Source: Chloroflexales bacterium
GTDB lineage: Bacteria; Chloroflexota; Chloroflexia; Chloroflexales; Roseiflexaceae
Assembly: GCA_038214135.1 (NCBI GenBank)
Contig: JBBQSD010000016.1
Location: forward strand, 460 to 64,459
Reading direction: 5' to 3'
DNA: 64,000 bases
In this document: positions 1-64,000 of the stretch, one piece after another
Position numbering within the stretch: the first letter of the stretch is position 1
How the letters are laid out: each line of letters opens with the position of its first letter
Program-made: the position numbers and the translations under genes
Notes under the pieces: generated by a model
The model's database searches: none
Seen by the model: the letters and a program-made list of their open reading frames with translations, nothing else
What the model was told of the DNA's origin: nothing

Positions 1-867
1 ATAGATGTTATGCATATGCACAACGGGTACTATCGTGGCCAGATGCTATCCTATTTTGCTGCACGACTAGCAGGCGTGCAGCGAGTGTATGTCACTGAGC
101 ATCTCGTCCCACAGCAACCCGAGCTTGCGCACCACACACTCATGCGTAACTGGTTTGTTCGCTCGATCGATGGATTGATCTGTGTGTCGCAGAAGAACTA
201 CCAGGGGCGGGCAAAGTTCCTCTACACACCACCAGATCGTACGCATATTGTCGAGAATGGTATCGACACCGATGACTTCCAAGAAATCCCGCAGGCACTG
301 TTGACGAGCCTACGCCAGCAATACCAGATCCCACAAGATGCTCAAATCATCGGTACATTGGTACGCTTCGAGCCGGAAAAAGGTCTTAGCTACCTGATTG
401 ATGCAATGGCACAGATTCGAGCAGCCTGCCCGCGAGCACATCTCCTGATGGTCGGCGATGGCTCGTTGCGAGAGGAACTCGCCGCACAGGCTGCACACTT
501 GGGCATAAGTGAGTATGTTCACTTTGTTGGCTTCCAGACAGAACCGCGGCCATATCTTGGTTTGATGGATGTGTTCGCACTTCCAGTTCCAGTTGGGTCA
601 ATGTCGATTGCGCTGCTTGAGGCAATGGCAATGCGCCGTGCAGTCGTTATGACATTTGGTGGTGAGGGCGAGGCAGTCGTGCATGGCCAGACAGGGTTAT
701 GCGCCGAGCCACGCAACCCAACCGCACTTGCCGATGCGATCATTAGCATTCTGCAGAGCGATACCCTACGACTGAAACTCGGGAATGCAGCACGACAGCA
801 CGTTGAAGATCATTTCTCGGCCGCAACAACTGCGCGTAAGCTAGAGAAGCTCTATAGCCGCTTGTGA
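1..867 (+). CDS. glycosyltransferase, GT-B fold (GT4-like), 3' portion; 5' end outside window
   Basis: The frame is open from base 1 into ORF 10..867. C-terminal GT-B motifs are present: RFEPEKG, LLMVGDGSLREEL, LLEAMAMRRAVV (E-x7-E-like). Confidence 0.8.
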   Translation: MDVMHMHNGYYRGQMLSYFAARLAGVQRVYVTEHLVPQQPELAHHTLMRNWFVRSIDGLICVSQKNYQGRAKFLYTPPDRTHIVENGIDTDDFQEIPQALLTSLRQQYQIPQDAQIIGTLVRFEPEKGLSYLIDAMAQIRAACPRAHLLMVGDGSLREELAAQAAHLGISEYVHFVGFQTEPRPYLGLMDVFALPVPVGSMSIALLEAMAMRRAVVMTFGGEGEAVVHGQTGLCAEPRNPTALADAIISILQSDTLRLKLGNAARQHVEDHFSAATTARKLEKLYSRL

Positions 868-885
868 TAATTATACGCCTAAAGT

Positions 886-923
886 GCAGATCATCCTAGA
901 TTGATGGCATTCCGATGATCTGC
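886..923. terminator. 10-bp inverted repeat between convergent genes (possible terminator)
   Basis: GCAGATCATC (886-895) pairs with GATGATCTGC (914-923) across an 18-nt loop. There is no clear U-tract. Confidence 0.3.
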
Positions 924-1016
924 CATAACCCAACCAAGCATAAGCACCTCCTGTGCGGCAATCGCAGCAGGCGCTTTGTTGTGTGAACGCACCCACCGCC
1001 TGTATGGCACGCCGCC

Positions 1017-2537
1017 TCATTCCTGCCGCCGTTGCCGGTATTGGAGTGCTTCGGCCAGGTGTGCTGCAGCAATCGCATCGGCTCCGGCAAGATCTGCGAT
1101 TGTGCGCGCTAGTTTGAGCACCCGATGATAGGCCCGCCCAGAGAGTTGCAGTTGGCGCATGGCTGCCTGCATCAGCCGCTGGGCTGCTGCATCCAATTGG
1201 CACAGTTCGCGGACTTCTGCAGCACCCATATCGGCATTTGCGAGGCAATGCGCGATGCGCCGGAAGCGCATTCGTTGGCGCTCCCTAGCAGCACCAACCC
1301 GCGCACGAATAGCAGCAGATGGCTCACCCAGGGCCGTTCCGTTGAGCTTCTCATACTGCACACGCGGGACATCCACATACATATCGATGCGATCTAGTAA
1401 TGGCCCTGAAACCCGCCGCTGGTAGCGTGCCACCGCCGCTGGCGTACACGTACAGGTGCGCTCTGGATCGCCATACCAACCGCATATACAGGGATTCTGG
1501 GCGGCGATAAGCATGAAGGCGGCTGGATAGGTGATACTGCCAGATGCGCGTGATATTGTGACTGTACGATCCTCGATTGGTTGGCGGAGGACATCGAGCT
1601 TGCTGCCGAATTCGGGCAATTCATCCAGAAATAATACTCCGCGATGCGCCAGGGAAACCATTCCAGGCCGGATTTTACCAGCACCACCACCGACAAGGCC
1701 AGCCAATGAGGTTGTATGGTGTGGGGCACAGAATGGGCGTTGCCGGATCAATGGTGTGTCGCGGGGTAACATGCCACTCACACTATAGATCTTCGTGACA
1801 TCCAGGGCTTCGTTGAGGCTCAGTGGTGGCAAAATCGAGACGAGCGCACGGGCCATGAGCGTTTTGCCTGCCCCTGGGCTGCCAGACATGAGCAGATTGT
1901 GTTGGCCAGCAGCAGCAACTTCTAGCGCACGTTTGACATGTTCCTGGCCTTTGACATCGCGGAAGTCGATGTGATACTGTGGTTCTTCTGGTTGGTTCGG
2001 CACGCTGGGCTGGTATGGAGCCAGGAGTGTATCGCCAACCAGATGCCGAGCCAGTTGGCCGAGTGTTGGCACAGGAATAACCTGTGGCCCTTCAATCAGC
2101 GCCGCTTCGGCAGCATCCTCAGCTGGAACGAACACCCGCCGTATTCCGTGATCACGGGCGATTGCGACCATTGGCAAGACACCATCGGTATGGCGAACAC
2201 TGCCATCCAACCCAAGTTCACCAATGAAGATGGCATCCCGGGTTTCGGCAGTGATCTGACCAGAGGCGATCAGCAGGCCAACGGCAATTGGCAGATCGTA
2301 TGACGGCCCGGCCTTGCGAAGATCGGCGGGGGCGAGATTTACAGTGATGCGCTTCATTGGGAAACTGGCCCCTGATGTACGAACTGCTGCACGCACCCGT
2401 TCACGGCTCTCCTGCACCGCAGTATCGCCCAACCCGACAATAGTGAGCGCTGGCAATCCTTCGCTGATATAGACTTCTACCTCAACCGGCAATCCTTCGA
2501 GGCCTACAACAGCACAACTACGAACCTTGGCTAACAT
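1017..2537 (-). CDS. comM: YifB/ComM family Mg-chelatase-like AAA+ ATPase
   Basis: 506 aa. The N-terminal domain VGLEGLPVEVEV...LTIVGLGD is typical of the family. Walker A is GSPGAGKT and Walker B is VLFLDELPEF. The start is ATG at 2537. Confidence 0.9.
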   Translation of the reverse strand: MLAKVRSCAVVGLEGLPVEVEVYISEGLPALTIVGLGDTAVQESRERVRAAVRTSGASFPMKRITVNLAPADLRKAGPSYDLPIAVGLLIASGQITAETRDAIFIGELGLDGSVRHTDGVLPMVAIARDHGIRRVFVPAEDAAEAALIEGPQVIPVPTLGQLARHLVGDTLLAPYQPSVPNQPEEPQYHIDFRDVKGQEHVKRALEVAAAGQHNLLMSGSPGAGKTLMARALVSILPPLSLNEALDVTKIYSVSGMLPRDTPLIRQRPFCAPHHTTSLAGLVGGGAGKIRPGMVSLAHRGVLFLDELPEFGSKLDVLRQPIEDRTVTISRASGSITYPAAFMLIAAQNPCICGWYGDPERTCTCTPAAVARYQRRVSGPLLDRIDMYVDVPRVQYEKLNGTALGEPSAAIRARVGAARERQRMRFRRIAHCLANADMGAAEVRELCQLDAAAQRLMQAAMRQLQLSGRAYHRVLKLARTIADLAGADAIAAAHLAEALQYRQRRQE

Positions 2538-3219
2538 GACTCTTCCCTTCTATTTATTTTCATGTGAGGGCAGCAAGCTGTCCCTCACATGAAAGAATAT
2601 TATTTGGGAACCTGCGGCTCCCAAACCTTGTTCGCGAGCTATTTAAAGGAGGCAGATGTGGAATGCGCAAGCCAGGCTTGCGCATTCCATACAACGATGA
2701 GCGACGTTCATCGCCGAAATTCATGAGCAGAGCTTAAAAGAATGATTGTGATGAACACCGCTCCATAGTGGCGATGCTCACGTGTGCTACCGAATGAATG
2801 TGTGGGTGGGTTGCGGGTCCTGTGGCGGGATGGGGACGAATGGAGGATGGGTGCGATGGATTTGTATGGCCAATTACCGAATTTATCGATTAACTGATTG
2901 GAACGGTGACTATTCTTGACAAGGTGGCCTGGTGACAAAGTGAATGTGCTTGATTGATGTGGTACGACTGCGATCAAACATGTGTCACCGTGTCACCCCT
3001 TCATCGTGCCAGTGGGGCACCCCTTTACTATGCCAGATTGTCAGGTATCACCGTGGATCGCCTTGAACAGCGAATGAAAGAGGCATGCGCCACGATGGCC
3101 TGATGGCCACGGTGTTCGCTTTCTTCCAGAAAAAAAAGCAGCATGCTTTAGAGATGCGCGCAACCATCCTGTACCGCACAGGCTTCAACATGCACCAAAG
3201 CTGATAGCTGACGGCTCAC

Positions 3220-3256
3220 CCAAATAGAAACAGGATGCGGAGTTGCCTCCACATCC
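3220..3256 (-). terminator. intrinsic terminator of pckG
   Basis: Minus strand GGATGTGGAG-GCAA-CTCCGCATCC (10 bp, one G-U) is followed by TGTTTCTATTTGG. It lies ~25 nt after the pckG stop. Confidence 0.65.
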
Positions 3257-3282
3257 CGTTGCGATGCCGATGTTATATAGGT

Positions 3283-5172
3283 TTATTCGTGGGCCATTTC
3301 CCAGTGCGATGGCGAGCGCCATAGGCTGGAGAGGATCAGTTCGCGCATGAACAGCAGTTCCTTGGGCAGGCGATTGTACAGCCGGAAGAACAGTTCATCG
3401 TGCGAGAGAATTTCCTGTTGCCAGGCCTGCCGATCGATCGACATCATGTCGTTGAATTGCTCCATCGAGAAACTTTCGAGGCCCTGCCAATCCAGATCCT
3501 CATAACGCGGCACCCAGCCGAGTGGGCTTTCCAGGCTGACGGCCTGACCATTTGCGCGGCCAACGATCCATTTGAGGACGCGCATGTTCTCGCCGAACCC
3601 TGGCCAGATGAAGTTGCCATCTTTATCGGTGCGGAACCAGTTGACGCCGAAAATACGCGGTGGGTTTGGCAGCATGCGCCCGAACTGCAACCAGTGGCTG
3701 AAGTAATCGGCCATGTGGTAGCCACAGAATGGCAGCATGGCCATTGGATCGCGGCGAACCTCGCCGAGCTTCCCAGCAGCAGCAGCGGTCGTCTCTGAGC
3801 CCATGGTTGCGGCCATGTAGACGCCATACATCCAGTTGAATGATTGATAGACCAGCGGAACGACACTACTGCGGCGACCGCCAAAGATGAAGGCTTTGAT
3901 CGGCACACCGCGTGGGTTCTCCCAATCTGGGTCGATCGATGGGCACTGGCTGGCTGGCGCGGTGAAGCGTGAGTTGGCGTGCGAGGATTTGCGGCCAGAT
4001 GCTGGCGTCCAATCCTGGCCCTGCCAGTCGATCAGATGCACCGGCAGCTCTTTGGTCATGCCTTCCCACCACACATCGCCATCATCGGTCAGGGCGACAT
4101 TGGTAAAGATTGTGTTGGAACGAATGGTTGCCATGGCATTCGGGTTGGATTTTTCCGAGGTGCCTGGTGCGACGCCAAAGTAGCCTGCTTCGGGATTGAT
4201 TGCATAGATCTGACCATCCGGGCCGGGCTTGATCCAGGCAATATCATCGCCAACCGTCGTAATCTTCCAGCCATCGAAGGCTTTGGGCGGGATCAGCATA
4301 GCAAAATTCGTTTTACCACAGGCGCTTGGGAATGCAGCGGCGATATAGGTTTTGCGGCCATTTGGCTCGTGAACGCCAAGGATGAGCATATGCTCGGCTA
4401 GCCAGCCGTTATCACGGGCCAGTACTGAGGCGATCCGCAATGCGAAACATTTCTTGCCAAGCAGGGCATTGCCACCATAGCCGGAGCCATACGACCAGAT
4501 CGAGCGCTCTTCTGGGAAATGAACAATATACTTCTGGTCCTTATTACACGGCCAACTGACATCGGCCTGACCATTGACAAGCGGCATACCGACGGAGTGC
4601 AAACAGGGGATGAATTCGCCATCGCCAAGTGCTTCGAGTACCTTCTGGCCCATACGGGTCATAATCCGCATGTTGACAGCAACATATGGTGAGTCAGTCA
4701 GTTCAATGCCAATATGCGAAAGCGGCGAACCAATTGGCCCCATGCTGAAGGGGACGACATACATGGTGCGACCGACCATACTGCCATCGAACAGGCCAGC
4801 CAGCTTGGCCTTCATTTCCTTGGGGGGCATCCAGTTATTGGTTGGGCCAGAATCATCCTTGCTCAGGCTACATATATAGGTGCGATCCTCAACACGAGCG
4901 ACATCGCTTGGATCGGAGCGCGCCAAGAAGCTATTTGGGCGCTTCTCTGGATTGAGCCTGATGAATGTGCCTTGGTCCACCAACAACTGGCAGAGTTCAT
5001 CATATTCGGCCTGCGAGCCATCACACCAGCGAACATTCTCTGGCTTGCAGAGTGCGACCATATCGATCACCCAATCACGCAGTTCTGGATTTGTGAGCGT
5101 GTCGGGGATATTTGCGAAGTGTGCGGCATCTGTGATCACGGCAGTGTTGGTCATAATCTTCGGGATCTCCAT
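3283..5172 (-). CDS. pckG: phosphoenolpyruvate carboxykinase (GTP)
   Basis: GTP-PEPCK signatures are FPSACGKTN and [19 protein letters not shown] moved the start to ATG 5172 (MEIPKIM...), which has GAGGAGG 5 nt upstream. The track start at 5280 has no SD. Confidence 0.9.
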
Positions 5173-5370
5173 TGGTTCCTCCTCATTGCTTCGTCCGATG
5201 GGGTGGGAAACAACCCAATTCATCACATGTATCAATTGGTTTACTTCTGATGCGGCGAAGAACACGAATGATACTACCATAGCAATATCATGTGAGGCGA
5301 GAACTAATCGCCATTGCGCGAGAATAAATCGTAACTAGAATGCCGCGAGCTGATAATCTTTTACACCTGA

Positions 5371-5458
5371 ATCGGGTATGAATCGCTTACCCACCGCGGG
5401 CTGAAGCCGCGCGGCTATGGGTTCGTTTGCCCTTTGCCGCAGGCTTCAGCCTGCGGAT
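5371..5458 (+). repeat. ~90-bp double-hairpin intergenic repeat, copy 1 of 3
   Basis: ATCGGGTAT...CCACCGCGGGCTGAAGCCGCGCGGCTATGG...GCCGCAGGCTTCAGCCTGCGGAT. It is near-identical to 20445-20537 and 29967-30057, all in the same orientation. Confidence 0.85.
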
Positions 5459-7239
5459 GGAGAGGAATCCGACATTATCTCGCATACAGCAGCCCATGTC
5501 AGATATTCGTTCTGATCGGCAGGTAGATGCAGATCGAACTGATCGGCGGCAACCCGTACTGCCTCTCGTTCAACGCTCATGAGCCTTTCATCGGGCAGGA
5601 TATTGAGTGATCGTGAACGCGGCCCTTCCGACACGATTGCGCCAGCCACACACAGGTGCTGGGTCAGTTCAAACAGCGGGTGATCATATGGAACATCAAG
5701 CGTCCAGGCAAGTGGGATGCCACGCTTCAGGAGCAGCGACTGCAGGCGCATACGCCGCCTGGAATCGGCATGAACGTGTGCTGGGTCTAGATTCTCGGCG
5801 CAACACATGGCTGCCAATATGCCTGCTGATTCGCCAATATTCCATTCGACGGGATGCAGCCGGTAGGCCCCATTGCTCAGATGGGTTGTACCAATATTCT
5901 TACAGGCTGCCAGCAGATTACGAACGCGCTGTGGGATCAGGGCACCAAGCGGAATCTGGAATGGCTTGGTCGGCTCATAGCGATCAATCGGGTTGCCATT
6001 GGCGGGATGCACATCCATATGATACCAGCCAATGCCAACGCTATCACGGTGATTGATGGCGCGGGCAGAATCCTGGCCAACATCGAGAATATCGGTCGCG
6101 AGGATGCGGGTGCGGGCGACGATCCGGCGCGATTCACGGATATATGGCGCTTTGGAAAGCCCATCGGCAGTACCCATCACCTCTGGCAATAGGCGCATGC
6201 CAGGGTAGCCAAACCCAGAACCATCATCACGTGGGCATTCGGTTTGCAGCCAGTACAAAAATCCAAGCGAGAGATTGCGGGCTTCGTGGAGCAAATGGGC
6301 GCGTTCGGGATGATCGGCCCCAAGAATATCGCCGTGATGATAATCGTTGCCAGGCCAGTTGATCATGGCGATATCACGCGCTTGTCCAGATGAATCAAGG
6401 GAGCCATCAAGCAGGCGGCGGTAGGTCCAGAATGGCGGCAAGCCGGTCGGGCTGTGTTCAAACACCCGAAACGGGCGTGGCGGGCCACTGCGATGCGCTA
6501 GGGTCAGCGTGTATGGTTGAGTGGCGCAAAAATATTCATAGCCAGCTGGTTTGGGAATGGTATGATCCTCGCCGGGGCAATATTCAACTGCGAATGGAAA
6601 CGTAAAGCCCTGCACCTCGGTTGGGCGTGGCGGGCCAGCAGGCGCGAATGGTTCGGCAGTATCATCGAATGATTCAGCACCCGTCACATATTCTGCACCA
6701 ACAAGCGGCAGCAGATCGCCAAGATCAGTCGCATCCAAAAACATGTTCGCTACAATAATTATTTCTGAGTTGGTACCTGCGGCAAGTGTGACGCTGCGAA
6801 TCGTATCCTGCTCCACTTCGGCAGCTATTAGCTCAACGCCATACAGGATCGTTAAGCGCCCAGATTCAATGTGCGCTGCCAGCATCGCTTCGAGCGCATG
6901 CGCGCCGACAATCGGTTCAAAACAGAGGTTACTGACCCATCCATTGCCTGGGTTGAGTGGTGCGCCATTGGGCATTCGTTCAATGCCAAAGCGGATGCGA
7001 TAGTGGCTGCGGATGCGCTCACGCAGTTCGTAGTATGTACGGGTACCGCCGAATGTTTCGATATAGGGGTGCTCATCGAGTGCCGATGTGCCCTGGCTGG
7101 TCATCTGGCCACCAAGCCAATCGGTGCTTTCCGTCAGAACAACCGAAGCGCCAGTAGCACAGGCAGATAACGCAGCAGCAACGCCACCAAGGCCACCGCC
7201 GATAATCGCAATATCGCAGTTGAGGGTGTCAGTGCTCAT
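5446..7239 (-). CDS. FAD-dependent oxidoreductase (FAD_oxidored/PF12831-like)
   Basis: Dinucleotide fold DIAIIGGGLGGVAAALSA...TESTDWLGGQ. I set the start to ATG 7239 (MSTDTL), which overlaps the upstream stop (ATGAGCACTGA). The last codons and the TGA lie inside repeat copy 1. Confidence 0.75.
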   Translation of the reverse strand: MSTDTLNCDIAIIGGGLGGVAAALSACATGASVVLTESTDWLGGQMTSQGTSALDEHPYIETFGGTRTYYELRERIRSHYRIRFGIERMPNGAPLNPGNGWVSNLCFEPIVGAHALEAMLAAHIESGRLTILYGVELIAAEVEQDTIRSVTLAAGTNSEIIIVANMFLDATDLGDLLPLVGAEYVTGAESFDDTAEPFAPAGPPRPTEVQGFTFPFAVEYCPGEDHTIPKPAGYEYFCATQPYTLTLAHRSGPPRPFRVFEHSPTGLPPFWTYRRLLDGSLDSSGQARDIAMINWPGNDYHHGDILGADHPERAHLLHEARNLSLGFLYWLQTECPRDDGSGFGYPGMRLLPEVMGTADGLSKAPYIRESRRIVARTRILATDILDVGQDSARAINHRDSVGIGWYHMDVHPANGNPIDRYEPTKPFQIPLGALIPQRVRNLLAACKNIGTTHLSNGAYRLHPVEWNIGESAGILAAMCCAENLDPAHVHADSRRRMRLQSLLLKRGIPLAWTLDVPYDHPLFELTQHLCVAGAIVSEGPRSRSLNILPDERLMSVEREAVRVAADQFDLHLPADQNEYLTWAAVCEIMSDSSPSAG

Positions 7240-8764
7240 GCTGCTCCAGATCAAAATCGACCTCGAATGTGCGGTTCCATGGCAGCCGCGTATTGGTCAG
7301 CCGCCAGCGCCCAGCAAACCCAGGCAATTCCGCAATCAATGCCGATAACCGTTCGCCAATCCAGCTTGCCGTTTCCGCAACCAGTTCTGGAGTTGGATCA
7401 TCGTGACCAATTGTTTGCATGAGCCAATCGCGGGCCTGGCGGCGGACAACCTGTTGATAGCCCCAATCCTCAAGATAGTGATGCAACAGAAACTGTTCGG
7501 CGGCCTGTTTGCGCTCTGGCGTGGTAGCATCAAGCGCAGCGCAGCCCTGAGCGAGCGCAGTACCAATTGTGTTGCCAGCCGTATTCCATGCGCCATAACC
7601 GGCCAGCGTACGCAGATCAATTACATCCCGCAAGACCTCAAAGAATACCGGATCGGCCCCATTCGGGTAGGCAATATCGGCGACAATCACCCGCTGCCCT
7701 ATGGCAACCCGCCGTACAATCTCCGCACTCAGCGCACGCAACTGTGGCAGGCGCTGCTCACGCTCTGCTTCAGCAAATTCCGTGCTCCATTCACTACGGC
7801 GCGGCACTGGCGTTACTACAGCCAACACAAGATCGGCATCATCGGGTGCGGCCAACACACCACCAACAGCGCGAATCTGGCGTTCGATGGTGATCCGCGC
7901 CGGGCCATCTTCGTATGGCGCTGTGATCTCGGCACCAGCGACGTCATCATAGATCGGTGCGATTCGCGGGGTGCGCCTAGCATTCGTGTTGAGCTGGCGT
8001 GCCAGTAACACACAACCAACCTCATCGGCACCAGGGTACATGAGCAATTGATCGACAGGAGAGGTAATAGCCGACACATCGTCCAACAGGCCTAGCCGAC
8101 CGGCTAATTCGGCCAGCCATGCCTTCTCACGGGTACCCAGACCATAGGCGCTGGTATCATCCGAACTGAGCACAAACAGATCAAAGATCCCATCGGCAAG
8201 CATGTGCAATGCAGCGGCATTCAGGGTATGGTTGCGATGCCGCCGCCATAGGAAATCGTGCATGTGTTCGGCAGGAATCTCGGCGCGGAGTGCTGCAAGC
8301 TGCGCCTGAACCGCTTCCCCACGCAAGGCCCGATCACTGAGCTGTGAGAAACGATATAATCGCGTGCCATAGGTCGCCCAGTACAGCGGCTCTTCGATAC
8401 TATCATCGGCATTCGAAATCCGCGTGATCACCTGAAAGGCCAAGAGTGGCAGCGCTGGATGCGTCGCACGTAACTCACGCAGCAGATCAAGGCGAGCAAT
8501 CGCAATGGCGAGTGGATCGGTGGTAGTACGCGAGGCAATCAGGCCACCAAAGGCCAGCATTTCGAGATCAACAATGAGCGCATCCAGCCTACCATATTCC
8601 GTTTGTAGCCATTCGGCCAGGGCCACACAGTTGGCAGGAGTGCGTTGCTTGCTGAGAATAGCGAATGGTGGCATGGCCAGTTCCACACCAGCGATCCGCG
8701 CAATCATCATCGGATGGCGGGTATTCACAGGCCGCTCATCAAGCGGAATCAGGCCAATTCGCAT
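7229..8764 (-). CDS. DUF4127 family protein
   Basis: The N-terminus MRIGLIPLDERPVNTRHP...LEMLAFGGLIASR matches my memory of the DUF4127 signature (PLDERP, GGL.SR). It is translationally coupled to the downstream FAD oxidoreductase. Confidence 0.65.
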   Translation of the reverse strand: MRIGLIPLDERPVNTRHPMMIARIAGVELAMPPFAILSKQRTPANCVALAEWLQTEYGRLDALIVDLEMLAFGGLIASRTTTDPLAIAIARLDLLRELRATHPALPLLAFQVITRISNADDSIEEPLYWATYGTRLYRFSQLSDRALRGEAVQAQLAALRAEIPAEHMHDFLWRRHRNHTLNAAALHMLADGIFDLFVLSSDDTSAYGLGTREKAWLAELAGRLGLLDDVSAITSPVDQLLMYPGADEVGCVLLARQLNTNARRTPRIAPIYDDVAGAEITAPYEDGPARITIERQIRAVGGVLAAPDDADLVLAVVTPVPRRSEWSTEFAEAEREQRLPQLRALSAEIVRRVAIGQRVIVADIAYPNGADPVFFEVLRDVIDLRTLAGYGAWNTAGNTIGTALAQGCAALDATTPERKQAAEQFLLHHYLEDWGYQQVVRRQARDWLMQTIGHDDPTPELVAETASWIGERLSALIAELPGFAGRWRLTNTRLPWNRTFEVDFDLEQHEH

Positions 8765-8834
8765 ATATTATGTCCATTAGCTATGGATATGTGTCGTAGA
8801 GTGATGGTAGCACTGGCGGGAAGGGGCGTCAACT

Positions 8835-8960
8835 GTCAGGAGTCAGGAGATTCTTTGCCGACACGGTCTTGTAGTTCCGCAGTTCCGCAGTTCCGTGGTT
8901 CTGGTTGGAATTCTAGCTTCTGACTCCTGAATCCTGAATACTTGGTTCTTGGTTCTCGCA
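8835..8960 (+). repeat. STRR-like heptamer inverted-arm element plus conserved ~60-nt core
   Basis: Left arm GTCAGGAGTCAGGAGATTC and right arm TTCTGACTCCTGAATCCTGAATACTTGGTTCTTGGTTCTCG. The core AGGAGATTCTTTGCCGACACGGTC..GTAGTTCCGCAGTTCCG is shared with the 12375 and 13181 loci. Confidence 0.85.
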
Positions 8961-9018
8961 AGACGATCAGGCACATAAAAAGATCTGGTACACTGACGGT
9001 ATTCGATGAGGAGGCTCC

Positions 9019-10341
9019 ATGGATGCCGCACAGGCGAAGCGTATTATTGAGCGCAATGCGACCCGTAATTTTGTTCTGAATGTTCTTGATGGCGGCCTGT
9101 TCTATTTGGGCCTCAGCCTAGTTTCGCGCTATACCGTCATGCCATTGATTGTTGAGCGGCTTTCGGGCGAGCGCTGGATGCAGGGGTTGATTCCGATGCT
9201 GGCGCAGACGGGCTGGTTCTTGCCTGGCCTGTTCATTGCGCCGCTAGTGGCGGCCCGCACCCGCCGCAAGCCCATGCTGCTAACAGCAACACTGGCTGAA
9301 CGGTTCCCATTTCTGATCCTAGGGTTACTCTTGCTGCTGGCACCCAATCTGCCGCCGGGAGTGTTATTAACCCTATTCTTTGTGCTGTTTGCGATCCACT
9401 CATTTAGCGCCGGAGTTGCTGGCATTCCCTGGCAGGATTTCATCTCACGGGTGATTCCCGGCCAGCGATGGGGCATCTTCTTTGGCATCCAGAGTGGCCT
9501 TGGTGGGCTGCTTGGCGTTGGTGGAGCGGTGGTTGCAGGCATTATTCTGGCACCAGCGGCCTTTCCACCAGCAGGATGGTGGCCAGCTGGCTGGCCAGTG
9601 ATTGCACCACAGCCATTCCCACAAACGATTGGCGTGCTGTCGTTGCTGTGCTTTGCGGCCATGGTGCTTTCGTATATCTTCCTGGCTTCGACAGTCGAAC
9701 CGCCACAGGAAGCGGCTCCCAAACAGCGTATTGGCGATTTCCTGCGTGGCGTTGGCCCGCTTTTGCAGCGCGATCCCCACTTTCGCATGTATCTGTTCAG
9801 CCGCATGGCGATTGCACTGGGGCTGCTCGGCCATAGCTTCCTGACGGCAGCGGCGCTGGAGCGTTTCGGCCTAAAAAATGAAGAGATTGCACCATTCACC
9901 GCTGCGCTGCTGGCTTCACAGGCTGTTGCCGATCTACTGTTGGGCTGGCTGGCTGATCGCTGGGGCCATAAACAGGTGCTGGTGCTTTCGACGGCACTTG
10001 GCATGCTGGCGATTTTCATGGCGGTGTTGGCACCAAGCCCTGGTTGGTTCATTATCATCTTCATCCTGGTTGGTGCGGCACAGGCTGGCTATATGCTGAC
10101 GGGCTTTACACTGGTGTTTAGCTTTAGCACGCCAACCGAACGGCCAGCCTATATTGGCGTGGCCAATACTGCGATTGCTCCGGTTGCGATTGCAGGGCCG
10201 CTGCTGGCCGGCTGGCTGGCAGAGATAGGCGGGTATAATATATTATTCGTGGTTCTGTGTGTGATAGGCCTGATTGGTATGGCGCTGCTGCATTGGGGAG
10301 TGAATGCACCAGCCAAACAGGTTGCGGTTGAGCCGGGGTAA
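9019..10341 (+). CDS. MFS transporter
   Basis: 440 aa, about 12 hydrophobic segments, with a basic loop ARTRRKP after TM2. SD GAGGAGG lies upstream of the ATG at 9019. Confidence 0.8.
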   Translation: MDAAQAKRIIERNATRNFVLNVLDGGLFYLGLSLVSRYTVMPLIVERLSGERWMQGLIPMLAQTGWFLPGLFIAPLVAARTRRKPMLLTATLAERFPFLILGLLLLLAPNLPPGVLLTLFFVLFAIHSFSAGVAGIPWQDFISRVIPGQRWGIFFGIQSGLGGLLGVGGAVVAGIILAPAAFPPAGWWPAGWPVIAPQPFPQTIGVLSLLCFAAMVLSYIFLASTVEPPQEAAPKQRIGDFLRGVGPLLQRDPHFRMYLFSRMAIALGLLGHSFLTAAALERFGLKNEEIAPFTAALLASQAVADLLLGWLADRWGHKQVLVLSTALGMLAIFMAVLAPSPGWFIIIFILVGAAQAGYMLTGFTLVFSFSTPTERPAYIGVANTAIAPVAIAGPLLAGWLAEIGGYNILFVVLCVIGLIGMALLHWGVNAPAKQVAVEPG

Positions 10342-10367
10342 ACGTTCAGCTATTAGCCACGAAAGCT

Positions 10368-10504
10368 CTCAGCCGTCAGCCATCAGCCGTCAGCTTTTTG
10401 GTGTAGATGGAAAGTAGTTGCTGGTATTCCAAGGTTTCTTGTTCATCCATGCATCCATTATTGGAAACTGAAAGCTGTGAGCTGTGAGCTGTGAGCTGTG
10501 AGCT
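10368..10504. repeat. paired heptamer tandem arrays (TCAGCCN)x3.5 and (GCTGTGA)x4
   Basis: 10368-10394 is CTCAGCCGTCAGCCATCAGCCGTCAGC followed by TTTTT. 10473-10504 is AGCTGTGAGCTGTGAGCTGTGAGCTGTGAGCT. The two arrays are partly complementary. Confidence 0.8.
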
Positions 10505-10525
10505 ACGATGTAAAGGAGTTCTACG

Positions 10526-11344
10526 ATGACGTACACACCATTACTGGGCAAGGTTGCGCTTGTAACCGGCGCTGCACGTGGGTTGGGGCGCAGTTATGCG
10601 CTACGCCTGGCACAGCTCGGGGCCGATGTTGTGATCAACGATATCGATCTGTATGCTGCCAAGCAGTACGATGAGCCACTGGCCGAGGGGGCCGAGACGG
10701 TCAGTGATGAGATTCGGATGCTGGGCCGCCGCTCGATTGGGATTGTCGCCAGCGTGACGGACCAGGAAGCGGTTCAGGATATGGTTGGCCAGATCAAGGC
10801 CGAATTTGGCCGCGTTGATCTGCTGGTCAATAATGCTGGCGGGCAACTGGCTCCCAATGAGCGCAGCTATGCTGCGACCATGCCGCGTGAGGATTATGAG
10901 TGGATCATGGGTATTAACCTGACCGGCACGATCTATTGTTGCCAGGCGGTTGCGCCGCTGATGAAAGAACAGCGCAGCGGCAAGATCGTCAATGTCGGCT
11001 CGCAGGCTGGTTTGCGGGCCGGGGCCGAGGGCAATGGCTTTTTCGCGCACTACAGTATTGCCAAGGCCGGAATTCACCAGTATACCAGGGTGCTGGCCGC
11101 CGAAATGGGGCCATATGGCGTAAACGTCAATTGTATTGCGCCAGGGCTGGTGCTCTCATCGCGGGCATTGGCCGGTGGGCGTGGCAGCGCTGAGGCGCGG
11201 GCCAGGAGTGAACCAACGATTGCACTACGGCGGCTTGGCACGCCAGAGGATTGCGCCAAAGTTGTCGAATTTCTGTGTACCGATCTCTCGGATTATGTCA
11301 CCGGCCAGATCATCGTCATTGATGGCGGCATTAACATGTTCTGA
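10526..11344 (+). CDS. SDR family oxidoreductase
   Basis: TGAARGLG cofactor motif, NNAG, and catalytic YSIAKAG (YxxxK). SD AAAGGAG is present. Confidence 0.85.
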   Translation: MTYTPLLGKVALVTGAARGLGRSYALRLAQLGADVVINDIDLYAAKQYDEPLAEGAETVSDEIRMLGRRSIGIVASVTDQEAVQDMVGQIKAEFGRVDLLVNNAGGQLAPNERSYAATMPREDYEWIMGINLTGTIYCCQAVAPLMKEQRSGKIVNVGSQAGLRAGAEGNGFFAHYSIAKAGIHQYTRVLAAEMGPYGVNVNCIAPGLVLSSRALAGGRGSAEARARSEPTIALRRLGTPEDCAKVVEFLCTDLSDYVTGQIIVIDGGINMF

Positions 11345-12366
11345 TGCTAAAGAGTTCTATGATCTATCGCACAATGCTGCCATTACTCATCCTGATTGCC
11401 ACTGCTGCGCTGATCATCCCGGTTGGCCACGCCCAGGAGGCACAGAACCAGGCAGGTGTCATCATCCGCTATGGTGATGGGCGAGTACAAACGGCGTGTG
11501 TGCGATTTAGCGAACCGAGCATCACTGGCATCGATCTGCTCCAGCGGGCGGGCATCCCGGTGATCGCCCAATCGAGTGGCCTTGGTGCTGCCGTCTGCAA
11601 AATCAGCAATGAAGGCTGCGATTACCCAGCCGAGGATTGCTTCTGCCAATGCAAGGGCGGCAACTGTGGGTATTGGGCCTACCAGCGGCTGCGCGGTGAT
11701 CGCTGGGCCTATTCGCCAATTGGCGCATCTGCCAGCCAGGTTCAGCCAGGCGATGTCGATGGTTGGGCCTGGGGCGCTGGCAGCGTTCAGAGCGGCGCGG
11801 CTCCGCCCGTTATTCCGCTTGATCAGATATGCCAGGAAAACCCAGTTGCCGCCCCAACCAGCGAAACCCAAGCAGCAACGCCAGTACCAACCCCAGCGCA
11901 ACCACCGATCACTACCGATCTTGTGTCAACGCCAGCCCCAGCGCCCATTGCCACATCAACCAGTTTGCCAGCAACAGCGATTGCCCCAAAGCCAACGATC
12001 GTGCCAGTTCCAACCGTTATCAGGATCTCCGCCACACTCCTGCCAACCAACACACCTATTCCAGTTCTACCGAGTGTGCCTGCACCAGCATCCGAACCAG
12101 TGTTGGCACCAACAAATATATCAGCACTCACAGCAACGAGTCCCGCCCTAGCCAATGTACCAACAATCCTTCCGCCAACAAATGCTATGCTGGCAAGCAC
12201 GCCAACAAGTATCAGCATCGTAATCACGCCAACGAAGCCCCAACCGCAGCAGGCAGCCTCTGCACCAGGAAGCACAACAACCTATCTCATCTTTGGCATG
12301 CTCGTATTGCTCTTGGGTGGCGGGATTATGCTGGCACTGCGACGCAATCGTGGAAATCGCCAATAA
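11344..12366 (+). CDS. secreted Cys-rich domain protein with Pro/Thr-rich linker and C-terminal membrane anchor
   Basis: Signal peptide MIYRTMLPLLILIATAALIIPVGHAQE (ATG 11359 is an alternative start). It has a Cys-rich ~130-aa domain (CDYPAEDCFCQCKGGNCGYW), then a long P/T/A-rich region, then a TM segment and an RRNRGNRQ tail. Confidence 0.6.
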   Translation: MLKSSMIYRTMLPLLILIATAALIIPVGHAQEAQNQAGVIIRYGDGRVQTACVRFSEPSITGIDLLQRAGIPVIAQSSGLGAAVCKISNEGCDYPAEDCFCQCKGGNCGYWAYQRLRGDRWAYSPIGASASQVQPGDVDGWAWGAGSVQSGAAPPVIPLDQICQENPVAAPTSETQAATPVPTPAQPPITTDLVSTPAPAPIATSTSLPATAIAPKPTIVPVPTVIRISATLLPTNTPIPVLPSVPAPASEPVLAPTNISALTATSPALANVPTILPPTNAMLASTPTSISIVITPTKPQPQQAASAPGSTTTYLIFGMLVLLLGGGIMLALRRNRGNRQ

Positions 12367-12374
12367 GCCGAGCA

Positions 12375-12543
12375 GTCAGGAGTCAGGAGTCAGGAGATTC
12401 TTTGTCGACATGGTCGGTAGTTTCGTAGTTCCGTAGTTTTCGATCCTTCCCTCACCCCTGCTGCGCCGCCCCTCCCCCTTTGGGTGTGGGGCCGGGGGTG
12501 AGGGCGGGTTCCGCTATTCTGACTCCTGAATACTGACTCCTGT
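12375..12543 (+). repeat. STRR-like heptamer inverted-arm element enclosing a GC-rich hairpin
   Basis: (CAGGAGT)x3 left arm, ATTCTGACTCCTGAATACTGACTCCTG right arm, and an inner hairpin CCCTCACCCC...GGGGTGAGGG at 12449-12504. Confidence 0.85.
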
Positions 12544-12559
12544 TATAGCGAGAATTCAT

Positions 12560-13180
12560 ATGCGAACAAGTATCTGGTTGGTGCGCCACGGGCAAACAGA
12601 ACTGAACAAAGCCCGCCGCTATCAGGGAGCCAACGATAGCCCGCTCACAAAGTATGGGCAGATGCAGGTACAGGCGCTGGCACATCGGCTGCGGCGTATT
12701 CCGTTTAGCGTCGCAATCATCAGCCCAAGCGGGCGCGCCCGCGCAACTGCCGCTGCAATCCTCAGTGAGCGCACTGCTCCGGTTGTTGAGGATCAGCGCT
12801 GGGCCGAAACACACCAGGGGCGCTGGGAGGGGCTGACCTACGCTGAAGTACGGGCGCGTTTCCCCAATGAGGTTGCAACCCGCTTTGGCGATGCACTCAA
12901 TGGGCGAGCGCAGGGCGGCGAAAGCCTAGCAGAAGTCCACGCACGAGTCGGCGCTGGCTGGAATGCCATCCTGCGCGAACACCCCACCGGAAGAATACTG
13001 GTTGTTACCCATGCAACCCCTATTCAACTGGTGATGTGTGCAACGGCCAATCTCCCACCAACCCTACACTGGCGCTGGCGTGTGGATCTTGCCAGCCTGA
13101 CAGTTCTGGACGTGTATGGCGCCGGGCCAATCATTCGAACCGTAAACGAAGTCACGCGCCTGGTGCCTGGCGAAGAATAG
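12560..13180 (+). CDS. histidine phosphatase family protein (phosphoglycerate mutase/CobC-like)
   Basis: RHG motif (WLVRHGQTELN) and a second catalytic His in VVTHATPI. 206 aa. Confidence 0.85.
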   Translation: MRTSIWLVRHGQTELNKARRYQGANDSPLTKYGQMQVQALAHRLRRIPFSVAIISPSGRARATAAAILSERTAPVVEDQRWAETHQGRWEGLTYAEVRARFPNEVATRFGDALNGRAQGGESLAEVHARVGAGWNAILREHPTGRILVVTHATPIQLVMCATANLPPTLHWRWRVDLASLTVLDVYGAGPIIRTVNEVTRLVPGEE

Positions 13181-13378
13181 GAGTCAGGAGATTCCTTTCC
13201 ACCATGATTCTGTAGTTCCGCAGTTCTCAGTTTGCGGTTTTTCTCTTGTCCGCAGATGACGCAGATGACACAGATTATGCGTTCGGTAGTTCTTGGTTCT
13301 CGGTTCTCGCTTCGTAATTCTGACTTCTGACTCCTGACTCCTGAATACTTGGTTCTCGGTTCTAACTTCTGAATACAA
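13181..13378 (+). repeat. STRR-like heptamer inverted-arm element with low-complexity centre
   Basis: GAGTCAGGAGATTCCTTTCC...GTAGTTCCGCAGTTC core. The right arm is AATTCTGACTTCTGACTCCTGACTCCTGAATACTTGGTTCTCGGTTC (13316-13362). Confidence 0.85.
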
Positions 13379-13389
13379 GGTTATTAACT

Positions 13390-14073
13390 ATGTCACTATC
13401 CCTGATGCGAACACAACTGGCCACGCTCTTCACCCTCGATCAACACGGGCGGATGCTGTGTGTCAATGAACCAGATGATCCACCAGCGCCACGCCTGTTT
13501 ATTGGCCGAACAACTGAGGGGGCGATATGGGCCATACGCTACGATCTCCCCGATGGTCTGGTTGCGAGCCTGAACGCAATCTGTGCCGCCGAGCCAATTG
13601 CCACGCATTTCGATACAGCGCCCCAGTATGCGCCAGTCCTACGCTCGCTGCTTGAGGTAGGAGCCGAAGAATATCGTGGACCAGCCTATATCTTCCGATC
13701 AGAAATTCCTCATGTCACTGGTGCAATACTGATCACACCCGAACAGCGAGCGGTACTCGCGCCGCATTTTCCAGAACTTATCGCTGAGTATGCACAACGG
13801 GCACCAATCGCGGTAATGGTCGAACAGGGCATTGCTGTTACGGCCTGCTGGTGTTCGCGCCAAACCGAACACGCTGCCGAAGCTGGTATTATGAGCATTC
13901 CTGATGTTCGGCAGCGCGGATATGCAGTATGTGTCGCAGCACAGTGGGGCAGGGCAGTTCAGGCAGCCGGAATGACAGCGCTGTATAGCACATCCTGGGA
14001 TAATGTGGCATCACAGGGCGTTGCGCGCAAACTAGGCCTGCATTTGTATGGCGAGGATTGGCAGATTACCTAG
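13390..14073 (+). CDS. GNAT family N-acetyltransferase (GNAT_acetyltran-like)
   Basis: The C-terminal motif ALYSTSWDNVASQGVARKLGLHLYGEDWQI resembles the PF12746-type GNAT C-terminus. 227 aa. Confidence 0.6.
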   Translation: MSLSLMRTQLATLFTLDQHGRMLCVNEPDDPPAPRLFIGRTTEGAIWAIRYDLPDGLVASLNAICAAEPIATHFDTAPQYAPVLRSLLEVGAEEYRGPAYIFRSEIPHVTGAILITPEQRAVLAPHFPELIAEYAQRAPIAVMVEQGIAVTACWCSRQTEHAAEAGIMSIPDVRQRGYAVCVAAQWGRAVQAAGMTALYSTSWDNVASQGVARKLGLHLYGEDWQIT

Positions 14074-14084
14074 ACGAGCTTCTG

Positions 14085-15317
14085 TTAACTCATGGTGCGC
14101 GAGCCGATCAGCAGAGTTGGTTCAGGAAGCGGAACGGGCGCAACAATCTGATTACGGCCATTTGCTTTCGCCTGATAGGATGCACGATCAGCCTCATGCA
14201 TCAACTCTTCACTTGTTTGAATAGATTTGGATAGCATTGCAATACCAATGCTGATTGTCGCATGAATTGGTGCTGCCCCTTCGGCATACACAAACTCAGT
14301 CGTTTCAATTTCAGAACGAATACGTTCTGCAATAACAATAGCGTCATCAAGGCTTGTTTCTGGCAGCACAATCGCATATTCTTCACCACCAAAACGGCCA
14401 GCAATATCGTAGCTGCGAACATTCTGTGTGATAATCTTGCCGATTCCCGCAATAACCACATCTCCGGCAAGGTGGCCATAGGTATTGTTGATTGTGCGTA
14501 AATAATCGAGATCGCCCATTAGAAACGCAAGTGGGCGATTGAAGCGTTGAGCACGTGCAAATTCCTCTTCATAACGCCGATTAAAATAGCGCGCATTGAG
14601 TAGGCCGGTCTTTCCATCAGTTTGCGCCTCTTCCTGGAGCGCCGGGACCTTGAGCGCCCGATACATCAATACTAATGGCGAGAGCGCTGGTACTATCAGC
14701 CACGGGTTAATTTCCCATAGAACTGCTACAACATAGCCAAGCAACAACAGCACCATATCACTAAGAACATTTTCTAGTCTCAGCATTCCCGTCTCATGCC
14801 AATGCTTACCACGTGCCAGAACGATCGCAATACCAAGCAAGCTCTGGTTGATTAGCACAAAACAGAATGCGGCAAACGCCTTCAGTAGTACTGGGAAAAA
14901 ACTCCACATCAAGAATGTATGGCTATCAAGCCAATCGCAGAGCAATCGTATGAGCGCAGCCGTGATCAGCTCAACCGCAATATTGAATGGCTGAATATAC
15001 CATGCCCGCAGGCGATGACCATCAACAAAACGCTCTTTCAACCACTCAATCACATGGTAGAGCACCACAATAACAGTAAATGTTTGTTGATCCAGAAGCA
15101 GCAAACCCGCAAAAACAAAGACTGGCGTCGCAAAATAGGCAATATTTGTTGATGGTACTTCCGCATAAAACAACTGGGCAATCGTCGCAAGTATCGCAAA
15201 AACAATAAAGGTCAGAAGCGGATCGGCTGTTGGGCTTGGCGTTGGCAGCGACACAAATGCACAGACTGTACCAAACAGTAATATAGCCGTAACATACAAT
15301 TTCCCTTGGAGCGACAT
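14085..15317 (-). CDS. membrane-bound diguanylate cyclase (GGDEF domain)
   Basis: Multi-TM N-terminus. The active site is RFGGEEYAIV, with an RSYD (RxxD) I-site 5 residues upstream. I set the start to ATG 15317 (MSLQGK), which has GAGG 6 nt upstream. The track start at 15329 is GTG. Confidence 0.85.
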   Translation of the reverse strand: MSLQGKLYVTAILLFGTVCAFVSLPTPSPTADPLLTFIVFAILATIAQLFYAEVPSTNIAYFATPVFVFAGLLLLDQQTFTVIVVLYHVIEWLKERFVDGHRLRAWYIQPFNIAVELITAALIRLLCDWLDSHTFLMWSFFPVLLKAFAAFCFVLINQSLLGIAIVLARGKHWHETGMLRLENVLSDMVLLLLGYVVAVLWEINPWLIVPALSPLVLMYRALKVPALQEEAQTDGKTGLLNARYFNRRYEEEFARAQRFNRPLAFLMGDLDYLRTINNTYGHLAGDVVIAGIGKIITQNVRSYDIAGRFGGEEYAIVLPETSLDDAIVIAERIRSEIETTEFVYAEGAAPIHATISIGIAMLSKSIQTSEELMHEADRASYQAKANGRNQIVAPVPLPEPTLLIGSRTMS

Positions 15318-15484
15318 AGCATACCTCACAGCGTGGTGCTGTTCATTTTATAAGAGCATGAAGCCCGTGCTGCCTATCCGGCACGGGCTCATTACGAACT
15401 ACCTTTGCTCACGGAACCAGAGTAATCCAACCGCTGCTATTCGTGCCCATCCACGCTCTTCTGATGGGCACATCTATCGTGCCT

Positions 15485-15503
15485 GGGCGTATGCGATACG
15501 CCC
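15485..15503. repeat. REP-like palindrome GGGCGTAT-GCG-ATACGCCC
   Basis: 8-bp stem with a 3-nt loop. It shares the GGGCG...CGCCC outer design with the other palindromes in the window. Confidence 0.6.
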
Positions 15504-15949
15504 CAACCCCGTATAGATTGGATGGAGTATTCATAGTCCGTCCAACCTCATTTGGCAGGTTCAACGGTGCGGTTATAATTCGCAGGGACGCGCTATATCA
15601 CATCTGTATAACATAGCACATGTGCCTTGTTGGAGTACTATTGCGCTAACATTATAGAACTCACCGATGCTGTCAGTCAACGAAATATTGACAACACAGA
15701 TATTATAGGCAACTCGGTTATCGTGGAACGGTGCGAACAGAGGCACTCAGCACCAGGTTATCGGGCGAAATCCAGCGCACACTGGGCATACGTCCAATTT
15801 CTGGAATAAGGCCGGCTGGTACAGGGAATAATCTTCTGCGCTCACCAATATTGATCACTCATATTGTATACCATAACGAGATTACCAGAACTTCGTTGCC
15901 AAACATAGGCGCTTTCATGTGTATGTATCTTTAATTTCCAACGAAAGAA

Positions 15950-15985
15950 GCCCAACGTCGATACGTGGGCTTCTTGACAACGATA
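15950..15985 (-). terminator. intrinsic terminator at the end of the ilv-leu operon
   Basis: Minus strand AGAAGCCCA-CGTATCGACGT-TGGGCTTCT is followed by TTCGTTGG. It starts 16 nt after the leuB stop. Confidence 0.6.
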
Positions 15986-16000
15986 TAGTGCTGTTTGGAG

Positions 16001-17104
16001 CTAGACATCCACAATTCGCTGCGTGACAGCAGCACCAACTTTAGCGGTGGGATAGGTTTGTTCTCCAGGTCGGGCAATATCACCAGTGACAAAACCATCT
16101 TCTAATGCCTGATTGACGGCTGCTTCAATCGCGAGCGCTTCTTCCTCCAACCCAAGCGAGAGGCGCAACAGCATTGCTGTGCTGAGAATGGTTGCAAGCG
16201 GATTAGCAATGCCTTTCCCAGCAATATCCGGTGCGCTGCCATGGATCGGCTCATATAGGCCCATCCGCGAACCACGCCCGCTCCCGATTGCTTCACCAAG
16301 TGATGCGGATGGCAGCATGCCCATTGATCCAGCCAGCATCGAGGCTTCGTCGGTGAGAATATCGCCAAACATATTTTCGGTGACAATCACATCGAATTGG
16401 GCTGGCCGCCGAATAAGATGCATCGCACAGGCATCAACCAGAATATGCTCAATCTGCACATCCGGAAATTCCTCACGCATTACGCGTGTCGTCACACTTC
16501 GCCACAGGCGCGAGGTTTCCAGTACATTCGCTTTATCGACCGATGTGAGCTTGCCACGGCGGCCACGCGCCAGGAGTGCGGCGGCCCGTACAATCCGCTC
16601 AATCTCGGCAGTTGTGTAGACACAGGTGTCGATAGCTCGTTCACCACCCTCAGCGAGTGTTTCGCGGCGCTTCTCACCAAAATAGATCCCGCCTGTTAGT
16701 TCCCGGACGACAACAAGATCGACGCCTTCCAGCAATTCGGGCCGCAGCGGTGAGGCGGTAATTAGGCGCGGATGCATTGCAATTGGGCGAAGGTTGGCAA
16801 ACAGGCCAAGTGCTTTACGAATGCCGAGCAAGCCCTGTTCTGGGCGAACCTTGGCCTCGGGGTTATCCCATTTCGGGCCACCAACGGCACCAAGCAGCAC
16901 AGCATCCGATTCCTTGCATAATCGCAGCGTTTCATCTGGCAATGCTGTTCCAGTTGCGTCGATTGCACAACCACCCAACAATGCTGTACGGGTTTCAAAG
17001 GTATGCCCAAACCGCGTGGCAACGGCCTGAAGAACCGTATGGGCCTCAGCGACAACCTCGGGGCCGATTCCATCGCCGGGAAGTAATGTGATAATTGCGT
17101 GCAT
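16001..17104 (-). CDS. leuB: 3-isopropylmalate dehydrogenase
   Basis: [11 protein letters not shown] and [27 protein letters not shown] signatures. 367 aa. Confidence 0.95.
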
Positions 17105-17119
17105 AAATGCTCACTCTAC

Positions 17120-17210
17120 GTATTCAGAAGTCAGGAGTCAGGAGCCAGAATGCCGAACTCACCCCTGCTGCGCTTGCCCACTCCCAATGAGAGCGGGCCA
17201 GAGATGAGGG
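17120..17210. repeat. single heptamer arm plus GC-rich hairpin element
   Basis: GTATTCAGAAGTCAGGAGTCAGGAGCCAGAATG, then CTCACCCCTGCTGCGCTTGCCCACTCCC...GGGCCAGAGATGAGGG. The second part is related to 12449-12504. Confidence 0.75.
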
Positions 17211-17214
17211 ACAT

Positions 17215-17820
17215 TTATAACGTTTGGACGCGCGCTGGATTGCTCGTCTCGAATGCGCTGATCGAATCATCTTCGGCAATTAAGAAGCCCAGCTGATCGA
17301 CGCCATTGAGCAAACAATGCTTGGCAAATGGATCAATTGGGAAGGTTGTTGTGCGCCCATCAGGGAGTGTGACGGTCTGGGTCGCCAGATCAATCGTGAC
17401 GGTTGTTGTTGGGTCTTCCTGGGCCAAACTGACGAGTTGTGCATGTGTTTCTGGATCGACAATGATTGGCAGTAGGCCATTCTTGAGTGAGTTGTTGCGG
17501 AAAATATCGGCGAAATCGGTTGAGATTATGGCTTTAAAGCCATACCCTTGCAGTGCCCATGGCGCATGTTCGCGCGATGAACCACAGCCGAAATTATTGC
17601 CAGCAATCAGCACCTCGGCTCCAAACGCATCTGGTTGATTCAGCACAAAATCGGGCTTCGGGCTACCATCGGCATTATAGCGCCATGCAAAGAACAGGCC
17701 GTCGGCAAGGCCAGTTTTATCTGTCACCTTGAGCCAACGCGCGGGGATGATCTGGTCGGTATCGATATCGTTGATCGGCAAAGCCGCGATTTTGGCGCTG
17801 AAACTCTTGATTGGTTCCAT
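17215..17820 (-). CDS. leuD: 3-isopropylmalate dehydratase small subunit
   Basis: [13 protein letters not shown] motif. I set the start to ATG 17820 (MEPIKSF), which has GGAG upstream. The track N-terminal extension runs into the hairpin repeat. Confidence 0.92.
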
Positions 17821-17846
17821 GATATTTCTCCAGCCTCTGGACGACA

Positions 17847-17959
17847 CATCCAGAAAACGATTCTTGGGGCCTTCGGCCCCAAACCCCATCAGGGCTACAT
17901 CATTCTAAGCCTATGTCATCCAGAAAACGATTCCTGGGGCCTTCGGCCCCAAACCCCAT
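17847..17959. repeat. 43-bp direct repeat x2 (period 70) each with GGGGCCTTCGGCCCC hairpin
   Basis: CATCCAGAAAACGATTC(T/C)TGGGGCCTTCGGCCCCAAACCCCAT occurs at 17847-17889 and at 17917-17959, inside the leuC-leuD spacer. Confidence 0.85.
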
Positions 17960-18014
17960 TGAGGCACACAACTGATAACTTTCATACCGGCGTAAGATGA
18001 AGCGCTACCTAGAT

Positions 18015-19439
18015 CTAATTCAATAGTTTGCGCGGATCAGCGACGACACCCTCAATTGCCGAAAGGGCTGCGGTGATCGGGCTGGCCAGGAATGTGCGCG
18101 CTCCTGGCCCCTGGCGGCCTTCAAAATTGCGGTTTGATGTCGAGACTGCATACTTGCCAGGTGGCACTTTATCATCATTCATGGCCAGGCAGGCACTACA
18201 TCCTGCTTCGCGCCATTCCGCACCAGCGGCCAAGAAGATCTGATCGAGACCCTCGGCCTCTGCCTGCTTCTTAATGCGCTGCGAGCCAGGAACGACCATC
18301 ACACGCACGCTTGGATCAACTCTGCGATCCTTCAGCACACTAGCGGCCAGGCGCAGATCGCTGATCCGCGAGTTGGTGCAACTGCCAATGAAGACCATAT
18401 CGATCTTGTGGCCGAGCAATGGCTGGCCTGGTTCGAGCGCCATATAGCGCAGTGCCTTATCGAGCGCCACCCGCTGATTTGGATCGCTATAATCCTCAAG
18501 GCGCGGGATAGTCCCATCGATTGGCATGCCCATACCAGGATTGGTGCCATAGGTGATCATTGGCGTCAGTTCATTGGCATCGAGCGTGATCAGCGCGTCA
18601 TAGGTTGCGCCCTCATCCGTTGGCAGGGTGCGCCAGTAGGCCAGTGCCTGCTCCCAGGCTTCGCCCTGTGGTGCGCGCGGTCGGCCAGCAATATATTCGA
18701 AGGTCGTTTCATCGGGCGCAACCAAGCCAGCGCGTGCGCCACCCTCGATCGACATATTACAGATCGTCATGCGTTCTTCCATCGAGAGCGCACGGATCGC
18801 CTCGCCAGTATATTCGAACACATAGCCAGTGCCGCCGCCAACGCCATTCTTAGCAATAATCGCCAGAATGATATCCTTGGCCGTTACGCCAGGATGCAGC
18901 CGCCCATTGATGCGCACTTCCATCGTTTTGGGGCGCGATTGAATCAGGCATTGGGTTGCTAATACATGGCCAACCTCGGATGTACCGATACCAAAGGCCA
19001 GGGCACCAAAGGCACCATGCGTACTGGTATGGCTATCGCCGCACACAATCGTCATGCCTGGTTGCGTGAGGCCCTGTTCTGGGCCGATCACATGCACAAT
19101 ACCCTGGTTCTCGGTGCCAAGGGCAAACAGGGGAATGCCAAAATCACGGCAGTTCTTTTCCAACTGATTAAGCTGGGCCAAACCCTGTGGATCAAGCACT
19201 GGAATGATGCCATCTGGGCCACGCGGCGTCGTTGGTGTCGAATGATCCATGGTTGCAAGGGTCTGGTTCGGGCGGCGAACCGGCAGGCCACGCTGGCGCA
19301 GTTCGGTAAACGCCTGTGGCGAGGTCACTTCGTGGATCAGGTGCAGATCGATATACAGCACCGCCGGTGTTTCAGGCGTTTGCGGGCGGACGATATGGGA
19401 ATCCCAGATTTTCGCAAAAAGGGTGCGTGGTGTGGTCAT
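18015..19439 (-). CDS. leuC: 3-isopropylmalate dehydratase large subunit
   Basis: Aconitase-family motifs [19 protein letters not shown] and [10 protein letters not shown] set the start to ATG 19439 ([13 protein letters not shown]). The track extension would overlap ilvE. Confidence 0.93.
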
Positions 19440-19455
19440 AATCCTGTATGCTCCG

Positions 19456-20376
19456 TTATACGTAATCGACCCAGCCCCATTGATCGGTTGTTTCGCCACT
19501 AAACAGGCCAAAGAATGTCTTCTGAATAGCGGTTGTGATTGGGCCGCGTGTTCCAGAACCAACGGTAATCTGATCGACTGAGCGAACCGGCGTGATTTCG
19601 GCAGCCGTGCCTGTAAAGAAGATCTCATCGGCAAGATAGAGCACTTCACGTGGCATATTCTGCTCACGAACCTCATAGCCATGGGATCGGGCAATCGTTA
19701 TCGCCGCATCGCGGGTGATGCCAGGCAATAGTGATGCTGTCACCGGGGGCGTGTAGATTATTCCATCACGGATGACAAACACATTCTCGCCAGAACCCTC
19801 GCTCAGCATCCCATTGGTATCGAGCGCAATACCCTCGGCATACCCATGGCGCACCGCCTCAGTGACGATCAACTGCGATGAAAGATAGTTGCCACCAGCC
19901 TTGGCCATGGCCGGTAGTGTATTCGGGGCCACCCGGCTCCAGGAAGAGACCTGGACATCGACGCCCTTTTCCAGCCCTTCGGCACCGAGATAGGCACCCC
20001 ATTCCATTGCCGCGACCATCACTTCAACTGGCGCACGCAGCGGAAAGACGCCAAGCTCGCCATAACCGCGCCAGACAAGCGGCCGCACATAGGCGTTTTT
20101 CAAGCCATTTTCACGAACAGTCGCCTTGATCGCCGCCGAGATCTCATCCTGGGTATACTTCAGATCCATACGATAGATCTTGCACGAATCGAACAATCGG
20201 CGGGTATGCAACCCAAGCCGAAAGATCACCGGGCCATTGGGCGTATCGTAGGAACGAATGCCCTCGAACACCGAAGAACCATAGTGCATGGCATGCGTCA
20301 TCACATGCACCGTCGCCTGCTCCCACGGCACCATCTCGCCATTGAACCAGATATACTTGGATGGATTAATTGGCAT
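19456..20376 (-). CDS. ilvE: branched-chain amino acid aminotransferase (class IV)
   Basis: [22 protein letters not shown]-terminus and an EGSGENVF motif. I set the start to ATG 20376, which has GAAGGAG upstream. Confidence 0.92.
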
Positions 20377-20444
20377 ATGCTTGCTCCTTCTATGAAATAG
20401 AATAACTTTCTGCGCCTCGCAGGCTGATGGATCTTTACATTTTA

Positions 20445-20537
20445 ATCGGGTATTGTTCACCCTTCCTCCACCGCAGGCTAAAGCCACGCGGCTATGGTGC
20501 ATCCTCTCTTTGCCGCAGGCTGAAGCCTGCGGATTCA
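20445..20537 (+). repeat. ~90-bp double-hairpin intergenic repeat, copy 2 of 3
   Basis: ATCGGGTATTGTTCACCC...CCACCGCAGGCTAAAGCCACGCGGCTATGG...GCCGCAGGCTGAAGCCTGCGGAT. It overlaps the last 14 codons and the stop of cimA. Confidence 0.85.
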
Positions 20538-22126
20538 GAAAGAACGATCTCGCGCACACGATCCTGATCGCGCAGCAGCGGCAGTTCTAGCCCATCCCAG
20601 AGCGCCTGCCAGCTTGCCTCAATGATATTTTCCGAACAGCCAACTGTGCTCCAGCGCTCTTCACCACGGGCCGATTCGATCAACACACGCGGCTTGGCGG
20701 CTGTTCCAAGATGTTCATCCACAATCCGCACTTTATAATCAACCAGCGAAACATCGGCCAGCGCCGGATAGTGGGGCAGCAATGCCTTGCGAATCGCACG
20801 ATCAAGCGCATTAACAGGCCCATCGCCCTCGGCAGCGGTGTGCATGACTTCGCCGCCAACACGGACTTTGACGATTGCCTGCGATTTGAGCGGATTATCG
20901 CCACGGGCCTCGATGATCACCGTAAAATCGAGCAATTCAAATGGTGCCTGATAATCCGGTGCTGCCCGCCGAACCAACATCTCAAACGAGCCCTCTGCCG
21001 CTTCAAACTGAAACCCACGGCTTTCCAGCTCCTTGATATGCTGCAGAACCACCCGTTCATTTCCAGCCAGATCAAGGCCAAGCGATTCGGCACGCATCTT
21101 GATATTGCCACGCCCGGCCAGTTCACTCACAACCACACGCAACTCGTTGCCAACCAATTCTGGATCGATATGCTGATAGGATTCTGGCACTTTGGCAACT
21201 GCGGCCACATGAATGCCACCCTTATGGGCAAAGGCGCTACGGCCAACAAATGGAGCTTGTGTATCGGGGTTCAGGTTTGCAATCGCGGCAACGAAGTGGG
21301 CAACCTCACTTAATCGGCGCAGTTGTGCGGTCTGAATACACTGATAGCCGAGCTTCAGCTGGAGATTTGCAATCAGCGGAATCAGATCCATATTGCCACA
21401 ACGCTCGCCATAGCCATTGATTGTGCCCTGAACCTGTACACAACCGGCGCGTACTGCCGCCAGGGCATTCGCAACCGCCAGCGCCCCATCGTTATGGGTA
21501 TGAATACCCAGTTGCGTTTTGAGGCCAAGCGCTGCAAAATGCTCACCGACCAGCGCAACGATCAGCGCAACCTGTTCTGGCAACGAGCCGCCATTCGTAT
21601 CACAGAATGTGACACAATCGGCACCGGCCTGTGCAGCAGCAGTGATCGTTTCGAGTGCATATTCGGCATCGAGCTTATAGCCATCGAAGAAGTGTTCGGC
21701 ATCATAGATCACTTCTTTGCCAAGCGATTTGAAGTAGGCCACACTGTCGCTGATCATCATCAGATTCTCGGCCAGCGTCGTTTCGAGCACACGCTCAACA
21801 TGCAGAACCGACGACTTGCCAACCAGGGTGACAACCGGAGTCTGTGCTTCGACAAGCGCTCGAATATTTGGATCGTTGGCACAGGTATTAGCGGCATGGC
21901 GGGTGCTGCCAAAGGCAGCAATCCGGGCATGCTGGAGATCGAATTCGCGAATGCGCCGAAAAAATTCGGCATCCTTCGGGTTGGAACCAGGCCAGCCACC
22001 TTCAATATAATGGACACCAAGCCGATCCAGCTCGCGGGCAATCTTCAGCTTATCGTCGGCGGAGAGCGAGAGCCCCTCACGCTGGGTTCCGTCACGGAGG
22101 GTGGTATCGTAGAGAAGGATTTGCAC
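20492..22126 (-). CDS. cimA: (R)-citramalate synthase (LeuA-related, CimA type)
   Basis: [27 protein letters not shown] and [14 protein letters not shown] motifs. GTG start at 22126, with AGGAG 7 nt upstream. 544 aa. Confidence 0.85.
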
Positions 22127-22194
22127 CGAGATACTCCTTATTCCTGAATACTATACTCCTCGCGGCTGAGGGTTGGACAGAAGCCTAATTCATC

Positions 22195-22221
22195 CGCAGA
22201 TTGCGCAGATTGCGCAGATTG
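22195..22221. repeat. 9-nt tandem repeat (CGCAGATTG)x3
   Basis: Three perfect copies in the cimA-pheA spacer. Confidence 0.9.
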
Positions 22222-22268
22222 AAAGGGAACATTGATGATCGGTTGTGCATAAGCACTGTGTTCGTATG

Positions 22269-23114
22269 TCAAGCATTGCCCACTATATCTTTCCAGCGCG
22301 GATAGCTACCGAAGATTTTCATCAGGCCAGTCTTTGCGCGCAGGCGCTCAAGTGCAGCAGCGACATGCGGATCTGTGCGATGGCCATTAATATCCACCAG
22401 AAAGATGTAGCTGCCCAGAACCTGCTTCGATGGCCGCGATTCAAGCTTGGTCATGTTAATATTGGCAACTGCCAGTTCCTGAAGGGCACCAACCAGCGAG
22501 CCAGAGCGATCTTCCTCACCAAATCCAAAGCAGAAGCTGGTTTTATCATCACCGGTTGGCGGGTGATCCAAGCGGCTCAGCGCAATAAAACGGGTGACAT
22601 TACTCGCCCGATCCTGAATATCGTGGGCCAGAATCGCTGCACCAGTCAATTCTGCAGCGCGTTGCGTGCCAATCGCCACCGCAGAACGTTCATCGGCGAG
22701 CGCCTCGGCGGGAGCCACCGAATTACTCAGCGAGGCAATCGTTACCACATTTGGCAGAATCCGCTCAATGAAGCGCCGACACTGGCCCAGCGATTGTGGG
22801 TGTCCATACAGGATTTTCACATCACTGAGCCGCGTGCCTGCTCGGCCCATCAGGAAATGGCGAATTGGCACAACCATCTCGCCATAGATCCGCAGATCCG
22901 TCTCGTGGATCAGCAGATCGAGCGTTGTTGTAACGCCACCCTCAAGGACATTTTCGACGGGCAGCATACCAGCATCGGCTGCGCCTGTCTCAACAGCAGT
23001 GACAACCGCCGGCATACTGTTCATTGGCAGATGAGCAGCGCCCGGATCGTAGCCAAGTGCTGCGGCTTCGCTATAGCTGCCTGGTGGGCCAAGGTAAGCA
23101 ATGGTTATTGTCAT
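22269..23114 (-). CDS. pheA: prephenate dehydratase (PDT + ACT domains)
   Basis: IAYLGPPGSYSE N-terminus, NVTRFIAL (TRF motif), and LESRPSK in the ACT region. 281 aa. Confidence 0.9.
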   Translation of the reverse strand: MTITIAYLGPPGSYSEAAALGYDPGAAHLPMNSMPAVVTAVETGAADAGMLPVENVLEGGVTTTLDLLIHETDLRIYGEMVVPIRHFLMGRAGTRLSDVKILYGHPQSLGQCRRFIERILPNVVTIASLSNSVAPAEALADERSAVAIGTQRAAELTGAAILAHDIQDRASNVTRFIALSRLDHPPTGDDKTSFCFGFGEEDRSGSLVGALQELAVANINMTKLESRPSKQVLGSYIFLVDINGHRTDPHVAAALERLRAKTGLMKIFGSYPRWKDIVGNA

Positions 23115-23123
23115 ATGTTTATA

Positions 23124-23230
23124 GAACCAAGTATTCAGGAGTCAGGAGTCAGAATTCAGAATGGGTCACACTACCAGCTTCTTGCGTGCAATCGACGGAA
23201 CCCTTCTCCTGACTCCTGACTCCTGACTCA
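23124..23230. repeat. STRR-like heptamer inverted-arm element
   Basis: GAACCAAGTATTCAGGAGTCAGGAGTCAGAATTCAGAATG ... TTCTCCTGACTCCTGACTCCTGACTCA. It fills the pheA-leuA spacer. Confidence 0.9.
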
Positions 23231-23232
23231 TC

Positions 23233-24894
23233 CTACGCCGGTTCCTCAACAATACTATTGCCAAACGCATCAACGGCATAGGCGCTTGAGCCGGCATCAT
23301 AGCCAGCGGCATACGCAGCCCGCTCGGCCTTAATCCGCGCTTCGCGAGCGGCCAAGAGCTTATTCATCGCGCCCAGATAGGCTTCCGCAGCAGCAACAAT
23401 TGTATCGGTGTTGACACTATAGCCGCTATACACCGGTGGCCCACGTCGGCCAGCCTGCTCCGCAGCACCCTGCTCACTGATCCGCACCGTCACTTCGGCA
23501 ACAGCATCAATGCCTTCCGTGATTGCGTTAATCGCAAATTCGGTGAGTTCTGCCGGGCGCTTAATCACCTTGTTCATGGCCTGATAGACGGCATCGACCG
23601 GGCCAGTTCCGTGAGCAGCCTCGGTGAATACTTGCCCATCCGGGCCGCGCAATCGCACCGTTGCAACCGGGGTAACGCCAGTTCCACATGTGACCTGGAC
23701 ATGTTCGATTGCGAAAATCTCGGGCACATGCTGGGTTTCACCAGCAATCAGCGCCTCGATATCACGGTCATCGACCATCTTCTTGCGATCACACAGTTCC
23801 TTAAAGCGGGTGAACACTGTCTGGAATTCCTGATCGGTCAACTGGTAGCCAAGCTTTTCGACATGTTTGCGGAAGGCATGGCGACCACTATGCTTACCCA
23901 GAACCAGTTCGTTTCCATCGAGGCCAACCGATTGTGCATCCATGATCTCGTAGGTCATACGGTTCTTGAGCACGCCATCCTGATGGATGCCCGATTCGTG
24001 GGCGAAGGCATTCGCACCAACAATCGCCTTATTCGGTGGTACCGGCACGCCAATGAACGAACTGACCAAGCGGCTTGAACGGGCCAATTCCTGTGAATGC
24101 ACCTTGCTATCGACACCATAGAACTGATGGCGGGTTTTGAGCGCCATGACCACTTCTTCAAGTGAGGCATTGCCGGCTCGTTCGCCAATACCATTGATTG
24201 TACATTCAATCTGGCGAGCGCCATTATGCACACCGGCCAGCGAGTTGGCAACTGCCATGCCAAGATCATCATGGCAGTGGGTCGAGATGATCACATTTTC
24301 GGCACCAGGGACATTGGCACGGATTCCGGCGATCATGGCACCATATTCTTCGGGGGTTGCATAGCCAACTGTATCGGGGATATTCAGCGTTGTTGCACCA
24401 CACTCAATCGCCACCTTGAGCGTCTGATACAGGAATTCCGTATCCGAGCGCGAGGCATCCATTGGCGAGAACTCAATGTCATCGCACAAGCTGCGCGCAT
24501 AGCTGACCATCTCGCCAATCAGTTCGAGCGCCTCACCACGGCTTTTGCGGAACTGGTGTTCGAGGTGAATATCGGAGGTGGACATGAATGTATGGATGCG
24601 CTTCTTCACCGCCGGCTGAATCGCCGTCCAGGCCTTATCAATATCGTCCTTATGGGCACGCGCCAGGGCAGCAATCGTCGGGCCATCGGCAGTACCAACT
24701 ATGCCAGCGATCTGGTGAACGGCAGCCCAATCGCCAGGGGAAGCAGCCGGAAATCCCGCCTCAATAATATCGACATTCAGGCGGGCCAACTGGCGGGCAA
24801 CTTCCAGTTTCTCTTCCAGGGTCATCGTGCAGCCAGGGGCCTGTTCGCCATCGCGCAGTGTCGTATCGAAGATACGTACGTGATCTTCTGACAT
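23233..24894 (-). CDS. leuA: 2-isopropylmalate synthase
   Basis: [13 protein letters not shown] and [14 protein letters not shown] motifs, plus a C-terminal LeuA dimerisation/regulatory region. 553 aa. Confidence 0.93.
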
Positions 24895-24918
24895 TATTTC
24901 TCTCCCTCACCTGTAAGA

Positions 24919-24984
24919 ACTCAGGAGTCAGGAGTCAGAAATCAGAATGACAACTGCTGACTTCCGACTCCTGACTCCTGAATA
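24919..24984. repeat. STRR-like heptamer inverted-arm element
   Basis: TCAGGAGTCAGGAGTCAG (24921-38) ... CTGACTTCCGACTCCTGACTCCTGA (24957-81). It fills the leuA-ilvC spacer. Confidence 0.9.
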
Positions 24985-26007
24985 CTACGCCCCACCCTGC
25001 CCAGGAATAACCTCGCGCGGGTTGACGAATGGCATCATGCGCCGCAGATCACGACCAACCTGCTCAATTCGGTGATCGACATCGGTTGCGCGGGCCTTGT
25101 TGAAGCGCGGGCGCCCGTTATGGTTCTCCTCGATCCAGTCCTCGGCAAAGGCGCCGCTCTGAATATTGGCCAGCAGTTGCTTCATAGCAGCCCGAGTCTG
25201 CTCATTGATGATCTGTGAGCCAGCCACATAATCGCCCCACTCAGCCGTATCGGAAACCGAGTAGCGCATGTAGTTCAGGCCACCCTGGTAGAACAGATCA
25301 ACAATCAGCTTCAGCTCGTGCATGCACTCGAAGTAAGCGACTTCCGGCTGATACCCTGCGTCAACCAGTGTCTCGAAGCCAGCCTTGACCAACGCCGACA
25401 CACCGCCACACAGAACCGCCTGCTCGCCAAACAAATCGGTCTCGGTCTCCTCGGCGAAGGTTGTCTTCAGCACACCAGCCTTGGTGCTACCAATACCCTT
25501 GGCATAGGCCAGCGCATCCTCAAATGCATGGCCGCTGGCATCCTGATGAATGGCAACCAGTGCTGGCACACCACCACCCTGGGTATAGACCTCGCGAACC
25601 CGGTGGCCTGGTGCCTTGGGCGCAACCATGCTGACATCTACACCGGCTGGTGCAACGATCTGGCCATAGCGAATGTTGAACCCATGGGCGAACATCAGCG
25701 TCTTGCCTGGCGTTAAATCCGGCGCAATATGATCGCGATACAACGCTGCCTGGCCAGTATCGGGCGTGACGATCATAATGATCTGTGATGCCTTGGTCGC
25801 ATCGGCAACCGAAAGCACCTCAAGGCCATCGGCCTGCGCCTTAGCCCAGCTTTTCGAGCCTTCGTACAAGCCGACACACACATCGAGGCCGCTATCTTTG
25901 AGGTTGCGGGCGTGGGCATGGCCCTGGCTGCCATAGCCAATGACCGCAATCTTGCGCCCATTCAGTCGATTAAGATCCGCCTGATTGTCGTAATAAAGCT
26001 CTGCCAT
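24985..26007 (-). CDS. ilvC: ketol-acid reductoisomerase
   Basis: [21 protein letters not shown] motif. I set the start to ATG 26007 (MAELYYDNQ), which has GAGGAG upstream. Confidence 0.95.
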
Positions 26008-26035
26008 GATCTCCTCTGATCCATATTTACAAATC

Positions 26036-26230
26036 AGGAACCAGGAGTCCGAATGCTCACTGCGCTCGCTGATAACACACAATTATTCGGGAAGTATTCA
26101 GGAGTCAGTATTCAGGAGTCAGAATACTCGCTGATAACGCCATAGAGTATTCGGGAGCCACAATAAATGGCGGAACATCTCTTCTGACTTCTGACTTCTG
26201 ACTTCTGACTTCTGACTTCTGACTTCTCGC
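26036..26230. repeat. composite repeat: duplicated unit, heptamer arms and (TTCTGAC)x6 microsatellite
   Basis: The unit ..GAATRCTC..GCTGATAAC..TATTCGGGA occurs twice. It also contains GTATTCAGGAGTCAGTATTCAGGAGTCAGAATA and six perfect TTCTGAC copies at 26182-26223. Confidence 0.9.
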
Positions 26231-26231
26231 C

Positions 26232-26774
26232 CTAATTCATCGTCGGTACTTGCTCGGGGGCGTGTCCATTGCTCTCCAGCACATCCTCGGCAGCGTGGCC
26301 ACGGCCCCCACGAACCATTGCGATCCGTCCGGTTCGCATCATCTCCTTGATACCAAATGGCTTGATCACATCAATGAAATTCTGCACCTTCGCTGGCGAG
26401 CCGGTCATCTCCACCACCATTGTATTTGCGCCAACATCAACGATTTTCGCATCGAAGATCTCGGTCAGCGCCACGATTTCGGGCCGCTTGCCGCCAGGAA
26501 TATGCAATTTCGCCAGTACCATCTCCCGCTCGACCGTCGGGTCGTTGGTGACATCACTGACTTTCAGGACTTCGATCAGGCGGTAGAGTTGCTTCACAAC
26601 CTGCTCAACATCCTCCCACTCGATCACAACCGTCAACCGGCTGACGCCTGGTGTCTCGCTATGGCCAACCGCCATGCTCTCGATATTATAGCCGCGCCGC
26701 CGGATCAACCCAATCACGCGGCTGAGCACACCAGCCCGATCCTGAACCAGCGCCACAATCGTATGTTTCTTCAT
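26232..26774 (-). CDS. ilvN: acetolactate synthase small (regulatory) subunit
   Basis: ACT domain HTIVALVQDRAGVLSRVIGLIRRRGYNIESMAVG. 180 aa. It lies 20 nt downstream of ilvB. Confidence 0.93.
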   Translation of the reverse strand: MKKHTIVALVQDRAGVLSRVIGLIRRRGYNIESMAVGHSETPGVSRLTVVIEWEDVEQVVKQLYRLIEVLKVSDVTNDPTVEREMVLAKLHIPGGKRPEIVALTEIFDAKIVDVGANTMVVEMTGSPAKVQNFIDVIKPFGIKEMMRTGRIAMVRGGRGHAAEDVLESNGHAPEQVPTMN

Positions 26775-26794
26775 GAAAGCACTATCCTTTGTTA

Positions 26795-28528
26795 TTACGC
26801 CTCGGATGCATTCACAATCATCTCGCCAATACTCTTGTTCTGTGGCACCATCGGGAAGACATTCACCTCGCGCTCAACCCGGAAGTCGATCAGCACCGGG
26901 CCATCAGTTGCGTAGGCCTCTAGGATTGCTGCCTCAACATCCTCACTGCGCTCGACGGTAATACCTTTCCAGTGGTATGCTTCGGCCAGCTTGGCAAAAT
27001 CCGGGCCGGAGAGCGGGGTACCGCTATAGCGCTTGCCCTCAAACAGCTCCTGCCACTGGCGCACCATACCAAGATAGCCATTGTTGATCACGGCAATCTT
27101 GACATTCTTGATCCCTTCCTGGATCATCGTCGCCATTTCCTGGTTCATCATCTGGAAGCCGCCATCGCCGCAAATCGCCCAGACGGTATCTTCGGGGTGA
27201 GCAATTGCCACACCCATGGCCGCAGGAACCGAGAAGCCCATTGTGCCAGCGCCACCAGAGGTAATATGCGTTCGTGGGCGGTACCAATCGAGCAACTGAG
27301 CGGCCCACATCTGGTGCTGGCCGACATCGGTGACGATTCGGTATTTGCCACGTGTATTGACTATCTGAGTCAGCGCATTATAGACATCAACAGGTGGGAG
27401 TGAAACACCCTCATCGCGTTTTGAGTATTGTTGCTTGGGCTGGTGCTGGTGCTGCATCTCGCGGATATGTTCGAGCCAATCAGATGCGTTACCATGCAGA
27501 ATTGCCAATTCTTCGCGATCTGGCAGTTCGTCCATCAGCGCCTGGAGCACCATGCGTGCATCACCGACGATTGGGATGGCAACCTTCACATTCTTGCCGA
27601 TTTCGGAGGGATCGATATCGACATGAATGACCTGGGCGTTCGGCGCAAACGTGCTGGCCTTGCCTGTCACACGGTCATCGAAGCGGCCACCAATATTGAA
27701 CAGCACATCGCATTCCTGGATGGCGCGGTTAACGTGAACCCAACCATGCATTCCTGGCATCCCAATACTCAGCTGATGATCCTCGGGGATTGAACCAATC
27801 CCGTGCAGTGTCGTGATCACCGGAATATGCAAGCGTTCCGCAAATGCCCGCAATTCTCCATCCGCACCGGACATGATCACGCCATTACCAGCCATGATCA
27901 ATGGCTTCTTGGCTGCCAGCAACAGTTTGATCGCCTCACGGATCTGTTTGCGATTGCCCTGGTAGTTTGGCTTATAGCCAGGCAGGTTGAGTTTGATATC
28001 CCAGTTTGGCACAACCGATGCCATCATCGCATCCTTGGTGATGTCGATCAGCACCGGGCCTGGGCGGCCTGTGGTTGCAATATGGATCGCCTCTTTGAAG
28101 ACATATGGCAGTTCATCGGCCTTCTTGATCAGATAGTTATGCTTGGTAATCGGCATCGTGATGCCAGTAATATCCGTTTCCTGGAAGGCATCCTTGCCCA
28201 GCACATGGCTACCGACCTGGCCGGTGATCGCCAGAATTGGCGTGCTATCCATCATCGCATCAGCAATCGGGGTCACGAGGTTGGTGGTGCCTGGGCCGCT
28301 GGTTCCAATACAAACGCCAATGCGGCCTGTTGCACGCGCATAGCCTTCGGCAGCGTGGCCAGCACCCTGCTCGTGGCGGCAGAGCACATGGCGCAATTGA
28401 TCACGATATTCCCACATTGCATAATAGAACGGCATGATTGCCCCACCCGGTATGCCGAACATCACGTCCACGCCATCACGGATCAGCGCCTCACACATAA
28501 TCTGAGCGCCGGTACGCTTCTCTGACAT
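26795..28528 (-). CDS. ilvB: acetolactate synthase large (catalytic) subunit
   Basis: ThDP motif GDGGFQMMNQE and an FAD/ThDP enzyme layout. I set the start to ATG 28528 (MSEKRTG), which has GAGGAGG 5 nt upstream. Confidence 0.93.
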   Translation of the reverse strand: MSEKRTGAQIMCEALIRDGVDVMFGIPGGAIMPFYYAMWEYRDQLRHVLCRHEQGAGHAAEGYARATGRIGVCIGTSGPGTTNLVTPIADAMMDSTPILAITGQVGSHVLGKDAFQETDITGITMPITKHNYLIKKADELPYVFKEAIHIATTGRPGPVLIDITKDAMMASVVPNWDIKLNLPGYKPNYQGNRKQIREAIKLLLAAKKPLIMAGNGVIMSGADGELRAFAERLHIPVITTLHGIGSIPEDHQLSIGMPGMHGWVHVNRAIQECDVLFNIGGRFDDRVTGKASTFAPNAQVIHVDIDPSEIGKNVKVAIPIVGDARMVLQALMDELPDREELAILHGNASDWLEHIREMQHQHQPKQQYSKRDEGVSLPPVDVYNALTQIVNTRGKYRIVTDVGQHQMWAAQLLDWYRPRTHITSGGAGTMGFSVPAAMGVAIAHPEDTVWAICGDGGFQMMNQEMATMIQEGIKNVKIAVINNGYLGMVRQWQELFEGKRYSGTPLSGPDFAKLAEAYHWKGITVERSEDVEAAILEAYATDGPVLIDFRVEREVNVFPMVPQNKSIGEMIVNASEA

Positions 28529-28671
28529 CAAAACCTCCTCATTACGATTGCTGCGTGCCATTCGTGGGTGTCATCGGTTGCGATTCCCGGCATGTCGGCA
28601 CAAGCGGGTCTGCCGTAGGCAACATCATCGTCGCCTCGGGTGGATGACGGCATCGTCGGTGCGGTGAGATA

Positions 28672-28712
28672 CGTACACAAACTGAACGGCCCCTCCCGGT
28701 TTGGGAGGGGCC
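28672..28712 (-). terminator. attenuator terminator of the ilv-leu leader
   Basis: Minus strand GGCCCCTCCC-AAACC-GGGAGGGGCC is followed by GTTCAGTTTGTGT. It lies between the leader ORF and ilvB. Confidence 0.6.
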
Positions 28713-28756
28713 GTGTGTTTCACCATCACTGAACCTACGCTTTTCCTCCCAGCTAC

Positions 28757-28825
28757 CTATAAGCCCTTGATAATAATCAGGACTACAAGAAGAAGGCTAA
28801 GAAGGAGATTTGAGCGCGGTGCCAT
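28757..28825 (-). CDS. ilv-leu leader peptide MAPRSNLLLSLLLVVLIIIKGL
   Basis: A 22-codon ORF in which 12 of 13 consecutive codons are Leu/Val/Ile. It is flanked by a promoter and a terminator. Its SD is weak (GAAAGAA). Confidence 0.65.
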   Translation of the reverse strand: MAPRSNLLLSLLLVVLIIIKGL

Positions 28826-28864
28826 CAGCGATATTCTTTCGTCAAACAATAGAGAGCTATTGGT

Positions 28865-28892
28865 AGTATACCGCGGATGAGGAAATTGTCAA
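28865..28892 (-). promoter_or_regulatory. sigma-70-type promoter of the ilv-leu operon
   Basis: Minus strand TTGACA (28892-28887), 16-nt spacer, TATACT (28870-28865). It sits immediately after the sortase stop codon. Confidence 0.6.
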
Positions 28893-28895
28893 ATA

Positions 28896-29756
28896 CTAAC
28901 GCGCCGACCAATGGCTCATTGCTGGCCCTTGCTCATTGTTTTTGAATGGTACTGCTCGCACAATCACACGCTCAGTAAACCTGTCTTTGCCAGTCGGAGG
29001 CCAACAGGTAATCATGGTGATCATCTCGCTATCGGTTGGCGTGATATATTGGGCATTCTCGGCCTGCTTTTCCGGCGATACGCCTTCCTCAGTGACGAGC
29101 ATCTTATCCGTGACGATATACAGATATTGCTGCCCAGCACTATACAGCGTTATTTGATCACCAGGCGAGAGCTTGATCAGATCTTTGAAAACCTTGCCAT
29201 AACCACCAACGTGCCCGGCCAGCACAATATTGGTGCCATCACCAGGGTTGGCTGAACCCAAATGATGACCAACCGCATATTCGGCAACCTGCCAAACTGC
29301 ATATTGTGTGCCTTTTTGAACCTTGATCTCCCAGCCAACACTCACAACCTTTGAGTCGATATCGATCTTAGGGATCACCAGCCGAGTAATGGTTGATTCT
29401 TTGGTAGCCGCAACAGGATTAGGCACTGTGCTGGTTACCTGGCCATCAACTGCTTCCGTATTGTTCAACACAATTGGAACAAATGGCGCTGGTTCAGCTT
29501 CAGCACGTTGAGATGGCAACAGTGGAACTGCTTCCTCAATGGCTGGGATCACTGGTTTCGGAGCGGGAACATCCGTATCGCCACGGGCAGCATAGCGATT
29601 ATATTCGGCATCTGCATAGATTCCACCAACATACAATAGGAGTATTGCACCAATAAGCATCAGCAGATTGCTGAATGTCATCAACAGCTTTGCCCGTGTT
29701 GTTAGGGGCGGGCGTTCGGTGCGTATGCGCGGTATCGCCTGGTTCAACCGGATCAT
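28896..29756 (-). CDS. sortase family transpeptidase
   Basis: N-terminal TM, catalytic His in VLAGHVGG, Cys in MITMITCWPP (TLxTC-like), and Arg in RVIVRAV. Confidence 0.8.
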   Translation of the reverse strand: MIRLNQAIPRIRTERPPLTTRAKLLMTFSNLLMLIGAILLLYVGGIYADAEYNRYAARGDTDVPAPKPVIPAIEEAVPLLPSQRAEAEPAPFVPIVLNNTEAVDGQVTSTVPNPVAATKESTITRLVIPKIDIDSKVVSVGWEIKVQKGTQYAVWQVAEYAVGHHLGSANPGDGTNIVLAGHVGGYGKVFKDLIKLSPGDQITLYSAGQQYLYIVTDKMLVTEEGVSPEKQAENAQYITPTDSEMITMITCWPPTGKDRFTERVIVRAVPFKNNEQGPAMSHWSAR

Positions 29757-29966
29757 AATTTATCCTACAAATACATGCATCCTCTAATCATGGAAACGAA
29801 GCATACCACGTTCTGGATCTGTACAATAATGTAGATCTGATGAGTAGTATACCATTGCACCAGCGCAGCCAATTGGCAATCAGAAATCTATCTATGAGCA
29901 GACGCTGATCAGATTATACCAATTCAACAGGCTTGCATACTTCAGGCGTATGATCTTTTACTGTTC

Positions 29967-30057
29967 ATCGGGTATTGTTATCTCTACCCACCGCGGGCTG
30001 AAGCCACGCGGCTATGGGTGCATTATTTCCTGGCCGCAGGCTTCAGCCTGCGGATTC
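29967..30057 (+). repeat. ~90-bp double-hairpin intergenic repeat, copy 3 of 3
   Basis: ATCGGGTATTGTTATCTCTACCCACCGCGGGCTGAAGCCACGCGGCTATGGGTGCATTATTTCCTGGCCGCAGGCTTCAGCCTGCGGAT. Confidence 0.85.
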
Positions 30058-31765
30058 TGGCATCGGTCTGCCCCTATGCAATAATCCAACATCGCCTTGT
30101 TATTGCGCCCTTGCATCCCGATGTGGTAAGATTGCAATTGGCACTCTACTCTCGGAGGCTGTGCAGGAGGCGTCGTTGAGCTCGCCCGACCAACTCCCCG
30201 ATGATGGCAACGAAAAGACGTTCACAATCCAGTTGAATCGCGACTCACTCATTCTACTGAGTGCGGTTGGCTTCTTGGGCATCGCAATTTTAGTTGCTGT
30301 CCTGTTTTCTAGCCCAGCCTCAGCTCCAACAGCAACACCAAGCGTCACTGCCCGTGCAACCAGCAGAACGATTGATGGACGACCAACAATTGCTGGGGTG
30401 ACAGCTGCACCAGCGGCAACGCTGAATGTTGCGCTCCAACCAACCGTTTCGCAACCAGGCTTCACGGAAGTTGCCATTCAGCCAACAACTGATCCAAACC
30501 CAGATATTACCGGCCCATACCCGCCGCCGAATAATGTAACTCCAACACTATCTAATCCAACATCTTTAGCACCAAGCCAGGCAACACCCACTAGTGCGCC
30601 GCCGATCTTCCAGCCAACAGTTATCGTCCCTACACTACAACCAACGCTGCTGTTGCCAACACCCAGGCCGCAAGCGACCCAAACGTTTGCACCGACGATT
30701 GCTATACCAACGCTGCCACCAGCGCCAACGCGCCAACCTGCACCGCCTGCACTAACAAGGATCGTGCCAACACCCCAGCCCACGGTTCCACCAGTAACGA
30801 TACTACGTGGCACAACCTATTGGCGAATCGACAAGAGCCCATACACGATCACCCAGAATCTCGCCATAGCACCAGGCTCAGCGCTCATTATTGAAGCAGG
30901 TGTTGAGGTTCGTTTTGCACCAGGAGTATCACTGTTTAGTGAAGGCAAACTGTATGCACTTGGCAAGCCGGGCCAACCAGTGCGCTTTGTTGGTGCAGCA
31001 CCTCAGCGTTGGGAAGGCATCTTTGGCCGAGCAGGCAGTGAAATCGTGTTCGAACAGGTTGAGGTACGCGGCGGCGGCGCAGGTGGAACGGTATTAGCAT
31101 CGGAAAGCGGCACACTCGTGTTGCGCGGCACGCGCCTGAACGACAATGGCGGCCAGATCCGCAGCAATAATAGCCGCCTCGAAGTGCGCGACTCAGAGAT
31201 TGCTGGCAACGATATGCCATATGGCGCGGCACTTGAAGCAATCTTTCGCAATGGCGGGACGACGACGATTCTGAATAATCGAATCGGCGGGAATCGTCTC
31301 GCTGCTGGCGCATCGGCGCTGCTGCTCCAGAATGATAGTGGCTTCGATGAATTGACGATTGATGTGCAGAATAATCTGCTGATCACCCAAAATGGCCCAA
31401 ACCTGACGCTTGCCACCAAAACGATGCAGTTACGTGGAAATGTGATCTGTAATTCATTGCTTGGTGGTTCAAATGGCCTGAGTATCCTTTCTGAAACCGT
31501 CCAAATCCCCGGCTTCCCACTCACGATTCGCAATAACGCCATCGATGGTCACGTCCCACCAATTATTCCGGTCTATCTGAAATATGGCATTGGCCGTGGT
31601 GCAACCAGTGCTGTACAGATCGATATGCGTACTAACTGGTGGCGTAGCGATCTTGGCCCATATGAGCCAGATCGCCATGCCGATGGGCGCGGCGATTCGG
31701 TTGGCGAGAATATCGCCTTCGATCCATGGCTCGGCGAATGGCCATCCTGCGCTCCACGGCCCTAG
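30014..31765 (+). CDS. membrane-anchored Pro/Thr-rich protein with right-handed parallel beta-helix repeats
   Basis: TM segment LILLSAVGFLGIAILVAVLF, a P/T-rich linker, then PbH1-like repeats (RGTRLNDNGG, EIAGNDMPYG, NNRIGGNRL). The ATG at 30014 lies inside repeat copy 3. In-frame GTG 30161 or TTG 30176 (after AGGAGG) are more plausible starts. Confidence 0.6.
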   Translation: MGALFPGRRLQPADSGIGLPLCNNPTSPCYCALASRCGKIAIGTLLSEAVQEASLSSPDQLPDDGNEKTFTIQLNRDSLILLSAVGFLGIAILVAVLFSSPASAPTATPSVTARATSRTIDGRPTIAGVTAAPAATLNVALQPTVSQPGFTEVAIQPTTDPNPDITGPYPPPNNVTPTLSNPTSLAPSQATPTSAPPIFQPTVIVPTLQPTLLLPTPRPQATQTFAPTIAIPTLPPAPTRQPAPPALTRIVPTPQPTVPPVTILRGTTYWRIDKSPYTITQNLAIAPGSALIIEAGVEVRFAPGVSLFSEGKLYALGKPGQPVRFVGAAPQRWEGIFGRAGSEIVFEQVEVRGGGAGGTVLASESGTLVLRGTRLNDNGGQIRSNNSRLEVRDSEIAGNDMPYGAALEAIFRNGGTTTILNNRIGGNRLAAGASALLLQNDSGFDELTIDVQNNLLITQNGPNLTLATKTMQLRGNVICNSLLGGSNGLSILSETVQIPGFPLTIRNNAIDGHVPPIIPVYLKYGIGRGATSAVQIDMRTNWWRSDLGPYEPDRHADGRGDSVGENIAFDPWLGEWPSCAPRP

Positions 31766-31779
31766 TACGCCTATGAACA

Positions 31780-32844
31780 ATGAATGATCGTATTCCTCGT
31801 ATCGACCAGATCGTGGAGGCTGCGATTGAGCAGCACATTTTTCCTGGTGCCGTGGTGCTGGTTGCAGATGGGCCAACGATTCTGCATCTCGCAGCCTATG
31901 GCACAACCATGTATGCCTCGTATGCCTCAAATTCGCCTGCCGTCACAATCGATACCATCTACGATATTGCCTCGCTGACCAAGCTGTTCACGGCAACTGC
32001 TGCATTATGTTTGTGGGAACAGGGCCAAATTGATCTTGATGCATCTGCGGCATTATATCTGCCTGAACTCCAGGCGAAGAGTGTGACAATATGGCATTTG
32101 CTGACTCATACATCTGGGCTTGATCTACAGCTCTCTGTTGCGGCACGCGCTGGCCAACATATGCTGATCGATGCAATCTATAGCGCGCCGCTTCGCCAAA
32201 CACCCGGAAGCGCCGTTGCCTATACCAATATCAACTCGCTGCTGCTTGGCGAGATTGTTGCACGGGTAGCGGGCATGCCGTTTGATGCAGCAATTAATCG
32301 GTTGATCATCCAACCACTTGGGCTACATACAACCTGTTTCCAGCCACCAAGCGCATTGCAGCATCGTATAGCACCAACTGAACACGATACAGAATGGCGA
32401 CAGCAACTCATTCATGGAACGGTTCACGATGAGAGTGCCCATGTGCTAGGCGGAATCGCAGGGCATGCCGGGCTGTTTAGTACCGCCAGTGATCTACACA
32501 AATTTTGTATGGCCTGGATGGGCAACACAAGCGCGCAACACGACCCAATGAGTACACAATCCCCATTGCTGCTATGGCCCGAGACGATTGCATTGGCGAC
32601 GAGTAACCAGGCCGTTGGGCTTGGGCTTGCGTGTGGCCTTGGTTGGATGATCGACCGACCGAATGTGATGGGATCTGCACCAACTGGCACATTCGGGCAT
32701 ACCGGCTTCACCGGCCCAGCAATTATTATCTGCCCACAGCTTCAGCGAATTATTATCGTGCTTAATAATCGCGTATTTCCACGACGAGGGCCATCAACAC
32801 ACCATTCAATCATTGCTGCTATCGTTGATACAGCGCTTTCCTAA
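31780..32844 (+). CDS. serine hydrolase, beta-lactamase (class C/PBP4*-like) family
   Basis: SxxK (IASLTKLF), YxN (AYTNIN) and HTG (FGHTGFTG) motifs. 354 aa. Confidence 0.85.
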   Translation: MNDRIPRIDQIVEAAIEQHIFPGAVVLVADGPTILHLAAYGTTMYASYASNSPAVTIDTIYDIASLTKLFTATAALCLWEQGQIDLDASAALYLPELQAKSVTIWHLLTHTSGLDLQLSVAARAGQHMLIDAIYSAPLRQTPGSAVAYTNINSLLLGEIVARVAGMPFDAAINRLIIQPLGLHTTCFQPPSALQHRIAPTEHDTEWRQQLIHGTVHDESAHVLGGIAGHAGLFSTASDLHKFCMAWMGNTSAQHDPMSTQSPLLLWPETIALATSNQAVGLGLACGLGWMIDRPNVMGSAPTGTFGHTGFTGPAIIICPQLQRIIIVLNNRVFPRRGPSTHHSIIAAIVDTALS

Positions 32845-32895
32845 TCAAATTCCAAACCGTTTCGAATCACAGGGAAACAAAGTTGCAACATATTA

Positions 32896-32924
32896 TTGGC
32901 ATGTGTTGTGCTATGCTGTATATG
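32896..32924 (+). promoter_or_regulatory. candidate promoter of the ANTAR regulator gene
   Basis: TTGGCA, 17-nt spacer, TATATG, about 60 nt upstream of the ATG at 32986. Confidence 0.3.
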
Positions 32925-32985
32925 TTAAACGAGCTGATAACAAACAGCTCCTGATACTGCCAAGCCGCATAAGAAGAGGCCGACC

Positions 32986-33570
32986 ATGCCAGTTACTCGA
33001 ATTCTTGTAGCAGAAGACAACGATCTCGTCGCGCTAACACTTGAAGAGCAGCTCAAAGGCCTTGGCTACGATGTGATCGGCATTGCCCGTACTGGTGTGG
33101 AAGCAACCGAGCTTGCTTCACGGCTGAGTCCCGATCTGATCATCATGGATATTCGTATGCCCGAGATGGAAGGGACTGAGGCTGCCTCACGGATTAACAA
33201 CCAGCGCCCAACCCCCATCCTGATGCTGACTGCCTATACAGATCGTGAAACGATTCGCAAGGCAGAACTGGCTGGCGCTCTCGGATACCTGGTCAAGCCT
33301 GTCAACGAGGCCGAACTATCGCCGGCAATCAATATCGCACTGGCCCGTTTTCGCGAGCTTCAAGCCCTACGCAATCAGGTCGTCGAATTGGAAGATTCGC
33401 TAGAGGCCCGTAAACTGATCGAACGTGCAAAGGGCATCCTCATGCAGCGGCTTGGGCTCAGCGAACGTGATGCCTATGAGCGCCTGCGCCAACGCGCCCG
33501 TGACAAGCGAGCCAAGATGAAGGATATTGCCCAGGCAATCATCGAAGCCGAGGAATTGCTGAATACATAG
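32986..33570 (+). CDS. response regulator with ANTAR RNA-binding output domain (PdtaR/AmiR-like)
   Basis: REC motifs ILVAEDNDLV, DLIIMDIRMPEMEG and LTAY..KP. ANTAR region LEARKLIERAKGILMQRLGLSERDAYERLRQRARDKRAKMKDIAQAII. Confidence 0.9.
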   Translation: MPVTRILVAEDNDLVALTLEEQLKGLGYDVIGIARTGVEATELASRLSPDLIIMDIRMPEMEGTEAASRINNQRPTPILMLTAYTDRETIRKAELAGALGYLVKPVNEAELSPAINIALARFRELQALRNQVVELEDSLEARKLIERAKGILMQRLGLSERDAYERLRQRARDKRAKMKDIAQAIIEAEELLNT

Positions 33571-33571
33571 C

Positions 33572-33600
33572 TTGACGCTGTTCGGAATGTATGCTATATT
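33572..33600 (+). promoter_or_regulatory. sigma-70-type promoter of the aro leader
   Basis: TTGACG (33572-77), 17-nt spacer, TATATT (33595-600). Confidence 0.6.
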
Positions 33601-33633
33601 CGCTGCGTCAAGCAAACGGAGCATGTGTAACTC

Positions 33634-33717
33634 ATGAACAACGCGATACGTCAGCAATCATGGTATGGCTATTTTTATTTTACCGGCTCACATAGGAGAC
33701 TGGTTGCTTCGCGTTGA
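33634..33717 (+). CDS. aromatic amino-acid leader peptide MNNAIRQQSWYGYFYFTGSHRRLVASR
   Basis: A 27-codon ORF whose codons 10-16 are W Y G Y F Y F. It lies between a promoter and a terminator, upstream of aroH. GGAG lies 12 nt upstream, which is long spacing. Confidence 0.6.
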   Translation: MNNAIRQQSWYGYFYFTGSHRRLVASR

Positions 33718-33744
33718 GATTAAGTTAGGTTAGGTATAAACAGG

Positions 33745-33790
33745 TGGCGTGGAGCAACAAGCTCCACGCCATTTTGTTTGCTCTCGTTTT
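33745..33790 (+). terminator. attenuator terminator upstream of aroH
   Basis: GGCGTGGAGC-AACAA-GCTCCACGCC is followed by ATTTTGTTTGCTCTCGTTTT. An alternative 11-bp pairing exists between 33703-33713 and 33748-33758. Confidence 0.75.
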
Positions 33791-33829
33791 GGGCACTCTG
33801 CTATGCCGTTGCCAATGGAGGAGATGTGT

Positions 33830-34246
33830 ATGACCCTTTGCTGCCGGGGGATTCGCGGAGCCACCACCGCCGATGCTAACACCCGCGAGGCTATTCTAGA
33901 GGCCACGCGTGAAATGCTCCAGCAGATCATTCTGGCCAATGATCTGCTGGCTGATGATATCGCAAGCGCGATCTTCAGCACAACCCCGGATCTCAACGCG
34001 GAATTTCCAGCGGTTGCTGCCCGCGAATTGGGCTGGCTCGATACGGCACTCATGTGTACGCACGAAATGGCGGTTCCTGGCAGCCTCGAACGCTGTGTTC
34101 GTGTGCTTATTCATTGGAACACCACCCGCCGCGCCGATGAGATCATTCATGTCTATATCCGTGGGGCACGCTGGCTGCGCCCTGAGCTTGCAGCTGCGCT
34201 CCCAGCCCGGCTGGCAGCAAAGCAACAGGTCGCCTCCGATGGCTAG
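33830..34246 (+). CDS. aroH: chorismate mutase, AroH class
   Basis: MTLCCRGIRGATT...TPDLNAEFPAVAARE resembles B. subtilis AroH (IRGIRGATT, TPDL..FPA). I set the start to ATG 33830, which has GGAGGAG upstream. Confidence 0.88.
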   Translation: MTLCCRGIRGATTADANTREAILEATREMLQQIILANDLLADDIASAIFSTTPDLNAEFPAVAARELGWLDTALMCTHEMAVPGSLERCVRVLIHWNTTRRADEIIHVYIRGARWLRPELAAALPARLAAKQQVASDG

Positions 34247-34249
34247 GAG

Positions 34250-34355
34250 CCAAGTATTCAGGAGTTAGGAGTCAGGAGTCAGAATACGAGAACGAGCTGA
34301 GAACCAAGCATTCAGGAGTCAGGAGTCTGAATATGGGAACGAGCTGAGAACCAAG
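34250..34355 (+). repeat. tandem duplication of a 47-54-bp heptamer-containing unit
   Basis: CCAAGYATTCAGGAGT(TAGGAGT)CAGGAGTCWGAATAYGRGAACGAGCTGAGAA occurs twice (34250-34303 and 34304-34350), followed by a partial third start. Confidence 0.9.
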
Positions 34356-34381
34356 AACTAGGTAATAGCCAAAACTACTGA

Positions 34382-34587
34382 TTGATCGCAGCCGAGGCAT
34401 AGGCAACTAACATCGCAGTGCCACAAAGGTGCATTTGGGGTTCGGGGCAAGGCCCCGACCGTGGGTCGTGGCCGGGGTACCCTTTGGGTCTGGCACCCCC
34501 GGACGGGACCGCCCTGACCGCAGGTGCGGGGCGCGTAGCCCCGAGCAAACGGCAGATAACCAACAATTATGTAAGGAGAACGGCGGC
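34382..34587 (+). other. ~206-nt GC-rich leader element (candidate cis-regulatory RNA or repeat), copy E1
   Basis: It starts with TTGATCGCAGCCGAGGCAT. The identical 19-mer, in the same orientation and at a similar distance (212 nt) from a start codon, occurs at 42646-42628 on the minus strand. Confidence 0.35.
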
Positions 34588-35628
34588 ATGATCGTCATTA
34601 TGAGCAACAGTGCGACCCAGCAGGATATCGATACGGTGCTGGAGCGCCTGAAGGAGCACAACTTGAGCGGCAAAATCATTGTTGGCGAAGAACGCAGCAT
34701 CATCGGGGTTGTTGGCGCAAGCATCCCGCCAACCCTGAAAGAAGAGATCGAACGCTTCCGAGGCGTGCAGGAGGCAACCCGCATCACCAGGCCGTACAAG
34801 CAGGCATCGCGTGAGTTCCACCCCCACGATACAATTGTTAACGTGCGTGGAGTCATCGTTGGCGGCAAGCAATCAGTGGTGATCGCCGGACCGTGTGCTG
34901 TCGAGAGTGAGGAACAAATCCTGCGTACCGCCCATGCCGTTCGTGATGCTGGTGCAACGATGCTACGCGGTGGAGCCTTCAAACCACGCTCATCACCATA
35001 CACATTCCGTGGGCTTGGCGAACAGGGCCTCAAACTATTGGCTTTGGCACGCGAAGAAACCGGGCTACCAATTGTCACCGAGGTGATGACACCAACAGAT
35101 GTCGATCTTGTCGCACAGTATGCCGATGTGTTGCAAATCGGCGCTCGCAACATGCAGAACTACCAATTGCTCGAAGAAGTTGGCCGCAGCCGCAAGGCAG
35201 TGCTGCTGAAGCGCGGGCTATCGGCCACCTTCGAGGAATGGATGCTATCGGCAGAATATATCATCAATCAGGGCAACCCGAATGTTATTCTGTGTGAGCG
35301 CGGCATCCGCACCTTCGAAACCGCCACCCGCAATACCATGGATCTAAATGCGATTGCATTGGTCAAGCGCCGTAGCCACCTGCCCGTCATTTCAGATCCA
35401 TCGCACGGAACCGGCAAATGGTATCTGGTTGCCCCATTGGCATTGGCCTCGATTGCGGCTGGTGCCGATGGCCTGATCATCGAAGTCCATCCTGATCCAG
35501 ATCGGGCAACTTCGGATGGTGGCCAATCGCTGACCTGCGAAAATTTTGCTGCGCTCATGCCACAGATTGCCGGCGTTGCCGCTGCTGTCGGCAAGCATCT
35601 ACAGGTGCCAATGGCAGTGCCAGCGTAA
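34588..35628 (+). CDS. aroF: 3-deoxy-7-phosphoheptulonate (DAHP) synthase, type I-beta with N-terminal ferredoxin/ACT-like regulatory domain
   Basis: [20 protein letters not shown] and [11 protein letters not shown] motifs, plus a ~70-aa N-terminal extension as in the Thermotoga enzyme. I set the start to ATG 34588, which has AAGGAG 9 nt upstream. Confidence 0.9.
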
Positions 35629-35640
35629 TCCGTCATGCCC

Positions 35641-35680
35641 TCACCCCTGGCCCCTCTCCCACGCCGGGGAGAGGGGAAGC
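35641..35680. repeat. GC-rich hairpin element CCCCTCTCCC-ACGCC-GGGGAGAGGGG
   Basis: It lies just after the aroF stop. It is related in style to 12449-12504 and 17158-17210. It has no U-tract, so terminator function is uncertain. Confidence 0.6.
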
Positions 35681-35700
35681 CATTACAAAAGATACCATGC

Positions 35701-35728
35701 TTGACGCTCCCTTCCCACATGCTATAAT
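35701..35728 (+). promoter_or_regulatory. sigma-70-type promoter of the 897-aa secreted protein gene
   Basis: TTGACG, 16-nt spacer, TATAAT (35723-28), 40 nt upstream of the GTG start. Confidence 0.6.
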
Positions 35729-35767
35729 GCGGCTGCCTGGCGGGAGGTAAGCGAGAGGTACAGTATT

Positions 35768-38461
35768 GTGAAGCGATGGACGATAGTTCGGTGTCTTATA
35801 ACTTGTTTTGTAATGGTTCTGATACCACTAGCAAGTCTGACAATCCCCAACGCCCAGGCGCAAACCGGATCACCAAATACATTTACATATAATATTCAGC
35901 CGGGTAATTCGCAATCGCAGAATTTTACTATTCAAAATACGACTGGTGTTACCAAGAACTATACTGCCAGCGCGGTGCTTCCGGGGTCGTTTCCAGCAAC
36001 CCAAATTACCGTAACTGTCTCCCCATCGACACTGCCACAGCTTGCAGCGAATGCATCGACAACGATAAGCACACAGGTGAATGTCGCAGCTGGAACACCA
36101 TTTGGCACCTATGGCTTTTCAATTGCCGTCAACGATGGCACGACAACCAGTACTGTGGTCAATGCCAGTGTTGTTGTCTCTGCACCGACCGCAACGACCG
36201 TCCCAACCTATTCATTAACACCAACCAGCCAGACAATCAGCGCTCCGGCTGGAGGGTCGTCGGTTTCATCAAGCCCGCTGACGCTTACGTCAACAGGGAT
36301 CGGTGTGCAGACGTACACAATCAGCACGAATATTGCCAGTTTCCCTGGTTGGAGTGCCGTCATTCTGCCGAACACAACCCTCCAGATCAATGGTGGTTCA
36401 AGTTCAAATATTACAATTCAGATTACCGCACCAGCGGCTGCAACAACACCAATCGTTCTACAGGTAACCGCCACTCGCCAGAGTGATGGGGCGAATGTCT
36501 CTGCGATTATCAATGTCAATGTGACCGCTGCAACATTAACGCCAACCCTTACCTCAACACTCACACCAACAACAGGCCCAGTTTGCCCAGAGGGTAATCG
36601 TGATCCAGGGAATGATCAGGGAAATGCAAGACTTATTCTTGTTGATACACCCAACAATTATGGCATCTGCTACCAGGGCGATGAGGATTGGTTCAAATTC
36701 GGCGGAATCGGCGGCAAGGTCTATACCATTGATATCACCCGTTTCGATGCTGGCATCGATCTGGTGATTGAACTCTATGATGAGAATGGCGTACGCCTGG
36801 CCGCCAATGATGATTTCTTCGCCCGTACCCCAGCGCCGACGGCCGCTGCCGTTCAGACTCCGCTGCCGACTCGCGATATTGCGCCACGAATCCAATCCTG
36901 GCGTGCGCCAAAGGATGGCATCTACTATCTGCGGGTTCGTGATGCGGCAGGAATTGGTGGCAGTAACAAGACCTATACGCTGGTGGTCTTTTCGGAGAGC
37001 TATGGCCCAACGCCAATAACCGTCTCCGAGATTTGCCGTGATCTGTTTGAAGAGGATGGCCTGCCCGAAGAGGCCAAGCTGATCACATCAAATGAGATCC
37101 AACCAAGCCATCGGCTCTGCCCAGTCGGTGATGCCGATTGGGTGAAGTTCTTTGGTAAAGCTGGCAAAACATACTATATCTACACCGACACGCGCCCGTA
37201 CCGGAATAATCCAGCAGCGAATCCCTCAACCAACGAATCCGAGGCTGGCGCGGATACCCAATTGTATCTGGTAGATCGCGATGGCCTGACGGTTCTCGAT
37301 TTCAATGATGATATTAATGGGCCAGATGGCAGTTCGCTGGACTCGCAGATCCGTTTTGTGCCAAGAGTCGATGGCTTCTATTTCGCACAGGTCAAGAATG
37401 CTGGCGATATTGGCAATCAGTTTATTCGCTATGATCTCGTGCTAACACAATGCGCTCCTGGCAAGGATGATTGTGGCCGCGCCAAGGTGGCAACGACGAT
37501 TGTTGCAACACCAATACCTGCAATCACGCAGACACCCATTTCATTCAATCCAACACCAACTCCTGTTGTTGTCACCGCTACTCCGATCACACTCACACCA
37601 ACGATCAACGCATTTCTGGAACAAACCCAGCGTTCCGGCCTGCTGAATGGCCCATTGATCGGTTTTGCCGATCCAACATTTGGGCAAGTCTGGCAGCGAA
37701 CAGATCGTCCTATCGCACAGGGACGCGCAACCCGCAGTTGGATGTGGGGGCCGCGTGGCCTCATGGCTCGCTCAGAGGGTTATGTTCAAGCGGATGGCGG
37801 CCTGCGGCAGGTACAATACTTCGATAAAGGCCGCATGGAGGTGGGTAATCCAGGCGGTGATCGAACAAGCCCATGGTTCGTCACCAGTGGCCTGTTGGCG
37901 ACCGAGCTTGTGACTGGGCGCATGCAGGTTGGTGATAGCGATTTTGTTCAACGCAGCCCAGCCGATATTCCAATTGCTGGTGATCTCAATAGCGCAACTG
38001 GGCCAACCTATGCCAGCTTCGCAGGTGTAGTTGGCGTGCAAGCTGGAGATCGAAGCGGGAGCTTACCGCTCGACATGATCGACCGCAGTGGGCAAATGAG
38101 TCGCTACAGCGGTTCGGAACAAGCTAACACGCGGTTCACACACTTCGTCTCAGAGACAGGCCATAATATTCCGGGCATCTTCTGGCGCTACCTGAATGCC
38201 AATGGCCCGATCGATGAGGGTGGGCAGGTACGTAACGGCCAGCTGATGAACTGGGTGTTTACGATGGGCTATCCGATCAGCGAGCCATTCTGGGCACGTG
38301 TACAGGTTGGCGGCAGTGAGCGCATAGTGCTTGTTCAGATCTTCCAACGGAGAGTGCTCACCTTCGATCCAGCAAATGCCAGCGCATGGCAGGTCGAAAT
38401 GGGCAATGTCGGGCGTCATTATTACCGCTGGCGTTATGGCGAAGATCTGCCGGTATCGTAG
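35768..38461 (+). CDS. large secreted protein with Ig-like/Thr-rich N-terminal region, two PPC (pre-peptidase C-terminal)-like domains and an unknown C-terminal domain
   Basis: GTG start with signal peptide [34 protein letters not shown]-like motifs are [13 protein letters not shown] and [15 protein letters not shown] linkers are present. Confidence 0.6.
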
Positions 38462-38493
38462 GCCAACACGCGCTAACAAGCCAATAAAAAATG

Positions 38494-38535
38494 CCCCACC
38501 CGATTAGATCAGGTGGGGCTCCGCATTTGTTATAC
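38494..38535. terminator. bidirectional intrinsic terminator
   Basis: GCCCCACC-CGATTAGATCA-GGTGGGGC. The plus side has TCCGCATTTGTTATA and the minus side has ATTTTTTATTGG. Confidence 0.75.
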
Positions 38536-38554
38536 GTCCTTGGGAAGTACCAAC

Positions 38555-38608
38555 TAGCGCTTGCGGATGGTCGTGCGGCGATCTTCAGTAAAGAAACTGC
38601 GTAACATT
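38555..38608 (-). CDS. candidate 17-aa basic small protein MLRSFFTEDRRTTIRKR
   Basis: ATG 38608 has AGGAGA 9 nt upstream. The stop lies 35 nt before a hairpin with a T6 tract on the same strand. I recognised no homology. Confidence 0.35.
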
Positions 38609-38760
38609 GTGTACTTTCTCCTCAGTGATAGCGATGCATTGTTGGTTGTATGAGGAAGTGACTACGCATATAATGACATTTAAACCATTACGAAACAATG
38701 GGTTATTGGTACCGCTGATTATCAGTACTGATTGATCGATCTCATACGACGAATGGATCT

Positions 38761-39921
38761 ATGCAATCACACGATCATAGCCCAATCCGCGCCCGTGACG
38801 ATGATGAGGATCAGCCAGGCCCGTATTTGCGTCGCTTGCGTGATGTCCCGCAGGATACCGTTCATCGCCTCGATGAGGAGATCGGGCGACGCCCTGCAAC
38901 ATCATTGGGTGAGGCGCGGGCAGCTGCCTACCTCGATGGACGATTGCGGCGGGCGGGACTACGAGCATCGGCGGATACGTTTACGGCACGCCCAGGGCCT
39001 GGCTGGGAGGGGATGCTTGGTGGCGGGCTCATGCTGCTGGCCCTGCTGCTGTACTATTGGCAACCTCTTATCGCAGTGCTGCTACAGGCAATCACGCTGG
39101 GCCTTGCGGCGGCAGCTGTGATCCAGCGTGGCACACCACTGATTGAGCGAAAACGGCCAAGCCAGAATGTGATTGCCACGCGTGCCGCATCCGATCAGCG
39201 GCATCATCGTTTGGTACTCCTGGCTGCGCTCGATACACCAGCCCTACCGAGGCGAATTTCCATGCTGCTTGGTGGCGCTGCCATGCCAATGGTGCGTGCG
39301 ATTGCAGCCCTGGCTGCTCTTGGATTTGGGATGATCGGCCTGTTCGACCCACAACGACTCTGGTTTTACCTGCAATTTTTGCCAGCACTGTACCTGATTG
39401 TTGCCGCAACCCTTGATGCACTTGGGAAGCATGGATTCTGGGCACCTCAAGCAGCTGATTCGGCGGGGTTGGCCGTTCTGCTGGCCAGTTGCGAGGCATT
39501 GGACGAACTGCTGCATACCGAGCTATGGGCGATTGGGCTGGGAGCATCCACATCGCGGGCTGGCCTTGCGGATGTGCTGCGACGCTACCCCTTCGATCCA
39601 GCAACAACCCTGTTTATTGGCCTAGAAGGGCTCGGCAATGGCGAGCCCGTGTTTCTGACCCACGATGGCTGGCCGGGCCGCCAGGCTGATCCACAGATCC
39701 TGGGAATCGCAACCCAGGCCGCTGCCGATGCGCGCATCGCGATTCCTGCGCTCATTGCCACGCGCCAGGCAACCATTGCAGCCTCCCTGATGCACGAAGG
39801 CCGCCGAGCCATGACCATTGCCTGCCTTGGGCCGGGGGCATCTACTCCCACAAGCGCAGAGGCATTGGAGCGTGCCACTCGCCTGGTGATTGCAATAGCG
39901 CGGGCAGTCGATACTGTCTAA
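38761..39921 (+). CDS. membrane protein with degenerate M28-peptidase-like domain
   Basis: M28-like blocks are present (GEARAAAYLDGRLRRAGL, NVIATRA..LVLLAALDTP, ADSAGLAVLL), but the metal ligands appear replaced (AALD for HxD; AST for EE). Hydrophobic segments are inserted. Confidence 0.45.
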   Translation: MQSHDHSPIRARDDDEDQPGPYLRRLRDVPQDTVHRLDEEIGRRPATSLGEARAAAYLDGRLRRAGLRASADTFTARPGPGWEGMLGGGLMLLALLLYYWQPLIAVLLQAITLGLAAAAVIQRGTPLIERKRPSQNVIATRAASDQRHHRLVLLAALDTPALPRRISMLLGGAAMPMVRAIAALAALGFGMIGLFDPQRLWFYLQFLPALYLIVAATLDALGKHGFWAPQAADSAGLAVLLASCEALDELLHTELWAIGLGASTSRAGLADVLRRYPFDPATTLFIGLEGLGNGEPVFLTHDGWPGRQADPQILGIATQAAADARIAIPALIATRQATIAASLMHEGRRAMTIACLGPGASTPTSAEALERATRLVIAIARAVDTV

Positions 39922-41060
39922 TCCAGGTGAACCGTGGGTATGCCCTCCATGGTTTCGCGGATGAGGCTATCCACAACTGCCTTGAGATCATTTGTTTCTG
40001 CAAAAACCTTCAACTGCCGATCCGCGCTACTGCCATTGTCACACATTTTGAGTAGATACTCGACTTCGTGGCGGCTGCCAAGATCATCAACAACATCATC
40101 GACGAGCGCCACAATTTCGTGAACCAGTGCCTTGGCATCGACTTCCTGGCGCTTGCCGAGATCGAGTAGCTTGCCATCCAGGCCATAGCGTTGGGCACGC
40201 CACTTGTTCTCCATGATCAGCGCCCGCCGATAGACACGGAATGTCGTATTCTCCTCGAACATCTGATGGAACTTGACCACGATTGCCTGCATTGTTGCAG
40301 CCAGCGCCATACACTCATCGATGCGGGTTGCAATATCGCAGACGCGAAACTCAAGCGTCCCGAAACTTGGGTGCGGGCGCAGATCCCACCAGATCTTCTT
40401 GCCATTATCGATACTCTTGGTGTTGATCAGCAAATTCACATAGGCATGAAATTCTGATGCCGAATGGAACGATGGCGGAATACCAGTTCGTGGGAAATTC
40501 GCAAAGATCGATGCACGATACGATTTGAAGCCGGTATTGCGGCCCATCCAGAATGGCGAAGAACTGGAAAGCGCCAATAGATGCGGCAAAAGATAGCGAG
40601 CCACATTCATCATTTCAATCGCAACATCATCATTGGGCATCCCAACATGCACATGCATGCCAAAGATCAGTAGCTGTAGCGCAAGCTGCTGCATCTCTTC
40701 AACCACACCTTTGTAGCGATCAAATGGCGTAATCTCCTGGTTCATCCACGATGATATCGGGTGCGTGCCAGCAGCAACGATCTTGTAGCCATGAATATTC
40801 GCCAATGCCGCTATCGTCCCACGCAGACGAATAACCTCGGCTCGCGCTTCAGCAACCGTTCGACACGGCACCGTGCCAACCTCAACGATACTCTGGTGCA
40901 GTTCAGGCTTGATCTGCTCACGCAGGATCATCTGGCCCTTTTCGAGAATCTGCGTAATATACGAACGTAATTCACGCGTCTCGGGATCAACAACCTGGTA
41001 CTCTTCTTCAATCCCGATTGTGAAGGGGAAATCGGGTGCCATCGGGTTCGTGTAGTTCAT
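39918..41060 (-). CDS. carboxylate-amine ligase, YbdK/GCS2 family
   Basis: FTIGIEEEYQVVDPETREL N-terminus and a GCS2 layout. 380 aa. ATG 41060 lies 3 nt after the upstream stop, with a GAGGTGA SD. Confidence 0.85.
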   Translation of the reverse strand: MNYTNPMAPDFPFTIGIEEEYQVVDPETRELRSYITQILEKGQMILREQIKPELHQSIVEVGTVPCRTVAEARAEVIRLRGTIAALANIHGYKIVAAGTHPISSWMNQEITPFDRYKGVVEEMQQLALQLLIFGMHVHVGMPNDDVAIEMMNVARYLLPHLLALSSSSPFWMGRNTGFKSYRASIFANFPRTGIPPSFHSASEFHAYVNLLINTKSIDNGKKIWWDLRPHPSFGTLEFRVCDIATRIDECMALAATMQAIVVKFHQMFEENTTFRVYRRALIMENKWRAQRYGLDGKLLDLGKRQEVDAKALVHEIVALVDDVVDDLGSRHEVEYLLKMCDNGSSADRQLKVFAETNDLKAVVDSLIRETMEGIPTVHLD

Positions 41061-41063
41061 GCA

Positions 41064-42434
41064 TCACCTCTTCGGTTCAACAACAAAAACCGGGACTGTC
41101 GAGCCACCACCTGCCGTGACATTCAGCAGTGTGACCGTCGAGAGCCGCGATAAACAACCCTGAACCTGATTTCCAAACATAAATGGATCACAATCGACAA
41201 GCCGTCGGCCAATCTGGACCTGCCCATCAATCAGCGCCGGATAGTCCTCATAGGCGATTTCGACTCGTTCCTGGATCACAAAGGGACTCTGCAGCGCTTC
41301 CGCAAGCGCAGCATCCCATGCATCGGCTGGTGTCTCCCAACCGACCACAATGCCCTTACCGCCATATTCATCATTCGGCTTGAGCAGTAATCGTTCCTGA
41401 TTGCGGCGAGCAAACTCGATCAGATCGATTCCACTGCCCTGATAGGTTGTCGCACCAGTTCGCACGATCCGTGTCCAGGGAACGTGCCGTTCAATTGCGG
41501 ATTGCTGTTCTGGTGTAAAAAAATGCCGATTGGCATCATCGGTCAACAGTGCGAAGATCGATTTCTTGTGCAGCAATTTGGCGCGGAACGAGTTGACCAT
41601 ACAGATCTTACCGGCGGCATAGGCCTGCATGAGTGGATGATCGAGCGCCTGATCGCCATAGTGAATCAGCAGTTCCGAGGTCAGCACACGCTTATACACA
41701 AGATCAATCGGAGTTTGGCTAGCATCCGCATTGCGGGCGAACAAACGGTTCTCAGCAAAACGCAGGTCATCTGGTGTACAGATAATTGCCATCACACCAT
41801 GCTCAGCGAAATAGCGCTGGAACAGCAGGAACTCGGAATGGGTTGGCAGGCCACTCCAATCAACAATCGCAATGATCGGCTCGCTGGTGCCACCAAACTC
41901 ATGCCATGCCGCCAGCAGAGCATTAAGCAGATACTGGCGGGCTGGCAGTGCTGTTGCCGTATAGCGCTGGCCAAAGGCGCGCATCACGGGTGTGTCGAGG
42001 AACACCTCAGAGAGCTGGTCCTCGTAGGCAATCGCCGCCGGGCTCTCGCCATTATATTCAACGAATTGGAGCGAACGGCCATCAACAGTCAGGAAGGTAT
42101 CCATGCGCGAATGAACACTCGGCTCGTGGTAGCCCGGATGCATCGCAATCAACGTTTCCTCAAGCGGCGTCAGCAGAAGGCCAGCGCGCAGTTCGGCATC
42201 CTGAAGCGCCGCATCAGCCAGCGCGCGGCAGGCCGCACCAACCAATCCACAAGCCGATTGTAGCAGAGCATACTGATCCGCGGAGATCAACCGTGGCCGC
42301 AGAACAGTCGTCAGCGGGCGATCACCAAAATAGAGATTGCGCTCACGCATCCCACTTGTTAATGCCGCCCATGTATCCTGGGCCGTCTCAGTATCAAGCA
42401 AACCGTGATAGTGATCGATGGCCTGTTGAAGCAT
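41064..42434 (-). CDS. ATP-grasp superfamily amidoligase (circularly permuted type-2 / GspS-like)
   Basis: LYFGDRPLTTVLRPRLIS, LQFVEYNGESPAAIAYE and a glycine-rich loop LLKPNDEYGGKGIVVG. The family assignment is from memory of PF14403-like proteins. Confidence 0.55.
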   Translation of the reverse strand: MLQQAIDHYHGLLDTETAQDTWAALTSGMRERNLYFGDRPLTTVLRPRLISADQYALLQSACGLVGAACRALADAALQDAELRAGLLLTPLEETLIAMHPGYHEPSVHSRMDTFLTVDGRSLQFVEYNGESPAAIAYEDQLSEVFLDTPVMRAFGQRYTATALPARQYLLNALLAAWHEFGGTSEPIIAIVDWSGLPTHSEFLLFQRYFAEHGVMAIICTPDDLRFAENRLFARNADASQTPIDLVYKRVLTSELLIHYGDQALDHPLMQAYAAGKICMVNSFRAKLLHKKSIFALLTDDANRHFFTPEQQSAIERHVPWTRIVRTGATTYQGSGIDLIEFARRNQERLLLKPNDEYGGKGIVVGWETPADAWDAALAEALQSPFVIQERVEIAYEDYPALIDGQVQIGRRLVDCDPFMFGNQVQGCLSRLSTVTLLNVTAGGGSTVPVFVVEPKR

Positions 42435-42646
42435 AGAGATTCCTTATACATTATGGATACCACTGTGCGTGGCAGGCACCAGGAGCATTCCCTTGACCAT
42501 GGCGACTGCTGTTTCGTGGGAACCGTTCCGTCAACGCCCAGAGGGCACCCGCCACACCCTCCAACCGGCCAGGCGCTACGCCCTGGACCCGTACTAGATG
42601 TTCTTGGCTCGCCATTGTTGTGTAGTCATGCCTCGGCTGCGATCAA
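42435..42646 (-). other. ~212-nt GC-rich leader element, copy E2
   Basis: The minus strand begins TTGATCGCAGCCGAGGCAT (42646-42628). It has loose similarity to E1 afterwards (GCCA.AA..CAT.T.G..GGG..AGG..TGGCCGG). Confidence 0.35.
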
Positions 42647-42690
42647 GATATGATGCTGGCTGGTTTGGGCGAACACAAGGTTCACCCTAT

Positions 42691-42727
42691 CTCGGTTCGG
42701 TATTCTGACTCCTGACTCCTGGATACT
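42691..42727. repeat. single STRR-like heptamer arm
   Basis: CTCGGTTCGGTATTCTGACTCCTGACTCCTGGATACT. It abuts the stop codon of the ATP-grasp gene. Confidence 0.85.
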
Positions 42728-43668
42728 CAAGATGCATTCAGCAGCTTCGTCCACAGCATGCCCTCATACTGAATCGGCCTCTGGTTGGCCTTCTCAATCG
42801 CCAGATCGGCCATCGCGCTGACTGCCCAGTTAAAAAACCGTGCTTTGAGCGAATAGTAATCCATATCGGGAGCCGGGTTGGTGAAATCGATTGCGTAGGG
42901 GATACCATCACGCAGCGCAAACTCACATGTGTTCATGTCGTAGCCAAGTGCCGTTGTGATCTTGAGTGCATCGCTGACAATCCGATCATGCTCTTCAGGT
43001 GTGAAGAACCCTGGCTCATCGAAGTAGCGATTCGGATAGGGCTGGCTGACATCGAATTTCATCACCAGCACCTTCTCATGGCCAATCACGAAGCAACGGG
43101 CATATTTCTGCCAATCGATGAATTCCTGGAGCATCATACACTCGGTGCCCGTCTGATCATAGGCACGCCAGAGTTCGCTCATGGAATTCAATTTGAAAAC
43201 ATTCTTGAACCCGCCGCCCGCCGATGGCTTGAGGATAACCGGGAAGCCGCCAACATGCGCAAGATGCTCTTCCCATGGAATACGATCCTTCAGGTTCCGC
43301 AGTGATTCGGGATGCACGATACCCTCGATATACGAATGTGATGGCAGTGCTATCGATTTCGGGTGGGCCACGCCGATCTTGGCACAGATCGTCGCACCAA
43401 CGAATTTATCATCGGCACTCCACCAGAATGGATTATTGATCACATAGGTTCCACCGAGCATGGCTGTTTTTAGAAACGTGCGGTAGTATGGCACCTCATG
43501 CGAGATTCTATCGATAATCACAGCATACTCGGGTGCCTCGGCCATGTATGTGCCGCTGAGCTGAACGAATTCGGCTACCACACCGGCATTGCGGCGATTC
43601 ACTTCCTCAATGAATGCCTGCGGCCAGGTATTCTCACGACCAACCATAATGCCAATCTTCTTGGTCAT
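42727..43668 (-). CDS. ATP-grasp domain protein (RimK-like fold)
   Basis: Glycine-rich loop ILKPSAGGGFKNV. 313 aa. SD AAGGAG is present. Confidence 0.7.
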   Translation of the reverse strand: MTKKIGIMVGRENTWPQAFIEEVNRRNAGVVAEFVQLSGTYMAEAPEYAVIIDRISHEVPYYRTFLKTAMLGGTYVINNPFWWSADDKFVGATICAKIGVAHPKSIALPSHSYIEGIVHPESLRNLKDRIPWEEHLAHVGGFPVILKPSAGGGFKNVFKLNSMSELWRAYDQTGTECMMLQEFIDWQKYARCFVIGHEKVLVMKFDVSQPYPNRYFDEPGFFTPEEHDRIVSDALKITTALGYDMNTCEFALRDGIPYAIDFTNPAPDMDYYSLKARFFNWAVSAMADLAIEKANQRPIQYEGMLWTKLLNAS

Positions 43669-43722
43669 ATACTGCTCCTTAAGGGTATATTTCCGTCAGG
43701 GCGCATCTGACGGGCTTGTACG

Positions 43723-43740
43723 GGCGCGATATATCGCGCC
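43723..43740. repeat. palindrome GGCGCGATATATCGCGCC
   Basis: A perfect 18-bp palindrome flanked by GTACG..., like the GGGCGGTTCGCGAACCGCCC family. A second hairpin, CGTCAG-GGCGCAT-CTGACG, lies at 43695-43713. Confidence 0.7.
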
Positions 43741-43778
43741 ACTGCGGATCTCGATCTTTTATATGAGCCATGAGGCTA

Positions 43779-44462
43779 CTAACCAATATGTTCCCTGAAA
43801 AAGGCTAACGTGCGCTGCCAGGAATCGCCAGCGGCGGCGGCATCATAATTGGAGCCATGATCATTCATAAAGGAATGTTTTGCACCATCATAGATCTTTA
43901 TATCGTGGGGGATGGCATATTCACCCAGCGTTGTATCGAGTTTGCGGCCTGCGCCTGTCGTGAAATCACCAGTTGGGTAGGAGCCGACCACCGGGCAGAG
44001 CCGCCGAACTGCCTCAAGCGGACGTGGGTTCATGCCATAGTATGGTGCAATCGCCTTCAGCCGCTGATCGGTGCAGGCCCAGGCAATCGCAAACCCGCCA
44101 CCCATACAATAGCCAACCGCACCAACCCGCTTTGGGTCAACTTCAGGCCGCGCCGAAAGCCAATCCAGCGACGCTTTGAGATCGTGAATACCGCCATTAT
44201 CGGTCGAATTGAAGATCATGCCACCAAAGAACCGAAGCATGCAGATCGCCCGATTGCGATTGGCAAACAGATCGACCGAGAGCGTCACATAGCCCTGTTC
44301 GGCATAACGGCGGGCAATATCCTGCATGTTCTCATTCAGCCCAAACACTTCGTGAATAGCGATCAGCGCCGGGTGTGGGCCAGGGCCATCGGGCAAGGCT
44401 AGGTAGCCTGCCAACGTTTCGCTACCCGAGCGGAAGGTGATCGATTCGGTTTGAACAGGCAT
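43779..44462 (-). CDS. dienelactone hydrolase family protein
   Basis: GYCMGG nucleophile motif and GAKHSF His. I set the start to ATG 44462 (MPVQTESITF), which has AAGGGA upstream. ATG 44489 is an alternative. Confidence 0.8.
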   Translation of the reverse strand: MPVQTESITFRSGSETLAGYLALPDGPGPHPALIAIHEVFGLNENMQDIARRYAEQGYVTLSVDLFANRNRAICMLRFFGGMIFNSTDNGGIHDLKASLDWLSARPEVDPKRVGAVGYCMGGGFAIAWACTDQRLKAIAPYYGMNPRPLEAVRRLCPVVGSYPTGDFTTGAGRKLDTTLGEYAIPHDIKIYDGAKHSFMNDHGSNYDAAAAGDSWQRTLAFFREHIG

Positions 44463-44498
44463 TCGGCGGCTTCCCTTCACATGAACCACGGCATTATG

Positions 44499-45218
44499 TT
44501 AATTCGCACCATTGATATACAACTGGATCATTCTATGCCAGTATGGCCAATCGTGTGCCCAGCCATCCCATAATCGCAGTGCATGCCAGATCCCTTTTGA
44601 CCACAGCGCATCCGAGAGTTGGGTATTGGTGTTCGCCGCCGTATCATCACGGCCAATCGCCATAATAATTTCGAGCCGTTTGAGTTGATCGAGCTGGTGG
44701 CCTGCTTGAAGGCTCTGGATCATGGCGATTGGGTGGTGATAGTGGACTTCCTCATCATAATAGCCCTCCAGGAAGCGCGTCGTATCGTACAGGCCGGCGA
44801 AGGCCAGCACCCGATTGAAACGATCTGGGTGGCGCAGACCAAACAACATGGCATGAATGGCACCAAATGAGCAGCCATGCAGCATGGTGAACTGGTTCGC
44901 ATTCTGGGAGCGGATCAGCGGCAGCACCTCATTGAGCACATAGCGCTCATATTGATCATGGCGGTACAATCGTTCGCGGGGATGCATCGATTTCGCATAC
45001 CAACTCTCGGCATCGACGCTATCGAGGCAATAGAGTTGAACCCAACCCTGTTCGATCTGCTGCGACAATGCGCCGACCATGCCACGGTCTTCATATTCAA
45101 AAAAGCGGCCCTTCGATGTCGGGAAGACGATCACCGGCGCGCCAGCATGGCCAAAGACAAGCAATTCCATTGGCCGGTTCAGCGCGGGGCTGTGCCACTG
45201 ATGGTAGGAGCGGTGCAT
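44499..45218 (-). CDS. esterase family protein (alpha/beta hydrolase, PF00756-like)
   Basis: MHRSYHQWHSPALNRPMELLVFGHAGAPVIVFPTS and GxSxG (GCSFGA). I set the start to ATG 45218. The upstream ATGs at 45254 and 45323 would overlap the divergent gene. Confidence 0.75.
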   Translation of the reverse strand: MHRSYHQWHSPALNRPMELLVFGHAGAPVIVFPTSKGRFFEYEDRGMVGALSQQIEQGWVQLYCLDSVDAESWYAKSMHPRERLYRHDQYERYVLNEVLPLIRSQNANQFTMLHGCSFGAIHAMLFGLRHPDRFNRVLAFAGLYDTTRFLEGYYDEEVHYHHPIAMIQSLQAGHQLDQLKRLEIIMAIGRDDTAANTNTQLSDALWSKGIWHALRLWDGWAHDWPYWHRMIQLYINGAN

Positions 45219-45353
45219 ATGCGCCGTTTCTGTATAATGCAAAGAATGAAGCATCGCAATGATACTGTGTAGCGCTACACCTGTCAAAATAATGCAACCA
45301 GAATGATCCAGCAAACGTATCATGCTACAGATAGACGAAAGGTAGCATCAGCT

Positions 45354-46034
45354 ATGCAAACGACATTCACAACATGCCAGAGCTGTGGCGGCGAAAGCCC
45401 CAGCAACGCACAATATTGTATTGAATGCGGCGAATCGCTGGCATTGGCGATTGGCCCAACAACCAAACTGGCCTCACCAACCTGCCCAAGTTGCGGATCG
45501 GAGAACCCTGTTGATGGGCAATTCTGTGCGATCTGTGGCCGCAGCATGCCGAATGTGAATACCGTTGGGCAGGCGTGGGTGCCACCCCAATCGATGCCAC
45601 AGGCACGCTTGCGTCCACAACCAGCATCAATACCGAGTGTACGGCCAAACCGTATTCCGGTGATACCGCCTGCTGCAATTCCGCCACCTGTACCGCCGAT
45701 CCCACCACAACAGAGTTACCCACGCCCGATGACAGCCCAACGCCAGTATCATCCTGTTCGGCGGCGTGGCATCGGCCCAGCCGGGATTGTGCTCATCTTC
45801 GGCATGGCTGCATTATTCTTGATGAAACTGATGAGTTGGCCGCTGTTTTTACTCGTTGGCGCAGCCGCCTTTCTGGTCTATCAGGCCGAACGTGGCCGCC
45901 TGAACCAGAGCCTGCGCATGGTTATTATGGCAGGAGCCGGCCTATTCGTGATGAGTAACCCACGCATGTGGCCGATTATGCTGGTGGCATTTGTGGTGAT
46001 GAAACTTCTAGGGGGCAATCGGCGGATTTGGTAG
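45354..46034 (+). CDS. double zinc-ribbon protein with Pro-rich linker and C-terminal TM segments
   Basis: CQSCGG..CIECG and CPSCGS..CAICG motifs. I set the start to ATG 45354 (MQTTFTTC). Confidence 0.7.
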   Translation: MQTTFTTCQSCGGESPSNAQYCIECGESLALAIGPTTKLASPTCPSCGSENPVDGQFCAICGRSMPNVNTVGQAWVPPQSMPQARLRPQPASIPSVRPNRIPVIPPAAIPPPVPPIPPQQSYPRPMTAQRQYHPVRRRGIGPAGIVLIFGMAALFLMKLMSWPLFLLVGAAAFLVYQAERGRLNQSLRMVIMAGAGLFVMSNPRMWPIMLVAFVVMKLLGGNRRIW

Positions 46035-46056
46035 GTGATATCTACACAATCCTGTA

Positions 46057-46130
46057 GGGGCGGTTCGCGAACCGCCCGCAATGCCGATCATTATGCATCA
46101 TATCATAATGGGTGGTTCGCAAACCACCCC
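46057..46130. repeat. two REP-like palindromes
   Basis: GGGGCGGTTCGCGAACCGCCC (46057-77) and the variant GGGTGGTTCGCAAACCACCCC (46110-30). Confidence 0.85.
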
Positions 46131-46167
46131 GACCCTTGCCTCCTGAATACTCGCAAAGGAGCGAGCC

Positions 46168-47319
46168 ATGAACTTCGATCTCACCCCAGAACAGCAGCTC
46201 ACCCGTGATGCCGTTCGTGATTTCGCCAACCGCGAGATCGCCCCCAAAGCCCGTCATGTCGATGAAACAGGCGAGTTTCCGCTCGAAACCTTTCACAAGA
46301 TGGGCGCATTGGGCCTGATGGGCCTGCCCTTTCCAGAGGAGTATGGCGGAGCTGCCGCCGATAGTGTCAGCACTGCTATTGCAATCGAGGAAGTTGCGCG
46401 GGCATGTGGCTCAACTGCACTCGCCTATGCGGCGCATATTGGGCTTGGCTCGGCACCAATTGCGCTGTTCGGCAGCCATGCCCAGAAGGAGCGCTTCCTA
46501 CGCCCTGCTGCGGAGGGCAAAACCATTGCTGCATTCGCCCTGACCGAACCCCATGCTGGATCGGATGCTGGTGCAACCCGCACAACGGCCCGGCTTGCTG
46601 GCGATCAATGGGTGATCAATGGTGCGAAGATGTGGATCACCAATGCGCCTGTTGCTGGGCACCTGATCGTTACTGCTGTCACCAACCCCGATGAAAAGCA
46701 TGCAATCAGCGCTCTGATCGTTCCTGGCGGCAGCGCTGGCCTCAGCTTTGGCAAACACGAACCAAAGATGGGGTTGCGTGGTTCGCTCAGCACTGCCGTG
46801 ATGTTCGATGATGTGCGGATACCGCATGATCATCTGCTTGGCACACGTGGCCGCGGCTTCATTCAATTCCTCAAAGTACTCGATGGTGGCCGGATCGGCA
46901 TTGCGGCAATGGCGATTGGGCTTGCCCAGGCCGCCTTCGATGTTGCCAGCACCTATGCCAAGGAGCGCAGCGCCTTTGGCAAGCCAATTGGTGCCTATGA
47001 ATCGATCTCGAATATGATCGCCGATATGGCACTTGGCCTGCATGCCGCCCGGCTTATGCTCTATCAGGCAGCCTGGTTGCGCGATGCCAATCGGCCCTAT
47101 AGCCGTGAAGCGGCAATGGCCAAACTGTATGCCTCCGAAGTTGGTGAACGAATCTGCCGCGATGCCATTCAGGTGCTTGGCGGCTATGGGTACAGCCAGG
47201 AATTTCCGCTCGAACGGATCTACCGCGACCAGCGCCTGCTCACGATTGGCGAGGGTACATCCGAGATTTTGCGAGTTGTGATCGGTCGGCACATCCTTGG
47301 CGATTTCGTGGGCAAATAA
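46168..47319 (+). CDS. acyl-CoA dehydrogenase
   Basis: ALTEPHAGSDAG and TIGEGTSEILR motifs. 383 aa. SD AAAGGAG is present. Confidence 0.92.
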   Translation: MNFDLTPEQQLTRDAVRDFANREIAPKARHVDETGEFPLETFHKMGALGLMGLPFPEEYGGAAADSVSTAIAIEEVARACGSTALAYAAHIGLGSAPIALFGSHAQKERFLRPAAEGKTIAAFALTEPHAGSDAGATRTTARLAGDQWVINGAKMWITNAPVAGHLIVTAVTNPDEKHAISALIVPGGSAGLSFGKHEPKMGLRGSLSTAVMFDDVRIPHDHLLGTRGRGFIQFLKVLDGGRIGIAAMAIGLAQAAFDVASTYAKERSAFGKPIGAYESISNMIADMALGLHAARLMLYQAAWLRDANRPYSREAAMAKLYASEVGERICRDAIQVLGGYGYSQEFPLERIYRDQRLLTIGEGTSEILRVVIGRHILGDFVGK

Positions 47320-47455
47320 TTAGTACCTACGATTGACTATCGTTTACGATTGTTCATCGTTGGATAACGAATCTGCAAGCGAGAATGGCGCAGATTGTCA
47401 GCGGTTGTGCGGAAGGAAGGCATAGACTACTCGTTATGGTAGCGTAAAGCACGCA

Positions 47456-49330
47456 ATGAGTGGGGCTATGAACCAAACCAAACAACCGCCGCTCGCAGGA
47501 CGGCCGCGACGCCGTAGCTGGCTCGACATTCTGCTTCTTCAGCCATTGAGTACCAGTCCTCAGGTCGCACTCGTGCTCACCCGCCGAGGCCGCGTCTTCA
47601 GTATCATTCCCGCCGGAAGTACACGCGTCATTTCGGATTATTTCGATTGGCCGTGTGAGATTATCGAAGTCGATGCACGCGAGCGGCAACTTGCGCTTCA
47701 TCTGCCGCTTGAGTCGCGCGATAGCGGGCGCTGTTTCCAGGCATCGATTCAGATTGTCTATTCCGTTGTGCGGCCCGAACGGGTGGCGCTCGAAATCGAT
47801 GATGCACTTGGCGAACTAGAACGAACAATTACCGCAGCAGCTCAGATTACAGCTCGCTCATTGACGATCGATCACCCTGCTACCCTGAAAGAGTCCATTC
47901 TCGAACTACTGCAACGCGGTGGTTCATTGGCGATCCGCATTGCATCCCTGGGCTTGGCATTACGTCGAGCCGATATCACGGTTGATATTGGCGCTGCTGA
48001 TCGCGAGTTTGCAGAACGGCTCTACGAACTGCAACGCGAGCGATCGTTTGCGTGCCGAATTCTGGCAGAAAGCCTCGATCCACGGATCAGCTTTGAGGTT
48101 CAGGTTGCTAGCTCGTATCGCTACCGATCACGGGTCATGCTCAATAGCGGCGTGGATGATGCAGAATTCACGATCCGCGAGATCGTTGCGAAATCCATGC
48201 GCAGGGTTAGTATTGAATATGCGCCACACGAATATCGGGAGGCAGCCCATGCAATGACGGAAGCACTGCGCAGCAACCCGATCCTAAATGCCGAGCTTGC
48301 TGCTGCTGAACTTGAACTCATACGGCCGGTTGTGGATATTCATCCAGCCCGCCCGATGCTTACAGCAGTAATGCAAGCACGCCTCCTGCCTACACCAGCC
48401 TATGCCGATGATGATCCATTTGAGCGGATGTTGCCAACAATCACAACAGCCACAACTGCCCCACAACTGCCAATCATCACACCACCACCTGCTATTGCCG
48501 CTGCACCCACGCCAATACACGCTGTTACTTCAGATGAGTTCATGCGCACAGCCCCAACAGCCAGCGTAAACCATGAGCCTACCCAGGATCTATGGAACGA
48601 TGACGAAAGCGATTCGCGCCAACCGGATGTTGCCCAACTCGAACAACCTGCTCAACCCGTGATCAACCAACTCGATGAAACCGATACAAGCGGATGGCGT
48701 GTCGATACACAGCTCTTTGGATCTGCGCCAACAACACAACCAGAACCACTGCTTCCGAGCTGGTTACAGGGATGGAGTGCCGTTCAGCGTGAGTTCGCTC
48801 ATGATGACGTAGAAGAAATGGCAGAAGAAGGAATGGCAGAGGAAGCACCAGAAGAAATGCCAGAAGAGCAAGCGGATTGGTTCGAGGAAGAAACGATTGC
48901 GTCGAATCAGGCCATCCCGAATATGCAACCAATTGCACCAGTAGAGGCTCCATCGGCAGCATTCGTAGCAAGTGTTCCAGCACCAGCAGCGCCTATTCTT
49001 TCATCGGCGGCGCAGGATATTGCGGCGCAGATCTCACGCTGGCTGCACCTGCTCCGTTCGGATGGGGACGAGGAATTCGAGCGGCTGGCGCTTGTCATTA
49101 TGGAACAACCTGATCGATTGCCTGCTGTGCTCAATGGGCTTATTCGCGATCCGGCAATCCTGCGTGGCGCGAACAACCCCCCCTACCAGCGTTGCCTGGC
49201 CGATGAACTATCGAATTATATTCAACTACCAAGCCCGCCGGCATGGTTAGCGGAAGCACCAACCGAGATGAGCGATATATCGAGCCATACCGATCAACAA
49301 ACCCTCCCCGAATGGCTACGAGTCCGATAG
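47456..49330 (+). CDS. hypothetical protein, N-terminal SPFH/band-7-like region(s), acidic disordered C-terminal half
   Basis: Residues ~60-190 show an SPFH-like pattern (IQIVYSVVRPERVALEIDD...LGLALRRADITVDI). The acidic tract is EEMAEEGMAEEAPEEMPEEQ. The function call is weak. Confidence 0.4.
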   Translation: MSGAMNQTKQPPLAGRPRRRSWLDILLLQPLSTSPQVALVLTRRGRVFSIIPAGSTRVISDYFDWPCEIIEVDARERQLALHLPLESRDSGRCFQASIQIVYSVVRPERVALEIDDALGELERTITAAAQITARSLTIDHPATLKESILELLQRGGSLAIRIASLGLALRRADITVDIGAADREFAERLYELQRERSFACRILAESLDPRISFEVQVASSYRYRSRVMLNSGVDDAEFTIREIVAKSMRRVSIEYAPHEYREAAHAMTEALRSNPILNAELAAAELELIRPVVDIHPARPMLTAVMQARLLPTPAYADDDPFERMLPTITTATTAPQLPIITPPPAIAAAPTPIHAVTSDEFMRTAPTASVNHEPTQDLWNDDESDSRQPDVAQLEQPAQPVINQLDETDTSGWRVDTQLFGSAPTTQPEPLLPSWLQGWSAVQREFAHDDVEEMAEEGMAEEAPEEMPEEQADWFEEETIASNQAIPNMQPIAPVEAPSAAFVASVPAPAAPILSSAAQDIAAQISRWLHLLRSDGDEEFERLALVIMEQPDRLPAVLNGLIRDPAILRGANNPPYQRCLADELSNYIQLPSPPAWLAEAPTEMSDISSHTDQQTLPEWLRVR

Positions 49331-49351
49331 GATGATGGGAGAATAATTCTG

Positions 49352-49711
49352 ATGGAGCTTCTGACAACACTTCTGGCAATTCTGGATGAACCATCGACCA
49401 CACCGCTGTCGATTCTTTTCATCATTGTCATTCTCGAAACAGAACGTAATTGGGTGCGCGCCCGGCGGCGGCGTGGGTTTCGCTATAGCCCACTCTCGCA
49501 TATGTTCGATGCGCTGATTGTGTTGCTAGGGTTGATAGCGACTGCGGCGATTGTGCGTGGCGCCCTCGCCGCAACCATGATCTCATTCATGGCGATTCTG
49601 GCACCATTCGCATGGGCAATTGGCCTCGTCCTCATCCTTGCAATTGGGATCTCTCTCATCCGCCGATTTGGCCCCACGCCCGAACAATCATCGACGACGA
49701 ACAACGGGTAG
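49352..49711 (+). CDS. small integral membrane protein
   Basis: 119 aa with 3-4 hydrophobic segments. GGGAG lies upstream. It starts 21 nt after the preceding gene. Confidence 0.6.
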   Translation: MELLTTLLAILDEPSTTPLSILFIIVILETERNWVRARRRRGFRYSPLSHMFDALIVLLGLIATAAIVRGALAATMISFMAILAPFAWAIGLVLILAIGISLIRRFGPTPEQSSTTNNG

Positions 49712-49747
49712 GGGTACATTGCGATGCCCCGGATACAATGACTGTAC

Positions 49748-49870
49748 GGGCGGTTCGTGAACCGCCCGTATTGCCCCATGATGGGCGGTTCGCGAACCGC
49801 CCGTATTGCCCTGATGGGCGGTTCGCGAACCGCCCGTATTGCCCCATGATGGGCGGTTCGCGAACCGCCC
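49748..49870. repeat. four-copy array of the 20-bp palindrome GGGCGGTTCG(C/T)GAACCGCCC
   Basis: Copies at 49748, 49783, 49816 and 49851. The spacers are 13-15 bp and near-identical (GTATTGCCC(CA)TGAT), so this is tandem duplication of a 33-35-bp unit. Confidence 0.9.
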
Positions 49871-49972
49871 CTACTACCATCCATTACCACCCCAAACCCT
49901 CGCCCTTCGACGATGGCATGGTATACTCTCATAAATGATTCTATTTGCCATGGGAGAATTACCAGCCATACC

Positions 49973-50956
49973 ATGCCAGAAAACCCCTTTACAGAACGTG
50001 GGCGCATCACCAATTCAGAACGATTTATTGGCCGTTGGGGTGAATTATCGCTGCTCTTCGACCGAATCGAATCCCGAAGGCCGGTTCTGATCCATGGTGT
50101 GGCCGGAATCGGTAAATCATCGTTGATCACCCATGTTGTGCAATCGGCTGCCCTGAATCTCGAACGCCCCGATCTGCGGGCATTCTATCTTGATCTGCGC
50201 GGAGCAACCGGAACAGCGCAGATCTATAACACATTGATCAATGCACTTGGCCAGCGTGGCGATACAAATGCAGCATTTGAGGTTGCCCTGGCAACCTTCG
50301 ATCGACCAGTGCTAATCTGCCTCGATCATGCCCATACAATCCTCAAAACCGATTGGGGCGATGGGCTACTGGAAGCACTGGCGCGGATGGTGCGTAGCGG
50401 TGCGATCATGCTGGTTGTCGCATTAACCGGTGATCCACCACTGTTGAGCGAGCGCTTCGCCATGATCGGATTGGGGGCATTCGCACCAACCGAAGTTCGG
50501 CTGCTCACAGAAACCTACCTAGAAGAGACGGATGTCACCTTTACACCACGCGAGCTCGATCAACTAGCAACCCTCAGTGCTGGGCATCCGGCCTATCTGC
50601 AACGCGCCGCCTTTCATCTCTTTCGGGCAAAACTAGATCCACAGGTGCATTGGCGCAGCGAATACCTGGCCGAGGCCCATGATCAACCAATTCCTGGTGC
50701 GCCATTACCACCAGCTGTATTCACAGGCAATGATGATGGCAATGGGTTTCGCGCACAGTACGATAGCGCTGATGGAGAAATCATCCGATCCGGGCCGCCG
50801 CTCCTGGCAGTGCCAGAACCACCAGCCATATTGCTCTATCTACTACCGATCTGTGTAGGCATCCTAATTGCGATTGCGGGGTTTCCAATCATTGGGGTGC
50901 TATTTGCTCTATTGGTGACAGGAGTACTCTGGTTCCGCAATCGTACGCTACGCTGA
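49973..50956 (+). CDS. membrane-anchored P-loop NTPase (AAA/STAND-like ATPase)
   Basis: Walker A HGVAGIGKSS, Walker B-like VLICLDHAH, SAGHPAYL, and a C-terminal TM pair. I set the start to ATG 49973 (MPENPFTERG). Confidence 0.65.
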   Translation: MPENPFTERGRITNSERFIGRWGELSLLFDRIESRRPVLIHGVAGIGKSSLITHVVQSAALNLERPDLRAFYLDLRGATGTAQIYNTLINALGQRGDTNAAFEVALATFDRPVLICLDHAHTILKTDWGDGLLEALARMVRSGAIMLVVALTGDPPLLSERFAMIGLGAFAPTEVRLLTETYLEETDVTFTPRELDQLATLSAGHPAYLQRAAFHLFRAKLDPQVHWRSEYLAEAHDQPIPGAPLPPAVFTGNDDGNGFRAQYDSADGEIIRSGPPLLAVPEPPAILLYLLPICVGILIAIAGFPIIGVLFALLVTGVLWFRNRTLR

Positions 50957-51062
50957 CTGCAAATAGTGGCACTAACTCCGTTATGCTATACTACAGATCC
51001 AGAAAAACATATAGCGATACGCCAGCATTATACCTGCCGAAGAGCTACATGGAGGGGCACAC

Positions 51063-53348
51063 ATGCTCCCATTAAATACAACGCTTCAAGGGCGCTATCA
51101 GATCGTTGCCCAGATTGGCCGCGGTGGTATGGGTGCGGTCTATAAAGCGATCGATACCCGCCTGCGCAACACAGTCGCACTCAAGCAGACACTGATCGAG
51201 GGTGAGATTGCCAGGCGTGCGTTCGAGCGCGAGGCTCAATTGCTGGCAGGTATGCGCCACCCTGCCCTGCCCAAGGTCAGTGATCATTTCACCGATGAAC
51301 TTGGCCAGTTTCTGGTGATGGAGTTTATCAGTGGCGAGGATCTTGGCACAATGTTGCTCCAGCGTGGCGAGCCATTCGCCGTTGCGGAAGTTCTGAGCTG
51401 GGGTGATCGGCTGCTTGACGCACTCGAATATCTGCACACCCACAACCCACCAATCGTACATCGCGATATTAAACCACAGAATATGAAGCTGACAGATCGC
51501 GGCGAGATTATTCTGCTCGATTTTGGCCTGGCAAAGGGCGCGAGTTCAGCACAATCCACTCGTTCAGCATCAACTGGTAGTATTTTTGGCTACACGCCGC
51601 ATTATGCGCCACTTGAACAGATCCAAGGAACAGGCACCGGCCCGCGCAGCGATCTGTATGCACTTTCTGCCACGCTGTACAATCTGCTGACTGGCTCCCC
51701 GCCACCTGATGCGCTCACCCGTGCAGCAGCGCGGATTAACGATGAACCAGATCCGCTGCAGATGGCCAACCAACTCAACCCGGAAGTGCCACCAGCGGTT
51801 GCAACGGTTCTGTACCAGGCCATGGCCCAGAAGCCGGATCAACGGCCCGAGAGCGCAACTGCCATGCGGCGGATGCTGCGCGATGCAGCCAGTGGCACGA
51901 TGCCGGTCACAATCCGCTTCCCAGAGCCAGCAACGAGCGAGACGATCAGTGCGCGGCCAAGTACGGCTGGGCTGCCAACAATCGGTGGCCAGATTTCAAG
52001 CGGAACAACACTCAACAAGCCGCCAGAACCGCTCACAACCAAACAACTGCCGGCTGCATCACGCCCTGGCTGGATGTTGCCTGCCATTGGTGGTGGGGTG
52101 CTGGCGATTATTCTGGCAGCGCTGTTTGCAACAGGCATATTGGGCGGTGGTGGGTCGGCAGTAGTGCCAACCGCTACCAGGGAAGTATCAACACCTGCTG
52201 TCGTTGCAGCAGCGGTTCCACCAACAGCAGATTTTGAATCAGCCGTTCAGCAGACAGTTATTGCCGTACAGACAGCAACTGTCGCTGGTGCCCAAACGCA
52301 GACAGCGGTTATTCAGGCATATATCGATAGCGCAAACGGAACGCAAACGGCTGTCGCCCAGGCGACGATCGATTCATCCAATAATGTTGAGAAGACGGCA
52401 CTGGCCCAGACGGCAGCGGTGATTGCTCTCACGCCAACCAGCACCATTGAGCCGCCAACCAATACATCTGCGCCGGTTAATACACCTGCACCAACCAACA
52501 CGCCACGCCCAACGGCAACCCGCGATCCAAATGCGCCAACAGCAACGATTCGGCCAACGGCAACACCCAAACCAACCGATGTTCCAGCTCCGCCACCAGG
52601 CGGCAAGGCAGCCATCCTCGCACAGGGCGGCGGGAATGAATTTCGTGGCAGTGCCAGCGTTGGCACAATTGATCCAGCCAATGGCGATGGTGGATCGTGT
52701 ATCCAGGGCAGCGTGACCACAAAGGATGGTGGCTTCTTCAATACCTTCCTAGTCGGTATTGACCAGGGTGGTCGCCTGACCAAAGTCAATTATAACTATG
52801 GCAGCGGTTTTTTTGGCGCGTGTGGCCTGAGTGCCGGAGATTGGGGGATCGTTGTCTATAAAGCGGGCGACAAGGACACCAACCCTGGCGATCAGGGCGC
52901 GCATCAGGTTCGTGTGCGCCTGAGTGGCACCCCCGGCGAAGTCGTGTATGTCAAATTTCGTGCCATTGACTTTGATGTTCCACCTCCACCGCCAACCCCA
53001 TTACCAAGCCCATACGATGGCCAGTGGTCTGGCACAATCTCCGGCAAAACAGCTGGCGACCAGGATTTCAATGGGCGCTTCCGCATGGAGGTTCGGGCAA
53101 ATGCAATCTACCGTATTTCTATCGATGGCCCTTCCTGCCTGTTTGAAACCTACCCAAATGCCAGGATTAACGACAATAATGCATTCGCGACAGCTGGCTC
53201 ACCAACCAACCCGGCAGCAGGCACCGATAATAGCATTCAGTACACCATTACTGGTACGTTCTCGTCTTCTAGCAAAGCTGGCGGTCAAGTCAATGCCAAC
53301 CAGAATGGCGGATCGTGCATTATTGCCAACTGGAACGCAACGAAATAG
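51063..53348 (+). CDS. Hanks-type Ser/Thr protein kinase with TM segment and extracellular domain
   Basis: GRGGMGAVYKA, HRDIKPQN and DFGLAK motifs. TM segment MLPAIGGGVLAIILAALFA, a T/P/A-rich linker, and a ~230-aa C-terminal domain. SD GGAGGGG is present. Confidence 0.9.
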   Translation: MLPLNTTLQGRYQIVAQIGRGGMGAVYKAIDTRLRNTVALKQTLIEGEIARRAFEREAQLLAGMRHPALPKVSDHFTDELGQFLVMEFISGEDLGTMLLQRGEPFAVAEVLSWGDRLLDALEYLHTHNPPIVHRDIKPQNMKLTDRGEIILLDFGLAKGASSAQSTRSASTGSIFGYTPHYAPLEQIQGTGTGPRSDLYALSATLYNLLTGSPPPDALTRAAARINDEPDPLQMANQLNPEVPPAVATVLYQAMAQKPDQRPESATAMRRMLRDAASGTMPVTIRFPEPATSETISARPSTAGLPTIGGQISSGTTLNKPPEPLTTKQLPAASRPGWMLPAIGGGVLAIILAALFATGILGGGGSAVVPTATREVSTPAVVAAAVPPTADFESAVQQTVIAVQTATVAGAQTQTAVIQAYIDSANGTQTAVAQATIDSSNNVEKTALAQTAAVIALTPTSTIEPPTNTSAPVNTPAPTNTPRPTATRDPNAPTATIRPTATPKPTDVPAPPPGGKAAILAQGGGNEFRGSASVGTIDPANGDGGSCIQGSVTTKDGGFFNTFLVGIDQGGRLTKVNYNYGSGFFGACGLSAGDWGIVVYKAGDKDTNPGDQGAHQVRVRLSGTPGEVVYVKFRAIDFDVPPPPPTPLPSPYDGQWSGTISGKTAGDQDFNGRFRMEVRANAIYRISIDGPSCLFETYPNARINDNNAFATAGSPTNPAAGTDNSIQYTITGTFSSSSKAGGQVNANQNGGSCIIANWNATK

Positions 53349-53361
53349 GTGATAGGTCTGC

Positions 53362-54483
53362 ATGCATATCGTCTGGCTGGATGCATTCCATGGCGGTTCA
53401 CACGCCGCGGTGGCCCAAGGGTTCGCCAAGCATAGCCACCATCGTGTAAGTATTGTTGCGCTGCCAATCGATGGTGGCTGGCGCTGGCGCATGCGTGGTG
53501 CTGCAATCACATTCGCACGAATGCTGCGCGAGCACCCAGAATTATGTACTGCTGATCTGATCGTCGCCACCGACATGCTCGACCTTGCGACGTTCCTGGG
53601 GCTGATGCGCGATCTGCTCGCTCACACGCCAGTGGCTGTGTATATGCACGAAAACCAGTTGACCTACCCGCTGCCGCCTGGCCGCAAGCTCGATCTGACC
53701 TTCCCCTGGATCAACTATACATCTGCGCTTGCCGCCGATGCAATCTTCTTTAATTCTGAATTTCATCGCGGTGCCTTTTTGCAGGCCCTACCAGGCTTAC
53801 CAGGCCGATTTCACGATTACCGTGAACACGCGGAGTTGGCGACGATCACGCACAAAACAGAAGTCCTGTACCCTGGATTGGAACTAGGCCCATTTGATCT
53901 CGAAAGCGACGCGCCAGTACGCCAATCTACTGGTATTCCGACGATTCTATGGAACAGCCGTTGGGAGTATGATAAAGCGCCAGAGGCGTTTTTCGCGGCA
54001 TTGCAGCAGTTGGAGCAACGCCAGATCGAGTTTCGGGTGATTGTGGCGGGCGAACATATTGATCCACAGGAGCCGCATTTTGTGGCAGCCCGCGAATGGC
54101 TCGCGCCACGCTGCCTGTGGTGGGGCTATGCACCCGATGCAGCGGCCTATCGGGCATTGCTGCAGCAGGCCGATATTGTTATCAGCACTGCGGTACAGGA
54201 ATTTTTCGGAATTGCCATTCTCGAAGCCATGGCCGCTGGTTGTGTTCCGGTTCTGCCGCGCCGCCTGAGCTACCCTGAGATTATTCCCACCGAACTGCAT
54301 GCGCTATGCCTGTATGATGATCAGGCCAGCCTGGTTGAGCGCTTGATTGCGACCATCCACGATCTGGATCGTATCCGCCAGCACGATATACCTGCCATCG
54401 CATCCCGTTTTCGTTGGGAACAACAGGCTGCTCGCTATGATGCTGCCTTCGAGCGCGTTATTGGCAACTACCGGCATGATTGA
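53362..54483 (+). CDS. DUF3524 domain glycosyltransferase (GTDC1-like, GT4)
   Basis: The MHIVWLDAFHGGSHAAVAQGF...GGWRWRMRGAA N-terminus is typical of DUF3524. The C-terminal GT-B half contains FGIAILEAMAAGCVPV. Confidence 0.75.
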   Translation: MHIVWLDAFHGGSHAAVAQGFAKHSHHRVSIVALPIDGGWRWRMRGAAITFARMLREHPELCTADLIVATDMLDLATFLGLMRDLLAHTPVAVYMHENQLTYPLPPGRKLDLTFPWINYTSALAADAIFFNSEFHRGAFLQALPGLPGRFHDYREHAELATITHKTEVLYPGLELGPFDLESDAPVRQSTGIPTILWNSRWEYDKAPEAFFAALQQLEQRQIEFRVIVAGEHIDPQEPHFVAAREWLAPRCLWWGYAPDAAAYRALLQQADIVISTAVQEFFGIAILEAMAAGCVPVLPRRLSYPEIIPTELHALCLYDDQASLVERLIATIHDLDRIRQHDIPAIASRFRWEQQAARYDAAFERVIGNYRHD

Positions 54484-56344
54484 CGCACCAACAGGACCTC
54501 GGTATAATGCCCGACACTCGATTATCGGGGTTGTAGTGGGAGTTGGGAATGGTCAAATACGCGTGCGACGCTTGATCCATCTCGTTTTCATTCTGTGCTT
54601 GATCAGTTCATCGCTGATCAACCAGCCATACCAAACGCACGCCGCCGATGATGTGGCTCCCGTGCCACTTGGCCTGATGCCATTCGGCGTCAATACGCAT
54701 CTGGCAACTCGCTATACCGATCTTGCAAGCATCGATACGCCAGCCGATCTGGTTGCGAAAGCTGGTGCTGGTTGGGCCAGGGAAGATATTCACTGGTATC
54801 GCATCCAGCCAAGCCCCGATACCTGGGATTGGGAGTTTACCGATGCGGCGATCCGTGCGCTTGTGACGCGCGGGATCAAGGTTGTTGGCGTCATTGGGCA
54901 CCCGCCTGGCTGGGCCACCCCCGATCCATATGATTCACCTGGTAGCTTTTCCTTCTCTGCGCCCGATACTGAACGGTTTGCCGCGTTCGCCCAGGCCGTT
55001 GCTGTGCGTTATAGCCGCTATGTGACGCATTGGGAGATCTGGAACGAACCTGATAATCCGGTCTTCTGGAAACCAACCCCCGATCCAGCCGCCTATACTC
55101 GCCTGCTTGTTCGCACAGCAACCACGATTCGTAGCAGTGTGCCGGATGCGAAGATTATTATTGGTGGGACGAACCCATTCGATACCCACTTTCTGCGTGG
55201 CGTTGCCGAAGCTGGTGGCTGGGCCGCCTTCGATATTCTGGCAATTCACCCCTATATTAACCCGGCCTCACCAGAATCGGGCAATCTGGTTGCTGCTGCC
55301 GATAGTGTGCGGGCGTTGACCCATCAGTATGGGGATCGCCCGATCTGGGTGACAGAAGTTGGCTGGACTAGCCGCCCCGATTCGCGCACACCTGGTGCAA
55401 CCGATGAACAAGCGCAGGCCAATAATCTGGTGCGGGCAACACTCTTGCTCTGGCGATCTGGCGTCGAACAGATCTTCTGGTATACCCTCAAGGATGATCC
55501 CGAAGGCGATACCTATGGCATGTTTGCTCTTGGCAGTGGCCGATCCGATTTCTCGCTGCCAAAACCAGCCTATGCAGCATTCCAAACCCTCAATCGGCAA
55601 CTTAGCGGAGTACAGTATGCAGGAATACGCGATCTCTTTGAACGGACAACTGTGTTGGATTTCGAACAATTCGGCGTGTGGGTTCGTGGCGATCAGAACA
55701 ATGGACGGTTAGGCCCAACTGATGCTATTCAACATAGTGGCCGTGGTGCTGCATTACTCAGTTATCGCTTCCCAACCCGCGAGAACGATTATGTCGTGTT
55801 CCGGCGCGCACCAGCTGCACTCATCCCAGGAACTCCATACGCCATTGGCATGTGGGTATATGGCGATGGTTCAGGCCAATCGCTCAAGATCTGGCTGCGC
55901 GATGTTGAAGGCGAGATTCTGCAATACAACCTCGGCCCAGTTGGGCCAGCCAACTGGCGCTTTATGCAGGCTCCAATCGGTGGGAGTGTGGCATCCTGGG
56001 ATCGGATCACACAAGGCGGCAATGGGCGGCTGGATTTCCCGGCTCGTGTTGAGGGCATTGTGTTGGACGATTCCCCTGATGGTTATATCGGTTCGGGAAT
56101 GATCTACCTGGATGATATTGTCGCTGTGGGTGGGCCAGAAGCATATGATCTGCGGCTCACACGGGGAAGTGAAGCAATCGACGTACTCTGGTCGCCACAA
56201 CCAGTGCTCGTCAGTATTGCCAGCCGCAGCGTGAGCGCAACCATTACCGAGCGCGATGGCCAACAGCGGGCGGTGGCTGTGACAAATGGGCGGATTGTTC
56301 TTTCTATTGGGCCTGGGCTAACCTATGTGCGCCATGTGCGGTAA
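54476..56344 (+). CDS. secreted glycoside hydrolase (TIM barrel, clan GH-A-like)
   Basis: THWEIWNEPDN acid/base motif and WVTEVGW nucleophile-like motif. ATG 54476 overlaps the upstream stop (ATGATTGA). In-frame GTG 54563 would give a cleaner signal peptide (RRLIHLVFILCLISSSL..THA). Confidence 0.7.
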   Translation: MIDAPTGPRYNARHSIIGVVVGVGNGQIRVRRLIHLVFILCLISSSLINQPYQTHAADDVAPVPLGLMPFGVNTHLATRYTDLASIDTPADLVAKAGAGWAREDIHWYRIQPSPDTWDWEFTDAAIRALVTRGIKVVGVIGHPPGWATPDPYDSPGSFSFSAPDTERFAAFAQAVAVRYSRYVTHWEIWNEPDNPVFWKPTPDPAAYTRLLVRTATTIRSSVPDAKIIIGGTNPFDTHFLRGVAEAGGWAAFDILAIHPYINPASPESGNLVAAADSVRALTHQYGDRPIWVTEVGWTSRPDSRTPGATDEQAQANNLVRATLLLWRSGVEQIFWYTLKDDPEGDTYGMFALGSGRSDFSLPKPAYAAFQTLNRQLSGVQYAGIRDLFERTTVLDFEQFGVWVRGDQNNGRLGPTDAIQHSGRGAALLSYRFPTRENDYVVFRRAPAALIPGTPYAIGMWVYGDGSGQSLKIWLRDVEGEILQYNLGPVGPANWRFMQAPIGGSVASWDRITQGGNGRLDFPARVEGIVLDDSPDGYIGSGMIYLDDIVAVGGPEAYDLRLTRGSEAIDVLWSPQPVLVSIASRSVSATITERDGQQRAVAVTNGRIVLSIGPGLTYVRHVR

Positions 56345-56374
56345 CACGAACATAGCCGATAGATCGATAAGGGA

Positions 56375-57349
56375 ATGCCAATGCCATTGCTGCGCCGTCA
56401 TCTTGGTATTCTGAGCGGAGTACCATTTGCCGTATGTTATGGTGTGCTTGCACGCATCGCATTTGGCAGTGAAAACTCATCTGATTTTCTGATCGCGCCG
56501 CTCTCTGCCGTGTTTCTTGTGTTGGTGCCAATAGCAGTCGGCGCCCTAGCCGTCTGGTTGACACCAGATGATCGGCGCACGCGCTGGTGGCCAGCACTTG
56601 GCATAGCGCTGATTGCATGTGCGCTAGCAATCCTGATCACTGGCCTGTTGGCGATTGAAGCACTGATCTGTATTGCAATGGCAACACCGATCCTCCTACT
56701 TGGTGCAGCTATTGGTGGGCTGATCGCTTGTGCTATTGTACGCAAACGCACCAGGGATCGAACGACAATCATCGGGCTGTTACTAGCGCCATTTCTGTTG
56801 GCCCCCATTGAGGCGCGCATTCCGATCAGCGATTCATATGGAACTGTCGAAACGCGGATCATGATCGCTGCCGATCCAGCAACCATCTGGCGGACTCTGA
56901 TCGATGTGCCGCAGATTACACCCGAGGAACGCCGCTATAGTCTGCTGTTCGATGTTCTTGGTGTACCGCGGCCGATCAAGGCCACCCTCGATACCCCTGG
57001 GCAGGGCGGCATGCGGCGTGGCTGGTTCGAACACAATCTGACATTCGATGAGCGGATTGTGGATTGGCAGCCACAGCAGCGTATCGGTTGGGCGATCACA
57101 ATCGGCAATCAAAGCAATATCCCAGCGCCCTGGAACGAAATTGGTGGGCATAGCTTTGCGGTGACTGGCGCGAGCTACTGGATCGAACCGCTTGGCAATA
57201 ATCAAGTGCTGCTGCACCTCGATAGTACCTATCGCCTTAGCACACACTTCAATGGCTATGGTGCCAACTGGGCCAATTGGGGAATGGGCGAATTCCAGCA
57301 TGAGGTGCTGCGGATTATCAAGGCCCGTGCCGAGGCTCACATGCCATAG
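56375..57349 (+). CDS. membrane protein with C-terminal SRPBCC (START/polyketide-cyclase-like) domain
   Basis: Four N-terminal TM segments, then IMIAADPATIWRTLIDVPQI...-type SRPBCC sequence. ATG 56381 is an alternative start. Confidence 0.6.
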   Translation: MPMPLLRRHLGILSGVPFAVCYGVLARIAFGSENSSDFLIAPLSAVFLVLVPIAVGALAVWLTPDDRRTRWWPALGIALIACALAILITGLLAIEALICIAMATPILLLGAAIGGLIACAIVRKRTRDRTTIIGLLLAPFLLAPIEARIPISDSYGTVETRIMIAADPATIWRTLIDVPQITPEERRYSLLFDVLGVPRPIKATLDTPGQGGMRRGWFEHNLTFDERIVDWQPQQRIGWAITIGNQSNIPAPWNEIGGHSFAVTGASYWIEPLGNNQVLLHLDSTYRLSTHFNGYGANWANWGMGEFQHEVLRIIKARAEAHMP

Positions 57350-57689
57350 ATCATGAACAATCCTGGGTGTTACATAAAAAAATTGTAATAATAGCCAATG
57401 GTAAAACGGCTGCAATCCCAACATATCGAGTTCGCTAAAACCATTGACTTCAAGCCGATAGTAGAGCTTGTGAACGCGCAAAAGATAGATTTCTATGAAT
57501 GCGGTTTGGATTGCATAGAGATCTGTACACATCCTCATTTCCTCATCAATATCATAGATAACAGATTGTATACTAGATGCATCAAGGAAACGATACAGAA
57601 TGTATGCTCAAGCAGGCACAAGGCCCGATTTGTTTTTCTGCGTCTCAGCACATAGAATCAAGCAAAGATGCTGAATCGAATAAGCGAGG

Positions 57690-58790
57690 ATGCTCATGGA
57701 AAACGCAGATTTAAAGCTCGTCCGCACAGGTACACTCTGGAAAATAGCGCAGCTCGGCTTGTGGATCGGGCCACTTGATCTGCTTTTAATGGCAATCACT
57801 GCGCTGATGTTCCTTACCAATCAAACCGTTTTATTCTTTCATCTCATCTTTGTCACCCTAACACTTGGCGCATTTATATGGAAGCTCGGCCCATTTGTGG
57901 CGCGGGCGAGCTTTTGGGTAACAATTACAACCGGGACTGTGCTTGCAGCAGTGATGAGCAAGCGCACCCAGGGCGACGAGTTGATCGAGATCCCGTTGCT
58001 GACGGCCATATTGATCCTTGTTTTTTTGATTGCACGCCGCCGTTCGGAGGCTCAAGAGCAACTTTCAGCACTCCTGGCTGCCGAAAAAGATCACTCCAAA
58101 CGATTAGAAGATCTTGCAGTATTGAAGGCCGACTTCACCGCCATGGTTGCACACGAGCTTGGGTCGCCACTGTTTGCCATTCGTAGTTTTGCCGACATGC
58201 TGGCTTCTGGAAAGCTCAGTGCAGAGGCACAGGATGAAGTGCTGGCAACGATCAAATCGGAAGCCAATGCGATGCACGCAATCGTTATGGACATCCAAAA
58301 TGCTGCGGCTGTTGAGCGTGATGATTTTGCGATTTCTCCACGGCCTATTGCAATACAGGCATTACTTGCGGATGCTGCTGCATATGCGAAATCCCTACCC
58401 GGCAACCACACCGTGATTGTTACAAGTGCGCCGGGCATGTGTGTGATGGCTGATGGGGAACGAATTGGGCAGGTGTTGCGTAACCTGTTGAATAATGCCA
58501 CCAAATATTCGCTGCCGGATACATCTATCACCATGAATGCGCTACCTGAAGCAGGCCGAATACGGATCGAAATTGCTGATCAGGGTGTTGGCATACATCC
58601 AGATGACCTGCCGCGGATCTTCGAGAAATTCGGGCGCGGGCGCGATCTGATTGGGCATACCGTCGATGGTGCTGGCCTTGGGCTGTATCTGTCGCGTCGA
58701 ATTGTTCGAGCGCATGGGAGCAGTATGCAGGCCGAATCTGTTCCTGGGAAGGGCACTATTTTTTCATTCCAACTTGAGGCAATACGATGA
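57690..58790 (+). CDS. sensor histidine kinase (HisKA + HATPase_c)
   Basis: H-box MVAHELGSPLFAI, N-box LLNNATKYS, and G-boxes DQGVGI and GAGLGLYLS. N-terminal TM segments are present. ATG 57696 is an alternative start. Confidence 0.9.
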   Translation: MLMENADLKLVRTGTLWKIAQLGLWIGPLDLLLMAITALMFLTNQTVLFFHLIFVTLTLGAFIWKLGPFVARASFWVTITTGTVLAAVMSKRTQGDELIEIPLLTAILILVFLIARRRSEAQEQLSALLAAEKDHSKRLEDLAVLKADFTAMVAHELGSPLFAIRSFADMLASGKLSAEAQDEVLATIKSEANAMHAIVMDIQNAAAVERDDFAISPRPIAIQALLADAAAYAKSLPGNHTVIVTSAPGMCVMADGERIGQVLRNLLNNATKYSLPDTSITMNALPEAGRIRIEIADQGVGIHPDDLPRIFEKFGRGRDLIGHTVDGAGLGLYLSRRIVRAHGSSMQAESVPGKGTIFSFQLEAIR

Positions 58791-59434
58791 TTCGGGTGCT
58801 ACTGGTCGACGACCACACCGCCATTCGTCAGGCGCTGGCATTCTTGTTTGCACAAGATCAGCATTTCAATGTTGTTGGGCAGGCCGGCACATTGGCAGAA
58901 GCACGCATACTGCTCACCGATGTCGATGTTGCTATTGTTGATCTCGATCTTCCAGATGGTAATGGCGTGGATCTGATCCATGATCTGCATGCACAAAACC
59001 CCAAAGGAATGGTACTGATATTAACTGCTTCAAGTGATCGATTACACCATGCTCGCGCTGTAGAAGCAGGTGCGGCCGGTGTTATGCATAAATCGGCACA
59101 AGCCGCAGAAATTATCGATGCGACTCGCCGCTTGAGTGAGGGCGAATTTCTGCTCACTCCAACCCAGATTATAGAATTGATGCACTTGGCCGGGCAACAT
59201 CGCGAACAGAATCGTGATGCTCAAAATAGTTTTGCTCGGCTGACACCCCGCGAACGAGAGGTACTACGGGCGCTTGCCCAGGGTTTGAGTGATAAAGAAA
59301 TTGCTCAACAACTTCAGATCAGCCATGAAACACAGCGAACCCATATTGTAAATTTGCTTGGGAAACTTGGCGTCCATTCCCGCCTCGAAGCACTCGTCTT
59401 TGCGCTACGCCATGGGATTGTTACGATTAGTTAG
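58787..59434 (+). CDS. NarL/LuxR family response regulator
   Basis: REC motifs VLLVDDH and DLDLPDG, plus a LuxR HTH LTPREREVLRALAQGLSDKEIAQQL. It overlaps the kinase gene in an ATGA arrangement. Confidence 0.92.
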   Translation: MIRVLLVDDHTAIRQALAFLFAQDQHFNVVGQAGTLAEARILLTDVDVAIVDLDLPDGNGVDLIHDLHAQNPKGMVLILTASSDRLHHARAVEAGAAGVMHKSAQAAEIIDATRRLSEGEFLLTPTQIIELMHLAGQHREQNRDAQNSFARLTPREREVLRALAQGLSDKEIAQQLQISHETQRTHIVNLLGKLGVHSRLEALVFALRHGIVTIS

Positions 59435-59464
59435 TCTTCTCGTTTCTAGATAGTATTGATTGGT

Positions 59465-59490
59465 AGGCGCGTTCCGCCTCGTTTCTTTTT
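59465..59490 (+). terminator. weak terminator-like hairpin after the response regulator
   Basis: AGGCG-CGTTC-CGCCT (5 bp) is followed by CGTTTCTTTTT. Confidence 0.3.
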
Positions 59491-59511
59491 GCCTGGGTTT
59501 GTTAACCAACC

Positions 59512-59540
59512 CCATGTTCTGTTGTATGATAGTGTCCATG
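59512..59540 (+). promoter_or_regulatory. candidate promoter of the 528-aa hypothetical gene
   Basis: TTAACC, 17-nt spacer, TATGAT, 24 nt upstream of ATG 59564. Confidence 0.35.
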
Positions 59541-59563
59541 ATCAATTGACAGGGTATCGCAAC

Positions 59564-61150
59564 ATGAACGCGGATCAGCAACCAGAGTGGGCGCGCCTTC
59601 TGGCAAACAACCCGGCGGTGCTACGGCAGGGCTACCAGCGTGTGGCACTCCAGCTTAGTATGCCGCCCGAGCCAACCGATGGCATGAGCATCGCAATGCT
59701 GCTTGGTGCAATGGCCATGCTGGGGTGTCAGTCCTATCCACGAGCCTGGGTTGGTGAATCATTCCACGATCCAGCCATCCCCCCCGATCAGACGGTTGCG
59801 GAAACATGGCAGCTGTGTGTTACGCTCGCCGATCAGCTACGAGCGCGCTGTATTCGTAACCCTGTAATTGCTGCCGAGGTTGCTAATCTGCTGTTGCATT
59901 CGAATGCAATTGAGGTCGTCTTCGAGCATATCGCAAATAATGAAGCGGCGACGGTGTTGTTGCTCCAGCGATTCTATGCCGATCTCAGCAATGATGATAC
60001 GCCACTCGATCTCTACCCGCGTGAGATCTGCCGTGTACTACTGAGCATGACAACGAGTTCTAGAACCTATGCAACAACAACAAATACAAGCGCAGAAACG
60101 CAGCAAAACCAACTCTTGCTGCTATGGGCACTGCTCAAGCACCGCATTGGGCAGCCAATCCGCAGCATCTCGCAGCAACGGCGTATTGATGCGGCAGCGC
60201 CATCGTCATCTCCATTGGGCAAAGCATTCAATCTGATCGTTCAGATTCAGTTGCCTCATTCGCCATTACTCACGCCAGATGCATTCCCAATGCGGCGGCG
60301 GCCCGCTTCTGTTGTCACCGATGAGAAACGCCTCGGTCTCGATTTTCCAATTGATCCTGCATCTGGCCGGGCTGAATCTACCTATGTGGTGATCACGATT
60401 GTTGCGCCAGATTGTGATATCCTTGGTAGCGGGCACCAGCGCATAGAAGTACCAATCAACCGCAGTTCCGTTCAGGCATTGTTTTTATTACAATCCCGCA
60501 AAATCGGCCTCGCAAATATTGATGTACAGGTATTTCGTGTCGATGATGTGACCCTGTGCGCCCTGCCTGTCGATGTTGACATCGGTACAGGCATGATTGA
60601 GAGCCCAATGCAAACCGCCAGCGTTGTTGTGCATATCGGTACTGTCAATATCATTGCGGGCGATAGTGTTATGGGCGATAAGGTCGGCGATACAATCACC
60701 GTCGGCAATATCACGGATAGCAGTGGTATCGCCATTGGCACAGGCGCAAAATCCATCGACAGAGGGAGCGCATTCTCAACCATCGCGGAATCCGTTTCTG
60801 GAGACAATTTGGAACTCTATGTCCCTATGCACCTGCTTTCCTTGGAGAACATCGGCGAAGGTAGCCACCTCGATCCAGGAATTGCCGATCAGCTCAAGCA
60901 GTTGATCGAGCAGTTGAATATCGGACTGCAACGCTATGCCGATCTTGAGCCTGCCATAGTCGCCGAGATTGTTATATTGATCAAGCGTGCAGTTGTTGAG
61001 GCGACCAGGCCAGATCCAGATATTGCGGAGGTCGCCTATCATCTCGAACGTTTGAGGATTGCGGCGACCAAGAGTTGGCAGCATATTCCAAGTATGCAGC
61101 CGATCATCATCCAGCTTATTGATCACCTCCGCACAATCATAGGTCTGTAG
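59564..61150 (+). CDS. hypothetical protein (no recognised domain)
   Basis: The long ORF starts at TTG 59456 in the track. I set it to ATG 59564 (MNADQQPEW), downstream of the candidate promoter. A G/I/V/D-rich beta-like stretch lies at ~60570-60780. Confidence 0.5.
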   Translation: MNADQQPEWARLLANNPAVLRQGYQRVALQLSMPPEPTDGMSIAMLLGAMAMLGCQSYPRAWVGESFHDPAIPPDQTVAETWQLCVTLADQLRARCIRNPVIAAEVANLLLHSNAIEVVFEHIANNEAATVLLLQRFYADLSNDDTPLDLYPREICRVLLSMTTSSRTYATTTNTSAETQQNQLLLLWALLKHRIGQPIRSISQQRRIDAAAPSSSPLGKAFNLIVQIQLPHSPLLTPDAFPMRRRPASVVTDEKRLGLDFPIDPASGRAESTYVVITIVAPDCDILGSGHQRIEVPINRSSVQALFLLQSRKIGLANIDVQVFRVDDVTLCALPVDVDIGTGMIESPMQTASVVVHIGTVNIIAGDSVMGDKVGDTITVGNITDSSGIAIGTGAKSIDRGSAFSTIAESVSGDNLELYVPMHLLSLENIGEGSHLDPGIADQLKQLIEQLNIGLQRYADLEPAIVAEIVILIKRAVVEATRPDPDIAEVAYHLERLRIAATKSWQHIPSMQPIIIQLIDHLRTIIGL

Positions 61151-61438
61151 CAGTGAGAGCAGCACCTGAAGGGTTGTGGCGACGGCTCATTTTGTATGGG
61201 CGTGAGGTTACTGGCATCATACCGAATAATTGGGCTGTGCCTGCTCTGGGGTTGGTGGGTTTATACCCTAATGCGAGCAGCACAGGCCATGCGCCAACAA
61301 CTATTGCAGCATTCGGGCACTGCGGAAACTCGTGAGGGAGCAGCACTAACACACGGATGACAAAAGTACTACAGACGCCCCTATGGCCCATATGTATACT
61401 ACACCTATCAATATCCTAACGAATGGTGGTGGGCAGTT

Positions 61439-63559
61439 ATGCGAATGATGCGGCTCCTGGGTGTCTGCAGTTGCCTGCTGGCACTTCTGTCTGTACCCAC
61501 AGCGAAGGCACAGTCGACCAACACATTCTCGTGCGATCTTGCCGAGATGATGCCTGATTGGATGCGGCTGTCGCCTATCGTACGTAAGCTACAGTTCGTC
61601 CAGACTCTCACTGTACCCGGAACCGAGAACTCATTTAACGTTCGGGTTTGCTCTTCGGGTGGCCGTGATGCCCCAGCTGAGCGCATTCTCAGCCATATTG
61701 GGCAATTCCTACCAACTGTTGCACATCGTGTCGGCTTGCACTATCTTGGTTCGCGTCAATGGACGATCATGATTGTTGAGCGTAACGAGATGCCGGAAAA
61801 TATTCTTGGCCTGACGGGCACTGATATGGTATGGCTGCCTATTGATGTTGATGATTGGACGATTATTCATGAGTTGAGCCATTTCTGGGCGAACGATGAT
61901 CACTTTATTGATCCCTGGATGTCCGAGGGCTATGCTGAGTATGTGACCGAACACATTGCTATTGAACGTGGCCTGCGACGCAATGATCTGACGCCGAATA
62001 GGATCTGCCTAAGCAAGCCGCTGGTAAGCTGGAACTATAATAATGGCCAAGCAGCTCGCTGTGGTTATGATGTAGGTGCCGCGGTCTTCCGTGATCTGGC
62101 TCAAGAAATCGGCTCTGATACAATGCGCGCAGCATTAGGCAGTACCAATGGTCAGATTAATAGTACAGGGATGTTACAGTTGTTAGAGCAGGCCAGCGGG
62201 AAGGATCTGTCAGAAATCATGCAACGATGGCGGGTCTTCCCTGACGATGTGAACGCCTGGTTTGACCAACGCCGTGCTGCCCGTGCCAGCCTAGCAGAAA
62301 TCCAACAGTTGGCGAATGCACTGGGGTACCCACTTTCACCTGAATATGCGTCCCTCATACAGAATGGAGACTTTGCAGAAGCCTTGGAAGGCCTGGCCTA
62401 TATCCAACCACGGCTGAAGCAGGCCAACACCATTCGCCAGAGCTGTACAAACCTCCAGTTGGCCTGTAGACCAGTATGGCAGCAGCCAGATCTCGACCAA
62501 CTCACGAATGTACAGCAAATTTTGGATCTGTATCGCCCACTTGCGACTGACGCACAGATGCATGATCTGGCGATGCCAATGAGCCTACGCCAATCTGTTG
62601 AACTATTCGAACCAAATGTTGCTGCAGACCTTCGTATGGCAACGGAATTACTGAAACAGGGCATTGAGCTTGAGCAACTGTGTACGAACGCCCCAGCATG
62701 TCGTAACATCTGGCGCACCGATTGGTCGGCTGGGCTCTTCAATACAGTCGGCCAGAACCTCACGATGCTGCAATCGCTTGTCAATCAGGCGCTCCAAGTC
62801 GAACAAAAGTGTGCTACGGCCCGCGATGGATGCCACACAATCTGGCAGGCAGCATTGCAGGCAGGTGGCCCTAATCACATGAGAGATGTGCTGCAAGATA
62901 TTCAGGGTTTGCTGGACTCTGGGCCTGTATTGAGTGAGCGCTGCGGCCCGTTTCAGCAAAACTGCGATGCAGCCTGGCGTACCCCACTGAGCCAGGGCGA
63001 TCTACTCGCTGCCCAACAGGCATATGTGAATGTACACAATCTGCCGATAAAAGTTCGCGATCTCGAACCACGTTGCACTACCGCTGGCTGGACGTGTGAG
63101 GTTGGCTGGCGCGTGGCCTTGCAGAAAAGCGGGCTTCCGGCTGCACTTCAGGTGCTGGACAAAACCGATGCTGCGCTTGCACGGGTGCAGGTGGCGGCGG
63201 CTGGTGTGGACCGGAGCGAGCCAAATGGTTTCCTCGCATTGATTGAGCAAATAACGGGTCGATCTCCTGACTCACTCTTGAGGGATGCACACAATCACTT
63301 CAACAATGGCAATATCCAGGCCGCCGAGAGTTCGGCGAACCAGGCTCGGATGGTGCGCGAGAACACGATTTGGTGGTCTCTGGTTAGCCTGAGCATGCTC
63401 CTATTTATCGGTGTTGGTGCATTGATCACGCTGGTGATCCGCCACCCGCGCCCTATAAAGCAGATGCCTACTGCAATGGCAACATCAACGCTAGGCAGCG
63501 AGGATGAACTGCTGGCCCAATTGCTCAAACAATCTTCAGGTGACAACGTGACCAGGTGA
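61439..63559 (+). CDS. secreted, C-terminally anchored HExxH protein (peptidase MA-like) with five C-x5/6-C-x3-W repeats
   Basis: Signal peptide MRMMRLLGVCSCLLALLSVPTAKA. HELSH (61868-82) plus WMSEGYAEY (gluzincin-like third ligand). Repeats lie at aa 336-580. TM segment WWSLVSLSMLLFIGVGALITLVI. Confidence 0.6.
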   Translation: MRMMRLLGVCSCLLALLSVPTAKAQSTNTFSCDLAEMMPDWMRLSPIVRKLQFVQTLTVPGTENSFNVRVCSSGGRDAPAERILSHIGQFLPTVAHRVGLHYLGSRQWTIMIVERNEMPENILGLTGTDMVWLPIDVDDWTIIHELSHFWANDDHFIDPWMSEGYAEYVTEHIAIERGLRRNDLTPNRICLSKPLVSWNYNNGQAARCGYDVGAAVFRDLAQEIGSDTMRAALGSTNGQINSTGMLQLLEQASGKDLSEIMQRWRVFPDDVNAWFDQRRAARASLAEIQQLANALGYPLSPEYASLIQNGDFAEALEGLAYIQPRLKQANTIRQSCTNLQLACRPVWQQPDLDQLTNVQQILDLYRPLATDAQMHDLAMPMSLRQSVELFEPNVAADLRMATELLKQGIELEQLCTNAPACRNIWRTDWSAGLFNTVGQNLTMLQSLVNQALQVEQKCATARDGCHTIWQAALQAGGPNHMRDVLQDIQGLLDSGPVLSERCGPFQQNCDAAWRTPLSQGDLLAAQQAYVNVHNLPIKVRDLEPRCTTAGWTCEVGWRVALQKSGLPAALQVLDKTDAALARVQVAAAGVDRSEPNGFLALIEQITGRSPDSLLRDAHNHFNNGNIQAAESSANQARMVRENTIWWSLVSLSMLLFIGVGALITLVIRHPRPIKQMPTAMATSTLGSEDELLAQLLKQSSGDNVTR

Positions 63560-63570
63560 CAACGTGACCA
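63539..63570 (+). repeat. perfect 16-bp tandem duplication (GGTGACAACGTGACCA)x2
   Basis: The second copy is read out of frame and supplies the TGA stop (63557-59) of the 706-aa gene. Confidence 0.9.
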
Positions 63571-63588
63571 GGGTTGTGGTTGCCAATC

Positions 63589-63616
63589 GTAGAGACGCAA
63601 AATCTTGCGTCTCTAC
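63589..63616. terminator. hairpin between convergent genes (bidirectional terminator candidate)
   Basis: GTAGAGACGCAA-AATC-TTGCGTCTCTAC, a perfect 12-bp stem. It is flanked by GGTTGTGGTTG / CAACCACA. Confidence 0.6.
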
Positions 63617-63652
63617 CCCAACCACATCACCCTCCATCGCCGTGTCACCGTG

Positions 63653-63979
63653 TCAGGGTTTGCGTAAATATGTCGAATCGGCCCAACCCTCTATCGTGCC
63701 ATAGCGCACTCGCACCCACACATGCCCATCACGGATTGGCCCCTGATCAAGCAATGTTACGGATACCCCAAGTGGCATACTGATCACGATTTCGCCATCT
63801 ATGCCTGGCTCGCGGCGTAGATTCAGGACATCGGTGGTGATCAGCGTCTGTAGGCCAGCGACGGTTGGCAGTGGCGGAATGGCAGGTTCAGATGTCGCGG
63901 CAGTTGGGTTTTTTGCCCGATTCTCCGTCTGAACGAGTGCCATACCTGCCACACATGCGATGATCAGCAATAGTGCCAT
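63653..63979 (-). CDS. membrane-anchored bacterial SH3 domain protein
   Basis: TM segment MALLLIIACVAGMALV, then an SH3_3-like region VLNLRREPGIDGEIVISMPLGVSVTLL...VWVRVRYGTIEGWADSTYL. The frame stays open to the window edge, so the start (ATG 63979 or TTG 63991) is uncertain. Confidence 0.7.
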   Translation of the reverse strand: MALLLIIACVAGMALVQTENRAKNPTAATSEPAIPPLPTVAGLQTLITTDVLNLRREPGIDGEIVISMPLGVSVTLLDQGPIRDGHVWVRVRYGTIEGWADSTYLRKP

Positions 63980-64000
63980 GGTCAGCGCCAAACCAGGGTT

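Follow-up and report, generated by a model that had tools for sequence, protein, structure and literature searches.

In a 64,000-nucleotide stretch of DNA from a Roseiflexaceae-like Chloroflexia bacterium (hereafter, the window), a short open reading frame (ORF) dense in aromatic codons and an intrinsic terminator lie directly upstream of aroH, a chorismate mutase gene. The question raised by this locus is what such an arrangement does there. A reading made from the sequence alone had proposed a ribosome-mediated attenuator. Conservation of the ORF, the terminator, the antiterminator, and their spacing in 58 of 80 genomes supports that proposal, and on these comparative grounds we consider it highly likely that the leader is a ribosome-mediated (leader-peptide) transcription attenuator of the aroH-DAHP synthase operon.

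Organization of the aroH leader

The features of the locus are collected in Table 1; the four listed in the sequence-only reading all proved to be at the positions given there or to deviate by no more than one or two bases. The promoter proposed earlier, TTGACG-N17-TATATT, is present and scores 10/12; its 17-nt spacer ends in TGC, which gives an extended -10 element (TG before the -10 box), and transcription is predicted to start at ~33607. The 27-codon ORF with aromatic residues at codons 10 to 16 was also found as described, and it is the only ORF in the whole 64-kb window in which six of seven consecutive codons are aromatic. This ORF is predicted to be translated. The weak point already recognized in the sequence-only reading, namely, a single Shine-Dalgarno (SD) element 12 nt from the ATG, was borne out. 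A well-placed SD is also absent in several close relatives (L001, L005, L006, and L008), and one stands 7 to 9 nt upstream in relatives L017, L028, and L012. A check of codon usage revealed nothing notable.

Table 1. Features of the aroH leader and adjoining genes (positions in the window)
Feature	Position	Strand	Details
Receiver + ANTAR response regulator (PdtaR-like)	32986-33570	+	Pfam; best PDB match 1s8n, E 5.4e-49
Sigma-70-type promoter	33572-33600	+	-35 TTGACG 33572-33577; N17; -10 TATATT 33595-33600
Sole Shine-Dalgarno-like element	33618-33621	+	GGAG, 12 nt before leader ATG
Leader ORF	33634-33717	+	27 codons, MNNAIRQQSWYGYFYFTGSHRRLVASR; ATG 33634, stop TGA 33715-33717
Segment 1 (anti-antiterminator strand)	33639-33660	+	Pairs with 33701-33716
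Regulatory codons	33661-33681	+	Codons 10-16, W-Y-G-Y-F-Y-F (TGG TAT GGC TAT TTT TAT TTT)
Hairpin H	33682-33704	+	ACCGG 33682-33686 with CTGGT 33700-33704; directly after last aromatic codon
Segment 2 (antiterminator 5' strand)	33703-33715	+	GUUGCUUCGCGUU; last sense codons and first stop-codon base
Intrinsic terminator	33742-33790	+	14-pair stem 33742-33755 with 33761-33774; loop AACAA; U-rich tail
Segment 3	33746-33758	+	Terminator 5' arm and three loop bases; partner of segment 2
aroH-type chorismate mutase	33830-34246	+	138 aa; Pfam CM_1, E 3.9e-45; strong SD GGAGGAG
DAHP synthase, N-terminal ferredoxin-like domain	34429-35628	+	Pfam DAHP_synth_1 (E 1.2e-77), DAHP_snth_FXD

The strong intrinsic terminator with its U tract likewise stood up to inspection. 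Its GC-rich stem (core GGCGTGGAGC/GCTCCACGCC) is followed by a T-rich tail that ends at 33790, 39 nt before aroH, and the motif occurs as a single copy in the 64-kb window. The aroH ATG had previously been placed at 33831; it lies one position earlier, and reading from 33831 gives stop codons. Homologues of the aroH product belong to the Chloroflexia and Roseiflexaceae. The DAHP synthase gene is probably the second gene of the aroH operon: nearly every leader-bearing locus has it 3' of aroH, and a promoter and terminator scan recovered neither a promoter-like site nor a strong terminator-like site in the gap between the two genes. The only other plus-strand terminator-like match from that scan was a weak 6-pair hairpin inside aroH (34087 to 34101).

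Conservation of the leader in related genomes

For comparison, we used a set of 80 genomes with a relative of AroH. The sequence-only reading had left conservation of an aromatic short ORF with a terminator upstream of orthologues to be checked, and that conservation was found: 58 of the 80 genomes carry the same layout 5' of aroH, comprising a promoter, an ORF with an aromatic run, an antiterminator strand, and a terminator. All 58 belong to the Chloroflexota, counting one record labeled Gracilibacteria that is probably misbinned, and they span Roseiflexaceae, Chloroflexus, Oscillochloris, Kouleothrix, Herpetosiphonaceae, Ardenticatenia, Caldilineae, and Anaerolineae. Oscillochloris trichoides DG6 (L013) and Chloroflexus islandicus (L033) are cultured carriers of the leader. 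The 22 genomes lacking the leader are from Dehalococcoidia, Planctomycetota, one member of the Gemmatimonadaceae, and a few other Chloroflexota. An unbiased DNA-pattern scan of metagenomes yielded 19 additional aromatic leaders, each immediately 5' of aroH; most of its matches were chance hits, 101 of 120 having no leader. The leader ORF and terminator are currently unannotated in Chloroflexota genomes.

The leader ORFs of the family have 18 to 54 codons (median, 26) and carry a run of F and Y, in some cases with W. Among the 8,755 small ORFs of the 80 loci, 64 have at least five aromatic residues in seven, and 56 of these 64 are the ORF before aroH. An aromatic-run ORF therefore occupies the leader position in 56 of 80 loci, against a background of ~0.1% (8 of 8,755 apart from the leaders), and a chance origin of the leader ORF is excluded. 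Of 57 distinct sequences, 56 keep the leader frame open, a test that barely discriminates because the other two frames are open in 44 and 35 of them as well.

Summed over the relatives, the aromatic runs hold 184 Phe, 156 Tyr, and 20 Trp codons. Phe and Tyr codons occur in every leader, and Trp codons occur in 15 of the 58 distinct leaders. The mixed Trp/Tyr/Phe sensor proposed earlier thus fits the lineage of the window, whereas the sensor shared by the whole family is one of Phe and Tyr. Runs such as WYGYFYF, FWYYFYF, YFFWFWYF, FYTYFFYF, and FYFAYFYFF illustrate that composition is constant and order is not, a pattern expected of regulatory codons rather than of a functional peptide.

This pattern bears on the possibility that the ORF product is itself functional, as an aromatic-rich micropeptide (a membrane-active or signal peptide, for example) cotranscribed with aroH by happenstance. 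In favor of this idea, the ORF is conserved and the Chloroflexales leaders repeatedly show a C-terminal motif (W-L/S-L-R-V/T). The conserved C-terminal codons, however, are exactly those that make up the terminator-pairing strand of the RNA, and in Anaerolineae and Ardenticatenia the tail of the peptide is wholly different while the RNA complementarity is kept. Given also the varying order of residues in the run, where composition alone is retained, we regard a micropeptide as highly improbable.

Equally doubtful, in our estimation, is that the hairpin merely ends transcription of the upstream gene or stands alone as a terminator, with the aroH promoter downstream of it and the aromatic ORF present by chance or nonfunctional. 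The hairpin is the first terminator 3' of the upstream ANTAR gene, and the leader SD is poor. Against this, 54 of 57 leader-bearing loci have a promoter of the form TTGACN-N16-18-TGnTAnnnT (with N17 in 51 of the 54) in the corresponding position, that is, 5' of the ORF and not 3' of the terminator, and a scan of the ~40- to 55-nt gap between terminator and aroH found no promoter-like site. The ORF and terminator also occur in loci without the upstream gene, the frequency of the aromatic run far exceeds its background, and every lineage shows complementarity between the 3' end of the ORF and the terminator.

The spacing of the elements is conserved as well. Segment 2 begins 6 to 24 nt past the last aromatic codon (16 to 20 nt in most loci), the terminator begins 58 to 81 nt past it (58 to 72 nt in most), and only in L030 does the leader stop codon precede the end of segment 2.

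Competing helices in the leader RNA

Across 58 sequences, 93.8% of the cells of the terminator stem are paired and 8 of its 14 pairs show compensatory changes; none of 500 shuffles reached the observed percentage paired or the covariation score, and 1 of 500 reached eight pairs.

The alternative helix postulated in the sequence-only reading is real and mutually exclusive with use of the 5' arm in the terminator, although it comprises 13 bp (33703 to 33715 with 33746 to 33758) rather than the 11 counted there. In the window, this segment 2:3 duplex has an energy of -20.4 kcal/mol, compared to -12.0 for shuffles (z = -3.5), and none of 100 shuffles was as good. Over the relatives, the median z-score against shuffles is -2.9, with support in every locus. 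Antiterminator cells are paired in 84% of cases, versus 33 to 58% in shifted registers. On a MAFFT alignment, covariation of the antiterminator did not rise above that of column-shuffled data, because segment 2 hardly varies and its U residues stand opposite A or G. We relied instead on the per-locus duplex z-scores and on a permutation of partners, in which cognate pairs beat noncognate ones (0 of 10,000 permutations gave a value as low). The cognate partner ranked first in the most divergent lineages (L050, L053, L054, L070, L074, and L079), and distant lineages keep the complementarity with different sequences.

Three elements were absent from the earlier reading: the segment 1:2 helix, hairpin H, and the upstream ANTAR gene. 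The segment 1:2 helix, which belongs to the unconstrained minimum-energy fold of the window leader, consists of two 8-bp stretches (33639 to 33646 with 33709 to 33716 and 33653 to 33660 with 33701 to 33708) separated by a 6-nt bulge, and its duplex reaches -20.5 kcal/mol (z = -2.3). Across the relatives, this helix has no overall statistical support, with a median z-score of -0.5 and a variable position; L045 is one case in which both strands change together. In many relatives, including many Chloroflexales, a segment-1-like element is instead located in the 5' untranslated region (UTR), at the start of the transcript and away from the regulatory codons, out of direct reach of a stalled ribosome.

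Hairpin H has 84% of its cells paired, compared with 7 to 48% in shifted registers, and its covariation exceeds that of all 500 shuffles. RNAalifold predicted it independently: applied to 43 full leaders, this program recovered hairpin H and the terminator only, with no other helix. In distant lineages, another hairpin occupies this position. Hairpin H may have a role in the switch.

Folding tests and proposed mechanism

Folding with simulated ribosome footprints gave different outcomes for nascent and complete transcripts. When the transcript ended at 33760 and the footprint lay on codons 10 to 15, the antiterminator had a pair probability of 0.88 to 0.98. The terminator reached a probability of 1.00 both for the complete transcript and under a footprint placed at the stop codon. 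The fold with masking that the sequence-only reading had suggested did produce the terminator on the full leader, but the same fold was obtained at equilibrium under every footprint. Full-length equilibrium folding thus cannot discriminate between the two states, the antiterminator appearing only in truncated nascent folds, and by this modeling the switch would have to be kinetic, with the order of folding deciding its outcome. The geometry is that of a footprint-controlled switch: the stop codon overlaps the end of segment 2, and segment 2 starts 20 to 21 nt past the last aromatic codon.

The following sequence of events is proposed. As transcription proceeds from ~33607, a ribosome would translate the 27-codon leader. 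If Phe-, Tyr-, and Trp-tRNA are ample, the ribosome would reach the UGA and cover segment 2 (33701 to 33716, the extent that pairs with segment 1). Segment 3 would then pair with segment 4 to form the terminator, and RNA polymerase would halt at ~33775 to 33790; in vivo termination is accordingly predicted at the U tract. A ribosome stalled at the aromatic codons would instead mask segment 1 together with the hairpin H 5' arm, leaving segment 2 free to pair with the terminator 5' arm once this is made, so that no terminator would form and transcription would continue into aroH and the DAHP synthase gene. With no translation, segment 1 would pair with segment 2, giving termination by default. 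The window contains four hallmarks of an attenuator, namely, clustered codons for the end products, a terminator before the first gene, an exclusive antiterminator, and the corresponding geometry, and the leader is predicted to respond to amino acid supply.

The terminator might alternatively be controlled by a T-box (tRNA-sensing) element or a metabolite riboswitch. T-boxes have been reported in Chloroflexi, and in Firmicutes they regulate aromatic amino acid genes. To set against this precedent, a cmscan search of positions 32500 to 35000 with all 4,227 families of Rfam release 15 (E up to 10, permissive filters) returned nothing in the leader, neither a T-box nor any other family, and the conserved parts of the ~180-nt leader are explained by the ORF, hairpin H, segment 2, and the terminator. 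We therefore consider such an element exceedingly improbable. The absence of a match places the leader outside all curated leader, T-box, or ANTAR-type families.

The upstream ANTAR gene

The PdtaR-like gene ends 2 nt before the -35 box, with no terminator in between, and it adjoins the leader in 33 of 58 leader-bearing loci, with 73 to 92% protein identity. ANTAR proteins are established to act on terminators. This arrangement suggests another explanation, ANTAR antitermination, in which the upstream regulator binds the leader RNA and blocks the terminator, the short ORF being incidental or secondary. The known target of ANTAR proteins consists of two tandem short hairpins whose AxxGxx hexaloops have A in the first position and G in the fourth; the second hairpin overlaps the terminator. 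This tandem-hexaloop target is absent from positions 33561 to 33835, with a single chance-like case among 57 relatives, and there is no Rfam match. In addition, 25 of the 58 loci have no adjacent ANTAR gene (in L060, the only match shows 34% identity and is on the opposite strand), and ANTAR antitermination leaves the aromatic run, the position of the stop codon, and the spacing from codons to helices unexplained. We deem it very unlikely, and the PdtaR-like gene is probably unrelated to the leader.

It is also conceivable, though very unlikely, that the leader is a dual-input switch that senses Phe-, Tyr-, and Trp-tRNA and is acted on by the PdtaR-like regulator as well. The RNA target would then be unlike the dual-hexaloop ANTAR motif, and hairpin H is a candidate site. 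If this were true, a phosphorelay signal and tRNA charging would jointly govern entry into aromatic biosynthesis.

Relation to characterized leaders

The attenuator that we favor has precedents. In the trpL-trp system of Escherichia coli, the same four-segment logic applies (1:2, 2:3, and 3:4): segment 2 is covered once the ribosome has reached the stop codon and is left free if the ribosome stalls at the regulatory codons. Furthermore, segment 1 of the window abuts the regulatory codons much as in trpL. The two differ in that trpL has two Trp codons only, the Rfam Trp_leader family does not match the window, and the Chloroflexota leader has the extra small hairpin H after its regulatory codons. 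In Chloroflexales relatives, moreover, the segment-1-like element is often at the transcript 5' end and not over the regulatory codons. E. coli pheL-pheA follows the same logic, with a run of Phe codons and alternative terminator and antiterminator structures before a chorismate mutase gene (P-protein). However, pheL contains Phe codons only, and the pheA operon has no DAHP synthase gene. The pheA product is a chorismate mutase-prephenate dehydratase fusion with a fold unlike that of AroH. No RNA homology between pheL and the window leader is detectable, the Rfam Phe_leader family giving no match at E up to 10. The ANTAR-controlled terminators of EutV, NasR, and AmiR share with this locus a 5'-leader terminator beside a receiver + ANTAR gene; they differ in their dual hexaloop hairpins, which are missing here, and the present leader also occurs without an ANTAR gene.

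The closest functional precedent is aroR of Corynebacterium glutamicum, a Phe-Tyr-Phe leader peptide that attenuates the aroF (DAHP synthase) operon, as described by Neshat et al. in 2014 and summarized in two reviews (PMC11802643 and PMC7356990). Its existence contradicts the earlier statement that no characterized example was known of such a sensor before DAHP synthase. Read-through at aroR increases when ribosomes stall with aromatic aminoacyl-tRNA limiting (PMC11802643, PMC7356990), although the effect was obtained from Phe limitation only (PMC11802643). Compared by description, both systems have a short ORF with mixed aromatic codons before a DAHP synthase operon, which makes aroR a direct functional precedent. 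It is found in Actinobacteria and has three regulatory codons and no Trp, whereas the Chloroflexota leader has five to seven aromatic codons, with Trp in some lineages. Here aroH is the first gene, and a chorismate mutase gene as the first gene of the aroR operon is not evident from the reviews.

Our searches of the literature and Rfam found no description of an aromatic leader or leader-peptide attenuator from Chloroflexi/Chloroflexota. The mechanism is a textbook one; the Chloroflexota-wide family of leaders appears to be undescribed, and it is absent from Rfam.

Significance for Chloroflexota

The understanding of the attenuation mechanism itself is unchanged by the aroH leader; what it does is extend textbook leader-peptide attenuation to the Chloroflexota. 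The ~58 genome and 19 metagenome sequences suffice to seed an RNA family and to improve annotation in this phylum. In this lineage, one aromatic-codon sensor would stand over DAHP synthase, the enzyme of the first committed step, as well as chorismate mutase, that of the Phe/Tyr branch point. The variable Trp content of the run offers a natural experiment on the tuning of sensor specificity. A second leader-peptide candidate, with a run of L, V, and I, precedes ilvBNC-leuA in the window, and the genome thus appears to use attenuation generally, which suggests a general strategy in this organism. Within it, the aroH leader very probably switches on two genes of aromatic synthesis when aromatic amino acids are short.

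Architecture of the aro leader

The sequence-only reading had proposed a mixed Trp/Tyr/Phe leader-peptide attenuator in front of aroH and the DAHP synthase gene, and the parts it named (promoter, leader ORF with its aromatic codons, and terminator hairpin ahead of aroH) are all present. The alternative helix also exists, at 13 bp rather than 11, and the aroH ATG lies at 33830, not 33831. As judged from sequence and modeled folding, the aro leader appears to be an attenuator with the logic of known leader-peptide attenuators. We use four segment names: segment 1 (anti-antiterminator strand), segment 2 (antiterminator 5' strand), segment 3 (terminator 5' arm plus three loop bases), and segment 4 (terminator 3' arm).

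Features of the aro locus and of a second leader candidate in the window
Feature	Position	Strand	Basis or remark
Receiver + ANTAR response regulator gene (ANTAR gene)	32986-33570	+	PdtaR-like; PDB 1s8n match, E 5.4e-49
Promoter TTGACG-N17-TATATT	33572-33600	+	Score 10/12, TG before -10
Leader ORF, 27 codons, encoding MNNAIRQQSWYGYFYFTGSHRRLVASR	ATG 33634 to TGA 33715-33717	+	Sequence
Aromatic codons 10-16, W-Y-G-Y-F-Y-F	33661-33681	+	Sequence
Segment 1:2 pairing	33639-33646 with 33709-33716; 33653-33660 with 33701-33708		-20.5 kcal/mol, z -2.3
Hairpin H	33682-33686 with 33700-33704		Directly 3' of last aromatic codon
Alternative helix (segment 2:3), 13 bp	33703-33715 with 33746-33758	+	-20.4 kcal/mol
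Terminator-like hairpin, 14-pair stem, loop AACAA	33742-33755 with 33761-33774; T-rich tail to 33790	+	Terminator scan
aroH, AroH-type chorismate mutase	33830-34246	+	Pfam CM_1, E 3.9e-45
DAHP synthase gene, N-terminal ferredoxin-like domain	34429-35628	+	Downstream of aroH
Promoter-like site TTGACG-N16-TATAAT	35701-35728		Near-consensus; 897-aa ORF's own
897-aa ORF	35768-38461	+	3' of DAHP synthase gene; without Pfam match
Candidate ilv-leu promoter TTGACA-N16-TATACT	about 28892-28865	-	
Candidate ilv-leu ORF MAPRSNLLLSLLLVVLIIIKGL, L/V/I run	ATG 28825 to stop 28757	-	
Candidate ilv-leu GC-rich hairpin + T-rich tail	28714-28686	-	3' of ORF
ilvB	26795-28561	-	Downstream of candidate
ilvN	26232-26774	-	Downstream of candidate
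ilvC	24985-26082	-	Downstream of candidate
leuA	23233-24894	-	Downstream of candidate

The position of the transcription start is one that we infer. The Shine-Dalgarno sequence of the leader ORF, GGAG, is badly placed in the window, and several close relatives lack one. A 4-codon mini-ORF (ATG TGT AAC TCA TGA, 33623-33637, forward strand) begins 1 nt 3' of the GGAG, and its stop overlaps the leader ATG (ATGA, 33634-33637); given the badly placed Shine-Dalgarno sequence, it could have a bearing on leader initiation. The 897-aa ORF keeps its place in many Chloroflexales loci, at 43 to 72% identity. AroH homologues place the source organism, on sequence similarity, among the Chloroflexia, near Roseiflexaceae.

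Conservation across genomes

Scanning one genome per species yielded 80 loci with an AroH relative. As the sequence-only reading had anticipated for related genomes, a short ORF with 4 to 7 aromatic residues in 7, followed by a terminator, lies upstream of aroH (within 450 nt) in 58 of them, one being a degenerate copy (L041); in most, the ORF ends 71 to 115 nt before aroH. These loci come from Roseiflexaceae, Chloroflexus, Oscillochloris, Kouleothrix, Herpetosiphonaceae, Ardenticatenia, Caldilineae, Anaerolineae, and other Chloroflexota, plus one labeled Candidatus Gracilibacteria (L049, JAAUTF010000275.1), which has a Chloroflexales-type ANTAR gene, aromatic leader, aroH, and DAHP synthase and is probably a mis-binned Chloroflexales contig. 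No leader was found in this upstream interval in the other 22 loci (Dehalococcoidia, Planctomycetota, one Gemmatimonadaceae, and a few other Chloroflexota). One genome, Chloroflexi bacterium DBS2-1.bin66 (L069), has a different aromatic leader, MEARGRFGYWFGYFYRPVGGGCAWAG, at 1211-1345, followed by the hairpin GGCCGCCG-TCCA-CCGGCGGCC; aroH follows ~1.7 kb downstream, beyond two other ORFs, so some seemingly leaderless genomes may have a leader heading a longer operon.

Composition of the aromatic run is kept while residue order varies, as in MANRVRTFWYYFYFTSLQRNWSLRVV (L001), MQPRSAYFFWFWYFAGSPRDWLLRVE (L005), MLGSRFYTYFFYFTSRKPDWSLRIS (L014), ...GFYFAYFYFFAY... (L053, part), and MARAYYYFYFYFSWGW... 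(L079, start). Every run contains both Phe and Tyr codons except that of L038 (Tyr and Trp only); 15 of 58 distinct leaders include Trp codons, and the runs total 184 F, 156 Y, and 20 W. Of 8,755 small ORFs on both strands of the 80 loci, 64 reach 5 or more aromatic residues in 7, 56 of them being the aroH leader. A metagenome DNA-pattern scan that was blind to the downstream gene retrieved 19 more aromatic leaders, all 19 directly before aroH, including one from the same species as the window (L163). The leader ORF product might instead be a functional micropeptide, a reading we consider very unlikely because residue order is not kept and the C-terminal codons that are conserved coincide exactly with the strand that pairs in the RNA.

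The promoter is likewise conserved (TTGACN-N16-18-TGnTAnnnT in 54/57 loci, N17 in 51), at a median of 40 nt before the start codon. Its location upstream of the leader ORF, together with the failure to find a promoter-like site after the terminator, makes a plain terminator with aroH driven by its own downstream promoter very unlikely.

Terminator and antiterminator pairing

A strong terminator is found in all leader-bearing loci, beginning 58 to 81 nt (mostly 58 to 72) past the last aromatic codon. In the 58-sequence alignment, 93.8% of stem cells are paired (30 to 68% in shifted registers), with compensatory changes in 8 of 14 pairs; of 500 shuffles, none matched the observed pairing or covariation score and one matched the 8-pair count.

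The segment 2:3 antiterminator also occurs in every leader-bearing locus (median z -2.9 versus shuffles). In the window, its energy compares with -12.0 kcal/mol for dinucleotide shuffles of the segment 2 region (z -3.5, 0/100). Segment 2 starts 6 to 24 nt (mostly 16 to 20) after the last aromatic codon, and the stop codon lies 1 to 7 nt beyond its end in Chloroflexales and 19 to 30 nt beyond in Anaerolineae and Ardenticatenia. In the alignment, 84% of antiterminator cells are paired, versus 33 to 58% in shifted registers. Covariation there did not exceed column shuffles, because segment 2 is near-invariant, with U opposite A or G, and can thus follow A-U to G-C changes in the terminator. The clearest antiterminator covariation comes from distant lineages with other sequences: CCCGUCCCACGCCCG with GGAGCGUGGGACGGA (L074), CGGUUUGGCGCACGUUG with GAGCGUGACGCCAAACC (L079), and CCAUCGCUCCAUGCCCG with AGGAGCGUGGAGCGAUGA (L053). 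Cognate segment 2:3 pairs average -22.2 kcal/mol versus -19.1 for non-cognate pairs (0/10,000 permutations as low), and the own partner ranks first for divergent loci including these three.

A T-box or other riboswitch is very unlikely to be the controlling element, as Rfam 15 gave zero matches in 32500-35000 at E up to 10. The obvious alternative to leader-peptide attenuation is antitermination by the upstream ANTAR regulator, whose gene stops 2 nt short of the -35 box and adjoins the leader in 33 of 58 leader-bearing loci (73 to 92% identity). Yet this neighbor is missing from the other 25, the dual AxxGxx hexaloop ANTAR target is absent, and the aromatic codon run and its spacing would go unexplained. 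The regulator protein is more conserved than AroH. No terminator separates its gene from the leader promoter, and the upstream genes examined yielded no sensor kinase gene.

Proposed switch

In modeled folds, ribosome position affected the structure of nascent RNA but not of the full transcript, where terminator probability was 1.00 under every imposed footprint. Since the terminator always wins there, the decision must be kinetic, as in classical attenuators. In nascent RNA ending at 33760, with the terminator 3' arm still unmade, a footprint on codons 10 to 15 gave antiterminator pair probabilities of 0.88 to 0.98; on codon 16, segment 1:2 re-formed and the probability fell to 0.26. With the ribosome at the UGA, the footprint spans 33698-33727 and takes in the whole of segment 2. 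Plentiful aromatic tRNAs would thereby favor termination, stalling would permit read-through, and an untranslated leader would terminate by default.

The least secure parts of this attenuator model are segment 1:2 and the role of hairpin H. In the window leader, the unconstrained fold of minimum energy (-64.8 kcal/mol, z -4.5) includes segment 1:2. This pairing lacks significance across relatives (median z -0.5), where a CGCGAAGC-like complement is often found at the transcript 5' end in place of segment 1. Hairpin H pairs in 84% of cells, its covariation exceeds that of every shuffle, and RNAalifold also recovers it; Anaerolineae have a different hairpin in the same place. Hairpin H may serve as a pause or timing hairpin. 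Oscillochloris-type leaders (L013, L015, L021-L024, L029, and relatives) have an extra conserved inverted repeat, e.g., CTGTC...GACAAC, in the segment 2-terminator spacer (A2 columns about 143-175); the window lacks this repeat, which may be a lineage-specific additional hairpin.

Relation to known attenuators

A second candidate leader-peptide attenuator lies at 28686-28892 (reverse strand), ahead of an ilv-leu operon (23233-28561, reverse strand).

The sequence-only reading knew of no characterized example of such aromatic control, which was mistaken. The attenuator archetype is trpL, and E. coli pheL attenuates pheA (chorismate mutase-prephenate dehydratase). The C. glutamicum operon that includes aroF (DAHP synthase) is preceded by aroR, which encodes a Phe-Tyr-Phe leader, and Phe limitation increases read-through (PMC11802643, PMC7356990); an aroF attenuator sensing Tyr-tRNA is also listed (PMC2659441). 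We found no account of an aromatic leader from Chloroflexi in the literature searched, outside of which lies the comparative survey of Lopatovskaya et al. (2010). RNA homology of the aro leader to curated families is not detectable. Its logic is like that of aroR, pheL, and trpL, but it differs in its longer mixed F/Y(/W) run and in its target, aroH-DAHP synthase.

Follow-up and report, generated by a model that had tools for sequence, protein, structure and literature searches.

The minus strand of the window (the whole 64,000-nucleotide stretch of Chloroflexales DNA analyzed here) carries a conserved unit of four genes, in the order esterase, ATP-grasp ligase, circularly permuted ATP-grasp ligase and YbdK/GCS2-type ligase. 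We consider it moderately probable that this cassette assembles a small peptide-like metabolite through three successive ATP-dependent ligations, independently of the ribosome and of nonribosomal peptide synthetases (NRPS). A preliminary description of the region had reported a cluster of five co-directional genes between positions 39918 and 45218, and the open reading frame (ORF) coordinates and the junction sequences confirm both the genes and their spacings. The comparison of about 100 related loci showed that the real unit is smaller, since four of the genes keep their order and short gaps in dozens of distant loci, while the fifth, a dienelactone hydrolase (DLH) gene, is best read as an insertion.

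Our counts are restricted to loci with enough flanking sequence, in which the permuted ligase is 43 to 69% identical to that of the window and the G+C content ranges from 45 to 73%. Room on both sides was available at 47 loci, and all four genes were present in 26 of these. The 313-aa ATP-grasp protein accompanies the permuted ligase most constantly, being encoded directly upstream of it in 53/67 loci with room, and the GCS2 gene lies downstream in 44/63 and the esterase gene upstream of the ligases in 41/63. The permuted ligase and GCS2 genes are mostly −12 to +40 nt apart, and the outer flanks of the cassette vary between loci. Named carriers include Roseiflexaceae, Herpetosiphonaceae, Anaerolineae, Gemmatimonadaceae and Longimicrobiaceae, with the named loci coming from Chloroflexales, Anaerolineae and Gemmatimonadota; the conservation of the neighborhood, which the preliminary description had proposed as a check, thus holds across phyla with differing flanks. 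Outside the Chloroflexales, a Peptidase_C26 gene (a gamma-glutamyl-hydrolase-type amidase) is often a fifth member. It is the next downstream gene in L097, L098 and L099 and lies no more than 6 kb from the cassette in 22 loci, but it was found in 0/17 Chloroflexales loci and has no homologue in the window. Further accessory genes that recur encode an additional GCS2, an additional esterase or an extra ligase similar to the L-amino-acid ligases. Some lineages hold only the pair of ATP-grasp and permuted ligase (L003, L016 and L019 to L022) or, in Acidobacteriota (L004 to L008), the permuted ligase alone amid housekeeping genes, and the enzymes can therefore function outside the full cassette.

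The last gene of the cassette (39918-41060, 380 aa) is predicted with good support to encode a YbdK/GCS2 carboxylate-amine ligase. The protein matches PF04107 over its full length (1.6e-61, 208.7 bits) and exceeds the cut-offs of NF010039 (548 bits against 371) and TIGR02050 (287 against 176), and its relatives in the PDB are the YbdK structures 1r8g and 1tt4. The GhExE signature, as defined in PMC2588565, is present as GIEEE at residues 16 to 20. The protein falls short of the glutamate-cysteine ligase equivalog NF010043 (379 bits, cut-off 409) and far short of the remaining glutamate-cysteine ligase models in NCBIfam. To our knowledge, there is in general no proven substrate for GCS2 enzymes of the YbdK type. 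The gene follows the permuted ligase gene after 3 nt, with a GAGG ribosome-binding site overlapping the TGA stop, as had been noted before.

The permuted ligase (41064-42434, 456 aa) belongs to PF14403 (CP_ATPgrasp_2), with 34.5 bits against a gathering cut-off of 32, and also matches PF04174 (27 bits, cut-off 23.1); its homologues bear the same precomputed Pfam labels. The AlphaFold2 model (pLDDT of 92, pTM of 0.91) was matched by Foldseek over its full length to human glutathione synthetase (8fbz and 2hgs; E of 1e-17, TM score of 0.69 to 0.70), likewise to 5oes, and further to homoglutathione synthetase (3kal), 3n6x, YjfC, Cp1B (9cjn) and GspS (2io8). The fold matches comprise small-molecule ligases only, including YgiC and the E-64 pseudodipeptide ligase Cp1B. 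Sequence searches of the PDB with the 456-aa protein recovered 3n6x (2.7e-4, or 1.5e-8 with a profile) and YjfC (0.02); glutathione synthetase chains were recovered by neither sequence nor profile, and no Pfam or NCBIfam glutathione synthetase model matched, so that by sequence the protein is not a member of that family. Among the Chloroflexota and Acidobacteriota sequences, E126, N128, E130, S131, P132, H289, K290 and K291 are invariant, as are K352 to D355 (KPND), Y357, G358, G359, G361 and G442 to G444. The Pfam match and the fold model agree with the earlier placement of this protein as circularly permuted and close to GspS, and they dispose of the possibility, raised at the same time, that it might not be an ATP-grasp enzyme.

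The classical ATP-grasp ligase (42727-43668, 313 aa) falls outside every curated family. It has no Pfam match, and its weak NCBIfam matches to RimK, LysX and Ddl are all under the cut-offs, with 37.9 bits against 143.4 for TIGR00768, which excludes it from the RimK family, and 24.6 against 276 for the LysX model. The AlphaFold2 model (pLDDT of 86) has a classical ATP-grasp fold, for which the best Foldseek matches were Ddl (3r5x), RimK (7qys, TM score of 0.69), LysX (3vpd) and MdnB. The protein thus shares with RimK, LysX/ArgX and Ddl the fold (TM scores of 0.63 to 0.69) and the nucleotide-binding motif KPxxGGG, but it scores below the family cut-offs, so the likeness is at the fold level only; its neighborhood has no substrate gene of the RpsF or LysW type. 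Some orthologues bear a helix-hairpin-helix (HhH) extension. The domain matches and fold models taken together support the earlier view that three distinct ATP-dependent amide-ligase folds are encoded in series.

The cassette opens with the esterase gene (44499-45218, 239 aa), whose product matches PF00756 (3.8e-13 in a Pfam profile search) and is, as judged from its sequence, a cytoplasmic alpha/beta hydrolase of the esterase D or ferulate esterase type. Its closest PDB sequence is the ferulic acid esterase 7xrt (1.1e-5), and the alignment spans GCSFG (GLSMG in 7xrt), GRDD and AHDW, which may be read as containing the Ser, Asp and His of the catalytic triad. The longest ORF extends to 45323, but the start at 45218 fits better since the homologues are of 239 aa (orthologues of this length in L012, L014, L015, L097 and L100). 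The same start is favored by a sigma-70-like promoter candidate at 45259-45287 (TTGACA-17-TATCAT, an 11/12 match), which lies approximately 40 nt upstream of the ATG at 45218 and downstream of the alternative ATG at 45323. It is a candidate only, as promoter-like sites in the region are no more common than in shuffled sequences.

The preliminary description had treated the DLH as a partner in the system, which the comparison does not bear out. The gene (43779-44489) encodes a full-length family member (PF01738, 1.6e-47, 162 bits, profile positions 1 to 216 of 217) with the Cys nucleophile motif GYCMGG and the PDB relatives 4zv9, 3f67 and 1din. The esterase stop is followed after 9 nt by a GTG (44489) and after 36 nt by an ATG (44462), the latter being the likely start. 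No homologue was found in the related loci L001 to L096 or L097 to L101, the nearest relative included, and in L017 an AMP-binding acyl-CoA synthetase occupies the slot that the DLH fills here. The DLH is therefore a lineage-specific insert, outside the conserved cassette, between the esterase and ATP-grasp genes. The 110-nt spacer that follows it (43669-43778) contains a perfect 18-nt palindrome, GGCGCGATATATCGCGCC, at 43723-43740, as well as another short hairpin and, ahead of the ATP-grasp ATG, the ribosome-binding site AAGGAG; the palindrome is not a canonical terminator since it is without a T-run.

The non-coding spacer between the ATP-grasp and permuted ligase genes (42435-42726, 292 nt), previously taken for a 290-nt leader (E2), is likewise a lineage-specific non-coding insert. 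In L100, the nearest relative, 15 nt separate the two genes, and the median distance across all loci is 71 nt. The spacer matches no Rfam family and folds no better than shuffled sequence (z-score of −0.21), and it opens with a copy (42707-42719) of the dispersed heptamer repeat (GGAGTCA)n, of which the window holds 16 copies against 0.01 expected. The 54-codon ORF within it (42451-42615) is not conserved, and no conserved small ORF that could encode a precursor was found across dozens of cassette loci, where those small ORFs that do recur only shadow real genes, either off-frame or antisense; the earlier failure to find a convincing precursor gene is thereby extended to the relatives. An ATP-grasp RiPP (microviridin or graspetide) was rejected on the lack of a conserved small ORF and because the spacer holding the 54-codon ORF is missing in the nearest relative. 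A pupylation-like system was also rejected, there being no Pup-like small protein, proteasome or depupylase gene among the recurring neighbors. An ancestrally compact operon appears to have been broken up in this genome by the DLH gene and the 292-nt insert, and these, with the palindrome-bearing spacer, could interrupt co-transcription.

A CP_ATPgrasp_2 multi-ligase system with Roseiflexus RoseRS_2616 as its prototype was reportedly predicted in silico by Iyer, Abhiman, Burroughs and Aravind (Mol Biosyst, 2009), and the cassette would on that account be a catalogued but uncharacterized system. The partners are said to include a GCS2-like ligase, an alpha/beta-hydrolase, a glutamine-amidotransferase-type amidohydrolase and an M20 peptidase. 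The window shares the PF14403 family, the Roseiflexaceae host, the adjacent GCS2 and the alpha/beta-hydrolase (PF00756), and the C26 protein of the relatives corresponds to the amidohydrolase, but the window lacks the latter and adds the DLH gene and the 292-nt insert. M20 peptidases were not among the recurring neighbors, and both of these partners are accessory rather than universal. In the literature searched, we found no experimental work on this family, in agreement with the earlier statement that the product is uncharacterized.

The cassette resembles glutathione biosynthesis in that a GCS-family ligase adjoins one that has the circularly permuted ATP-grasp fold seen in eukaryotic glutathione synthetase. 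The spacing of E126, N128, K290/K291, K352, G358-G359 and the loop 436-445 resembles that of what we take to be the corresponding E144, N146, K305, K364, G-loop and A-loop of the human enzyme. However, the 456-aa protein is only 14 to 16% identical to glutathione synthetase and has no Pfam match to that family, and the cassette instead has a YbdK-type GCS2, with a third ligase and an esterase as obligatory partners. GspS and trypanothione synthetase, YjfC and YgiC of Escherichia coli and the COG2308 protein 3n6x share the permuted ATP-grasp clade, and 3n6x and YjfC are the only solved structures detectable by sequence, but the structural likeness is lower (TM scores of 0.56 to 0.63) and the 456-aa protein is without the CHAP amidase domain. 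GspS-type enzymes link an amine to the carboxylate of a peptide, and GspS is paired with a reversing hydrolase. The COG2308 system has alpha-E, transglutaminase and Anbu partners, which are missing at the cassette. Cp1B (9cjn, TM score of 0.68 to our model) of the fungal E-64 pathway has been shown biochemically to couple an L-amino acid with a dicarboxylic acid (PMC12568646). We propose a likeness to that pathway, in which successive stand-alone amide-forming enzymes yield a short pseudopeptide without an NRPS (PMC12568646), but it is eukaryotic, uses an epoxysuccinate warhead from an Fe/2-oxoglutarate oxygenase, forms its second amide with Cp1D and has no GCS2 partner.

Linked ATP-grasp and COOH-NH2 ligases have been described as catalyzing successive peptide ligations (PMC4431377). 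In the route for which we infer substrates, order of steps, hydrolase role and co-transcription, the GCS2/YbdK enzyme would activate a carboxylate, which is most likely the gamma group of glutamate, and couple this carboxylate with an amino acid or amine, giving a gamma-glutamyl amide. The permuted ATP-grasp would then phosphorylate the free carboxylate of the intermediate and add another amino acid or amine, and the classical ATP-grasp would attach one further residue or make an incoming dipeptide. The esterase may hydrolyze, edit or recycle the product, a turnover role that the C26 amidase could fill in other phyla. The product is probably a small gamma-glutamyl peptide made by a glutathione-like logic.

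The pairing of a gamma-glutamyl ligase with Peptidase_C26 is the hallmark of Puu-type pathways, and its presence in the relatives' loci, together with S9, PD40 or Tricorn-like peptidase genes near the cassette in L097, L099 and L065, could suggest a catabolic or salvage role. The GCS2 would then gamma-glutamylate an amine or peptide fragment (as in the PuuA/PuuD, Ipu and aniline pathways), the C26 protein or esterase would later remove the glutamyl group, and the ATP-grasps would recycle amino acids or peptides. We find this unlikely, as a catabolic route with two extra ATP-consuming ligases would be unusual, oxidoreductase, aminotransferase and transporter genes do not recur at the loci, and C26 is missing from the Chloroflexales. 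It is also possible, though we rate it as quite unlikely, that the ligases act as RimK or PafA do and attach amino acids to the terminus or to a side chain of some protein whose gene lies elsewhere, and that the hydrolases remove the tag. The 313-aa enzyme is structurally near RimK, LysX/ArgX and RiPP macrocyclases, the HhH extension could bind a macromolecule, and the Pup ligase PafA has its closest relative in GCS2 (PMC2588565). However, dozens of loci have neither a conserved small ORF nor a LysW- or Pup-like carrier beside the cassette, and proteasome, ribosomal-protein or carrier genes do not recur nearby. Since the permuted ligase in addition resembles only small-molecule ligases, a metabolite is favored over a protein tag, these being the two possibilities named in the preliminary description.

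That these are unrelated genes kept together by inherited synteny is highly improbable and already largely refuted. The Roseiflexaceae flanks are also syntenic (a zinc-ribbon gene, a 386-aa membrane protein and an 897-aa protein in L012 and L017), and the DLH shows that unrelated genes can enter the cluster, but in Herpetosiphonaceae, Anaerolineae and Gemmatimonadota the order is kept with other flanks at 43 to 50% protein identity, with the cassette genes overlapping or nearly so.

In conclusion, a small metabolite remains our preferred product of the three ligases. No exporter recurs near the cassette loci, and the proteins are also highly conserved, which makes a secreted antibiotic less likely than an intracellular compound of the housekeeping type, for example a thiol, an osmolyte or the tail of a cofactor.

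The conserved unit in this part of the window consists of four core genes, encoding an esterase, a classical ATP-grasp ligase, a circularly permuted ATP-grasp ligase (the permuted ligase) and a GCS2/YbdK ligase, and an optional Peptidase_C26 amidase (C26). Reading of the window gave five co-directional ORFs on the minus strand within 39918-45323: the esterase (44499-45218, 239 aa), a dienelactone hydrolase (DLH; 43779-44489, 236 aa), the ATP-grasp ligase (42727-43668, 313 aa), the permuted ligase (41064-42434, 456 aa) and the GCS2 ligase (39918-41060, 380 aa). The longest possible esterase ORF extends to 45323; the ATG at 45218 is favored as its start since the orthologues are 239 aa long and a sigma-70-like promoter candidate (11/12 match) lies at 45287-45259 on the minus strand. 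The DLH likely starts at the ATG at 44462, which has GAAGGGAAG upstream of it. With this start, 36 nt separate the DLH from the esterase; with the start at 44489, the gap is 9 nt. The following gaps are 110 nt (DLH to ATP-grasp), 292 nt (ATP-grasp to permuted ligase) and 3 nt (permuted ligase to GCS2, with the TGA stop overlapped by GAGG), and all of these spacings agree with the preliminary description. The window derives from a Roseiflexaceae (Chloroflexota) genome, an assignment also borne by a protein with 99% identity. DNA matching the region occurs in microbial-mat and sediment metagenomes; no RNA runs containing it were found, and these DNA metagenomes were the only matches. The flanking genes encode an 897-aa secreted repeat protein (35768-38461), a 386-aa membrane protein with no Pfam match (38761-39921) and a 243-aa double-zinc-ribbon membrane protein (45303-46034), and they are probably unrelated to the cassette since they are syntenic with it only within the Roseiflexaceae (loci L012 and L017).

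For comparison, we used 11 genome loci, 80 metagenome loci retrieved by a profile of Chloroflexota and Acidobacteriota sequences and 10 contigs reached via individual proteins. The permuted ligases of the metagenome set are 43-69% identical to that of the window, those across Chloroflexales families are 65-88% identical, and the G+C content of the loci used in the counts below ranges from 45 to 73%. The permuted-ligase family comprises 3546 clusters (50% identity) at E <= 1e-3 and 513 at E <= 1e-30. Relatives of the window proteins were placed by phmmer envelope coordinates, and partners were counted only in loci with enough flanking DNA. The ATP-grasp gene lies directly upstream of the permuted-ligase gene in 53/67 such loci, an esterase gene lies upstream in 41/63 (34 on the same strand), and a GCS2 gene follows directly downstream in 44 of 63, five of which have two copies; all four genes are present in 26 of the 47 loci with room for them. 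The gaps between the permuted-ligase and GCS2 genes cluster at -12 to +40 nt. The outer flanks are not alike in a Herpetosiphonaceae locus (L014), a Chloroflexota-like locus (L015), an Anaerolineae locus (L097), a Longimicrobiaceae locus (L098) and a Gemmatimonadaceae locus (L099), and the order of the cassette is therefore not passive synteny. In the nearest relative with flanks (L100), whose ligases are 78-85% identical to those of the window, the esterase gene is followed after 40 nt by the ATP-grasp gene, after another 15 nt by the permuted-ligase gene and after 3 nt by the GCS2 gene. The neighborhood first described is conserved, but as a recurrent four-gene order and not in the form in which it was drawn: the DLH and a supposed leader fall outside it.

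The DLH (PF01738 at 1.6e-47; cysteine motif GYCMGG) had been suggested as a hydrolase partner of the ligases. No homologue was found in any of the approximately 100 loci compared (L001-L101), which rules it out as a component of the cassette. This absence, the layout of L100 and the AMP-binding acyl-CoA synthetase gene found at L017:3048-4796, in the slot between the esterase and ATP-grasp genes held by the DLH in the window, together indicate a lineage-specific insertion into a permissive slot, and the slot does seem to tolerate insertions. An AMP-binding gene is also located upstream of the cluster in L012. The spacer between the DLH and ATP-grasp genes contains an 18-nt perfect palindrome, GGCGCGATATATCGCGCC (43723-43740), that occurs nowhere else in the window and may serve as an operator or be the scar of an insertion. 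Another short hairpin (CCGTCAG...CCTGACGG) comes after it, and there is no T-run.

The 292-nt spacer upstream of the permuted-ligase gene had been described as a leader. It is missing from L100 and is no more stably folded than shuffled sequence (z -0.21), and Rfam gave no match in the whole window at gathering thresholds and only noise over 42380-43800 with E values up to 5. On these results, a structured leader or riboswitch was rejected. At its start, the spacer has one copy of (GGAGTCA)n (42707-42719), a dispersed heptamer repeat with 16 matches in the window at <=1 mismatch compared to 0.01 expected. Its sites are at 8922, 12372-12391, 13322-13341, 17127-17146, 23138-23230, 24924-24978, 34261-34327 and 42707-42719, and two opposed pairs (23138 with 23211 and 24924 with 24966) are possible hairpins. 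The repeat looks like a family of the genome's own, similar to the cyanobacterial short tandemly repeated sequences (STRR). A 54-codon ORF at 42451-42615 was rejected as a precursor gene since it lies wholly inside this nonconserved spacer. Clustering of 1576 small ORFs from the cassette loci revealed no conserved small precursor ORF around the cassette in dozens of loci, in line with the lack of a convincing candidate noted at the outset; the clusters that recurred were off-frame or antisense shadows of C26 or the esterase or were confined to four near-identical genomes.

The GCS2 ligase matched PF04107 at 1.6e-61 in a Pfam search and scored 548 bits against the cutoff of 371 for the NCBIfam equivalog NF010039, "carboxylate-amine ligase," and it fell under the cutoff of every NCBIfam "glutamate-cysteine ligase" equivalog (the closest was NF010043, with 379 versus 409). 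It is akin to the YbdK structures 1r8g and 1tt4, and its GIEEE motif corresponds to GhExE, the signature of carboxylate-amine ligases (PMC2588565). The esterase matched PF00756 at 3.8e-13, and its alignment to the ferulic acid esterase 7xrt covers the motifs GCSFG, GRDD and AHDW, which we read as the putative catalytic triad. No Pfam match was found for the 313-aa ATP-grasp protein, and its NCBIfam matches to RimK, LysX and Ddl were all below threshold; modeled with a pLDDT of 86, it shows a classical ATP-grasp fold, nearest to Ddl, RimK (TM 0.69), LysX/ArgX and RiPP macrocyclases.

The 456-aa protein was initially taken to be a circularly permuted, GspS-like ATP-grasp ligase, and this is now confirmed by scores above the gathering values of both circularly permuted ATP-grasp Pfam families (PF14403, 34.5/32; PF04174, 27/23.1) and by its fold matches. 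By sequence, the only solved structures reached were 3n6x ("putative glutathionylspermidine synthase") and YjfC. The AlphaFold2 model built with 31 homologues as input (pLDDT 92, pTM 0.91) had its best PDB fold matches in the eukaryotic glutathione synthetases 8fbz, 2hgs and 5oes (E ~1e-17; whole-chain TM of 0.69-0.70), with homoglutathione synthetase also among the best. The next matches were 3n6x, YjfC, YgiC, the fungal E-64 ligase Cp1B, and glutathionylspermidine and trypanothione synthetases. All of these enzymes couple a small-molecule carboxylate to an amine; Cp1B has been shown to ligate epoxysuccinate to an L-amino acid, forming ADP (PMC12568646). From Chloroflexota to Acidobacteriota, residues E126, N128, E130, S131, P132, H289, K290, K291, K352-D355 (KPND), Y357, G358, G359, G361 and G442-G444 are invariant. 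Low confidence is confined to a single loop of the model (436-442), which shares residues with the sequence NVTAGGGS (residues 438-445). We take the spacing of these invariant residues to be like that of E144, N146, K305, K364, the G-loop and the A-loop in human glutathione synthetase. Domain matches and fold models together bear out three distinct amide-ligase folds in the cassette.

The accessory genes vary. In L097, L098 and L099, a fifth co-directional gene encodes a Peptidase_C26 (class-I glutamine-amidotransferase-type amidase; representative PF07722 match at 1.9e-58), and C26 lies <=6 kb from the cassette in 22 loci of a large non-Chloroflexales clade and in 0/17 loci of the Chloroflexales clade. 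No C26 was found in the window, and no S9 peptidase, additional ligase or further esterase either. Also recurrent among the loci are second copies of GCS2 and of the PF00756 esterase, and an additional ATP-grasp similar to L-amino-acid ligases. In one sub-clade (L025, L028, L031, L033 and L062), two GCS2 paralogues in tandem lie downstream of the permuted-ligase gene, and the ATP-grasp and esterase genes are usually missing. PD40, Tricorn-N or S9-peptidase-type genes were seen close to the cassette in several loci from Gemmatimonadota and Anaerolineae (L097:772-2842, L099:12722-13471 and L065:9982-11916). Some Chloroflexales (L003, L016 and L019-L022) have a pair-only variant of ATP-grasp and permuted ligase without esterase or GCS2, in which the ATP-grasp often has a helix-hairpin-helix extension. 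Many orthologues of the 313-aa protein (P0128, P0211, P0224, P0234 and others) are 380-450 aa long with such an extra domain (PF14520), which is C-terminal in L016:6552-7850 (residues 357-398); in individually looked-up loci, this form accompanies the pair-only architecture. Pyrinomonadaceae and other Acidobacteriota (L004-L008 and L010) have a lone permuted ligase amid housekeeping genes.

On balance, we consider it probable that the cassette carries out the NRPS-independent, stepwise assembly of a small peptide-like compound; its substrates, the order of steps and co-transcription are inferred. GCS2 enzymes convert a carboxylate, usually the gamma-carboxylate of glutamate, to an acyl phosphate and couple it to an amine (PMC2588565), and linked ATP-grasp and COOH-NH2 ligases have been described as catalyzing successive peptide ligations (PMC4431377). 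The carboxylate of the GCS2 product would then be extended by the permuted ligase, which is tightly coupled to GCS2 and has a glutathione-synthetase fold. One more residue would be added or prepared by the classical ATP-grasp, and the esterase and, in other lineages, C26 would hydrolyze or recycle the product. C26 as a frequent partner points to a gamma-glutamyl amide bond in the product, and the high protein conservation and the lack of any recurrent exporter near the cassette suggest an intracellular, housekeeping-type product.

Chance adjacency of the genes is very improbable, given that the four-gene order recurs across loci and that the cassettes of L097-L099 have other flanks. Ligases that tag a protein or peptide are a quite unlikely explanation, since no carrier or precursor gene was found and the permuted ligase has a small-molecule-ligase fold. 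A catabolic or salvage route by Puu-like gamma-glutamylation would fit the C26 of relatives and the peptidase genes near some loci, but the two extra ligases and the missing C26 in Chloroflexales speak against it, and we regard it as unlikely. Stepwise assembly has a more specific form, possible but doubtful at present, in which the cassette is the pathway for a new gamma-glutamyl tri- or tetrapeptide, a housekeeping metabolite of Chloroflexota, Gemmatimonadota and allied soil and mat bacteria. A bacterial ligase folded like eukaryotic glutathione synthetase would carry out its second step, which, if true, would bear on the origin of that eukaryotic enzyme. The peptide might, for example, be a low-molecular-weight thiol similar to glutathione, or an amide conjugate of such a thiol; a literature search on such thiols in Chloroflexi yielded nothing useful.

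The cassette would share its working logic with the assembly of glutathione, glutathionylspermidine and E-64, but its ligases have no sequence membership in the glutathione synthetase, RimK or proven glutamate-cysteine ligase families. The family PF14403 (CP_ATPgrasp_2) reportedly goes back to an amidoligase survey published in 2009 by Iyer, Abhiman, Burroughs and Aravind, which is said to list a GCS2-like ligase, an alpha/beta-hydrolase, a glutamine-amidotransferase-type amidohydrolase and an M20 peptidase as partners, and its prototype is presumably RoseRS_2616 of Roseiflexus. If this account is correct, the system in the window is orthologous to the prototype. A full-text search of the literature library used found no experimental or functional work on PF14403 or CP_ATPgrasp_2.

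In conclusion, the cassette is a real, conserved, multi-ligase system that is already catalogued in silico, and what is new here is the definition of the unit, the removal of the DLH and the "leader," the link to the eukaryotic glutathione synthetase fold and the null result for a precursor. The pairing of GCS2 with a ligase of this fold provides a concrete and directly testable hypothesis. The cassette is widespread. Three stand-alone ligases that occur together with hydrolases of their own imply a specific small molecule as the product, one that probably matters to bacteria abundant in soil, sediment and microbial mats. Naming this product would give biocatalysis another NRPS-independent route of peptide assembly and would fill in a missing part of core metabolism in phyla that have received little study.
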